DNA from: Setoptus koraiensis
Lineage: Eukaryota > Animalia > Arthropoda
Assembly: GCA_048013815.1 (NCBI GenBank)
Contig: CM106586.1
Span: 12,586,001-12,650,000, forward strand
Length of the DNA: 64,000 nucleotides
Reading direction: 5' to 3'
Below are positions 1 through 64,000 of this stretch, one piece after another (position 1 is the first letter of the stretch; each line of letters begins with the position of its first letter). The notes under the pieces were generated by a model, which was given only the letters and a program-made list of their open reading frames with translations, searched no databases and was not told where the DNA came from. The position numbers were made by a program, and so were the translations under genes.

Positions 1-653
1 CTCGCGGACCGTCACCGAACGTGTTGGTCGCTCGCAGACTCGGCAGACCGGGCCAACTTGGCAAACTTCGCAAACTCGCATCGCGTCCAATGGCCGGCCG
101 ATTCGGACGATCGCCGGCCAGATTGAATTAAACGAGCAACGAGTGACGAGCCAGAAATAGCGCGGCCAGAACAGGTGCCAAAAGAATGCGAGAATTCTCG
201 CCGCCGGCGAGCGTTCGTCGCGGCGCTGTGTCCATTGTCCACTCTGGACACACGGGCCGCATTATAGGAAAGAACAATAACATTCGAGCGTACAGACGAA
301 CAAAATATATATATATATATGTGTTTATTGGGCCAATTGTTGAAACATTTGAACGCTTGCCATATTTGCGGCATTCGCGAGCAGTTGCGCAACGGCGCCG
401 AAGAATGATTTTTTGCAATCCACTCAAAGTGTCCACTCGCTCGAGCAATTGGCGAGAATTGCTGGCAATTTGCAAATGGCCGCCACACAATGCGCACACC
501 AGCAGTCAGCTCAAATGTCATACCGGCATGATGGCCGCACAATGACAGTGTCAATCATTGCGTAACACTTCTGCTAATATCGGCTGGCCAAAACGATTGC
601 TTGTCTGCGGCGCTTGTTTGTTCGAATGGGATCACAGTGCGAGCAGCACGGTT

Positions 654-753
654 GTTCGCTTCGAACGAGCGCAGTTCGCTCCGAACGAGCGCAGTTCGCT
701 CCGAACGAGCGCTGCTCGCTTCGATCAGGTGAGGTTCGCTTCGAACAAGGGGG
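654..753. repeat. 20-bp tandem array (GTTCGCT[T/C]CGAACGAGCGCA) x3 plus 2 degenerate units
   Basis: Units start at 654, 674, 694, 714, 734; each holds the inverted pair GTTCG...CGAAC. Confidence 0.85.
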
Positions 754-1221
754 CGTTCGGCCCGGTCAAGTTCGAGTGAACGTTCGCAGCGCTTGTGCGC
801 TTGTTGCCGCGCTGTCGCGCCATTGTTTCTCGCAAGCCACACACAGTTCGAGCTGTTGAAACAACCCAATGCGATTGCGCAACAATAAGCTCTAATTAGT
901 TGGCCCATTGATTGCATGCGCCGGCCAGGGCGCTGGCCAGATATTTCACCTGTTGCATTATGGCACAACTCATATATGTGTGGTGCAGTGATTCAAAGGA
1001 TTTGCCCAACAAACGATTTGCCCAATGTCCGCTGGCTGCACACAACGTGAACTACGTGAGCTATCGTGTTGCAATTTGCAAACATCAGCTCGCTACCATG
1101 ATCACGCAATGTCGATTTCACACGACTTTTGGTGGCGCTCTGCACACAAGCAGCGAGTCGGTCAGCCAGCGAACACTGATTAATACGCCGGCGTGATTGC
1201 GCAACTCGGAATTGCCAACTG

Positions 1222-1283
1222 CGAAATCGAACGTCGAAATCGAACTTCGAAATGGGACTTGGAAATCGAACTTGGAAATCAAT
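1222..1283. repeat. 13-bp tandem array ([C/G]GAAATCGAACTT-like) x5
   Basis: Units at 1222, 1235, 1248, 1261, 1274. Confidence 0.8.
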
Positions 1284-1498
1284 CCATCAATCGGGCAGCG
1301 ATGGCGGCCGATCGATGGCCGACACAATCGGTGGCTGCGCGACCGCATCCGTCGCCGTGCTTCGCAGGGCAATCAATCTTGTGCCCATGATGCAAATGAT
1401 AATTTATTGTCCGGCGATGATTCGATCGCGGTAATTGCTGTTGGCAGGTATTGTTTAGCTGATCGTTCGTATCGTTTCGGGCCGCGGAATCCGCTCGC

Positions 1499-1561
1499 GC
1501 ATTCGGCGCATTCGGCGCATTCGGCGCATTCGGCACATTCGGCACATTTCTCACATTTCGA
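1499..1561. repeat. 9-bp tandem array (GCATTCGGC)x4 decaying to ACATTCGGC/ACATTTCTC
   Basis: Direct reading; an inverted copy CGCCGAATGC occurs at 3101-3130. Confidence 0.85.
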
Positions 1562-2467
1562 ATCGGCCCGAATCGGCCGAGCAGTTGACTGCTGCAAACG
1601 AGCGCTGCCTCTCGCGTCGAGATTCTCGCGTCGAGATGCTCAGTTCGACAGTCTCAATGCGAGCGTCTCACATGGCGATCGCAACAAGCGGCCGACGGCG
1701 AGCCGCAGAACAATAATTATAATTGAGTTGCCGCCGAGGGATTCTAATTCAATCATTGGTGGCGCCACCGGCCGGTCGGCCGGTGTCGATCATAAGTTAT
1801 GATTCATAACTGACCCAACGATGACCTTGCCACTGGTAATTGTTGTCGAGCGGAGATCTCATTTCAGCGATGCCGCAACAACCGCCGTGAAACCGGAACT
1901 TGGGCCAGCGTTGGCCAGCGTCGGCCGGGCCGGCCGCTTGATCCGGCTTGCGCGCGCCCCGGTCACTGCCCAGTGGTCGGCAGTGAGACGGCGAGACCGG
2001 CGAGAGCGGACGACGGGATTAGGGATCAGTATGCGCTCGGACGGCCCCATAAAGACGGTCGGCGCGCTTGCGGCCAGACGTGGCGTAATGTGTCGAGATG
2101 ACACATTGGCCCGAGCGTCGAATCGCACCGAGCGCCAGACCGCTGAGTGGCTCTTTTCGGTCTTTGTGTTCCGCGGCGATGGAAGGATCATGATTCATGA
2201 GCCGGTGCGGCAACAATGGCGCCGGCGAACAGAAGACGGGCGAACAGGACGGGCGAACAGGAGAACGGCGAGAATAAAATAGCCGTGAACAGCAAGTGTG
2301 TGCGTTGATCTAATTTCGACTGGGCCAAACAAAGCGCGAGCCGAGCCGAGCTAAATCATCATATCAAATGGCGCTCTCCGTTATGGCGCTTTTGTGCGAT
2401 TGTTGTTGGTCAGTTTCGGTCTATTTGCGACCATTGCGAGCGACCTTTGTGCGAAAACTCTTTCATT

Positions 2468-2528
2468 GGGCAGCCATCGGGCAGCCAGTGGGCAGCCATC
2501 GGGCAGCCAATGGGCAGCCATTGGCAGC
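2468..2528. repeat. 11-bp tandem array (GGGCAGCCA-NN) x5
   Basis: Units at 2468, 2479, 2490, 2501, 2512. Confidence 0.9.
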
Positions 2529-3710
2529 AGAGACACTCGCGAGATAAATGAATGGCGAGCAACAAGTGGAAGTAGTAAAAAGGAATTAGCATCAATCATA
2601 CGCAATGAGCGCCGCCGCCGCTGCTGCCAGCGAACAGGCCAACAGGTGAATAGGTCCGGCCGGCGCCGACAACTCTCCGGCCTGCCTGCCGGCCCGGCCG
2701 GTCGGGCGGCGCGACGCACCAGTGAGACCGACGGGCTCGAGACGAGCGACTCGGGACGCGGGACGAGACGCAGATGAGAGCCAGATAAGGCGACGCGAAA
2801 GATGCAAAGATGAAAAGAATGAAATAGCAAATTAAAACCGGCCGAGAACAACGCCGACAGCCGTTCGCCGGCTTCGAAGCCGAACGGGCTGTTCGCGACA
2901 AGCCGAGCTTCGCCGAACGACAGCCAGTCTGTTCTTTTCTCCGCGACAAGCCGCCAGTCGTTGCCGGTGTCTGCCATTTTGCCTCTACCATTTTGCATGT
3001 ACCTGCGCCGGCCAAGTGGAGCAAACAAAATGCCCAGCGCTTTTCACGGTCTCGAATGCATACGCTTCGAATGGTCGGTGCGAGCGCCAAAATCAATGTG
3101 CGCCGAATGCGCCGAACGCTTCGAATGCGCCGGCGAGAATTGTATTCAATTACATCTTTGCACACAAACACACACACAATGGACACACAATCTCGACAGT
3201 CGCATAGTTATGATGTATGACGTATGCTGTTGAGTATTTAATCAATTTTCAGCGCAACAACTGCAACCACTGACGCAACTGCTGCAAGCGAAACGAACGC
3301 AACGCAACTCGATCTCGCAAACTTGACTCGACAAAAACACAAACATGACACACAAGATGAAAAGATAGATTAGACAAAAACAAGTTTATTCTCTGACAGA
3401 ATATGATTGTGAGAGAAGCGAGTGGACACAGAGCCGAGACAGAGTCGTCGCAGAGTCATCATTAAGGGGGCGCCCGGTGACGATGCTGACCCGGCAGCTC
3501 GTAGGTCGCGTCGCCGGAGACACTGTCGCGTTGCTCGCCCGCTTCGCCGGGCTACCCGACCACCGGCCGACCGGACGCCGGCTGCCCGCTGGACTGGTGC
3601 GCACTGCGAACGGTGCTGTGCGCGATCCCATCCGATGGGGCTGCCGCCGGTCAATCGCCTGGCGGAATTTCCGCCGAACACTGGCCCAGATCGGGCGCGC
3701 GCGATCGGGT

Positions 3711-3790
3711 GCGAGACGGCGAGATCCGGCGAGATTCGGCGAGATCCGGCGCGAGACAAAATAAATCCGAGACAAAATAAATATCCGACC
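3711..3790. repeat. 10-bp array GGCGAGAT[C/T]C x3 followed by CGAGACAAAATAAAT x2
   Basis: Direct reading. Confidence 0.8.
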
Positions 3791-3952
3791 GTCTGCGTCT
3801 CGTCCCGTCCGACGGCGGCTCTGTCTGGCGACGGTCGCCTGTTGAACGGCGCCGAGTTGTCGTTTTAGTTTCATTAGTCACAGCTCATGAATTAATCGCT
3901 CGAGTGTGTCACCCGGTCTCATCACCGTTCAAGCTTCGCTCCACGGCGGACA

Positions 3953-4043
3953 CTCTATTAGCCCGGGTGAGCCGCTTCTATTAGCTCGGGTGAGCCGCTT
4001 CTATTAGCTCAGGTGAGCCGCTTCTGTTGGCTCAGGTGAGCGG
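3953..4043. repeat. 23-bp tandem array (TTCTATTAGCTC[G/A]GGTGAGCCGC) x4
   Basis: GGTGAGC recurs with period 23 (3965, 3988, 4011, 4034); no spacers; an inverted copy of the core lies at 4524-4537. Confidence 0.9.
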
Positions 4044-5445
4044 TCGTTGTTGTCAGTTGTCGAGGAGTCGTATCGCACACACCAGATATTATCACAGCAA
4101 AGTCAGATTAGCGTGCCGGTGTGAGTGCACGACCGAGCCACCGAGCGACCGAGACGACAACATCACGGCCGGACAGTGGCAAAGGATTGCACAGGCAGGC
4201 GATAGTTGCGGCCGGCGATAAATGCAATCCGTCCATCAATTAGCTCGGTCATGGCTCACGTCGTCGGCACGCCGCTCGCTTGCCGGCGGCGAACGGTGGC
4301 CACTGGTCAGTGTGAAGCGTCCAGTGGCGACTGGCGTCGAAATTAAAAGGAAGTTTCGGTTGGGACACGACCACTGCCGATTCTGTTGCCATCGATGATG
4401 CATTGGATTCGCTCGCAAGCTCGCAAGTGCGATGCAGCGAAACCATTCGGCGGCGCTTCGAAACGGAACGATTCAATTCGCCGGCGCGAACTGTTCTCGC
4501 CATGAGAGCGGGCCAATTCTCACGCTCACCTGAGCTACTAAACTTGTTCGTTTATCACACACGAACACACGTTTTTATGGTGGTCATTGCTTCTTTTGCA
4601 CACACACACACACACTCACTCCATTTGACACACCAATGGTGTCAGTTTATTTAATGTTTCGACAGCAATGAACTCGCCAGCAAACCACACAAATAAATTG
4701 AATTATTATTAGTATCACCATTTCTTCGCGACGTCGTTCGTTTTCGCCGGCGCTCGCTCGCCGGGGTTTGTGTGTCCGCTTCGCATCACACCAACTCGAC
4801 CGCTGATGAGTGGTTGGCTCCGTTTTGCCTGCTCCGAGTGTCGGAGTCCGAGAAACAAAAAAAACTTTTGTCTGAATGCCGAAATCCAAGCCTGCGCATC
4901 GCTGCACAGTCAGCGTGCTGCCTCTCATCGACTCTGAGTTGATTTTGCGTAGATCTCTGTATTTTTGCTCGACTTTCGGGCGCGTTCGAATCGCGAATCG
5001 ACGAAACGGATAACAATTATATCGAACACAATGGAGGCCTCGAGACGAGCTCCCGTGCACGACTTTTTCGCCGCCAAGAAACGAATGCTTCGCAAAGAAT
5101 GGGCTGATTTCTGGCAGACAACCTCCATCGACAGCTCGCAAAAGTCCGAGCGGTTGTGCGAGAGCGACGCGAATAACTGTGATACGATTGCGAGAATAAT
5201 CGCGAGAGCGATCGCGAGAATAATTGAATAGTGGCGACACGGACACGAGTACAAAGTGCTGGCTTTCTTATTGGCTTATTGACGGTCCGCACAAACCGGA
5301 TGAGGAACATTGTGAGTGATTCGAGCATGAAATAAACCCGTACAAATACTGCGTAATCTGTTGCCCGCATAATACAATCTCGAACCGTTATAATTATGAT
5401 ATAATTATAATTGAATTTGTAGTGATATATATTATATTGTGATTA

Positions 5446-8400
5446 TTATATCTGCACCTCTCGCGAAGACACGTTGTTGCTGTTGGCCGAGCGCTGGGGC
5501 AATCCGCTCTGCATTTGGCGTCTGCCCGCTTGCGGCGACGCTCGGGTTCTAAACTCGCGCCTCATTATGTTGTTCGAGCTGTCGCTCAGCTGTTGACGGC
5601 TCCCACTGAGGGGCGCCCTCGAGGTCGTGGCCAGCGGTATTGTTGGCTGCACAGTGAACCTGTTGAGCGGAATGGATTGAGCGCCCAAACCGGAAGTGGG
5701 CTGGTTACTTCTGGCGGTTGTTGTTGTGATCGTGTTCATATTTGTTGGTCGTCGGTCGTTTGTTGCCGCGTCAATGTCGTCGTCGATGTCGTCTATGTAA
5801 TCCTCTTCGTCTTCCTCCTCTTCGCTCGTGTCGTCGTCGTCGTCGTTGTCGTTCAAATCGTTGAGCTCGTCGTCGTACTGACCGGATAGTGTGCGCGACG
5901 GTCTTGCGCTACCCGCGCCCCCGCCGCCGCCGCCACTGCTGCCGCTAATTTCCGAGGGCGGTTTCTCTCGGAATATGCGAACCTGTTCGCCCGGCTCGTC
6001 GGTCCGGTAATGGCGACTGCGGCGCACCATAAACATCAGGCAGTACAGGCCCGCGGCCAGTGTCAACACAAACGGCAACAGAGCGGACAATACGGACAGC
6101 AACATTATGAAATAGTAGCGCCATTCGCCAATGCATTCGGCATCTTCGCCCCACGACCACAGGCCATCGGGCCGGCAATAGCGGGCCTCGTAGCCGACGA
6201 GGCGGTAGCCCGTGTCGCAGGTGAAGCGCACCACCCGGCCCGGGTAGTAGCGATTCTCTGATTTCATGCCGTTTGCGGGCTTGGGCAGTGCCGGGCACCG
6301 CACAATGTCCTTGCCCGTCACCTCGGCCAGTTCCATGGCCAGGTTCTCGGCGGTGCGGGTGGCGGACGCCATCCAAGTGTCGCCCAGTGTCACGATAAAG
6401 TCGTAGATGCAACTGATGGAATCGCCACAGGTACCCTCCAGTTCCATCTGCTGGTGCAGCATGTCCATGGGCAGTTCGGGCGGAACCCGAAACTCGGGCA
6501 CAAAGCTCGGTTGGTCGTACAGCGCAAACCGCACCGAACTGTGACTCAGCAACGTTCTGCCCACGCCCCTGCGGTCCGTTTCGGTGAGGCGCCACGCCTG
6601 GCCAAAGTTGTTGTGCAGCGTGTCGGGCGGCGAGCGCGAATTGAAGCGGGCACCCGTGGGCGACACAAGGTCGTCGCCGCCCAGCCTGCCCCGCGAATAG
6701 TTGCCCAGCAGTCCGCCCGTGACGCCCTGAAAGTCCGCGGGCAAATACACGTGCACGGTCATGAAGCCGTTGATGGACATGACCTCGACGCCGGCGCCCG
6801 AGTCAAACATGGCGATTATGTGCGACATGTTTTGTATGCCGGCCGGCTGATACAACGTGACCCCGCGGAAGTTTTGCAACTGCATCGACTTGTCCCACCA
6901 GAAAATGTACCTGTCGTCGTCGCGTTGGCGGCGATTAGCGTGTGATGGGCGAATAGTATTAATAGTATTAATTTTGGCCTCTCTAATTACTTGATTAATT
7001 ACTTAATCAATTGCGTAATCAATTACGCAATTAATTATTCATCATGATTATTCGAAAACAGAGAGAGAGATGGTAGGCGATACTCACTGATCGTCGACCA
7101 GCACGTAGATCTGGTAGCGCCAGCGGGCCGCCAGCGGGCGAACGCGGAACTCCACTATGGACGATGAGTTGTCCGTGGCCGCCACCGCGCTCAACTGGGT
7201 CGCGGGCACCTGGGCCCCGCCCCGGTACCTGCGGGGCACCTGCTCGAAGCGGGCGTGCACGTTGAATTTGACCTTGGGGTCGTCCGAGTGCACCAGCACG
7301 TACTCGCCCTTGCCGTTGAAGGTGTAATTGTGCTTGTTGAATGTCACCATGTGCGGATCGCCAAATACCGAAGCGACCGCGGGCGGCTGGTACAGCGAAC
7401 AGTCCTGACTGGTGCGGAATTGGGTATATTTTTGGCACGAGCGCGAGTTGTCCTTTTTGTCTTGCCACTTGCAACAGTAGAAGAAGGGCACCACGTCGTG
7501 CACCCAAGTGGACAGAGTGGGCGTCATCATGCGCGTCTTGAACGGGTGCTTGCCGTAGCGGAAGGCGCGCGACGGGCGCCCGCCAAACATAGTGTCGGCC
7601 GTCTGAATGAGCTCCTCTTGGTCGTCGTAGCAGCACGTCTGTCCGCTGCCCCCTATGGAGGGCCGGCCCGTGTTGACGCAATGTATTGCGTCCCGATGAA
7701 ACACGTCGCACCGTCTGTCTATGATGTTGCATTGCGGGTCGGGCGAAAAGCGGCCCCTATCCACGCGTACCTGTTCCAGGGTGCACGGGCAGCGCCACAC
7801 GGTGGGCGCAAAGCGGTCCGCTTGCATTTCGCGCTCGTGCCACTTGTCACAAAATTGATCCTTGTAATAGTAGCCGTACTGGCGCTGCCATTGCGGCTTA
7901 AAATACCAGCCCAACGGCATGGGCCGCGACCAAATGACGGGCGACCGGCGCATTTTGGGCCCCAGTATCTGCTGCGGATTAGTGAGATTGATGGCGATAA
8001 AGCCGAACATCATGTCCAAATTGTCCCAATTGTCCCTGTTGACAAATTGCTCCAGTCTCAGCTGGTACTGGCCCTGGCCTAGCCGCACGCCCGGCACCAG
8101 AACGTCGATGTAGGTGAGTGCCGGATAAACGTTCATCGTTTCGCGGTAGCCCCACAGCGATATGGTGACGCTGGAGTCGTTGCTCCAGCTCAGCTTTTGA
8201 GGTTTCCATTTCAGCTCTAGGTCGCGCGGGTCCTCCAAATAGTCGCGCCCGTCTATCACGTGCACGTCCTCTTCGGCAATGTCGGGCGGTTGCACGTAAT
8301 ACCTGCCCACAAACTCTATTCCGCCGTCCACGCTAATGGTCAAATCGACGTACCCGTGATACATAAATGCGGGCGATATGCACGTGGCGTGATTGTGGTC

Positions 8401-9681
8401 TCGGTACACCGCTTCCGATTTAAAATTGTCAAAGCGACAAAATATGATGCTGTCCGGCTGCAAACAGGGGCCCGTCACGTCCACCAGGGTGCCGCCCAGC
8501 ATGTGACCGTAGCGCGGAAAGAAGGTCAACGGGAGCCGGTCGCGCAAATTGGGCTCCAGTTTCTTGTTGATGCACGCCCCGGGCCAAACCTCTTCGTCCA
8601 GCTGAAAATAGTAGCGTCCCTTGAGCCGGTTGCCCAGGCCGCCCGACGGCAACAAACTGACCCGTTGCGTCTGACTGTACGGGTTGAACTCGAAGGTGCG
8701 TGTCGTGTTGCCCGCGTTGAAGCCCACGAACGCGGGCGACCCCTTCAGGCCGTCATAATTGTCCAAATGGGTTATCCATTGAATTTGCTCGTAGTTAAAC
8801 ATGGCATAGGTGCGTATTTCGTCCGTTGCTATTACCGCCTGATAGGTGTTTGTTTTCAGTGGACGCTCGCGGCGCCTGTTGACTATGGTCATGTTGCGCC
8901 ACGTTATTATCATTGCGTATTTGGGCACAAAATCCGCCGCCCCAATCATGCCCTCGCGAAAATCCAACAACAGTCTGTCACGTAGTAGCTCGTACTCGGG
9001 ATCCGGGCTATAGTAGCCGTTTGCGTTTCGTGTTGTCGCGTCAATCAACAGGTTTACAACGCGAAAATATACGCCCGACAGCGGCACCTCGCTGGCAATG
9101 TCCTGCATGGCAAAGAAGGGCGCCAATATCGACGGATCCTCCTGGATAAATGTGTCCAATGGCTGCAGCGGCAGCTTCAGCGGGAACTTGTACGTTTGCA
9201 TGCCCTTGTTGAACGATATGTAACCGTCGCGCTGCACCCAAATGTACTCAAAACTAAACCCGAAGAAGGGCAACCGGAACGACAACGCCTGATCGTGCAT
9301 ACTGCGACCGGACGATATCTCGGTCAGATCCTCGCTGGTGTGAGGATACATGAGATTCTGGCGTTCGCTCATCAGCATCGGATTTCGCATGGCGTCCAGC
9401 TGTCTTGTTGGCAGTCTATATTCGCCCGATTGGCTCACTGAAATAGAATTATCCACAATATTGTCGGATTGTTGTTCTGTCTTGTTAACTGATATTATCA
9501 TTAGCAGCAATAAAACTATTATACAATTGAGCCAACAATGGGCCCGGCGCCCGGCCTCGGCCCTTGCAGCCATTCTGATTGTGATTGGATTAATTAATTG
9601 ATTGATTATCTGTTTGTGATGTACCTTGCTTTGTGTTGTATACTTCTGGTTATTGTTTTGTGTCGCTTCTGAATCGCTCAT
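5446..9681 (-). CDS. mesh: Protein mesh (NIDO-IPT/TIG-AMOP-VWD-Sushi-TM septate junction protein); 2 exons, 9681-7088 and 6910-5446
   Basis: NIDO (TNTYQAVIATDEIRTYAMFNY), IPT (FFPRYGHMLGGT), Cys-rich AMOP, VWD (FGDPHMVTFNKHNYTFNGKGEY), Sushi (CPALPKPANG...CDTGYRLVG) and a TM segment. The GT-AG intron 7087-6911 joins the two ORFs in frame (DDQ|YIFWWD). Confidence 0.95.
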
Positions 9682-11127
9682 AGATACCTCATTGCATCGC
9701 TAGCTCTCTCTACTGATCTACACCGATGATTTTACATCTACAACTGTGGCGCTAAACCATTGCCGCGCTACAAGTGTACAAGTGTAACTGTGACTGCAAC
9801 TGCAACTGTGTAGTGACTAATTGATAATGATACACATCAATAGAGAAAAAAAGATTAGTCAATGATGGTGATTTATGATGGTTTCGTATATGCAGGGGGA
9901 CAAACCCACGACGATGATGCAGACTGCGATCGCTATTGACGCACTTAATTGGTATCATTACATCAACAACAATGATGCAGTTTGATTGCTGCTTTTTATT
10001 AAACTATTATTATGTAACTACTACCAACACTACTGCTAACAGTACTGCTATTACTGCTGTGTGATCAAGATTACACACTTATTTGGTGTGCACTAATTAA
10101 ACAACAACAACAACAACAACATCAACAATTGTTGGGCGACAGTAGCAGCAAACAAACTTGTATCATTTATTGTTGACTGCACACACTCAATGGATCAAGA
10201 GGAACGTTACTCAATGTGGTAATTAAGAATGTATGTTTGTCAATTATTATTAGTATTATTATTATTATATATATACAACCATGATGCGTGTATGGGGCTA
10301 AAAAAGCCACTTGTATCCGCACTATCAAATGTATATATGTGCATTATGTAAGTAGACATACAAACAACAGTAATCAGATGAAACTCGTGTGGTCGAAGCA
10401 CCAAACAACATGAAATCTATTTTGTAAATCAAATAATCAAGCGCCATATTACACAGAAGTTGATAATTTGAAAGCAAAATGTAATGTTTGTTGTGTTCTC
10501 ATTGCGAAGATTATTATAATCAAGATAAGAGATCTAGTTGTTAGTTGGATGTGCAACATCAATGCTGATTAATCATTACATTGACTCACTGGATGAAATA
10601 CAGCGCATTATGAAGTATCTACTTGGTTCTGTTTGAGTCACCATGATCCCCATCAAAATCAACTCACGCTGACATGATAGAAAACGTGATTCAATTCACC
10701 ATGTTTTCGACCATATACATTTGATCAGCGATTCTTGAAGATATCACAGTTCAAAGCCTCGAATTATTTGTCAATCAATCAGTGTCCTACGAATGTCTCG
10801 GTCATTCGATCCAATCAAATATAATATATAATCGATAATGGCGTGCGTTGCTACAATGTAATCACGAGAGGCGTATCCTGACGCGATATCTGATCTCAGC
10901 AGTAGTAGTGTAGTCGCAAATCTTCACAAAGAAATCAGTCATTCAATTAACCAGTTAATTAGTCAATTTAATCCAACTAACTTTATTCCATTGTTAAGTG
11001 TGTACAGGCTAGCTATTGATAAGCTAGTAATAACGAATCATTGCATAAAAGTCCAAATGAGTAATCGGTGAAATGATATGATAAACATATTATTATCAAC
11101 TCGTGCATATGTTTTATCATGCCTGGT

Positions 11128-12231
11128 TTATAGGCTTATCCGTCTTCTAAGATTTGTCGATAGTATATCTATGAATGATGATTCAAACCGGAAACACCAG
11201 CGTGGCGAAACATGTAACCTCAAATTGTTTAACAGGGGATCTGATAGTATATCCTTAACACCGTTGGTTGTTATATTAGTATAATTTAGATTAAGAGATC
11301 TCACATGATTGTGATGGTGTCTCAAATAGGAAATTATCATTTTGAATGTGAATGCGCGTCGGGTGGGAACCATCATAATGCGGTCATCGTCTTCAATTCC
11401 ATAAAAGCCTCTAGCAACTGAAGGATCAAAAACTATATCTATCCATGTTAGGTTCAATTCATCCATTGGTGTGTTAGAGAATATCTCAACGAACGTTTCA
11501 TCACTGAGACCGGAGCAGTTGTTTAAGGATAAACACGACAGTTTTCGTTCCAGAGATCTTGTTGTTGTTGTCACTACATTGTCGAATTGACTATTAACTT
11601 GACTAGTATTGTTAAATTTAAATGTGAATGGTGCAGTGTGTAAAACTGTCGCCTCTAAGTCGTCATGCTGTATGATAACGTATTCTAGATTGATGGAGAT
11701 CGCTTGGCGGAATGTGCCTATGAGATGCTTCAATGATGTGCCAGTGATGACACAATCTTTTAACTGAATACAAACAAACGAATCTACGATATTCCGACTA
11801 GTTAGATCTGTTTCGATTTTGTTGCCGTTGTTAGCGAGCAAATCAAAGAAAGTTTCAAAGTCCTCGTTGACCAACGAACGAAATTTCAATTTCCAATAAA
11901 TCCTTTTTCTTCGAACAGAGAACATCCACTTGACATATTTTGCTATGTTTCTGCCCGAGGGGTTGTCCTGTTCGTCGACATCATACTTGGATGTAGGCTT
12001 AATGGTGTAAGGTAATAGTTCGTACAATTTTACGTGATTTACGTTTCTACATGATAAGGCTCCATTGAGTATATCTAACAGTGCGTGGCATGTGGATGAA
12101 AAATTCAGCAGATCTTTGGTGTCCGTTAAGCAACTGAAGATTCTTATTAAGAGCTCCGATGGCAATTCCAATAGAGGGCATTTTTTGTCCGTAAACAAAT
12201 GATTAGACGCAATCATAGTAGATCGCACCAT
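11128..12231 (-). CDS. F-box protein with degenerate LRR-like C-terminus, intronless
   Basis: N-terminal F-box LLELPSELLIRIFSCL...LLNFSSTCHALLDIL; LRR-like LSCLSLNNCSGLSD and VRSLNLNYTNITTNG. Confidence 0.8.
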   Translation of the reverse strand: MVRSTMIASNHLFTDKKCPLLELPSELLIRIFSCLTDTKDLLNFSSTCHALLDILNGALSCRNVNHVKLYELLPYTIKPTSKYDVDEQDNPSGRNIAKYVKWMFSVRRKRIYWKLKFRSLVNEDFETFFDLLANNGNKIETDLTSRNIVDSFVCIQLKDCVITGTSLKHLIGTFRQAISINLEYVIIQHDDLEATVLHTAPFTFKFNNTSQVNSQFDNVVTTTTRSLERKLSCLSLNNCSGLSDETFVEIFSNTPMDELNLTWIDIVFDPSVARGFYGIEDDDRIMMVPTRRAFTFKMIISYLRHHHNHVRSLNLNYTNITTNGVKDILSDPLLNNLRLHVSPRWCFRFESSFIDILSTNLRRRISL

Positions 12232-13057
12232 GAATGTTCCGGGTCATGGAGATCAACCACAAACAACGATGCAAATAAAAAATAACAGTTATTTCTAGGC
12301 CAAGTACGGAACGGAACAATATCCAGGGTATTGTAACGAATTGCGATTATGCAATCAGCTGTTCGATTGTATTGTTCATATTGGTTTATTTGCACAACAC
12401 ACACACACACACACACCATGTACCACAAATGCTGGCAAACGAAACCAGCAATGGCAATTATATTCTGGTGATTGTGTAACGTGATCAAGCAGTTTATCAT
12501 CATTATTACATTATAATTATTAACATGTTAGATAACAGACTATTTGAGTCTTTTCTTCTTTTTGTCTACTACAACAGCAGCAACAACAACAACAACAACA
12601 ATATCAATCACATTAGCAGAAACTCACATCCTCCATCCGCCATAAACCGCAAGCCATATTATCGTTATTGAAGGAAAGAATTTATTCAGGATAGTATTTA
12701 TTTGACACCGGGGGATATAGATTAGATGCAACACAAGCAGAGAATCAAACAAAAGATGTCAACCTAGTCTGCCGAATCATTAATACATGTACACATGTAT
12801 ATAAACTTACCTATCAACAACATTATTTAATTGAATTCTTCACTGGATCTCAGCAATCTCGGCCACATTGATTACATACGATTATTAAACACCACACAAA
12901 ATATTACTATCAAATATCAACCACTACTATCTGTTTGTTCCAAGATTAGAGCCACTCTGGGGGATCAAACAACCATCATCGTATTACTATTATCGTTTTG
13001 AATAACTATTTGTCATTCAACAATTATTAATATTTATTTACAGCCAACAACTAAAAC

Positions 13058-13600
13058 ATGATGGATTGCTCTTCTTCCCATTCTTCCATAGATTCTAACA
13101 CATCGGATCATCCAATTTTATCCAATATCACACGATCGCCAATCGTATATTTGACTCGTGTTGAGACATTCTGTGCCGGCCATCGCATGCACAATTCTAC
13201 TCTGGATGACCAAACAAACAAAACTCTTTTTGGTAAATGTAACAACCCTAATGGACATGGCCACAATTACAAAGTTGAGGTCACCGTTAAAGGTCCAGTA
13301 GACAGAGCCACTGGCATGGTCATGAATTTACATGAGCTTCGTGATATTATGGCTATGGTAATAGATCCAATGGATCACAGGATGCTGGATCAGGACTTGG
13401 ACTATTTTTGTCAATCAAATATAATAACGACAGCAGAGAATATTGCTGTTTACATGTGGAACAAAATAAGTAGGCTTCTTCCACATACTACATCTATGGT
13501 AAATTTAAGATTATATGAAACAGATAAGCACTATGTCGATTATAAGGGCGAACAAACGAATCCAGAATCTTCAATTGACGATTGCAATGAGGACGATTGA
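13058..13600 (+). CDS. PTS: 6-pyruvoyl-tetrahydropterin synthase (purple), intronless
   Basis: F.A.HR, GKCNNPNGHGHNYKVEVTVKG, GMVMN, TAENIA and YETD motifs. Confidence 0.97.
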   Translation: MMDCSSSHSSIDSNTSDHPILSNITRSPIVYLTRVETFCAGHRMHNSTLDDQTNKTLFGKCNNPNGHGHNYKVEVTVKGPVDRATGMVMNLHELRDIMAMVIDPMDHRMLDQDLDYFCQSNIITTAENIAVYMWNKISRLLPHTTSMVNLRLYETDKHYVDYKGEQTNPESSIDDCNEDD

Positions 13601-14127
13601 ACAACAACATCAAAAATCAAACTAATTTATAACTGTTCACCAACAATAGTACCAATCAACACAGCAATCTCACACAAAATAGTAGAATTGATTCGCGAGG
13701 ATGACAAAAGTTAATTGACAGTACACATATACGCTACGAACTATTAGTCTAAACTATTATTATTTATATGAAAAACTAGATCAACCAACCAAGGCCAAAG
13801 TAACAATACATATATTATGAATATATATATATATATATGTGTGTTCCATGTTTACATTACAATTCAATACTAATGATCGATTTTGATTAGCAATTAACAT
13901 AATTAGCTATTTCGTTAATAAGTAGCCAGCACTTCTAAGTCCTCCTCCATCGGTGAGCATTTATCAGCGTTTAAAGCAGCAAAGAGAAGACACTTTCTAT
14001 TGCGCTGCACTATCCAAAAGTAGATTCAAGCAAAGTAATAAAATCATAATTGTTCATTTAAGCAAATTCTAAAATCAAGCGCATACCGCTAGAACTATAC
14101 TGTTACGTGATCATTGATGAGTTGAAT

Positions 14128-14559
14128 TCAATTAGTTGATTGCTTGTGATTGATAGTTTCGGTTGCCGAGGCTATATTGAAATACTTGACATTGTTGCAA
14201 TCAGCGTCCATTATTGTTGCCTTATCTTTGCAAGCCATGCAATCTTCGGCACACAGTCTACCATTGTATATGCCGGATTTCCACTGTCTGACACAAATGG
14301 CACAATTGTGTAGACATGTGTTAAGTTGATCATTGCTATTCATCACTGGTGGTAGTAACTCTAGATCCTCGTTGATTAGGGGCATTCTAAGTGACAAATA
14401 ATTTCGCATTGAAAGAAAGTCTTCGTCGGCCTTATTCACATCAACCACTGTGAACACTATGACTAAGTGGACCAAGGCGACAATTGAAGAACATCCAGGT
14501 CTAATTGAGAATTTAAGTAGCATGAAGGAAGAGTTCGTCGTTGTTTTGCTGTCAATCAT
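14128..14559 (-). CDS. Eh: Eclosion hormone-like neuropeptide precursor
   Basis: Hydrophobic signal followed by CLHNCAIC...YNGRLCAEDC...DC, matching the EH cysteine frame (CIENCAQC...FEGPLCAESC...EC). Confidence 0.85.
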   Translation of the reverse strand: MIDSKTTTNSSFMLLKFSIRPGCSSIVALVHLVIVFTVVDVNKADEDFLSMRNYLSLRMPLINEDLELLPPVMNSNDQLNTCLHNCAICVRQWKSGIYNGRLCAEDCMACKDKATIMDADCNNVKYFNIASATETINHKQSTN

Positions 14560-15702
14560 TTGTTTTACTGTAAAAAATATTGTTGTGTATACTTAATTAA
14601 AACATAACTGCCGCATTTTACACAGTTGCACCTGGTGATATATTCGTCGTGTATCTTACAGAGTGAACGAATGAGAGTCTCATTGAAATATATTCGTTAT
14701 TGCTTTCAAATGATGCTGTTTGTACTGCCACTACAAACTATGATTATCTATCGCGTTAAGTTTTCATTGTGCAAAATCAACCGCTCCTGGAAATAGCGTT
14801 TTTTTCCCAATCGAGCTGCCACATGAGGATGGAAACATGATTAGGATTAATAAGCCCCAACACGAGTACTACAGCAACAGCGATCTTACCAATAGCCGAG
14901 TTGCCACTCAAAGTTTTCGAAGTACATTGGCACGATGTTAAAGCTAACGCAACCTTTATAACGGCACCAACTAACCTACGCCATCATCAAACTTACGCAA
15001 GACATGACTGATGTCGGTTTTTGATTACAACATATATTACATACTTCATACATGGAAAGTTATGGAAACATTTCGGTGGAAGATTAGCTGTTTAAACATG
15101 AGCTCTCTCAGGTGAGTTCTTACAACAAAGTTGTGAGATGCGACTGAATCGATACAGTTGTAAACTGTGACGAACATAAAAAGGAAAAGTACAACACGTA
15201 CTAAGAGAGCTGAAAAAATTTCTCACTTTCATGCCTTAATGATTACATAGTAGTGATGTTGATGATTTAACAACAAATATTGCATCAGATCGGAAAAATT
15301 AATTGCCGACTATGACAAAATAACTGTAGATACATGAATTCATCTATACACATATCCGTACATATAATCAAGATTTGATCAGAGTGTGGGAAGTCTAGTA
15401 TTGTGAATTGATATCATATTTCAATGCACAATTTTTCGTTATGACACTGTAAGCAGGTTTGAAACTTGTTGATAGATAAGTAAAATTCGTAAGGGTCTAT
15501 TCCCTTGGCAAACTCACAACATTCAGCACAGCCAACATCTAACGGATTAATATAAGAATGAATTTCACTATACTACGAGTCAACAGGCTAGATGTGGTAT
15601 AAGTGCATGTATTGATTGGGACGAAAATCTTGTAGCGACTTGGATAAAAAACGAATGAGATAAAAATACCTTTATTATTATTTGTACAATAAGATCATCT
15701 TC

Positions 15703-17664
15703 CTATTCTTCGGTCAAATCTGCTTGCGAACTCTCTTGAGTTGAATTGTCGTCTTTATCTGTACTGACTCCGTTCGTGTTGGTATGGTCTCGTTTGGAAA
15801 TTCCTTCAGCCAAACGATTGGCTTCTTTGTGAAAATCATTATCAATCACAAGACCAAGACATTCAGCTATAGTTTTAGATTCATCTCTATCGTTTGCCAT
15901 ACATATCTCGCAAAGAACTGGCTCGTAACCTTCCAAAGCTTGCTGTATAGATTGAGATCTAGAGGCTAAATTTCTAAGAGTAAGCGCCGATGTAAGCCTC
16001 ACGCTTATACTGAGAGGTGACTGAGGTTGTATATGCAATCCGTTGGTACCATTCAAATCTAATCCAACTGCGGCATGCCTTTTAATGGCTAACAGTGCGG
16101 CATTTGGGGCATATCCTGGATGCTCAGGAGGCTTTACGGGTGGTTGGATTGCGGTCGACCCAGTGGTCGTTAATTGTTGAGTCCTCATTGCGCATTGTTG
16201 CAAAACTGCTGGATTACAGTGGAAATCATTGAGGTGCGTCAATAAGGAATATTTGGGACGTTTTGTTCGGCATCCAGGACCAACACCAGATGGGCCCGAC
16301 CAGAGACAGGATGTCATGGAGTCGTTGGGTAATGAATTTACATGGGTCTCGAAAACATGGGTGTACACTTGTTTCGGGTTAGTAAATGTTTTTTTACATC
16401 CATCCCAATCACAGACAAACTCTAGGATCCTTAGTAACCTACAGAGAACTTGAGATGAATTCTGAACAGGTGTTGCACACTGTTTGGGTATGGTTGTGGG
16501 AATTGGTTGGGAATTCGAATTTACTGGTGCGCTGACCAAGGGGGTAACAGGATGGTGGCTTCCATTTTCTTCCATAGTTATTCTTTCATCAATCAACTTA
16601 ATTCTCTTAAGTGATGACGAAGTGAAGTAGCGTTGTGCGTCGCAGTTCAATAAATTTATTAAGAGTTTGATCAAGTATCTTCGCTCTGAATCTATAATTA
16701 ATTGAGGTTGATGTTGAGATATATGGTAGCAGCACTCTAAGGCGGACAAAAATAAAGTTACATCATGTTGACACGTTAGTAATTGTTCCAGTCGAGCTAT
16801 CAAGTTGTTCTCTAGAATCATTACTGCTATCTTGGACGACAATCGTTGACTGGATGACGATAATAACTTAGATACGATTTCAAGGCAGCGGTTGACGGTG
16901 TATACATCGCCGTTCTCTTGATTGATGGCTTTTAAACAAAAGCTATGTATGGAATCAATCAATTTTTGGCTATTAGGATCATCCATCTCAGATAATTTGG
17001 ATAGTTTAGGGCTTACATTAGCAATAATATCAAGACCAATATCTTTGAAAGCTATATCGTCACAAAAGAGTAACAAGGCCGCAAATTTTAGGAGAGAACC
17101 TGAGGCACAGAGTTTCTTTTTCTTAAGCGTATGTTGATAATGAGTATGTTGTTCATTTGTCATTCGATTCTTCTTCTTGAAGCCGGTTGTCAATGATATC
17201 TGACGAATGAGCTCCGCTACGTGCTTGATTCTTTTGTATATTTTCGAATGATTTTTGTTGCTATGATTGGTAAGTTGATCAAATCTCATATATTGTGGTA
17301 GTGTATGGGCCGGTATAACCGACATCTTGTAGACTTTGAGATTGGTTTCGTCGTTTTCAGGGAAAAGTTTTCGCCAGAACCTGGCAAAACAATAGCAACT
17401 ATTATTGGCATCATCATCTTGTTCGTCGCAAACACAAATGAACACTTGCAGGCTTTCGCAAATTGCATCTACTAATCGGTAGTCCTCTGACCATGATAAC
17501 GAGTCACTATTAGCTAACAATGTGGATACATGCATGGCAAAATCAATCTCATTTGGTAGTCCGCTCTTGAGCGAGCATACAAGCTTGTGTAATGGATGCG
17601 CCTGGGCAGTTATAAGCGATGATTTTTGTTGACCATCCACCGATGGACTATTGACGTGATGCAT
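15703..17664 (-). CDS. ARID2: ARID2/BAP170 (PBAF subunit) orthologue lacking ARID and RFX domains; intronless, ATG at 17664
   Basis: KLVCSLKSGLPNEIDFA (human KLVLSLLSGLPNEVDFA), an ARM-like region, tandem C2H2 fingers (CDWDGC...HVFETH; CLWSG...HLNDFH) and C-terminal VRLTSALTLRNL. Confidence 0.9.
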   Translation of the reverse strand: MHHVNSPSVDGQQKSSLITAQAHPLHKLVCSLKSGLPNEIDFAMHVSTLLANSDSLSWSEDYRLVDAICESLQVFICVCDEQDDDANNSCYCFARFWRKLFPENDETNLKVYKMSVIPAHTLPQYMRFDQLTNHSNKNHSKIYKRIKHVAELIRQISLTTGFKKKNRMTNEQHTHYQHTLKKKKLCASGSLLKFAALLLFCDDIAFKDIGLDIIANVSPKLSKLSEMDDPNSQKLIDSIHSFCLKAINQENGDVYTVNRCLEIVSKLLSSSSQRLSSKIAVMILENNLIARLEQLLTCQHDVTLFLSALECCYHISQHQPQLIIDSERRYLIKLLINLLNCDAQRYFTSSSLKRIKLIDERITMEENGSHHPVTPLVSAPVNSNSQPIPTTIPKQCATPVQNSSQVLCRLLRILEFVCDWDGCKKTFTNPKQVYTHVFETHVNSLPNDSMTSCLWSGPSGVGPGCRTKRPKYSLLTHLNDFHCNPAVLQQCAMRTQQLTTTGSTAIQPPVKPPEHPGYAPNAALLAIKRHAAVGLDLNGTNGLHIQPQSPLSISVRLTSALTLRNLASRSQSIQQALEGYEPVLCEICMANDRDESKTIAECLGLVIDNDFHKEANRLAEGISKRDHTNTNGVSTDKDDNSTQESSQADLTEE

Positions 17665-17888
17665 CGCGAGAGGTATTTCGATGTAAATCAATTAAGTTCC
17701 AATAGATGACGCAAATAATAAATAAATGTGTGTTTATAGTCAATAATAAAATGATAAAATACAAATGTCGTCGATGATAATATCGAGAGAACGTACTGGG
17801 TGTAATCACATTTTTTATATACTTTCTGTGCATGGGCACACATTTGGCGCACTCTGCACACAAACGGCACAAGTCGCATTTGTAGCAG

Positions 17889-18220
17889 CACTGTGTGGGG
17901 TTTTTCCAGTACGTTTGCGCTAGTTTACAAAAAGATCCGACAGGGCGGCGCTGTCCGGCTTTCTCTAACAAAGAGTGAGTTGTTAGCAGTGTCAGCGAGT
18001 TCATTGTGGGCAACATGTACACTGAACGCAGCGCAACAGCGAAATGCAGCCGTACCCTTTTGCGCTCAACGTGAGAGCACGCTGAGGCGAGCAATCAAAA
18101 AAAGAAAATATCTAATAGGACAGCCCGCGATTGATTGTGCATTTTCAGGCGACACCAGCGCCTCTGACGATTCAATTTGCAAACCGCTTGAGACGTGCTG
18201 GAACCACCGCATCCACAGTG
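17889..18220. mobile_element. Non-autonomous DNA transposon (MITE) with ~65-bp imperfect TIRs starting CACTGTG; Transib- or CMC-like
   Basis: Left end CACTGTGTGGGGTTTTTCCAGTACGT...GTTTACAAAAAGATCCGACAG...GGCGCTG aligns with the reverse complement of the right end, CACTGTGGATGCGGTGGTTCCAGCACGT...GTTTGCAAATTGAATCGTCAG.AGGCGCTG. The 5-bp flanks AGCAG/CGCTG match only 3/5. Confidence 0.7.
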
Positions 18221-18829
18221 CGCTGAACGGCCACTAGTTTCGCTCTGGGGCAAAGAGGCGGGGAAATAATCTCCGAGGTTGCACAAACTAATACGTGTTT
18301 CTTTCCCCCTTCATTCATGAATGTTACTCTGCTGATTCACAGAGTCAATAGCTGGAGATCGTGTGATGCCCATTGTGAGACGTCTCGCCCTGTGATACGT
18401 CCACACGTGAGACGCCCCCACACGGGATAAAGAATTGCTCAACATCTCTCACATCCTAAATCCTAAATTGAATGAATCCAATCCTCAGACACGGAGCTAA
18501 CCAAAAATTAACTCGCAAGCTGTATATCCCCCTTTCAAATGTGGGACCCTGCAGCGTACAATTTCAATCGAACGTACAATTATCGAAACTAAGATCGACT
18601 GCACCCCAGCATCCCATCGCATGATCTGGGGTGAGATGTGAGGCGCCGAGGTGCAATTTGAGCCACGTGAGTAACTTCATCACAAGCTCGCACGATCACC
18701 AACTATTGTCACAAACTATTGACAATCGTTGTCAGACAATTGCATTTTTCAAAATCTCGCGCGATGCGTACGAATGTGGACCGCACGAGGTTTTCAGCAC
18801 ACACGCGCGTTCGAACAGGTAGCGGGCAC

Positions 18830-19247
18830 GAGACCGGCCAAATCACGCACAGGTATTATTTTCAGCTTTGTAATGCACAGAGGACACGCGAATTGATATG
18901 GGCAGGGTGTTGCAACTTGGTATCGGGCGCGCGTCGGACAATCTCCCGAAACCAAGAGAGTCCCGCCTAAACCGGAAATGATTATCCCAGACACGCCCGT
19001 CATTTTCATGCTGACCGCTTTATTTGCCGCCAAAAAGCGATATTGTCGTCGGACATTCCGATTGCATCCTTGGCAGAACTGCCGACGATTAGCAGCAATT
19101 CCTGGGGCCAGATATTCACACGAAGCAGTGCAAAAACTGCAAGAATTGTGCACGAATCTGGCTCGGAGAAGATCACTTCTATCAGTCCTCACTCTTGATC
19201 TTTTTATTTTTTGTTTTCTTCTTTCCGTCACCCTTTTTCTTATCTGA
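18830..19247 (+). pseudogene. Possible frameshifted, degenerate extended-Tudor domain relic
   Basis: One frame reads TWYRARV...F.LHPWQ.C..LAAIP...YSHEAVQKLQEL; another frame upstream reads ITHRYYFQL. There is a stop at 18894 and no FVDYG motif. Confidence 0.35.
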
Positions 19248-19739
19248 ATTGAATTCTTTTTTTGCAGTTAGTCTATTGGCTTTGAGTTTTCTCTTCCCTA
19301 TCCACAGTTCAATCAGCTCGGGCAACCATAACTCCCAATCGGTGTGAAGTTTCTTGAATTCATTTACTTTCGTCACTATACTGTTGTGGCTAGCAAGACG
19401 TGCCAACGCCTTATTGTGACGACTCTCGTCGGCGTTTTCTAAAACTTTCTGCCAATGATCTCGTGATTTTAGCAGAGCCTGACAGGTTACTTCAAAAGCG
19501 TCGGCTGTCTTGATTAGTTTGTACTCCTCCAATCTGGTGTCTCGTCTTTTAATCCATTTGGCAATGGTTTTGTCCAATTTCTCAACGTCCTTAGATTCTT
19601 CTCTCGCCGTTTCCCAACATTCTATTTTCTTGGAAAGATTTTTCACCTCACGGCACGATTTCTGACAGACCATCATTTTGGTCTTCTTGATTTGCGTTCT
19701 CATCTGCGCAAAAAATTGTGATGTGGCCTCTTTGTCCAT
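19182..19739 (-). CDS. SRFBP1: SRFBP1/Bud22-like protein, N-terminal domain only
   Basis: MRTQIKKTKMMVCQK..REVKNL, RLEEYKLIK and KALARLASH resemble SRFBP1 [33 protein letters not shown] and RAIARLAVH (from memory). Confidence 0.65.
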   Translation of the reverse strand: MDKEATSQFFAQMRTQIKKTKMMVCQKSCREVKNLSKKIECWETAREESKDVEKLDKTIAKWIKRRDTRLEEYKLIKTADAFEVTCQALLKSRDHWQKVLENADESRHNKALARLASHNSIVTKVNEFKKLHTDWELWLPELIELWIGKRKLKANRLTAKKEFNSDKKKGDGKKKTKNKKIKSED

Positions 19740-20147
19740 TGCGATGTGGTTAAATCACTATTTTGTTGACTCTATGAGCTCAAAAGGTTTCAGCAAACAT
19801 ATACATCCATCATCGCCTTCATAATCTCGGGAGATATAAGAAAAATGAGAGTGTCCCGGTGAAAATGATGATAAAGTCAATGCGAACACGCGTGTTTTCA
19901 CTCTCATTGATTCGATCAGCTGTTCAGTTTGTAAACACGCTGTGGAAACGCTTCGCGAACTGGCTCACAGTAATGATAACGACTGTCGCGAAACGAAACT
20001 TTTACTAGGTAACCATCGAATATTCATATCAATAATTACGGTTTCAAAGGATGATTTGCGAAAATATCTAATCATTAAGAAGCAACTCACCCGTTACGTT
20101 GTTTCTATGGGTCGGATAATCTCATCCGACATCCGGCACGTCCTGCA

Positions 20148-22351
20148 ATGAACCAGCAGGCCACAATAGAGACTTTCTTCTATATGCTAGGACAGTTTGC
20201 ATTCGAAAAGGCAAAAACTTATATCGTAAGTAACTATTGCACTGATTCATGTTGGAACTCTGTGTTTGTAAGCTAAACTAATAACGTTAATATGTCTTGA
20301 CTTAATTAAAAACAAAATCACTTTTACAGGAAGCAAAAAAAGACTTTTTGTACAAGGCATCTCCATCCTCCTCGAACCAACCTCCGTTTGTCTCATTGTT
20401 GGCCACTTTCGCTCAATTGGCTGAGGCAGAAAAATGTTACCACAATCAGCCCTTTGCACTACAGTTATCAACCTCATTCTTGCCACCGAGAAATTTGCTC
20501 CGCAGAGAGCGTAGTATTAAGGATATCTATGAGGAGATTAGGGTAGAGTTGCAGAAAATTGAGGCCAGACCAAGACAAGATCGACTTCAGGCCGAACTGG
20601 AACGGAAACTCACCATAACTGTTACGAAACATGCTGACAACGAGCAACAGAATGTTTGTAATGGAGATAGCACCAGCATCGACCAAGTGATTAAAACCAC
20701 AGATCCAAAGGATATTCCAAACAAAAAAATAGCAATCGAATCTTCGCCAAACGTAAGTTGTCTGCAGAATGCCAATCGAGCGTCTACATCCAGTTTCCTT
20801 GCATCTCAGGAAAAGGCTCCATCAGAGAATTTCGCATCGCCTAAACGGCCCAGATCGAGTAACAACAGTGATCATGTCAGCAACCATCACGATCAATCGC
20901 CGAATAAATACTTCACTCTATCGCCACTATCTTGGCTATATAATGGTTTCAAACAAAAGACACCCACATCTTCGTCTGACAAAAGAAGAATCAGTCAGCC
21001 CGGAACACCGTCATCTGCGGCAAGGAGATTATTTTGTGACGCAGACGACAAATCTGATGAATTGAAGTCAGGCACAATAAGGAAATCAGAGTCCATGTAT
21101 GCAACTATCGTTACTGATGGATCAAAAAAACAAGACGACAACAACAGATTTGGTATTGATGAAGCAACACATAATAGCCCTAGCAAACTTTTGGCGGCTC
21201 ATTCTTCTTCAAGACAAGTACTATCTCCCATCGCATCTGGCAAGAATCACGCTAATAATAATTATCACAACCGACAATCTACTGCCACCGCACCACCACC
21301 ACCGAATTCATTGGCTGTAACACCCATGACACCTATGATAGTTGCAGTGGATTTCTCTGAGGAGCTTATGTCTCATTTTTGTCTACAACTACAATATTAT
21401 ACTCAAGCGAGATTAGAACTGATTGGTATCTACGGAAAGTTATACAATGTGTCTAGTAAGAAACATCTCCACGTGGACGGAATATCACTACAATTGTCTA
21501 TGTTTTGTCGCAAGTATCAAAAATACTTTCATCATCCATTGTTGGCACCAATCAAAGAGGGGATGACTCTCGAATGCGAGGTACTAGTTACACTAATCAA
21601 AGCTATCATAGACATTCAGCATAGTAGATTTTTGCAATCGGTGTTTGATTTGCAAGAGGCCCTGCAAAAATTAAATTATTGGGCCAGTAACACATTCAAT
21701 AAGGATCATTCGAAGAGACGTTTCAATATAAAAGCACAGCCAGTTCCGCGCCTTTATGATTGGATGTGCAAGTTGAGAGAGTTCCTAGTGGCAAAATTTA
21801 CCATTTATTTTCACACAACCCTTTATAGGAACTTACCTCGAAGCACAATCAAGAATACTTATACAAAACTATCTATTGACTTTTATCAGAAATTGTCTCA
21901 TTTTCAGAGAAAAGTTGACGCTTTATTCATTGCCTTGCTCATTGATGTGTCAAACGAGAAAGATTATAGAGGACAGGGTTACCATTTTGCCAGGCGATCT
22001 GGTGATCAGCCAACACCAAAAGGTAACAGTGCATTGCAGGTAATGATAATGACTCCAGCAGAGGCCAAGCCAAAATTGGACGGTTTACTTGGTGAATTGT
22101 ACGTGATTGTACTTAGACAGGCAGACAATTTAAATGGTGGTCATTATCAATTGTTTGATCCATCGAAGCAACTGACATTCTTTTTGACAAAACCGGATCC
22201 CCATATTATATTGGTGACCGCCGTTGAGGGCCAGAGGCCCGACAAGGAGGTCATGGTGAAAGCATTTATGATAGACATGACACACCAATTGAGTGGAAAC
22301 CGAATGATATTATCATTGAACAACACGAGCACTAATTTGCCATCAAAATGA
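20148..22351 (+). CDS. KICS2: KICSTOR subunit 2 (C12orf66); exons 20148-20225 and 20330-22351
   Basis: Exon 1 MNQQATIETFFYMLGQFAFEKAK (not in the ORF track), GT-AG intron in phase 0, then LLATFAQLAEAEK, HHPLLAPI...LECEVL and LVAKFTIYFH. Confidence 0.92.
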
Positions 22352-25051
22352 TCTTTCTCACGTCGTGACCACACTACCACGCTGTGCGTACGTTAGCGTA
22401 TTACATAAATATAAACAATTATAACTATACTGTATGCTTCCTATATAATCCACTCAATAGTGATCTCATGGATTGCACAACAGCAGCGTCTCACTAACTG
22501 GGTTGATGCAAACCAGGTCTACGCATAACAAGACTGACAGAACAAAACAAAATGAAGACTCACCACCGACAAAGAGGCTTGACTAGTGAGCGAGTGTGCC
22601 AACAACACGAACAAACTATCGACTTATCCGACAAGCTGCATGATTGATGCGTATGTGTGTCAAGATCGACTCGAATAGAATTAAAATAAAAAACAAAATT
22701 GATTGTCATGATGCGCTCGCGATTGGAATCATGCTCTGCTGCTATTTAGGCGCCGCTATTTGTATGACAGGCGATCTAGTAATTGTGAGACGCGATGAAC
22801 TCGCGAGGAAGGGGTTTTGTTGTTGATAAGTATCAAGATGAATGTTTGAGCTTATGTTGATTTGTGGCGCCGATTTAGGCCAAGTTTAACTCTCTGGCAA
22901 GACTGTCAGTTGTTCGCAGACCTTGTATCATACGTTTGTCTGTGTTTGGCACGCTATGCGCCAGCTCTATGGATATTACAAGAGTGTAATAGCGAATAGA
23001 GAAATAGAAAAATATCTCGCTTGCTACTGTTTGTTGGCGTGGCGAGGTTTCAACAACGGTCTGGCATTCGCTGGCATTATATATATACAGGCTCGCTATA
23101 TACAGGCTAAATATATGTATGGGGGCGCCTCGCATGAGCTACCACCTGGCACGACAAAGAGATAAAAAGTTATAGCTGTATTATAGGCAACTTATATGAG
23201 CCAGATACACACATATGATGGTAAGAAGTGTCTTGCTGGTATGGCCGGTATAAAGTGGGTGCCAGCCAGCCAGTCAGCCAGCCAGCCAGCTATCCATCTA
23301 GCCGTAGACTCGCGTAGCCAGTTGCATGACGTTACGCGAGACTGGTACGGAGGAGCGCGAATGAATAGGCAATCTGGGGCTCGCGAATGTGATGAAGCAC
23401 CACCAGCAACCACCAGCCATCTTGGCCAGCCTGACATTGTGCCCGATTGTGTGTCACTGGGTCTAGCCAGAGCCAGCATACCTAGGCCAGTGCAGCGCAG
23501 TGGGTAACTGTTAACTGTTGTTAACTGTTTGCTTCTCTCTATCTCTCTCTATATGTAATGGTAGCAAGCTGAACCAGGAAGCTAGCGAGGCAAAAGCTTT
23601 CCATTTGTTTGTATGTGTGTTTATGTGGGCGAACATGAGCGCCCTATTGGGACCTAGGGGCGCTTGCGCGCTTTTTACCAAGCGCATGTCGGCCAGCTAA
23701 GCCGAGCCGAGTTGAGTAGTGCGTACACGCTGCGCCTAGCCAAGCCGAGCGGAGCCATGCCAAGCCAATGACTCCTGAATCGGACTTAAGTCATGGTTCT
23801 TCGACCCCGAAGCTCCATTATCTGGCTAGCGCATTAGGTTGTTGTGTTGAGTCCAGTGTTCCACTTATTAAGGCAAGTGTAAATTTATCCTATCCGCCTG
23901 AACTATATATATCTGTATATACATGTATTGTTGTTGTTCATAACTGTTACTTTTGTACCACGACTGTTGCTGTTGTCGCTGCTGCTGCTGCTGTCGTGAG
24001 TCTAGTCAGGCCTACTCAGCCAGCCCCAATAGCTACGTAGACAGCTCATAGGTGTTTCGTGCACTTGCCAAGATTGGTTGCTGTACGAGCTATAGCAGAC
24101 CTAATTTAAGTCTCGCCCCCACCTCAAGGCTATAGGCCCGATATATCTCCGATTGTTTGACCCTTTTATTTATACACACGCACATACACAACACTAGCAA
24201 TATACACATTATGTAACGCGATAATAACAGTCATAATTGAGTAGATGCACTTCCTACATGGTGCACAATCAATATGGCCCTGTATCTCGCTATGCAAGTT
24301 GCTCGCCACTGACAATCTAAACAATGATCATCCAACAGCGAATGAATATATGCAAATCGACACAAACAACAGCCACAAACAATAGACAGTTCAGCATATC
24401 ATAAAGTATCATCATCATCATCGTCGTATCATCGCTCATGACACAGATAATAACAGCACACACTACTCAATCACGAACCTTGAGCAATAACGGCACACTC
24501 ACAACAAACAATGCCAAATGCCAAGAAGTTTTTCAAGGTAATTAGCAACATTACAAGCATTAATGGCGTCGCAACACAAGTCATTTGCGTGCCACAGCAA
24601 GCACTGTAACTAATGAATTTATTTCACTATATCTGAGACATTCAGCTCAAATTGACTCGACTGGCGAGGCTATCAATGCAAGGCATAATTGCCAATCTGC
24701 ATGTTACATAATCCTCATCATTGCAGGCGCAGCAACAACACAACTGACACTGACACCAATCGAGACTGATGAGATCGGGTTGACAGTTGCTGCCGTTGCT
24801 GCTGCTGTTGCAATCATAACAATAACGAACACTCTATCATCACTAGTTGCTGACACTGGCTAACTCAACAGCAATGGTCGACAATAAACCTCAATAACCA
24901 CCAACAATCAGCTCGCGACCACAATGGTCACAACGATCATCCATTTACAACGTGTTAATTACAACAAAAATATTAATTAGATTATGTTAGACACAAACAA
25001 ACAAAACCAATCAACTAACACAAGAAGCTATTGCGTAATTGTTTAGAAACC

Positions 25052-27740
25052 ATGTTGGACATATTCAGTGGTTTGCGTTTGGTTATTAAGCGCAGACCAA
25101 TTAATATTGACAATACTATATTTAGATTTCATTGGTTTCTAACATCCACTATATTGGTATCATTCAGTTTAATAATAACAGCCAGACAGTATGTCGGACA
25201 ACCAATTGAATGCCACTCAATAGATAAGATACCTGAAACTTTACTCAACTCTTATTGTTGGGTACAGAGTACCTTTACAGTGCCTCAAGCTTGCAATCAA
25301 CGGGTGGGCGTGGACGTACCCTATCCATGTATTGATAATACGCGCGGGCGAGAAATTAAAATGTTTGCCTATTACCAATGGGTGGGTATTGTGTTATTTA
25401 TACAAGGTATTTTATTCCATTTGCCCTATTACCTGTGGAAACTTTGGGAGGCCGGCCTCATTCGAGCAAGTGAGTATGGCAACATCATCAGATGCTGCAA
25501 ACAACTGATCCATGCCACGTGCATAACGATACTTAATTAATACAGGATACTTAATCAAAACAAGATATTAGATAATTACCATAATTAATACTAATCAATT
25601 CTGTTGCATGTTGCTTATGCATTCACATCAATGTCCATAATCAGTCACAAGTGGGCTGCGGGTGGCCGTTCTCAGCGACATCGAGCGATGCAAAAAGAAG
25701 GATATTGTCATAGAGTATCTAGACACACACCTAGGCTGTCATAAGCACTATGCGTTAAAATATTTTCTATGCGAATTGTGTTGCCTTATAAATTTATTTT
25801 TACAATTATGGGCAACCGACAAATTCTTCGATGGACAATTCCTAAACTATGGCATCGATGTGATCAGATATTCCACAGGCGAATCAAACGGCTGGACACA
25901 AGCGACAACAAGTAACTACAATGACTTTAATTCGCACAATATCGACAAACAGAACACTAGCAACAATCACAGGATGTCGGCCGGAGTTGCAGATTCGCAG
26001 AGATCAGTCAACAGCTCAAAAAGTTTACCCAGAATTGACCCAATGGTGAGTTTCAGCATGGCTGACATATTCAATTTTTGTTGCAGATTATCATCATTCT
26101 TTCTCTAACTACGATTATTTCATTTTCACTTTATTTGTTCGTCACCGAAAATAATTGATCGTTTCCATCAAATGGCAGACTTTTGTATTTCCGAGGATCA
26201 CCAAGTGTACCTATTATGACTTTGGAAGTTCGGGCGACATACAGAAACACGACGCCATTTGTTTACTGCCGCTCAACATTGTCAACGAGAAGATATACAT
26301 AGCCTTGTGGTAAGTGACCCAACGCAATCATGTTGCCCTTGACAGTTTACGGACTAATCAATTGGCGGACTAATTAATTGTGATAAAATAATTGATTGTG
26401 ATAAAATAATTAATTGTAATCAATGAAATATCAACTTTGACACTGTCAACAATAGGTTCTGGTTCCTGATACTGGCCGTGCTCACATCGGCCGTCATAGT
26501 GTGCAGATTGTTTTTGTTGTTCTGCAAAAAGGTCAGGGCGAAATTTCTCATCACCAGATGCAAATTGTCTCTAGAGAGTGATTTGCACATTATTTGTCAA
26601 CGGGGCGATGTTGGCGATTGGTTCCTGTTCTATATGATGGCCAGCAATTTGGACCCGTTGATTATGAGAGAAATAGTGTCAGTGATGGCCGAACGTCTAG
26701 AGATAAAACTGAAAAAAGAAAAGGAGGCTCTAGAGGGCTACTCGACGAACAGAAACCACCACAGGCTAGACAGCGGAAACAAGCACAGGGAAGAGCCAGC
26801 TACCAGGCTATTGTTGGCACCCGTGGCAAAGGTTAAATCGTTAGGTAAAAGGATTAAATTAAGTTTGGGCCGAATATTAAACAAGAGCAGTAGATTATTT
26901 TATCGCAAACAAGAAGCTGCAGCAACAGCAGAATTATCACCAAACAATAGGGATTCGCCCAGACGCTCGCATATGAAGCGTCTGAAGAGGCCAAAATCGT
27001 GGCAACAATCAGACAGCAATGAAAATTATTTATTTGGTGGTCAGCGGGTGTTAGATGTGGAGGAGGCCCGGATGTTCACCGAAAACAATATGCCCACCAC
27101 TGGTTACAATCAATTTATTCACATTCAATCATCGCAAACTCAATCAAACAACAACGAACGCGACAACGAGCAACATTCCCCATCATCATCGTCTGGTTTG
27201 CCTGTGTCATATGGACAGCTCAATTTAACAACTACAGCCTTTATAACAAGACCACAGAGAAACAATTCATTTAGTCAGCAGCGTCAGTCTTTATCTAGAC
27301 ACAGAAACATTGCCACTATGAATCAGTTGACAACATTATCATTCAACAACGATGATACCAGTCCATACAAAGATCATCAACACCACCATTTTTTGCCCCC
27401 TTCCTCGTCCGATATCGTGCAAGTTCGCCTAAGGAATCTCACTAATACCCACACCAACACCACCAACTACAACAACAACGGCTCGCAAGTGGATCCCGTT
27501 GATACACCCACAACCTTACCGTCGTCTGTATTTAAAATCGACGGTCACACGATGAAAATCCTGGAAGAAGGAAAAGAACGAAGGGCCGATATGGATCTGG
27601 AGAGTCAACAACAAACAGTTGCTGCTGCAGGCTCAATTGCGACAGCTCCCCCTATATCGCTCTCTCACAACGACCGCAATAATGATGAAAATCCGGCCAA
27701 CATATCGTCGTATCCACGCCTGGACTATCACTGTATCTAA
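25052..27740 (+). CDS. Innexin (Inx2-like) with very long C-terminal tail; exons 25052-25469, 25645-26045, 26179-26309, 26456-27740
   Basis: [54 protein letters not shown]; three GT-AG introns join the ORFs in frame. Confidence 0.95.
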
Positions 27741-28125
27741 GCATCGATCTATCGCTCGAATGAGCACACATGAATCATAGGAAACAATATTTTTGAGCCT
27801 AACATGAAAATCACATCGCTTTACCTGATGAGATTACTGTTAATTGTGTTGATTTTTTGTTACGCAACAATTAATAGTTAATTAATACTGTGTACACTGC
27901 TTTAATTGTGCACAACAACAACAAGAGATATAAACAAATTGATCTATCTGATTATTAAACTAAAAAAACTAAATGTCACCTCGCGCTGTTGTTATACCGA
28001 GGCAAAAGTACAAACAAACAAAAAAATGAATGAGTGAGCTCAATTATCATTTATTTGTTGTTATATAAGTTTATACATACAAAATATGTGTGTGTTATAT
28101 AATGTTATGTTAAATGTTTGTTGGT

Positions 28126-29272
28126 TTAGGTATCCAAAAATGGTCTACATGTAAGGTGCGAAAACAATAGGTGATTGTAGTTACAATGGTGGCCGTTTTC
28201 ATTTGTGGTAGTAGTGTTGTTCTGATTGATTGTTGTTGTGTCATTATTGTTGTTGTTGGCTATAGCGTCATTGTCGTAGCCTGTCAAGACATCCTGAATC
28301 CATGAATTAATTATGTTTGGACAAACACAAACAACCCTAATGTCGGGCGCTAAATCTGTAGCCAAACATTTGGTTAGCACTGATATGCCCGCTTTAGACA
28401 TACAATAGGCGAATTTATAAAATCCTGGCGTGTTATTGAGAATACTAGAAACATTAATTATAGATCCCTTGGTCTTTCTTAGATATGGCGCCGCTGATAG
28501 ACATAAATAAGTTACAGAGTGCATATTCTGGGCTATAATCTTGTGATACTGTTCAAATACATGCGGATCATCAAATTTGCTAAGACCTGTAATATTGACC
28601 GTATTTACAAGTACGTCTAGACGACCGTATTCTTTGATTGTCTGATCGATGACTTTATGAGCTTGGTCCAATTGTGATATATCGGCTACAATTTGCAATG
28701 GCTGCAATATATTAATTAATTATGAATATATTAATGGATTGTTGGATAGTTGACATAAATTAGACATTTGGTTAGTTTGTTTGTTTGTTTGAACCCGGTG
28801 GGTGAGGGCAAAGATTTGGCGAGCACAAACGTAAACACTTGGCTGAGTAGAGGTCGACAAGAGATAGATAAACAAGAGATCTGACAGCACATATGCATAG
28901 ATAAGACATCGAGACTCACCGATAAGTGTCTTGGCGATCGCTCCTCGCATTCGGTGGCAATGAATTTTGTTTGTTCGGTGTTGAAATCTACCAGGGCTAT
29001 CTTGAGGCCTAATTTGGAGAATGTCACCGCCATGTTTCGTCCAATGGCAGAGCCACAACCTAGCAAAGTTAGTTGATAACGATTGTTGCATTGTAGTGGT
29101 TAATTGGTTAGTATTATTCATAATAGATTCACTGTGATAGATCGTTTCAAAACTGAAGTATCTCAGGTACGTGACATGATCAGATGTTGCATGTGTCATC
29201 TTCGAAATATAGTGATTAATTACCTGTTATGAGCACGACGTTTGTTTCGTCGTCGCTATTACTCAGCGGCAT
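28126..29272 (-). CDS. Short-chain dehydrogenase/reductase with degenerate motifs; exons 29272-29224, 29059-28920, 28701-28126
   Basis: The spliced N-terminus reads MPLSNSDDETNVVLITGCGSAIG, followed by GRLDVLVN, GSIINVSS and catalytic YCMSK. Confidence 0.88.
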
Positions 29273-32200
29273 AATTATTATTTGTGTTTAATTGCCGTAT
29301 GTAGTGCTGTAGTGAGTTTATAGGGATTTTGATAGTTTTCTTTCTTCTAGAATATCGGATTCCTTGCTAAGAATGATTGAAATTCTATGAGACACAATCG
29401 ATCTTGTCTTATTTGAGTGATTATAACGATTCTGGGGTCTTGCGTTGAACTTGTTGGTATCTTGGTCACTGAGCGAGAACAATTTAAATATATGAACATA
29501 AAAATGAGTGTGTGTATCTTGCTTGATAGTTGATTTGCGAGTGACTTGACTCACTCTCTGATTTGTTAATTAGTGTGTTGTAGATCAATCGTTTCAATTA
29601 TTGCAATAATTAGGCCAGTAATATTTAAGTTAAGGCCTATTTAAGTTAACCTAACTAGGTTGTCGTTGTCTGGCGATGTTGTTTATTGTGGAAACAGTTC
29701 GCTTGTGATGATTGACACTTTTTGAACTCTCACTTATTGTCACTGTTGTTGTTGTTGTTGTCGTTGCTGTTGATTTTGTTGTTGTTGTTGTTGGACTAAT
29801 TCCACTTGTTTTGTGGCTCGACAAAGATGCAAAAATAACGATCATTGGCTATTGTGGTTTGTTGTTTGTGGATAATTTTAACTTATTATCGCATTATCAC
29901 GATTACTTCCCCCCATTTTAGGGCATTATTCGCTGTTTCTTTGTGTATATCGCCCATTAGTTGATAGTCAAATATCTGAGCATTTATCTCGGCGTCAGCA
30001 ACGAACCATTTAACAGCAACAGCAACAACAACAACAATAACAACAAAAGGCAACGGCAATAGCAGACAAAACGACTAGCGACCAATTTAAGATCATTGGC
30101 TATATAAATAAAACCAGCACCAATTAAGAACAATAAATAAGATGATGATTGTTGTTTAAATAGACACACATCGTACAATGGAGACTGGTAGACAGATAGA
30201 GAGCACTCATAATGAACATAATTGTCACACACGAAACAACAATCATGAAACTACATCAACAACTATTCCATCAATTAATTGATTGATGATAATAATCTCA
30301 TCATGTGTAGCGATTGGCGTCAACTCAATCAATAAACTAGATCTATTAACTACCATAATTTATATCGTAACATGCTCTACGGACGATCACGACGATGACT
30401 AACATCCTTTCTCTCGCGCTCTCTCGCTCTCTCAAGCTCTAATTTGCGACCCACTCCATCTGCGTTTATGGCGAGCTAGGTATTTCCATTGTTAGGCTAG
30501 GTCTAAATGTATATGTACATATAGCCTAACATGTATGCGCTCGAGAGTGAGAATATAAACAGTGTAAGCTGGCAGGCTAATTAGTGACTGTTGTGTCAGT
30601 AATTAGTAGATTCACCATGTTGTTGTTCTAAGACTAATGCCAGAGCCATACCAACTGTACAGTTGGCGACGTAGTTATAGAGTCATCGGCGATGTAATAC
30701 ACAACAACCACCACTGAGATGATTCATCTGGCAATCCAAGGCAATTGCAGTCAATTGCAGGCAAGGGTAGTGCATATTTACACGGTTGTCATATCACCGA
30801 GAGCATCAACAATATAAACAACATCTTCCTCATGAGAGCGGCAATTGAATCAGATTAAATCAAACTTGGCATCGCTCACAGTTTGTGGGCGCCATTAGAC
30901 TGACTCAAGATGGGCCGCCCAGAGAAGCCGGCAATGCTGTCACTCGGCGGCGCCACTCTAAGCTTACCAAATCTGTGTGATCTGCATGATGAGCATGATA
31001 CATTTAGACAATATAATGCATTTAACAGGATAAATTGAAAGAAATTGAATTGAACGTTCAGAAACAAAGATGTAAGAGGCAGGCGACTGGCAAGACGTGA
31101 CGATATCAGATTTGCAGATGTCAAACAGCGATGCCTCGATCGACTGGCAATTGTATAAAAACGTGATCAATTCATCTATTGTCGTCTGGCGAGGGGTCCC
31201 ATCTAATATTGTTGTGCTACTAGCTGTCGAAGTGATCACCTTCACTAGACAAAAATGATTGAACTGATGATGATGGATCCGTTATGATGAATCTCGACGC
31301 TGTCATCAACAAACGATCAGTAATCGATCTAGACGCTCGTCTTAACGAGCCACATCCTGTCATATTGTCATTGATTGCGTAAACTAGAAGCAAATATTCA
31401 TGATCTAATTGATTAGATTCCATGTGTGTCTGTGTGTGTTTTGTAAGAGCGCCCAAACCAGATCGTTATTGCTATTATTGTCATTTGTTGGTTTCTGTTC
31501 GGGTTTCAACGGTTTGACTTTTGGCCATGATTTGTTAGGCATGCATTAATTGACCCGTGCCAGCGAGCCTCAATCGGTGGACGACATTGAGCCAATCAAG
31601 ATCGCAGCAATCAATTCACTGGATACTGGGAAGTGGTTACAAGTTGGTGACATTTTCACCCAATGCTCAAGTGCCTTGTGCTGCAGCCATGAACAATTCA
31701 ACTACTAAAAATACAACTTTCGCATAAATGGGCATCAGTGTTGTGTCGCGATGGAATATCTGTTTATAGCTTTGTATAAACGACGGACGACATTGGTTGT
31801 TGCGATCAATTACTTGTTGTTGTAATGTCCAACAACAACAACAATCAAGAATACATGACAGTCGCCCTGATGGTCGGATAGTTTAACATGGCCGCTGCTG
31901 TCGCAACAACATCGGCACCGATAACAACGAAAACAACAACAGCAACAACAGCAACAACAGCAACAGCAGCAACAGCAGCAACAACAACTGCAACAACAAA
32001 AATAACAACAACAACCGAGCTAAGGTCATCTATTAGATAATACAGCAAATCGGGAAATAAGTATGGATTATTGCAAAATTGCATGCCATTGGATGGATTT
32101 ATTGTGTGTGTGTGTGTGTGATCCCACACCCACAAAAACAAATAAATAAACGAGTAGATAAATAAATGATGTTGTGTCTTAAAATAGCAAAGACAATCTC

Positions 32201-33433
32201 ACAGTCTGAGCAGTCTTGCAGAAGCCGAAAGAACAACAACATTGTGACTAATTGTGTAACATTGGACCGACTATTTATGGTTACAAGTGCCTTGTTGCTG
32301 CCAATGATGTAGCCAGATGAGAATAAGTAAATAGCGAAAGAAAACTCGCCCAGTCACTTGTTTCTTTTGCCCTTCCACCTGCTGCCGTTGTCGATGTTGT
32401 AGTTGATGTTGTTGCTGCTGTTGATGTTGTGGTTGTGGTTGTTATTTAAGCGGCGAGACGTCGATGAACTTGAACCTACAAATAAATGCATTGCATTCAA
32501 TCGATAGGCATGCCATGTGGTGATACTGTGTTCTTGGATCAGATTGGAAGTTTACATTGGCATATACTGACAACGATTTACATTGGCCAATCTTAATTAC
32601 TATTACTATTATTATTATTACTATTACTATTATCAAATACAATATCGTACAATAATAGCTGGCTATCTAATAAAGCTGCCAACGATTGACAATGACAGTA
32701 ATTGACAACTTAACTCAACCGCCTTTGACTTTGCTGTGTATGTTTGTATGGTATCTGCCAGAATCTTACAGGTGTCTCGTTTTTGTTTCTTGTTGGCTAG
32801 CTAGCGCTAGCGGTGCTGCCGCTATTAGCTAATCGTTGTTTGTTTTGCTCGTTCGCTATAGATATTTCCAGTATAGCCAGTAGATATCGACACAGGAAAA
32901 AGTAGTGGATATATTCAACTTTTCCACTGAGCTCTCTTTGTCTTACTGTAATACTTTTCCAGTATTAGCAGCAGTGAACAACAAACAAACAAATTGAGTT
33001 CGCAACAAAATATAGGAGGGGATTAGGCTATCACAATAACTGGGCCTGTGTGTAGTAGGTAGGGTAGTAGGTAGTTCCCCGTTAGAAGTAGAGCGATAGA
33101 AATCACGGCAAGCATCTATAATTAACCCTTTAACCACTACCACAGATACGCATGCTTTTGCCGTGTTGGTGCACCGGTGAGATTTCATATAAATAGAGTG
33201 GACAAGATCGAAAAAGGTATCATTCATCAACCAACAACAACAACAACAACAACAAATAGTGCAATAGCAACGACTACTCCTGGAACAACAACACCCACAG
33301 CAGCGAATGAGAATCTCGACAAAGATTCAACATTGAATTAAATAGCAAACACCGAAACAGTCACCTCAGACATATCGATCGGGCTCATTAGCAATCATTT
33401 CGGCATCTCTGAGAGGCACAACCAACGGGCATC

Positions 33434-33871
33434 ATGAGAATACCTGTAAGTATTTAAACCAACAGATTCAATTGATATTTTCGCTTATGGCAACAACAAA
33501 ACACTAATATAACAATGTTTGCTCTTGTTCGTTTGACACAATGCCATATTGCACACATTCAGTATCTTCTTGTGATTCTGGTCATAGCAGCAATTATAGA
33601 GGATGTGGTAGCTAAATCTCAACAGACGCCAGCCAACGATGCTCTGGCGAAAGTTAAAACGGGCGATTCGGGCGCCCTTATGACGGATCAAGTGACGGCA
33701 GAGGGCAAAAAGAAAAAGTACTACGTAGTTAAGAAGAAGCCAAAGAAGATCAAGATGAAGATTTACAAGCCAAAGAAGAAGTATAAGAAAATCAAGGTGA
33801 AAGTTCCAGTGAAAAAGATGAAGGTGAAGAAAGTGAAAGGTTATCTGATCAAGAAACACAAGAAACATTAA
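33434..33871 (+). CDS. Secreted lysine-rich cationic peptide precursor (106 aa); exons 33434-33445 and 33563-33871
   Basis: ATG AGA ATA CCT|gtaagt...ttcag|TAT gives MRIPYLLVILVIAAIIEDVVA (signal peptide), a pro-region, and a 54-aa tail with 29 Lys and no acidic residue. Confidence 0.8.
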
Positions 33872-36800
33872 GCGACAAGCCACTTCGACACACAATCGGC
33901 ACAATATTTTGTTTAAATTATATTTATTCTATTATTATTATTATATTTATCACACAGCTAATTGAGATGGCTAATTTAAGAAAGAAGAAGAGCTCTTGAA
34001 ATTAAACAATATGCGTGTAGTTACATGAAATAAACAATTAATTAACAATACATAAAGCAGCGATGGTCTAGTTAGATTTAATTAAGCAGACGCAACTAGC
34101 AACAACAACATGCTGACAATATTCGAATCGCCAATCGGGATAAATGGGGTTGAATGGGGAACAATTACATGAACGAATTGAGAAGACAGCACAAACGCAC
34201 AAACAAAGTATTACAGGTGTAATATTATTGTAAACAGCGACGTAAAACAACCGGCAAGCACGAACAAGATGCAAACAGGTCGCCATCAAAGAAACCAACC
34301 AACGAACGCTTAACTACAATTATCAAACAGATACTAAACGATTAGCAATATCAGCATTATTATATGAGTGCATGAAAGCAACATGTTGTTGCAATAGTAT
34401 TCTTGTAATAATGATATCATATTTAAATAAATAGTGCCATAGTAATGGCAAGCTCTTTACAGCTTAAAACAGTGCGAAATTTTAATTGTTACATAGCAAC
34501 AAAAAGTGGTGGCGAGGTTGCTTTTTTGTTTGTTTGTTGGCCAGCTTTCCAAAATGTTTCAATGGGGTTTGTGACTGCTAGTCATTTTAGGTGGTATCAT
34601 TGATAGTGGTGGTCTTCGCGCCGAGCGACAACTTGACTTTGTCCGCAACAAACAACCAGATCGCCGATACTCGATAGTATTTAGTAGTGTCGCCAATATT
34701 GGACTGCACCGATTAATCGACATGTTTATCCAATTGTTGTTGCACTGCTAACTAAGCGGAGATAAAAACAACTTTTGTCGTGCGTCGCCTCACTCGACAG
34801 CCTTGACCGCCCGGCAATTTCTTCAATTTTCGTGCGTTCGCGAGCCCTCTCACATGCTCCGACAAAACTCTGGCAATGCAGCTCTCGCATGGCATGACAG
34901 GCCGGAGCGATCTGCCCAAGTTTGTTGACCTGGCCGATCGGAAAAAGCAAGCCAGCGAGCAAATGACTCGGAAACTGACTCACTACCAAGTCGCCAAGAT
35001 TACCGCTAGAAAGCAGCAGTTATTTTGCATGTAATTTGCATTGTTTAATTTGTACTTGTGCCCGCCATGCCATGAGCAACCGCAATAGGTTAAACCACAG
35101 CTAACAACTAGCTAAGTGAGTCTGTAGGAACTTGGCCCGCATTTGTGACAATGAGTAACGGTACGGCACAAGTGCCGAGGGATGTTGCTGTTGATACCGC
35201 TGTTATTCATTCACGTGTCCGGCCCGCTGACAGTGACAATCTATCGACTATCAAACTGTTACGTGAGCAATTATTGAGGCAAGACTGTCGTCCGTTTGTT
35301 GTGTTATCTCTCATTTTACTGTCGTGTACGATGACGTTTGTTTGCTGAGCTTGTTCCAATTTGTTGTTGCCTATTTGTGCAACAAACATACGAGAAAAAC
35401 AAGCACTGGGCCTCTCCAGTTTGAATTAAACGACAGGTGGGTGCCACTGGTCGGCCTCACTGGCATTTAGCACAAATTAAACGGCGACATTTTAAGATAT
35501 TCATAGGAAACAGTGCCGAGGCATTCTGTCAACGAAGCGGCCACAAAGCTGGTGCTAGGCATGTTTAGTATAATTTATGTGTATTATGCATGATTTGATC
35601 GGATCGGTACGGCACAAAAAGCTAAAATAGTAGACCAAAAGTCCAGTCAAAGTCGTATTACTCGTTCTGGCAGACTCCGAATTTCAGGCAGCCATTTTCA
35701 GGCACACATAAACTTACATAACGGTGCACACAAGCAATATGGTTTGTTGAACCCGGTGAACATGAGCATGTATTGTCACGACGAGCTACTTTACTCTGTC
35801 ATTATTACGTAATCACTTTGGCACCCATAAAAACAAACACCGATGCATAATAGCCGATGCATTGGGGCCCCATAGCGTATCGCCCACGATATTATCAGGG
35901 CACACATATCCAGGTATACAGCCATATCAGGGTATCAGATGTATATAAGAATGCATGTTGGTAGATTAAATGAATCGATAATTTGCAGACAACGAGAAGC
36001 CCTATAAAAGTGTTTGTCCTGATTACTCAAGACCTCGTTCGGCGAGCTTTGCAACGCGCCGTGTGTAGGTAGCGGCAGCTTGGCACCAAATAACGAAAGT
36101 AAATGGATACCTGTGTCGGCTTTACTCATGTTGATTGCTATGGCAATAGAGCACAAAATAATAATGAAACTTTCTTATTATTGCTACCTATACACACATG
36201 GACATAACTTGCATCACATGACATTTGGTCGTATATTGCAAGTGGGCAAAAATGCACCAACAAACAAATAACTCACAATGAGATCCAATATGATTATATA
36301 AGTGAATTGAATTGAAAATTTATCCCTTATCTATTTTACGCGCCACGCAATGGCGTGACATACCTCTATTGTGCCCGCCATTATACATGTAGTATATGTA
36401 GCAATATATCAATATAAGCCGCGCGACTATAGTGCCCCACTATTTACCATAGTTATATAGTCGATATTGTATATATACATATATATGTCGATGAGTCGTC
36501 GTGAGTTTCCTCTCAGACTATTGTCAGACTATGCGTACCATATGAATTAATTGCATGTTGTTGCCGCCGAACAGTTGCTAGGCGATACACGATACAATAA
36601 CGGTGAATATGTCTAACAATGTTGTCGACAGAATGGCATGGTTTGCAACAATAGTGCAACACACAAGTACAATACGCCAACATACTCGTATTGTGCTCGT
36701 ATTGCATAACATCAGTTGTTGTGAGCAGTATAATGATACCATTAGAGAGCTAATAATGAGAATTAGAGCGATTAAATGGCACACACGAAGCTCAATGGGC

Positions 36801-37379
36801 GCGTGTCAGTGGCTATCGAGGCCCAATGTTGTTGTTGTTGTTGCTGTTGCTGCCACTGCTATTGACAGTGACAAGACAGCTCAAAATCAAGCAGGTTGCG
36901 TGGCGGACACAAAGTGGCTGACTTTCGCCTTGGCACTGGCCAACACAAACAAACAACAAACTGGCAAACAAATAAGCAAACAAACAAACTCGTGATAGTT
37001 TCAATTGGCTCGGCTTGACAATCGACAGTTCGCAATCGTCAAGTGAAACGAACGGCTGCGTACAGTTGGCGCATTCTTGACGTGCTTGCTTCTTAGAATC
37101 GGTCGTATATTATACGCGATGATATAATTGACGACATGTGCTCTCATAATATCAAATATAGGACTTCCTGCCTACATTGCTTAACATTCGCAACGGTTCC
37201 CTTTGAACGCTCTGCCATACTTTCTGATTCAAACAATTTGCCGTCTGCTAATTGAGAGTGCGTATGTGATAGTCAATGTGGCGTCGTAAAAAGATCACCA
37301 GTTTCCAGTGTACCTCTGTAGATGATACACAGTGCGATGGAACAGCAACAATTATCGCCGAATGCACATATTGTCATTT

Positions 37380-37418
<39 letters not shown>

Positions 37419-38642
37419 AACATGCATTCATATCAGCTCGATAATAGATCAAGAATGGATTTTTTCCCATCCATTGTCTATTCAAAGATGCGCTGTCTAT
37501 CTGTCTCTCTTTGTCGGTTTGCCCTCTCCTAATTAGTCTCCATTATTATTATTAGTCTCTATTATTATTATAAATAGTGCCTAGTACAATGACAGGAGAT
37601 CACAATCAATGATACCATCAATAACTGTGAGTGTCTGTTACATTTTAAGTATCAAGTGCCATCCGTTACCATCAACATGGCACATAGCGGCAGTGTTCAT
37701 GGTAACGGAAATCAAACAAGTGAAATTATCTTATTAGTCTAGCTGACTCTTTGTTTGCTTGCTTATGTACATAAATCAGCAGCAACCATATATCAAGCAA
37801 ATGCATTGCTCCATTGATATATATACAGGTTGATACACACATGTTCATGTAGCTAATAAAAGTTATCCCCCTGGAAAAAAAAATTACGTGCCAATCATTC
37901 TGCATGGCCAAATGACTTTTCGTTTCAGATAAGTTCAGACTATGATTTAGTTTTGTTAGTTTGCCAACGCGCACCGTGTCTCACACATCATCTGACACAT
38001 CTTGATCAAGTCAAAGATCTAATCGACATCTCATTTCGTGGCTTTAGACTAACAAGTGGCTTATCGAGGCTCTGTGATTTCGCAATTTCGCACTTTCACA
38101 CATTCGTATTTAAGCACTTTAGCAAATGAATCTCATCGCATCGTTTCTGAGTCGATCATTAAGAGCATTCGGAACAATCAAGATTGAACTCTTTTGTTTG
38201 AACAGCAATCTCTGACATCCAATTCGATCCATGCCACATTACCTCAGCTCATCCCCGAGCAAATTTTCGATGTCCTGCATAGGATATTCTTCTTTCTTTC
38301 ATTGTTCCCCTGATGATGGCAGATTAGTTGTGGACCAATAGAGTCCAAGATATGACGAATTGAGAAAACAATTTGAAGAATCGAAGAAAAATAATTGAAA
38401 AAAAAATCTCCTTTGAATTTGGCGCTCGAAGAAGGCGCAGGCGTAAACTTGACATGTTTTGTTTGTCATATGCTTTCAATGAGGTGATCGCGATTGGGTT
38501 AAGCTGGAGAAACAAAAAACAATATTCACCTCATCTCTATTTATTTCTACCTTGATTTCGATGTCCACTACATTTACACAACTATAATTGTCGTCTACGT
38601 CATCACTATTGGGATTGATACAGTTGAAACGCTAATCTAACC

Positions 38643-39923
38643 ATGGCTAGAATAAACGCAGTTGCCGAATCACTCAGGGGACTCAAAGAACTGAAGGTCA
38701 ACATACATTGTCTGGACAATCAATCGCCTGTGACACGTATAGCTATCTATGTTAAGGCCGGTTCTAGATATGAGCCAGCGGCAGTGCCAGGAATATCGCA
38801 TTATCTACGGGCAACAGCTAATTTAACAAACAAAAACTGTAGTATATTCGGTTTGACGCGAGCTCTACAAACTCATGGCGCATCCTTCAATGTGCTATCC
38901 GATAGGGAGCATATTATTTACAGGCTCGATTGCCTAAAAGACAAACTAGAGCCATCATTTAAGCTACTATCGGATGTAGTCAGTGCCCCCGAGTTTAGAT
39001 CGTGGGAATTAGTTGATAACACCGAGGATAATCTAAAGGTCGAATTGGAATATTTCAAAAAAGATCAAGCACGAGTGCTAAATGAAGCATTAAATAAAAC
39101 AGCATTTCGTGGTGGCCTAGCTCATTCTATGTATATTCCTGAGCATCAAATTAAAAAAATCAATAAGCACCATCTAAAACAATTTGTTTCGGACAATTAT
39201 GTACCCTCAAGAACTACAGTGGTTGGTCTGGGTGTCAAGGAGGACGATCTACGTTACACAATTCAAACCAACTCCCTACTTGAGTTTGAGAATACAAAAT
39301 ACAACGGTGTAAGTGGCGAATCAAGATACGTTGGTGGAGAGGCTCGATTGCAAGCTCCATTCGACAACACGATGGTCACTTTTGTAGGACAGGCACCAGG
39401 TCTCAATGACCCAGCCGGAGTAGCCAACTTGAAATTATTTCAAGCTATTCTAGGTGGATTTGGTGCAGGAATCAAGTACAGCCCTGGCTCTGAGCGCAGT
39501 CTTGCGGCTGCTGTTGCTCAATATAATAATCAAGTTAAAACATCCATAGTTAATATTACCTACTCTGATGTAGGACTGTTTGGTTTTACATTACATGGAC
39601 CAAACGGCGCTCTCGCTGATGCATTAAAAGTTGCCCTGAATCATTTTGAGAAAGCAGCCAAATCAATCACAGACGAAAATCTAGCAATGGGTAAACATGT
39701 ACTCCGAGTAAGATCAAAGATTGAAAGTGAAAATCATGACTGTGTCTTCGCCAGTATGGGAAGTCTAGCAGCAAATGGTATAAAGACTGACTTGACAGAT
39801 GTAGAGAAAGTCACAGCAGCCGATATTAAGGATTCTGTATCAAAGCTTGCTAGAAGTAAATCAACATTAGTGTCAGTTGGAAATCCACGTTACATACCTT
39901 ACTTAGATGAACTGGAAAAATAA
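38643..39923 (+). CDS. UQCRC2: Cytochrome b-c1 complex subunit 2 (core protein 2, M16 family), intronless
   Basis: IAIYVKAGSRYE, GISHYLR (inactive HxxEH variant), APEFRSWE, YSDVGLFGF, C-terminal VGNPRYIPYLDEL. Confidence 0.93.
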   Translation: MARINAVAESLRGLKELKVNIHCLDNQSPVTRIAIYVKAGSRYEPAAVPGISHYLRATANLTNKNCSIFGLTRALQTHGASFNVLSDREHIIYRLDCLKDKLEPSFKLLSDVVSAPEFRSWELVDNTEDNLKVELEYFKKDQARVLNEALNKTAFRGGLAHSMYIPEHQIKKINKHHLKQFVSDNYVPSRTTVVGLGVKEDDLRYTIQTNSLLEFENTKYNGVSGESRYVGGEARLQAPFDNTMVTFVGQAPGLNDPAGVANLKLFQAILGGFGAGIKYSPGSERSLAAAVAQYNNQVKTSIVNITYSDVGLFGFTLHGPNGALADALKVALNHFEKAAKSITDENLAMGKHVLRVRSKIESENHDCVFASMGSLAANGIKTDLTDVEKVTAADIKDSVSKLARSKSTLVSVGNPRYIPYLDELEK

Positions 39924-40267
39924 AATCAGAATTAAACTGAAAGAAATGATATTTGTAATTATTTGTTGATGAACTCAACTCAACAACAATACATTATAAT
40001 GATGCTAATGTTAGTGGATCACAATTAGTTAATAATAAGTAAAATGTTAAAGTGTTTAAATTCGCACATCAATTGAGTATTGTTGATATAAAAAATAAAT
40101 GAGATTTTAATGATAGCTATATATGATATAACAAGTTCCTTCAATTGTGACAGAGGCTAGAATTGAGGTACAGGCAATACAGTATTTGTCAGGTGGACTA
40201 AAGGCAGAGTTATAATATACAATGATGATATAAATATAGATATGTGTGTGTCGAGTGAAAGAAAATT

Positions 40268-41023
40268 CTATGTCACTCTGTAGGATGGAGAGACTGATAT
40301 GTCAATTCCTGGTGACGTTAATCTAAGATTCTGAGAATATCTGGATGAAGTTGAAGATGTAGATGGAGACGAGGCCTCTGAGAAGGTTTTTTTCTTATTC
40401 ATTCGTTTTGTTGTGGGTTTGCCGCACCATCTTAAATGCGAATGTAAGTTCGCGTTAGTTCTGTAGGGGTGGTTGCATTTTGGACAATTGTAGTCTTTTT
40501 CAACAAGTTTTTGGCATGCATGCTTGGCCAGTTCTAACAAACCAGAGAATGCGATCCCGCATATCATACAATTTTTGTGCTTTATGATATCTATTACGTT
40601 ATTTTGTTTCAAGATCAACAACAGTCCCTCCTCGGTCAATCCCTGTTGAACTCCATTAGTGGTGCGTAAATCAAGAGGTTTATCTTCGTCGTCGTCCTCT
40701 AAATATGAACCGCACGGATCTCCATTAAGATAATCCAACGAAGCTGTGTAACTGTTGAAGTTGTTAGTCTGCGACAAATTTTTTGTATCTTTTTGTTCCA
40801 GGTGTGTAGTGTTGTTGTTTTTAGATTCTTTCAAAGACAATAGTATCTCTGCTGTGTTAGTTTCGATGACTTTCAAGCTGTCCTCCTGTTCACTAGTATC
40901 ATTGTTATAATCATCGATGTGATGACTGAGATTCTGTTGAATCTTCATAATTTTCAATTTCTTCAATCGAAAGTCATTGACTCCTGTGTGTTCTTCATAA
41001 CCTGTTCTCTTTTTATACGACAT
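40268..41023 (-). CDS. Divergent INSM1/nerfin-like C2H2 zinc-finger transcription factor
   Basis: CMICGIAFSGLLELAKHACQKLVEKDYNCPKCNHPYRTNANLHSHLRWC parallels INSM CQLC...LAQHKCSRIVRVEYRCPEC...PANLASHRRWH; PLDLR is a CtBP-type motif. Confidence 0.7.
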   Translation of the reverse strand: MSYKKRTGYEEHTGVNDFRLKKLKIMKIQQNLSHHIDDYNNDTSEQEDSLKVIETNTAEILLSLKESKNNNTTHLEQKDTKNLSQTNNFNSYTASLDYLNGDPCGSYLEDDDEDKPLDLRTTNGVQQGLTEEGLLLILKQNNVIDIIKHKNCMICGIAFSGLLELAKHACQKLVEKDYNCPKCNHPYRTNANLHSHLRWCGKPTTKRMNKKKTFSEASSPSTSSTSSRYSQNLRLTSPGIDISVSPSYRVT

Positions 41024-42783
41024 GATTGTTGCGTTTGAGCGTTAGACCGAAAACTGCAGGTAAGTTTTGAATATATGCTAATTGTTGTTGTTTATGGAGA
41101 TGACTAGCTCCTGTTGATAAAGACTTTATAAGTTTGCGATGATAACGTTGCTGACTAAAATGATGACGAGAATGTTTCCGAACCTTATAGACTAGATTGT
41201 TATTCTCTGCGAATAGATTCTTGCGCTGCGTAGGATTATTGATTAGATTCAGTGGTCATTTGGAATGAGATTTTGTTTTTACATTACAAAGTGAATTAGT
41301 GTTGCAGTTGAACTATTACGGGGCTCTTTTTTTCGTTTGCTTGCTGTAGAAAAGTGTCGCTGAGACTCTGGCCATTTTGAGACTTGTGGCGCCACGAAGA
41401 TTGTTCTGACTGACTAGTGTTTGTTGCACTCGGAATTCGAATATGCAGCAAGCAATATGCGATGAATACACGAGATGAAATATTTTGGGCAAAAGTTGAC
41501 ATCAGTGGTCAGTTTGCATTTGAAACAAAATATATGTTAATTTCAATTGTTTCGGTAAACATTAATGCAAGTATGCCAGTGCAACTATTGACCGGCGCTA
41601 CTTGTTGACCCAGACCAGCGTCTGACTGTTGCGCACAAACAAATCGCTTCGGCTTCGAGCGGGGCCTGGCGACGTGCACAAAAGTGCGTCTCCCGGAGAA
41701 AGCGTTCCTTGTATCGGCTTCTTATAATAATAAATCTGACTTGTGAATTGCTGACTATTTTACTGGCTTCTATTTAACCTTTGTCCCGGTTGTATTGTTT
41801 GTTTGCGGGCAGATATGCAGATTGTGGGAGCAATCATGTAACACAATTATTTCATTTGAGTGTGTGTGTGTGTGTCGATGCCGATGCTGAACTGGCTGCC
41901 GACGAGTGGCAGTTGACGACGACGACTGGTATCATTATTCAACGGCTATCCTGGTGAAACATTTCATTTCATCTATTGTGAAATAATGCTGCTGTTGCGA
42001 CTGCCAATAGTGGCTGTGGGGCACAGTTGAGAAATGTGAAGTTGTTACTACTGCATGAGTATGACACAAGGCGACTTTGTTTGAGTTTGCGTTTGGCCGT
42101 TGCATTGTGTGAGGCGGCTGTTGTCGTGATCACTAGATTACTGCTCGCACGCCATTGCAGTGCCCCTTACCTAACGTCTCCGTAATAGTTCGAACTGCGA
42201 ATTGTTCGAACCGAAACGTTCGACCAATTGGCAGCGTTCGCTGCGGCGACCAACCAACGTTAACACGCGCCAGTAATAGTTATGGCCCCCACTCAGGCCC
42301 CCGCGCCCCCCCCCTCCTGCTGCCCCCGAGCACTCACAGCGTAACTCTGCGGCGTTCAACTTGCGGCACTGTACGAGCCACAAGTTGAACATTGCGACGA
42401 ATGCAGTTGCGCCGCGCGTGTGACTTACAGTCCGCGTGCGACTGTGTGTTGTTGTGAGCCTCGTCAAACCTCGAGGCTCGAGCGCAAGAGCGCTGTTTTC
42501 GCGTGCACCAACTGCGCTTGCGTTCGCATACAATAATATAGGCATTGCTGCAGCTTGCACCGCTGTTGTTATTGCACTGTAAATTAAGCTATAAATTTTC
42601 CCATTCACAATGCACGCAGTGCCAACAAAATCCGACAGGGCGGCGCTGCACAGCTGGCTGTAAAACGGACTGCTGTTCGCAAAAATCACACTCACCTCTG
42701 TTCGTATCAGCCTATTTTTGTTTTATTTTACATTTACATCAGCGTCTTATTATTATTCGATTATTGTTTATCATATAAATGAA

Positions 42784-44469
42784 ATGGCGGAAATCGAAAA
42801 AATTTGTCAACAATTTGGCATATGTCCCGACCTTTGGTCAGTAGCTGATCCTGTGGAACCTGGTACCCAAAAGCAAACTACCTCGCCCATACCAGCCGAA
42901 CCAGCGGGACGAGCCGAACCAGCGGAACCGGCCGAATCAGCAGCTGACGTGGAAGCCATTTCTCCAAAGCGAACATCCTCACCTATACCAGAGGATGATT
43001 TGCAAGAGAATCGCCCAACGCTAACATCTACACCCATACAACAAGTGGACGACGCTGAAGCCACCCGGCGAAAACGAACCTTTTCGCCTGCATCTACACC
43101 AAAACCAGCAAAACCTCCCAAAAAGAAGAAGAAGATTTCCCATAAGGACGAAGAAGAAACTAAGATACCTGAAACTAAGATATTCATCTCTAACTCTCTA
43201 CTATCCTACCCCCAGCCAAATTTAGACAAATATCACGAAGAAGTTCTTAGAAACGACAAATCTGCAGAAGATGTTGTGCGGCTATGCTCACAAACACGAC
43301 CTAACCTAGAAATCATTAATGACGCCGGCAGAATATACGTTATCACATCGTGGTTGTCAGTAGCGAGAATATTTGAGGCAACACTCAATAAATTCAAAGA
43401 AGTGAGAAGACTGCCTCAGAATAGAATTGACATTGTTCCAAACATTATCACTAACCTTTATATTGACGATTACAAATTATACCTCGGCTACTGCTGGGGA
43501 CACCATCAACATCCGTCCAAGTCATACATTGAGATAAGGAGCCTACTTGAGAAAGGGAATAATCTAACGAGGCGAATCTTCTTTGATCACACGATTGACA
43601 ACATATATTCCGATGATCTCTATCTTTATGTCATGTTATCAAATGGCTTAGTTCATATCCACAAAAAAGAAATGTATGATTGCAATTATCAAGTTGACTA
43701 CTCCATCTTCAGTGAGAAAATTGGCAGGAGCGTTGTGGCTGTTAGAGTATTAACCGATCAGTCTTATTTTTCACAAATCTCACGGGTTATCTTACTCGCT
43801 GCAACTCATAAGGAAATCATCATATCGAGAAGATTCATGGATTGCCATGAGCTTATCAGTTGTAATATGTTTAATAACTCAGAGTTGAATATTATATCGT
43901 TGGATACCATAGGAGGCGTAATCATTATTACGAGACGTTCTGGTAATCAATTGAAACAGGAGGCAAGTGAGCTTGATTTTGGATACATAAGGACAAACAC
44001 TTCTTATATCGAGTTTGTGCTAGATTACAAATTGCAACTACGTTGTTCAATATTGAAGACTATAGTGATCAAATCAGGCTATATGATTATATTTACGAAA
44101 AAAAAGGAAAAGAAGCAAGATCTCTATGAGGTTGCTTGTCTTTATCTTCCTAAAATACAATTCAATTGGGTGACAATTGTGGAAGAGGCAAACTCAAAAT
44201 GTGCTTTATCCGCGATAGACGAAAACAACATAATCATAGCAAAAAATTGTCAGGAATTCATCAGTATAAATGTTGATATCAATGACAGACATGAGTGTTC
44301 TCAATGTAATCTTTTCTTTCCCACCAGTCAAATATTAGAACTTCATGTCAGCTTGAAACACGTCAGCGCCTTCAAATATATGAAAATTGAACAGGATAAA
44401 GCAATCAATGATGATTTCTCATCCGCATTCAAAAGACTTCTCAAAGATAAAAAAAAAGCACAACATTGA
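42784..44469 (+). CDS. Orphan 561-aa protein: disordered Pro/Glu N-terminus, basic NLS, beta-rich middle, C-terminal C2H2 finger; intronless
   Basis: Long ORF with likely ATG at 42784; C-x2-C-x12-H-x4-H (CSQCNLFFPTSQILELHVSLKH); no family recognised. Confidence 0.8.
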   Translation: MAEIEKICQQFGICPDLWSVADPVEPGTQKQTTSPIPAEPAGRAEPAEPAESAADVEAISPKRTSSPIPEDDLQENRPTLTSTPIQQVDDAEATRRKRTFSPASTPKPAKPPKKKKKISHKDEEETKIPETKIFISNSLLSYPQPNLDKYHEEVLRNDKSAEDVVRLCSQTRPNLEIINDAGRIYVITSWLSVARIFEATLNKFKEVRRLPQNRIDIVPNIITNLYIDDYKLYLGYCWGHHQHPSKSYIEIRSLLEKGNNLTRRIFFDHTIDNIYSDDLYLYVMLSNGLVHIHKKEMYDCNYQVDYSIFSEKIGRSVVAVRVLTDQSYFSQISRVILLAATHKEIIISRRFMDCHELISCNMFNNSELNIISLDTIGGVIIITRRSGNQLKQEASELDFGYIRTNTSYIEFVLDYKLQLRCSILKTIVIKSGYMIIFTKKKEKKQDLYEVACLYLPKIQFNWVTIVEEANSKCALSAIDENNIIIAKNCQEFISINVDINDRHECSQCNLFFPTSQILELHVSLKHVSAFKYMKIEQDKAINDDFSSAFKRLLKDKKKAQH

Positions 44470-44724
44470 AGAAATGTGTCAACTAGTGTTAGTTATATAT
44501 TTGGAAAAATATAAAATACAATATTCACACAGACATATGTCACCTATTCATACCTCTATGAGCCCCCTGCAGCTGTCTCATCATGGTCTCCAAAACGTTC
44601 ATTCCTCCCATTTGTTGCAGCATTCGAGGATCCATTATCTTAGCTAACTGTTGGTTGAGTTTGGCCATTTGTGTTGGATTGACATTTTTAGACATGTCTC
44701 CTCCTCTGAATAAACCTTTAATGC
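42835..44724. repeat. Segmental duplication, copy 1 (partner 47465-48124)
   Basis: 42835-43020 matches 47465-47668 and 44269-44724 matches 47669-48124, nearly identically. Confidence 0.97.
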
Positions 44725-44809
44725 GCAACGCTTTCGTTACTTTTTCTCGCATATAATTCTGAATCGCGTCTTGTGTTGTTATTTTTGAAAGAGAAAATGA
44801 GGTGGACAT
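44540..44809 (-). CDS. Chimeric 89-aa ORF: 29 novel residues plus the last 60 residues of SRP54 (mini-gene or pseudogene fragment)
   Basis: Identical to the SRP54 tail except V>L and N>T, plus silent changes; in-frame upstream ATGs at 44809 and M20. Confidence 0.5.
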
Positions 44810-44913
44810 TCTCCACTTACTATATCATCATTTTTGTCTATTTATCATAACTAGCCTTTATTTAATTAACAATTGAACCATGTTCATTGTGGGTACCTGA
44901 GCTTCGAGCGAGA

Positions 44914-47065
44914 ATGGCCAGTTCTTCAAATACTAAAAGGTCAGGTGCATTCAAATCACCAGACCAAACACTTTTCTCCAGCAGCCATCAAAGAGATCTC
45001 ACAGTTCGAGATGCTAAGGGTAGACAACGCTTTCATGAGGCGTTCACAGGGGGTTTTAGTGCAGGATATTTTAACACTGTTGGATCCGTTGAAGGTTTCC
45101 AACCGAAAAGATTCATATCCAGAAGAAATGAATCTACTAACTGTGATGAAAACAATCCTACTGCGTCCGGCAGAAAGCCAAAATTTGTCCATACTCCAGA
45201 GGATTACATGAATGAAGAGGATTTTAGTGAATTTGGTATTGCTCCTAAACGTGTCAGGGTTAACGAAGATTTTGATAGAGAGCAAGTGCAAGAATTTGCC
45301 GGTCTACGGGGTCCCAAAAAAGGCTCAGACAAGACTGTCAACGATACTCTCAGTGACCTGATAAAACCCTTAAATTTATCAATTGGAGAAATTTTGCTCA
45401 AGAAGATGAAATATTTTGCACACAAAAAGAAAATCGATCTTACAAGTCCGTGTATATCATCCGAGGATACTGGTGGCGATGATGGCATCATCGAAGAGAT
45501 AAGTTATAAGATCAAAAATGACAGACACGGAATAGGATATAAACCTCTCCAGGCGCAAGTTGTGGACTCAATGATCTCATTCAAGGAGGCACCACTAAAA
45601 GCCGTTCTTCGAAGTGGGCAAAGGATCAAAATCTCAGGCGAGGCATTTGGAGTCGGAGCTCTAGATGACGATGAAGACTATGCAACATTTGATACAGATA
45701 TTTATGGCGAAGACGAGATGGCAAATTATGATTTCGGACGCGGCAGTGAAGTGAATCTCAAAAAGAGGGATAGAAGTGTCAAAAGAAATCTTCCGCCCCG
45801 TATGCCCGGCATGAATGATGTCATCGCAGGATTTGTTAGAGCTAAGAATGGTCCGTTTTTGAAAGTCAACTCTCAATTGTTGAACAAATATCCACCTCCT
45901 GTGATACCATCCGATTGGCAACCTCCCTCTATTCAAAGTAGCCTTTTTGTCAAAAAGATACCGACAAGATCAAATGATGTTAACAACCAAGCTACATGCT
46001 CGAATCTTTTCGGAGAAACTTTTGACATTACCTCTACAATAGGCCATTCGAAGCAAGATTCAGACCTTCTTAATCGACCTCTCAAAGGGATTCTGGCCAG
46101 CAAATTTGTTGTGAGCACAGAAAAGAGTGGACTTCTTGATCAAGGACTGAAGGCTGATTCGACTCAGTACTCCGACTTGGATGTTACTCCAAAACTAGAT
46201 ATTCCAGGTGAACCAACCCAGGCGAATGAGCCTATTGTTTCTTGTCCAAAGCTGCCGCAAAAAAATTGTGAGAAAAATCTCAGAGTGGCACTCTCATAAC
46301 ATTCTCTGTAAGAGGTTCAATGTGCCAAATCCATTCCTCAAAAGTGATAAAATCGGTCTTTTAGAAAGCGAAATACTTAGTCAACCTAGTAAATTGCTGA
46401 ATGATGCTCATCATGAAACTTTTTGCTCAGAAAAAGACTATGGAGTATGTATCAATCAATTACCTATGTCGTGCAGCTATTTCATAGCTCTTTTTTCATC
46501 AAACTAACAAAAGTTTTCTTTTGCTTTCTATCGAATCATTCTGCAGTTGGATATTCCTAGTCAAACCCACATCATCGAGTTGGAGCCAGTGATGCCCATG
46601 GATATACTCAAGTCTATATCTGATTGTCCTCTAGATGAAACCGCAGATTCCAACGATATCGCTGAGAGTTTCGACTGTTTTGGGGCACGTCTAGATACTA
46701 TCACCGAAGAAAAGGAGTGTGAGATTATTGTATCACCGAAGAGAGAATCAGAGTCTAAGATTTCTTCACAAAGTGATGTAATGCCAGAAGTTGAAAAAGT
46801 TGAAGTGTCTACGAGATCAGAACCTGCAGTGGTATCAATTCTGTCATCAAGCGACGCGAGTTCAGATGAGTATGGTCCGTCACTACCTCCAAATCTCTCT
46901 TCGTCGGTGAGTGATGGGTGCAAATATGACCGAGGATCAAGTGGAGATGGAAGCGACAAGGACAGCAGCAAGCGAAGCAGAAAGAGAAGTAAGAAGAAGA
47001 AGAAGAAGAAGAGTAAGAAGTATCATAAGGACAAGAAAAAGAAACACAAAAAGCATGATAGGTGA
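44914..47065 (+). CDS. GPATCH1: G-patch domain-containing protein 1 with an apparent frameshift at A7 run 46259-46265; intron 46445-46546
   Basis: GRQRFHEAFTGGFSAGYFNTVGS; EDYMNEED..EFGIAP; EWH...LCKRFNVPNP in the +1 frame; Lys-rich C-terminal exon. Confidence 0.88.
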
Positions 47066-47464
47066 TGATTGAAGGTGATCGCAATCTCGTTGTCTAATAA
47101 ATTAAGGTTGCATCTATTATTGTGATGAGCAATTTTGGTGGAACATTTTGAAAAGAAACCGCTTTTTATTGAGAAAGGTCTATACAAAAAAGTGTCTAGC
47201 TTGGCGCATCACATTCAGGGAATCATAAATGGAAAAAAACTATTTGCACAGTCCATTAGGGATGCATATAGTCAAGCTTGATTCTTTCTTTTTACTTACT
47301 GGTGTACCTGTTGGCGTGGTTTTATCAATACAATTGATGTCTTCGAGAATGATTTCTTATCATTGATTTATCTTCATTGTTGTTGACTTAGGCGATGGTG
47401 GCGGACAAGAGAAAAAAATATTGCAAAAAAAAATCACCACAGATTGTTACAAATGGATTGTGTG

Positions 47465-49475
<2,011 letters not shown>

Positions 49476-49849
49476 CTAATGATAATAATAATTGGAATCT
49501 ATATAAATTAGTGATAGATTGGATTATCATTTGAGACCAATGTTTTTCTTTTTACCGTATGTCACATTGGTTTTTCATTCTGCTCGAGAATGTTAAATTG
49601 CTGTGCATTGCCTAGCAGAGATGCGTCAAGATGATTTGACTAATATTTATAGTGAGAAAAATCGCCTTTTAACGAATTGAACTTGGCGCTTCTAAATATG
49701 CGCATTGGATAGCCAACAATGTGACAAATACGACTAGTGTCCTGTAAATGAAATTTATTGTTTGGATATTTTATTGAGATACTTGAAAATAAGATATAAA
49801 AACTCTATCCCTATGCGTTAAAAGTATTACTACATGTTTTGTCAACGCC

Positions 49850-51877
49850 ATGGACCATCAGACATTAGATGAATTAATGTCCATGATAAGATCTTTTAGG
49901 GTTCATGATTTGCAGGCTCTCCTGAGCTACGCTGGCAAGAATAGGTCTGGCAAAAAACAAGAGCTAAAGGATAGGGCTTTAGATTTATTAAGACAAAGGT
50001 CTATACCAATACATTTACAAGAAAAAATTCGTGAATTACACCTTAGCAAACCATACCCTGTAACGACTTTTTCGGGTAACTCTAATAGTATAAATATCGA
50101 ACCAGAGACTATGAGACAAATAGATATGATGGCACACGATAACCATAGGAGTAATAGTTCATCTGCTAATTCGATTCGAGCTAGTAGTAGCCTTCTCAAT
50201 ACAAACATGTGCATAATGGAGGATAGACCTGACCCAAGCATTTTCAATTTGAATATTTCAGCATTACCAGATTATATGCGCCCACATTTGGAACCCCCTT
50301 CTTACTTCCATACACCAGGAACTACAGGCCTTAATCCCACGGGACCAAACCCAGTTTATCAAACCGCTGCACACTCAGCTCGAAGATCTAATTCTATTGC
50401 GAATCAGCATAGTAGAATAATGCATCACCAACCTCATCATATACCATCACGACCAATACCCAACTATCAAAATCATTATATGAACCACAACCAACCTCAC
50501 ACAAACAACCACCTCCCACAACAGCAAGTAAACCATTTAAACTCATATAGTGTTAATCATGCACATCAGCAGCCTAACGTACATCCTCCAACACCTCTTT
50601 ATGGAACAGCCACACTCCTAACTGAACCCTCAAACGCTAAATTTAAGGGTTTACCTTTCTTTCCTATCATTGAGGAAATAGTACATCCATCCTGCCTCCT
50701 CCCATCGAGTCGTCAGATGAATAGGCCAAATGAATCAACAATTTCTTTCAACTTGACCTCAGCACAAGCAGACAAAATTGCAATGTCAGCTCTATCATCA
50801 AACCCGAAACAATTCGGTCGTCAAATATTGCTGAGGTTCTGTAATTGTGATACACAATTCGAACAAGACGATAATTTCCCTCCAGATTTGCTTGTCGAAG
50901 TCAATCGTAAGCTGGTTGAGCTTCCACCTGCCTTGCACAATCCAAATAAACCAGACAAACAAATTAGAAGGCCTGGAAAACACGTGGATATCACTTCAGT
51001 GTGCAAGCTATGCCCGCACGTTAAAAATCATATAATGATCAAATGGTCAGCAGATCTTCAGAAACCACAGAGAACATACGCTATAACTGTTGTTTTAGTT
51101 AGAAAACTTAATTCCAGTGACCTACTCCAAGATGTAGTGTCAAGAGGATTAAGTGATCAAGAATTGACAAGATCAATGGTTAAAGAAACCCTAACCGCTG
51201 ATGCAGATAGTGAAATTGCCACTACTGTCCTGAGAGGTACTCTTATATGTCCATTAGGAAAGATGAGGATGCGTACGCCATGTAGATCCAGCAAATGTCA
51301 TCACATTCAATGTTTCGACGCGCTGTTGTATCTACAGATGAACGAAAGAAAACCCTCCTGGATCTGTCCCGTCTGTGATCAACCAGCATTGTTCAAGGAT
51401 CTCATAATTGATGGTCTATTCACAGATATACTTAAAGAAACAACGACAACGACGACGGAGGTTCAATTCCACGAAAACGGTTCTTGGAGTGTTGTGCCGA
51501 AGAATGAGGACGGCTACTCTAGAGATATTAAACCTAATACAAATAAGCGTCAATGCCTAGAGTCATCTGGAGTTGCCTCCGGGAGTAACGGTAAATTCGA
51601 GTGTCAAACCAGAAAACCTGAGATAGAAGTAGTCGTCATTAGCGATAGCGAAGACGACGATGATAGGAACGAAGAGAAGGAATCAGATGAAACATCTCAA
51701 GCTTCGGGATCTGTCTATTCCATTTATAGTTCACCAGAGACCGACATACCAAAGACGCCAGAACTACCGGAGCTATCACCTCGAACGGTGGATGCGAATA
51801 TTTATGACAGTCACCCCGTTACGTCCTCTGTTTTCGTTGGAAATTTTGGCTCTGGAGCAAATGAACCTCCAAGATAA
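49850..51877 (+). CDS. PIAS: E3 SUMO ligase PIAS / Su(var)2-10 (SAP-PINIT-SP-RING-SIM), intronless
   Basis: SAP (FRVHDLQALLSYAGKNRSGKKQEL), PINIT region, SP-RING (CPLGKMRM..PCR...CHHIQCFDA...W.CPVC), SIM (EVVVISDSEDDD). Confidence 0.97.
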   Translation: MDHQTLDELMSMIRSFRVHDLQALLSYAGKNRSGKKQELKDRALDLLRQRSIPIHLQEKIRELHLSKPYPVTTFSGNSNSINIEPETMRQIDMMAHDNHRSNSSSANSIRASSSLLNTNMCIMEDRPDPSIFNLNISALPDYMRPHLEPPSYFHTPGTTGLNPTGPNPVYQTAAHSARRSNSIANQHSRIMHHQPHHIPSRPIPNYQNHYMNHNQPHTNNHLPQQQVNHLNSYSVNHAHQQPNVHPPTPLYGTATLLTEPSNAKFKGLPFFPIIEEIVHPSCLLPSSRQMNRPNESTISFNLTSAQADKIAMSALSSNPKQFGRQILLRFCNCDTQFEQDDNFPPDLLVEVNRKLVELPPALHNPNKPDKQIRRPGKHVDITSVCKLCPHVKNHIMIKWSADLQKPQRTYAITVVLVRKLNSSDLLQDVVSRGLSDQELTRSMVKETLTADADSEIATTVLRGTLICPLGKMRMRTPCRSSKCHHIQCFDALLYLQMNERKPSWICPVCDQPALFKDLIIDGLFTDILKETTTTTTEVQFHENGSWSVVPKNEDGYSRDIKPNTNKRQCLESSGVASGSNGKFECQTRKPEIEVVVISDSEDDDDRNEEKESDETSQASGSVYSIYSSPETDIPKTPELPELSPRTVDANIYDSHPVTSSVFVGNFGSGANEPPR

Positions 51878-52055
51878 GATCCAGAAAATAGGTTTTATTA
51901 ATTAATGTTGAATTGGGCTATATGATAGTAGCAATCAATCATATTAAATTGTCAGAATTGTGTCTCTCATCGTTAATTATTTGTAAAAATTTAATATATC
52001 CAAAGTATATTCGTCGCTATTTTCAACAAGTGATCTAATTTGCACATTCAGACTT

Positions 52056-52589
52056 TCAGCCTTCAATGTTATCGTTAAATTGTACATCGTTAGTCACCTC
52101 CATCTTGTCAGAATCGTTGTATTCTTGAGTGAGGCTTATCCCATGGTTTTTTATCCATAGTTGAGGATCCGCCTTTGTTTCAATGATAGGCGGTTTACCT
52201 TTAGCCCGGATCTCTCTTTTAAGCCTCTGTTTGTGGCGTTTCAGAATGATGAGAAATTGATTGGATTCATCGTCACCCAGGTCGTGAGAAGATACACTAC
52301 ATTTCTTATTAGTATTTGAGCATGAAGAATCAATTTTTTTACTTCCTTTGTTGCTCACATCACCCGCGTCACTGTCGCTATCCGCTGAGTCGTAGTCATC
52401 TTTGGTAGAGCGTATATTTCTCATGATATGATAATATTTCATTTTGGCTTTTTGTTTAATACGCTCGTCAATATCATAATTGAGATCATCTAAGTACTTA
52501 TAACTGTTCAGACAGGCTACAATAGATCTAGTTGACTGAGTATCGCTAACCTTATGTGAACTAAACATGGCATTGATTTGATGCTCCAT
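52056..52589 (-). CDS. Hypothetical 177-aa charged protein
   Basis: ATG-started ORF between PIAS and the SARA polyA signal, with an acidic DSDSD tract and a basic helix; no family recognised. Confidence 0.55.
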   Translation of the reverse strand: MEHQINAMFSSHKVSDTQSTRSIVACLNSYKYLDDLNYDIDERIKQKAKMKYYHIMRNIRSTKDDYDSADSDSDAGDVSNKGSKKIDSSCSNTNKKCSVSSHDLGDDESNQFLIILKRHKQRLKREIRAKGKPPIIETKADPQLWIKNHGISLTQEYNDSDKMEVTNDVQFNDNIEG

Positions 52590-53182
52590 AATGATAAGTT
52601 TTCCACAACCTGAAATATTACAATTGAAATAATTTTAAAGCTGCTGCATATCGGTATTTCTAGTAGTGTTGGCGTGACGATTTTCCATTGCTAGATCAGG
52701 CACTTGCTCGTGGTATTCAAGAATTTTACGGATACAATGGTTGAAATCCCAAATAATATGAGTAAATCAGAAAAAATCTTGCTTGTATATCAAGCGCTAA
52801 GAGTAAGAGATCAACAGGATCACCAATAAACTTGCTAATGAATACACTGTATTTATATTGAGTTGCTTGGTAGGGATACCACAATACCCGAACTTCTGTG
52901 GGCGTGATATGCAACACGGTATACGGGCCGCACAAAAACGGTACCAGAGATTCAACGCAATGCAAATCAACAAATGTTGAGTATAGACTGTCCAAAATAG
53001 AATTTATATTTGTCAGCTCCGTCAAGATATTGCAATGTTGTTGTCTCAGGATAAATTTAATATATTAATCTGATTGCTTATGTCTGTCATCAGATATATT
53101 GGAAGGGCGATACTCCTTTCTTACAATTGATTTTAACCACTAATTAGTATACTTTATTATCTAAAGACTATATAACTTTAAC

Positions 53183-56149
53183 TTATGTCCTTAAAATATA
53201 AAAAAACAATTCCATAACAAGATTCATAGTGCCACCTAGAGATGAAATAACAGGAAGTATCGTTGCATCCAAATCGTGGATGTAAGATAATGGCAATGGA
53301 CATCCTTTAGATCCTACATCGAATCCAATCTGCATAGAGAATGATTTAGGTTTTATGCGTGTGTGGTGGTTAGTGTCTCTAATATAACTATGAATTTCCG
53401 TCGGAGAATAATGTTACTTACCTCATCAATTGACTCATTTAGAATCAGGCGTAATGCTAGTACATCTCTACCCTCTTCAATTAGTCTATCAAGATGCTTG
53501 GTCATCGCAAAACAAAAAGATTGCGCCACTTCCTCGGCAAGATGGCTGATATCTATCTCACTAAGATCCTGTTCATTTTTGCTTAAAAAGACATCAGTCC
53601 ATCTGATTGAGTAACGTTCCCCTACATAATCAGCGCTATTCTGAACTTTTATGTTCTTATCATGTTCCAAAGGTCGATTATCTATTGGACTTTTTACTCT
53701 GCATAATAGAAAGAAACCGAAAAGTCTGGTAAATAATCGCGTGGGAAAAGTAGAATCATGTAGTCACTGATTATATTAAGGCTTACCCAAATGGATCAGA
53801 GGGTAGATCTTCGTTGGCTACCCAAATAACTGACACTCTTTTTAACAAATCCGGTTTATCTGGACCGACTACAAGAATCAACGATGGGGGAGAGTAAAAG
53901 CGGATCGTTAGTGATATTGAACAAAATCTCATGTGTTGTTGATGATCCTAGTCGAACAGCACGCACTTACCTCCCGTTTCTATGCTAAACTCGCTCATAG
54001 TTTGTAAAGAACCTCTTAATGCTGTCAAGGTGTGAGATTGAATTTGTATCAGTAAACCATCCTCAACAACACTTATCTTTGCTACTTGACCAGGCTGAGT
54101 TGCTTTCAGAGCACCACTAAATATTACAAAACTCGCTCCTATCTGTCCGTGACATTTACTTATGTCACATAATTCATATTTGTTATTATATACTTGAGTA
54201 TCATGCTGACCATCATCATTTTGAACTGAAACAAGATGACTAGTTGCCTCGGTGCATATGTCTGACATCCATGATAAAACGTGTTCGTTATTAGAGTTAG
54301 ATAACACTTTCATGACTTGTTGGTAGTGGTCCATAGGAAACTTTATGACCACTTTTTCTTGATCTATATCAACTAGAATTCTCATCTTGGGAACCGATTC
54401 AACTGAATATCGGTAGTTGCGTAAATCTGCTAAAATTCCAATTATAGTATGTCCTACTTCATAGTAAACTGGTGGTCGATCGCGCAAACTGGCTATCATG
54501 AATGGATATGAGTAATGTTCGATACCCAATCTTAACAGTAATCTCAAGGGGAAAACTTTCAGCCATGGTACCTCCCACTTTTGAACAAGTATTGCCACCA
54601 AGAAAGGCATCTTTGGAATAGTGAGATTCCCAAAACAGTGTCTATTTACCGGGCGCGTGAAGAGTACACCGGCAACATTTTTATTCCCAAAGAGGCCATC
54701 TGTAAACAAAAGATTCCCGAGATTTCCGAATGATTGTCCTCGCAATGATAATTCATGGATTGTTAAGTATAGTTTGAAAACATCCCTCGGCAAAGATCTT
54801 TCGTTTGTAGGCTTATCAAGTACAAAAACTACTTCTCTACGACCTAAAAGAGCTAAACCCTCTGATCTAAAGTACCAGAATTCTCGACAGACATCAGTCG
54901 GTGAGTTAATCATTTTTTGTATTAGCGTAATATTAGTATTTTGGGTTTCAGTGTTAGAGGTAGAAGATCCATCCTCACAAGTGGTTATCTGTGAGATATT
55001 CTGTCTCTGATTATTCTTCCTCATGCACCAGCTCTCGTCTATGATTTTGACATATATGTAAAAGTTTTTCAATAGAATGAACTTAACAGTATTTTCTTCA
55101 TTTCCAGTCTTACTGGCGAGCTCGACGAAACTACTCACACGGTTATCTTGTGTATGAGTTTCAGGATGAAGATTTGATTTGTCACTGCTAGATTCGGTCG
55201 ACATAACTAGATCAGGTGCCAAATCTTGACCAAACACTGAGCTGAAAGACGAATTTTCCTGTGTGCTAAGCTTAGGTTGTTGATCATCAGTTGGCTTTTG
55301 CTCCATTACAATGGGAGGAAGAAATCCTAATTCATCGCTCAATGTGACATGTTTAATTTCATGCAATGAAGACTTTGATTCTGTATTGTGTTTACTACTT
55401 TTTTTTCTTCTAGATCTAGATCCTAGTTTGACAAAGTGCCTATTCCTTCTCTCTACTCCGGCAATCCCGGACGTTAACGGAGGCATGGAGCATGAAGACT
55501 CACAGAGATCCGTTCCTGGTCGAATGCCATCGGAAAAAATGACTTGTTTATTCACTGTTTGCTGTTGACCTGAAGTATTGCCTACCACATTGTGAGATTT
55601 ATCCCGTGAGGATGAACTAGTCCTCAAGACACCTTGCACATGTGCGTTCTGATTGCTGTTTCCAACTAAGTTTATTTCTGGCGAGGTTGCTTCATAATTT
55701 GTAGAGGTAGATTGTTGCGGCTGAACTGATTGCCTCGGATACTCTTGTGTCGGAGCTGTTGATGAATCATTTGTTTCCAATCGATCAACACCGTCTTGAA
55801 TGTGATTGCTATAGGTACGTTCGTTCTCATTTTGTCTCAATATAGAATTACTGGACATAAATGATTCTGTTGGCCTCGTCAATGTTATAGCTAGTAAGCG
55901 GATACAACTATCACAGACTCTCGCTTCCTTGTTGTTTAGGTAGGGTAATCTTGCTTTCAAATGACAACAGTCAGAACAAAATATCTTCCCACATGATCGA
56001 CAATGATGTCTTCTTCTCAATAATGTAAATTCGACGCTGCATAGTTGACAAGATGAAACATCGTTATCAGGTATCCAAGTCGGTGGATGAGTTCCTGGAA
56101 CTCTTACTGGGCTATCCACTTCTTGATCGTCGTGATCCATATTTAACAC
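53183..56149 (-). CDS. ZFYVE9: SARA/endofin (ZFYVE9/16): FYVE + PP1-binding motif + DUF3480; exons 56149-53971, 53868-53787, 53698-53422, 53329-53183
   Basis: FYVE WIPD...RRRHHCRSCG...RVC; KQVIFSDGIRP; IRWTDVF; C-terminal VMELFFYIL; three GT-AG introns, all in phase. Confidence 0.93.
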
Positions 56150-57262
56150 CGTTAGCCTGAACGTGATAATAATTTAGTTAGCTCAAAAATAAATCATTAA
56201 ATCCATTCGGTTGAATAAAAATGGCAATAATCCTCAGTTGTAGTATCTGATCCAGTCGGTACCTTCAGTAATATCTCCACGAGAGCAGGATTTGATAACA
56301 ATAACTATTACAGAAAGAGCAGCCTCAACAAAGTGAACATATTTGCTTTGAGATATTTCATCATTTTAAGGATAGAACATTGTCTTTGACTCTTGTTATG
56401 ATTTCCATCTACTATCGTGTATAACAGTACAATAATATCAACAACTTTCGTAAGCGCCGATCAAACCGTCGGATGATATGAGAATATGATTTAAATGTAT
56501 AAATCCAGTTCAACATCTATGTACGTAGTATATATGTGTTCTTGAATAGTACAGACATAACGGGAACGAATTCTCAAAACAAAAAGGTAGCCTAGCCTCC
56601 AGACTTTGGAGTTTTTTACGCATACGAATACCATGATGGCGGGCTATTCGAACGCTCTTGAATTGGAAATGTTGTGGAGCGAAGGCTCGCTCCGAGAGAG
56701 ATGAAAATTATCAGATTATATCATCTCCTCTTAATATCTTAAACTAGAATCAATAATTAATCGTTTGTTTTCATTGATTGATCTAATCTGACAAGTTTCA
56801 TTGAATTTTGGGTAAAACTCCGAGCGAAAAAATATCGATCCACAACACGATAAATTAGATTGCGACTATTATGCGAGTATCAGTTACTTGTGGAGCGTGT
56901 TTGCATAATTCAAAGTTCATTTAAAGTTCATGCATAATCGATTTAACAGCTCATGATGACAATTCAAATGCTCAATAAACAAATTTTCTTATCGATTATG
57001 AGTGTTCTCATGACTCGTTTTTGTGAGCCTGGAATAGTCTCCTTCTCAACTCTCACTTTAACCAACGTTCACATTCGATGTTACATCGTATCACTGATTT
57101 TTAAACTGTGTTTATAATAATGATTTGTAAACGGGCAGATCAATCAACGTCTATTAGCCGATTGTTACTTGAATACATCTTTAGCTTAAAGTCTTTCACT
57201 AAAAGATCTCTCAGAGATCGATCGAAACAGGAAATAAAATTAATTAAATTTACCATCTAACC

Positions 57263-57757
57263 ATGGACATGTGGAGTATAAGTCCAAGAGAACTGACAAA
57301 ATCAATGGTCATGGAAAAACTTTCCACTGGCGCCAATAGTGAAATTGCCACCACTGTCTTAAGGATCACCCTTATATGTCCAATAGGAAAGATGAGGATA
57401 CGTTCGCCATGTAGATCTAGCAAATGCAATCACATTCAATGTTTTGACGCGATGTTGTATATACAAATGAACGAGAAAAGACCCTCTTGGATATGTCCTG
57501 TCTGTAATAAGCCTGCATTGCGCGAAGATCTCATAATTGATAGTTTATTCACAGATATACTCAAGAAGACACCAACAACAACGACGCAAGTAGAATTCCA
57601 TGAGAATGGGTCTTGGACTACTGTCTCAGAGGATCGGTATCACTTTGCAGACATTCAACTCAACTCGAACACACTCCAAATGGGGTCCTATGTGACTTCG
57701 CACGGGAGCAAGAAGCAGATAGAGATCATTGTTATCAGCGATAGCGAGGATGATTAG
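57263..57757 (+). CDS. Mini-PIAS paralogue (164 aa): SP-RING + acidic SIM only
   Basis: About 85/112 aa identical (hand count) to PIAS over the segment starting at 51161; all Zn ligands kept; many synonymous changes; stop immediately after the SIM. Confidence 0.85.
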   Translation: MDMWSISPRELTKSMVMEKLSTGANSEIATTVLRITLICPIGKMRIRSPCRSSKCNHIQCFDAMLYIQMNEKRPSWICPVCNKPALREDLIIDSLFTDILKKTPTTTTQVEFHENGSWTTVSEDRYHFADIQLNSNTLQMGSYVTSHGSKKQIEIIVISDSEDD

Positions 57758-58457
57758 TACAATGAGGATTTGGACAAATCAGACTTTTGAAGGACCTTTG
57801 CCTGGATTTTAACCCCATTGAGTGATGATATCAATCGATTATGATGAAATGTAATGTCTGTTTCAATCATTCGAAGTCGATTACCTGTAGAAATTCAAAT
57901 TCGAACGCTTATTGAAATGCATATTATCCATATTATCAACTCCCTTTGTTATAGTTCGACACATGATAAAAGTTATTCCATTTAAAGCGCGGGTATTTTA
58001 GTTCCGGTCCGAGTGATCAGTTGATGATGATGCGGGCATTTCCAGGTGCGCATTGTGTTTGCCGGCACCACCAACCAGTGGTACCAAAACTAAAAACAAC
58101 TGGCGACAACGGCGTTCCAACGAAGATGCGCGTGTATGTTCATGCAACAGATTCATCCATACGCACGCACGCACACGCACGCACACAAACCAACTGTCCA
58201 TGATCGCCACATTCACTTTCGGTTGCGATGATTTTCAACGGTTTCGGCTCGTTATCAACAGGAACCAATTTTTTGGTTGGCCTCCGAAAGCGACATTATT
58301 CCAGTATAAATTATCCATATAAAACAGCAAAAATATCATTGATCCGCTTTGCTTGAGTTGAAAATCTTCCACCATCTACATAATAAAGACATCATATACA
58401 TTGGAGACACTAACCTAAATTCATTACAGCACAAATTTTCCTCAAAATACAGCAATT

Positions 58458-59537
58458 ATGGGTTGTTCAATGAGCTCGTCGGCCGAACGTGCTGCCCAAA
58501 TTAGATCAAAAAAAATTGATCATGATCTACGCAGAGAGAATGCGCGTAAGGCGGGCGAAGTTAAACTGCTATTGCTGGGAGCTGGAGAATCTGGAAAATC
58601 TACCATAGTTAAGCAAATCAAGATTATACACGAGTCATGCTTCACCGAAGATGAATGCATGCAACACAAATCAATAGTACATAACAATGCTATCCAAAGT
58701 TTGAAGGCCATACTAACTGGCATGAACAAGCTACACATCGACCTGGATGATGAAGCCAAACTTGAAGATGTTGAATTTTTTGTGCGGTGCTATCTGGATG
58801 CCCAGAGAGACTTGAGGTCTATGCCAGAGCTAACACCAGAACTGGCTAAAGTAATGAAAAATATTTGGGAAGACAGGGGAGTTCAGTTGTCGTTGCGACG
58901 GTCCAACGAATACCAACTAAATGACTCGGCAGAATACTTTCTCAATGCATTGTCACGTATATCTCATCCTGCCTATATACCCACTCAACAGGATGTATTG
59001 AGAACACGAGTTAAAACCACTGGTATAATCGAAACTAAATTTAGATACAGGGGACTGTTATTCAGATTATTTGATGTTGGTGGACAACGAAGCGAGAGGA
59101 GCAAATGGATACATTGTTTCGATGGTGTTACAGCCATTATATTTTGTGTAGCATTATCTGGATATGATCTGACATTATACGAAGATGAAAAAGTCAATAG
59201 AATACAAGAGAGCATGAAATTATTCGAATCCATATGCAACAATAAGCTGTTTACAGATACCACAATAATACTATTCTTAAACAAAAAAGACTTATTCAAA
59301 CAAAAAATTTGTCGATCATCACTTAAACTAGCCTTCCCAGAATACAATGGTAATAACACTTATGAGGAAGCTGCTGCTTACATAAGATATAGATTCGAAT
59401 CGCTGAATAAGAATAGAGACAAGAAGATCTTCACGCATCTCACATGTGCTACCAACCAACAAAACATGGAACTGGTCTTCGAAGCCGTCACTAATGACAT
59501 TCTGAAACGTAACCTCAATGGTCATAATCTCTACTAA
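58458..59537 (+). CDS. Heterotrimeric G protein alpha subunit, Gi/Go family, divergent and intronless
   Basis: [39 protein letters not shown]; closest to Go ([12 protein letters not shown]-terminal Tyr). Confidence 0.93.
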
Positions 59538-59974
59538 AATTATAATCTGAAAAAGTAAAAGCAAAAAAGACGATCTTGAATAATCAGTCATCAATCAAAC
59601 AGAATCTACCTACTCTTATCTAACTATCCTCTAATCTTGTCAACAAATCCGCATGCTGAGTTTATTTTATTGAATAATCAATAAACCGATTACAAATCTT
59701 CACAAGTCATGGGTTATATCATTGTTCTCTTTCCCAAGTTATTGTCTTGAGTGCTAATTACCGATAAGGATCCAACTTGACAGTTTTATAAACTGTGAGA
59801 TTTATTTTATTCAAAATTGCCGCACCGAAAAAAGTTTTCTATCGTGCAGTTAGAACACGTGTTTGGGACAATTAAGAATAGGAGATCACCATCACAACAT
59901 CGATGATACTTCAGCTAGGTTGCTTATCTTGTTGTATATTTATCTAGATTGTATCTAGTATAGTCATCATCTTA

Positions 59975-61344
59975 ATGTCTCAGAAACAAGTGAATAATCA
60001 GAAATATCTGCAAAGGTTTGTTTCAGGGTATGGAGTTACTTTTCCCAGTGAGTACTTATGGAGCAAAAATCACCTTTTCTCAAACCATCTAAGTCATGAC
60101 CAGATAATAATTAAAAACTCAATTTTTGATTTACAGGTGATGAAAAAAGACGAACTTTGCAGGAGTATGGGAGAGAGGCGTGGAGTGAAATATTCCGCAA
60201 GCTGGATATCCAACAGGACTCTGTAATCTTATTTTGCGGAGCCAAAAATGTTGGAAAATCGTCATTAGTGAGATACATCGTGAACAGGGTAGTCAGATCT
60301 CGCACAGTGAATGGCGAATCGTCCGACAGATCACCAGACGATGATTTCAGCCATGTCTACTACATGGACTGTGATCCGGGACAACCAGAGATGACAACAC
60401 CAGGAGTGTTATCGGCTCATCTTATAAAGTCTGGCGAGAGTCTGCAAATGCCACCCTATCTCAACATGCTACAGCACGAGGTCATAGCAATATCCAGCGT
60501 CGCTGGTACGAATATGTCCACTGACCCGAAAATTTATGTTGATACATGTCAGTATATATTCAAGAAAATAGAACACCACATGGATATCATAGGAAAACGG
60601 CGTCCTATTTTCATAAATACTATGGGTCATATAAGGAATGTGGGTTTGGCAATGCTCATAGATTTGATCAAATTATCTCAGCCAACAGATGTCATTGTAC
60701 TCAATATAAAGAATGATTCGAACAGGACTATCTATTGTGACTTTTCAGCTAAAGAGATCCAGGGAACGCCTTATTCTTTCTCCGATGCTAGTGAACAAAA
60801 CAACGATAGTTCCTCGCTAAATTATAAACTGTGGGTTGAAAACTTGGAATTCTCCTTTCCTGATTCTCGAAAAACGTCCACGAATAACAGACTCGCATCT
60901 ATGTTGGCCTATCTAGCTTACATTCCTGAGGCTCTTTATCTACCGATAGACAAGACACCACCAAAGTTTCTCAAGATGGACGGATTATTGACACATTGCG
61001 CCTCGAGTTATCCTCTTAAGCCGAGCATTGTGTTAGATCTATTACCCAACTCATGGATCCATCTTTGTCACATCGATCCTAAACAAGTTACTCTTTCTCT
61101 GAAGGCGAGTTCCGTTTCCAATCAACAAAATAATACCTCACTAACATTGGCACAGAACATCAGGGATAACTCTTTTTACGGTTGTGGTATAATTCTGGGT
61201 TTAGATCTTCAGCAATTAAAAATTGAACTGATTACACCGTTAGACCAGTTAACGTTAGACACAAAGATAAATTTGATTATTAAGCCACTGTCAATACAAG
61301 TTCCAAGCGTCATTTTCGCAGACACCAGCACAGTAAATGACTAG
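59975..61344 (+). CDS. NOL9: Polynucleotide 5'-hydroxyl kinase NOL9/Grc3; exons 59975-60047 and 60137-61344
   Basis: P-loop GAKNVGKSS, DCDPGQPEMT.PG, INTMG, G.GII.G.D; phase-1 GT-AG intron. Confidence 0.88.
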
Positions 61345-61833
61345 CCTTGATAAAGAATTGTTATACAAACCACCTTAGGTGTGAGTAATAAAAGAACTCA
61401 GACAGTCTTCTGGGGAAAAGTAATCTCAAAAGTCACCTAGTTTTTTCTTGCTCGCGTTTTTATAGAAGTGCTTCAAATGCCATCGAAATGAAGTTTTGCC
61501 CTCTGTGACAAGCATAATAGGGTCATCTCATTCTGAATAGACCACAGTAACTGTTTAAAACTTATCCTCATTTGGTGGCATCTAAATCATTTAATTCATG
61601 GAAGCACTTGTCTCGTAGAGATACCAAAATAACACTAAAATGTGAATAGAATCTAAAGTAATTCTTTTTTTATAGTATACTATGCATAGTGAGAATTTTA
61701 TCTCTCGGCAAACTAATCGTGTGTTAGTCGATTCAGAGTCACTTCGCACGATTATTATATCAAGCCTGAGAATGGTCGTTTGTGCAGATGGCTTATTTAT
61801 CATATATTAATTTAATATATTAGTTTTTCTAAC

Positions 61834-63578
<1,745 letters not shown>

Positions 63579-64000
63579 TTATTTTGTTGGCTCATGTAAT
63601 AATAATGATAATAGAAATAATCTAGAATAGGATAACTTCCAAGGATTTACAGAGACTCCTCTGAATAATAATAATAATAAATACATAAAAAACATCCACA
63701 AAAATTCATCAGACAGCCTGTTATATATGAATCGGCTTTGTCGATCGACTGGCCATGTAGGCACCGTAGAAGTCACACGGCACAGAACATGAAACGCTTT
63801 ATTGTGCAAAAATGCAACATTGTGCTCGATGCGCTGTGCAATTTGCCTCGGACAGTGCATCGAAAAAGGCATTGTGATAGGCACATCAGTATTATGAGCC
63901 AACAAAGAAAAAGTTGAGTGGAATTTCAGCACAGTGACACGAACGCAATAGCCATGGTGCCGAGCGTATGCATGGCCAGTTCACTTCAGACACCCGGTAG

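What the first reader, a model, noticed from the sequence alone, without database searches (positions are those of the whole stretch)
57263..57757. Selected-for 'mini-PIAS': SP-RING + SIM only SUMO E3 paralogue 5.4 kb from its parent
Seen: this intact ATG-to-stop ORF is a copy of only the catalytic SP-RING and acidic SIM of the neighbouring PIAS, about 76% identical by hand count. All Cys/His ligands are kept, and substitutions pile up at third positions (CAC GAA AAC GGT vs CAT GAG AAT GGG, both HENG; ATC TGT CCC vs ATA TGT CCT). It stops right after the SIM, and its start context CTAACCATGG matches that of UQCRC2. Known: PIAS SAP and PINIT domains target DNA and substrates, SP-RING recruits Ubc9, the SIM binds SUMO, and Drosophila Su(var)2-10 acts in piRNA-guided silencing. 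Inference: a functional, untargeted or adaptor-recruited SUMO ligase, or a dominant-negative regulator of PIAS.
Basis: partly seen in the sequence, partly recalled or inferred. Interest (0 to 1): 0.78.

Follow-up and report, generated by a model that had tools for sequence, protein, structure and literature searches.

The report
Stand-alone PIAS catalytic-core mini-gene
A gall-mite genome carries, 5.4 kb from its normal PIAS SUMO-ligase gene, an intact 164-codon copy of only the ligase's catalytic core and SUMO-binding tail; a related mite has the start of the same copy at the same spot and it evolves under purifying selection, so it is probably a working truncated gene, although nobody has yet shown that it is expressed.

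Summary
The ORF at 57263-57757 (+) encodes 164 aa that match residues 433-603 of the intronless 675-aa PIAS gene at 49850-51877. Identity is 63% at protein level and 81% at DNA level over the 329-nt core. It covers the whole E2~SUMO-activating module: both halves of the SP-CTD, the SP-RING and the C-terminal SIM. It has no SAP, no PINIT and no C-terminal tail, and homology stops at the ORF borders.

The genome is an eriophyoid mite. A related mite (FYVE neighbour 90% identical, dS 0.58) carries the first 82 codons of the same mini-gene, up to a contig end, at the same place and in the same orientation. Along the path between the two mini copies omega is 0.18. Omega = 1 is rejected at p = 2e-6 and omega = 0.5 at p = 0.004. 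The window's mini-protein still evolves about 18 times faster than its parent.

The model folds like PIAS2, PIAS3 and Siz1, with a disordered tail ending in the SIM.

No RNA data exist, so expression and transcript structure are untested. No free-standing relative turned up elsewhere.

Verdict: probably a lineage-restricted, selectively kept truncated PIAS paralogue, a new variant of a known kind. Whether it is an active ligase or an inhibitor is open. Interest is moderate.

The parts
57263..57757 (+). Mini-PIAS ORF, 164 aa plus stop
   Evidence: the only ORF of 60 aa or more here on either strand; coding log-odds positive only in this frame
57284..57325 (+). N-terminal helix (aa 8-21), the part of the SP-CTD that precedes the SP-RING
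   Evidence: AlphaFold2 model, helix 8-21; aligns to PIAS2 4fo9 and PIAS3 4mvt; SP-CTD described as flanking the SP-RING on both sides in PMC8064691
57341..57364 (+). Strand E27-R34 (EIATTVLR), equivalent to the SIM-like strand of Siz1 that holds the donor SUMO
   Evidence: aligned to Siz1 GLTTTSTI; role of that strand from PMC12751080 and PMC8064691
57365..57514 (+). SP-RING / zf-MIZ (aa 35-84) with all Cys/His kept
   Evidence: Pfam PF02891, 3.4e-21, profile positions 1-50 of 50; invariant columns kept
57515..57622 (+). C-terminal SP-CTD part (aa 85-120)
   Evidence: pLDDT 90-96, helix 94-102 and strands 109-113 and 118-120; Foldseek hits 4mvt, 5jne, 4fo9, 3i2d over 116-130 columns
57623..57718 (+). 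Disordered, fast-evolving linker (aa 121-152); differs from the parent by in-frame indels
   Evidence: pLDDT 48-66; no DNA similarity to the parent; gaps in multiples of three
57719..57754 (+). SIM with acidic/Ser tail (IEIIVISDSEDD), last residues before the stop
   Evidence: aligned with the parent's IEVVVISDSEDD and the family SIM column; 37-nt DNA match at 75.7%
51146..51658 (+). Source segment in the parent PIAS gene (aa 433-603)
49850..51877 (+). Parent PIAS gene, a single ORF of 675 aa (SAP, PINIT, SP-RING, SIM, tail)
57205..57219 (.). 15-nt palindrome GATCTCTCAGAGATC, 44-58 nt upstream of the ATG; kept in the related species apart from the central base; candidate promoter or 5' UTR element
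   Evidence: unique in the window; function not tested

Best explanation
The ORF is a lineage-restricted, free-standing protein-coding gene. It arose by a local DNA-level partial duplication of the intronless PIAS gene before this mite and a related species split. It has been kept under purifying selection that is relaxed relative to the parent. It encodes exactly the E2~SUMO-activating module of a Siz/PIAS ligase: the N- and C-terminal SP-CTD elements, the SP-RING, then a disordered linker and a SIM. It lacks the SAP and PINIT domains that aim PIAS at DNA and at particular substrates. The most likely mechanism is inferred, not shown. The SP-RING/SP-CTD binds and activates Ubc9~SUMO. The only remaining targeting device, the SIM, brings the module to SUMO itself, either SUMO on already modified proteins or SUMO on the back of Ubc9. 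The protein would then act as a small, substrate-unspecific, SUMO-guided ligase or chain extender. My layered odds: real selected gene about 0.65; given that, active minimal ligase about 0.6 and inhibitor about 0.4.
For: The architecture is shown by Pfam, by matches to PIAS2, PIAS3, Siz1 and Siz2 structures, by the AlphaFold2 model (mean pLDDT 80, residues 8-120 ordered) and by Foldseek (4mvt E = 4.5e-13, rmsd 2.1 A over 116 columns; 5jne; 4fo9). All 13 invariant and 21 of 25 nearly invariant family columns are kept.

The orthologue is locus L001. Its FYVE neighbour is 90% identical in protein with dS 0.58. It holds an 82-codon ORF, cut by the contig end, with its own ATG and an upstream in-frame stop, at the same position and orientation.

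The tree is (Fragariocoptes PIAS, (parent, (mini window, mini L001))), with 97/80 support for the mini pair.

For selection on the mini-only path, NG86 gives omega 0.18 with Fisher p = 2e-7. ML GY94 gives omega 0.176, with LRT against omega = 1 at p = 2.2e-6 and against 0.5 at p = 0.004.

The intact frame is itself unlikely under neutrality. Only 0.5-3% of simulated neutral copies at the observed divergence stay stop-free. The SIM is still in frame after several indels.

Homology ends at the ORF borders on both sides. No conversion tract was detected. The one variant seen in a second isolate is synonymous, 57481 A>G. Base composition and frame-specific codon score look like coding sequence.

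Stand-alone ORFs are the rule in this group: 84% of Aculops lycopersici genes are intronless (PMC7738191).

The roles of the parts come from the literature. SP-RING plus SP-CTD activate E2~SUMO. PINIT and SAP select substrates and DNA. The SIM after the SP-CTD may bind SUMO on the back of the E2 or promote chains (PMC8064691; PMC8591536).
Against: There is no expression evidence. No RNA run holds the stretch, and the three holders are contig sets that look like DNA.

The orthologue is known for only 72 comparable codons. Its C-terminal half and SIM are unseen, and the parent gene of that species is unknown, so old gene conversion from a constrained parent cannot be fully excluded. The window's mini is slightly closer in DNA to its own parent than to the orthologue (76% versus 71%; dS 0.79 versus 1.28).

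Only one amino-acid change is shared by the two mini copies.

The window's copy evolves fast, with 18 changes against 7 in L001 and 1 in the parent over 72 codons. It has lost the ancestral start and has replaced four nearly invariant residues, one of them shared with the parent: S36T (also in the parent), L41I, K73R and G94S.

If the neighbour's dS is used as the neutral yardstick, omega rises to about 0.4.

Earlier notes of this scan report many partial duplicates in this genome that were judged relics.

A Siz2 fragment without SAP is inactive on its natural substrate (PMC8591536). A core without targeting domains may therefore do little by itself.
Confidence: 0.5

Rival explanations
1. It is a selected gene whose product inhibits rather than catalyses. 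The protein binds Ubc9 and SUMO through its SP-RING and SIM but delivers SUMO nowhere useful. It therefore competes with full-length PIAS, acting as a dominant-negative regulator or Ubc9/SUMO sink.
For: It shares the evidence for selection and architecture with the main explanation. It lacks every targeting domain. SAP-less Siz2 is inactive on RPA (PMC8591536). Fast protein evolution with replaced near-invariant residues (G94S, L41I, K73R) would fit loss of full catalytic competence with binding retained.
Against: The residues that define the catalytic fold, including the Trp of the W-x-C-P-x-C motif and all zinc ligands, are all kept. A pure binder would not need all of them. Nothing in the sequence distinguishes an inhibitor from a ligase.
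Confidence: 0.2
2. It is a non-functional relic. A partial duplicate happens to keep an open frame, and the low omega is inherited from past gene conversion by the constrained parent or from a recent loss of function.
For: There is no expression evidence. This genome holds many partial duplicates that other agents judged relics. Protein evolution is strongly accelerated and the ancestral start codon is lost in the window. The mini is closer in DNA to its own parent than to the orthologue. The stem shared by the two minis is very short.
Against: Omega on the mini-to-mini path is 0.18; omega = 1 and omega = 0.5 are both rejected. dS to the parent is about 0.8, so any conversion is old, and no tract was detected. 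Stop-free survival is expected in only 0.5-3% of neutral copies, before counting frameshifts. The SIM is kept in frame beyond an indel-rich linker. A new ATG replaced the lost one, so the folded domain is still preceded by a start codon. The flanks have lost all similarity while the ORF has not.
Confidence: 0.2
3. It is not a gene of its own but an exon: either an alternative 3' exon spliced to the SAP-PINIT part of the parent PIAS, or the end of another transcript with short upstream exons.
For: No RNA data exclude it. AG dinucleotides lie just inside the 5' end of the ORF. Introns with canonical GTAAGT...AG do occur nearby, at the 3' end of the FYVE gene.
Against: No SAP or PINIT similarity lies anywhere between the parent and the ORF. 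The 1.1-kb upstream spacer has no + strand ORF of 60 aa or more. Splicing from the parent would need a roughly 6-kb intron spanning other ORFs on the opposite strand, including the FYVE/SARA gene, in a group where the median intron is 170 bp and 84% of genes are intronless (PMC7738191). Introns seen in this window are about 70-100 nt. Both species have an ATG preceded by an in-frame stop at the 5' limit of homology.
Confidence: 0.07

Closest known systems
Siz/PIAS SUMO E3 ligases (PIAS1-4, Su(var)2-10, Siz1/Siz2)
   Same: It derives from a PIAS gene by descent and nests inside the eriophyoid PIAS clade. It has the same SP-RING, the same SP-CTD on both sides, and the same SIM position and acidic/Ser tail. 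The predicted fold superposes on PIAS3, PIAS2 and Siz1.
   Different: It has no SAP, no PINIT and no Ser/Thr-rich C-terminal tail. It is 164 aa against 675 aa. Its protein sequence evolves roughly 18 times faster than the parent's.
NSE2/MMS21 (the SP-RING subunit of Smc5/6)
   Same: It is a small protein whose only catalytic element is an SP-RING. The structural match is weak but real (3htk, 7p47, E about 3e-3 to 6e-3).
   Different: zf-Nse scores 25.9 bits, below the 27-bit cut-off. It has no N-terminal helical Smc5-binding domain. It is clearly derived from PIAS, not from NSE2.
Plant PIAL1/PIAL2 (SUMO chain-extending 'E4' ligases)
   Same: It works-like candidate: a reduced PIAS-type protein in which SIMs drive SUMO chain extension (PMC8064691).
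   Different: PIALs keep a PINIT domain that binds MOM1, are much larger and arose independently in plants. No activity has been tested here.
Other partial gene duplicates of this mite genome noted by the scan (LOTUS-only TDRD5 copy, half SRPK, CPSF1/IFT80 patch)
   Same: It has the same mode of origin: a local partial DNA duplication that leaves a domain-sized ORF.
   Different: Those that were followed up were mostly judged relics or ordinary duplicates. This one has an orthologue in a second species and omega well below 1.

Membership tests
Siz/PIAS-type SUMO E3 ligase | SP-RING (zf-MIZ) with its Cys/His ligands and the W-x-C-P-x-C motif | tested here: met
   PF02891 at 75.2 bits (cut-off 33.5), full profile length; C39, C50, C55, H57, C60, W76, C78 and C81 kept
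Siz/PIAS-type SUMO E3 ligase | SP-CTD elements on both sides of the SP-RING, including the strand that holds the donor SUMO | tested here: met
   Model ordered over residues 8-120; Foldseek 4mvt, 5jne, 4fo9 and 3i2d over 116-130 columns; EIATTVLR aligned to the Siz1 strand. This is a prediction, not a solved structure.
Siz/PIAS-type SUMO E3 ligase | SIM downstream of the SP-CTD | tested here: met
   IEIIVISDSEDD aligns with the parent and family SIM column; SUMO binding not tested
Siz/PIAS-type SUMO E3 ligase | PINIT domain | tested here: not met
   No PF14324 hit in the mini, while the parent has one; no PINIT similarity upstream
Siz/PIAS-type SUMO E3 ligase | N-terminal SAP domain | tested here: not met
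   No PF02037 hit in the mini; tblastn of the parent finds nothing else in the window
Siz/PIAS-type SUMO E3 ligase | Ubc9 binding and stimulation of SUMO transfer | not testable with these tools
   Needs biochemistry
NSE2/MMS21 | zf-Nse type SP-RING above the family threshold, plus an N-terminal Smc5-binding helical domain | tested here: not met
   PF11789 at 25.9 bits against a cut-off of 27; only about 34 residues precede the RING; the tree places it inside PIAS
Expressed protein-coding gene | Transcript and/or peptide evidence | tested here: inconclusive
   The look-up of sequencing runs returned no RNA holder; the contigs laid are DNA-like and cannot show expression
Expressed protein-coding gene | Purifying selection on the copy itself across species | tested here: met
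   Omega 0.18 over 72 codons between the two mini orthologues; omega = 1 rejected at p = 2e-6 and omega = 0.5 at p = 0.004. Limited to the 5' 44% of the ORF.

The most novel reading that the evidence does not exclude
This would be the smallest natural free-standing Siz/PIAS-type module: 164 aa holding only the SP-CTD/SP-RING core and a SIM. It would have been made by domain miniaturisation in an extremely streamlined mite genome and kept by selection. It would act either as a SUMO-guided, substrate-unspecific ligase or chain extender, or as an evolved antagonist of the full-length PIAS.
Probability: 0.45. Interest if true: 0.6.

Novelty: new variant of a known kind. Interest (0 to 1): 0.45.

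Why it matters
Structural work has defined SP-RING plus SP-CTD as the E2~SUMO-activating unit, with PINIT and SAP as the aiming devices. That picture comes from engineered fragments. A natural gene that keeps exactly the activating unit plus a SIM, and is conserved between species, would be an evolutionary experiment on what such a core does alone in vivo: promiscuous or SUMO-directed ligation, chain building, or inhibition. It would also be a clean case of a new gene born from a domain-sized partial duplication in one of the smallest and most intron-poor animal genomes, where other such duplicates noted by this scan were judged relics. The practical weight is modest, because the gene is restricted to a narrow mite lineage and its expression is unproven.

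Tried and rejected
- Exact-product look-ups of the mini, the parent PIAS and SRP54 found nothing, so the genome's gene calls are not in the collection.
- The word search with the mini gave one hit, P0001, which is an exon fragment of an ordinary PIAS.
- The exhaustive search of 1.84 billion representatives gave 4,191 hits, none above 58% identity. The short hits I inspected are exon or contig fragments. L014 has a PINIT ORF directly upstream, and in L013 homology runs past the ATG into the PINIT end. P0242 is a read-through of four tandem full PIAS copies in another organism.
- I looked for the mini beside the FYVE gene in five other eriophyoid-like lineages and beside the Fragariocoptes PIAS. 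It is absent there, but synteny is reshuffled, so this does not show absence from those genomes.
- The cluster look-up of the 82-aa orthologue fragment found nothing in the collection.
- I tested for homology beyond the ORF, upstream against the parent's PINIT end and downstream against the parent's tail and 3' flank. Scores were within shuffles.
- The conversion-tract run test was not significant.
- Rfam on 56100-58500 gave only sub-threshold miRNA noise.
- A retrocopy origin is rejected. The copy is truncated at both ends relative to the parent and has no A-rich tail after the stop.
- RNA evidence is unavailable.

Full report
**What is there.** The window holds an ATG-to-TAG ORF at 57263-57757 on the + strand. 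It encodes 164 aa and is bounded upstream by an in-frame TAA at 57245-57247. Pfam finds a full-length zf-MIZ/SP-RING at aa 35-84 (E = 3.4e-21). The neighbouring single-ORF gene at 49850-51877 encodes a 675-aa PIAS with SAP, PINIT and zf-MIZ. The small protein aligns to parent residues 433-603 with 63% identity (E = 4e-67).

At DNA level the similarity is 80.9% over 57289-57617 against 51160-51488, with a second 37-nt match at the SIM. Nothing else in the window resembles PIAS. Local alignments of the upstream and downstream flanks against the parent's PINIT end and C-terminal tail score within shuffles. Similarity is therefore co-extensive with the ORF.

**Which organism.** The FYVE/SARA neighbour (53948-56149, - strand) has its best named relatives in the eriophyoid mites Aceria tosichella and Fragariocoptes setiger, at about 41% identity, plus many unnamed assemblies at 40-43%. 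Eriophyoid genomes are extremely compact. In Aculops lycopersici 84% of genes are intronless and the median intron is 170 bp (PMC7738191). That fits the intronless PIAS, SRP54 and G-alpha genes here. A stand-alone 164-codon ORF is therefore a normal gene shape in this group.

**An orthologue in a second species.** One assembly contig, L001 (run SRR33593474), encodes a FYVE protein 90% identical to the window's, with dS = 0.58 and omega = 0.076.
- Divergent from that gene, at the same distance and orientation as in the window, L001 carries an ORF that runs from an ATG to the contig end, 82 codons. An in-frame TAA lies seven codons upstream. The ORF is homologous to the mini-PIAS.
- Its N-terminus (…LQDVVARGLSNQELTRSMV…) still matches the parent back to about residue 426. 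In the window this stretch has diverged, lost two codons and lost the ancestral ATG, and a new ATG now lies further downstream.
- A maximum-likelihood tree of 34 SP-RING regions gives (Fragariocoptes PIAS, (parent, (mini window, mini L001))). Support for the mini pair is 97/80. Branch lengths are 0.04 for the parent, 0.6 for the window mini and 0.28 for the L001 mini.
- By parsimony over the 72 shared codons, amino-acid changes are 18 on the window mini, 7 on the L001 mini, 1 on their common stem and 1 on the parent.
- The duplication therefore predates the split of the two species, though not by much, and the copies evolve far faster than the parent.

**Selection.** The clean test uses the path between the two mini copies, which contains no parental branch.
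- Nei-Gojobori gives dN 0.235, dS 1.28 and omega 0.18. Raw counts are 34.5 of 171 non-synonymous sites against 27.5 of 45 synonymous sites, Fisher p = 2e-7.
- A pairwise GY94-type likelihood fit gives omega 0.176. Omega = 1 is rejected at p = 2.2e-6, 0.7 at 1.5e-4 and 0.5 at 0.004. Omega = 0.35 is not rejected (p = 0.06).
- Using the FYVE gene's dS as the neutral yardstick gives omega about 0.4.
- Mini against parent gives omega 0.17-0.27. Nearly all protein change is on the mini side, so this corresponds to roughly 0.35-0.5 on the mini branch.
- Constraint is thus real but clearly relaxed compared with the parent.

Independent smaller points agree.
- Only 0.5-3% of simulated neutral copies at 19-30% divergence stay free of stops, before counting frameshifts.
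- The SIM is still in frame behind a linker that differs by several indels.
- No conversion tract is detectable.
- The single difference in another isolate's contig is a synonymous A>G at 57481.
- Composition and codon score are coding-like in this frame only.

**What the protein looks like.** AlphaFold2 with a 34-row alignment gives mean pLDDT 80. Residues 8-120 are ordered, with a helix at 8-21, the RING, a helix at 94-102 and terminal strands. The tail from 121 is disordered.
- Foldseek matches PIAS3 (4mvt, E = 4.5e-13, rmsd 2.1 A over 116 columns), the Siz1 complex 5jne, PIAS2 4fo9, Siz2 6u75 and Siz1 3i2d. Nse2 and ubiquitin RINGs follow far behind.
- Sequence matches to the same PDB chains cover mini residues 10-126.
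- All 13 invariant columns of the family alignment and 21 of 25 nearly invariant ones are kept. The exceptions are S36T (shared with the parent), L41I, K73R and G94S.

According to the literature read here:
- the SP-CTD flanks the SP-RING on both sides and, with it, activates the E2~SUMO thioester;
- a strand before the RING holds the donor SUMO in a SIM-like way;
- PINIT recognises substrates such as PCNA, and SAP binds DNA;
- the SIM after the SP-CTD may contact SUMO on the back of the E2 or promote chains (PMC8064691; PMC12751080);
- a Siz2 fragment without SAP is folded but inactive on RPA (PMC8591536).

The mini-protein therefore keeps the complete activating module and the SIM, and lacks every aiming domain. 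From my own knowledge, not tested here: the Trp kept at position 76 and the Cys at 55 correspond to residues commonly mutated to make ligase-dead PIAS. The two serines after the SIM core fit CK2 sites, as in phospho-regulated PIAS SIMs.

**Distribution.** No free-standing relative was found.
- The length-limited word search returned only an exon fragment.
- The exhaustive search returned 4,191 SP-RING proteins, none above 58% identity. The short ones I checked are exon or contig fragments of normal PIAS genes.
- No MIZ sequence lies next to the FYVE gene in five other eriophyoid-like lineages, nor within 10 kb of the Fragariocoptes PIAS. Gene order there is reshuffled, so this is weak evidence of absence.

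**Origin.** The copy is truncated at both ends relative to the parent and has no A-rich tail. It sits 5.4 kb away, with other genes between. This points to a local DNA-level partial duplication, not a retrocopy. Earlier notes of this scan describe many such partial duplicates in this genome, several judged relics on follow-up. That sets a cautious prior, which the cross-species result overcomes only in part.

**What remains open.** No RNA run holds the stretch. The three holders are contig sets with continuous cover of genes and spacers alike, so they are DNA-like and say nothing about expression. The orthologue is known for 44% of the ORF only, and its parent is unknown. Alternative splicing from the PIAS gene cannot be excluded without RNA. 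It would need a roughly 6-kb intron across other ORFs on the opposite strand, including the FYVE/SARA gene, in a group with short, rare introns. Whether the protein is an active minimal ligase, a chain extender or a competitor of PIAS is inference.

**Verdict.** My odds are about 0.65 for a selectively maintained gene, split roughly 0.6/0.4 between active ligase and inhibitor. A relic gets about 0.2 and an exon of a larger transcript about 0.07. It is a new variant of a known kind, of moderate interest.

Noticed in passing
window 53353-53670 (-) and 53948-53970: The FYVE/SARA ORF ends a few codons after a canonical G|GTAAGT donor (about 53967-53972). The conserved 105-aa ORF downstream is 95% identical in L001, where its product hits SARA_C. 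It looks like the terminal exon of that gene after two short introns, not a separate mini-gene.
   Followed up: partly
window 57205-57219: A perfect 15-nt palindrome, GATCTCTCAGAGATC, lies 44-58 nt upstream of the mini-PIAS ATG. It is unique in the window and kept in the related species except for the central base. It is a possible promoter or 5' UTR element.
   Followed up: partly
window about 56590-56665 (core 56615-56629): A strongly conserved block lies in the FYVE/mini-PIAS divergent spacer between the two species (…TTTTTACGCATACGAAT…GGCGGGCTATT.GAACGCT). It has no Rfam match. It may be a shared bidirectional promoter element.
   Followed up: no
window 56754-56794: About 40 nt here match several other high-depth contigs of the same runs, with loose ends on both sides. 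This points to a short dispersed repeat in the spacer.
   Followed up: no
protein P0242 (from the representative library): A 1,519-aa predicted protein from another, unidentified organism contains four consecutive full PIAS-like units (PINIT plus SP-RING). It is probably a read-through of a tandem PIAS gene array.
   Followed up: no
window 38637-38646 and 57257-57266: An identical 10-mer, CTAACCATGG, lies at the start codons of the UQCRC2-like ORF and the mini-PIAS. It probably reflects a preferred start context. The mini's ATG is not the ancestral one.
   Followed up: partly
L002/L003 12868-13314 (-): In a more distant eriophyoid-like lineage, FYVE and G-alpha are also neighbours but in tandem orientation. 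A 148-aa ORF without any Pfam match lies between them, and there is no MIZ sequence.
   Followed up: no
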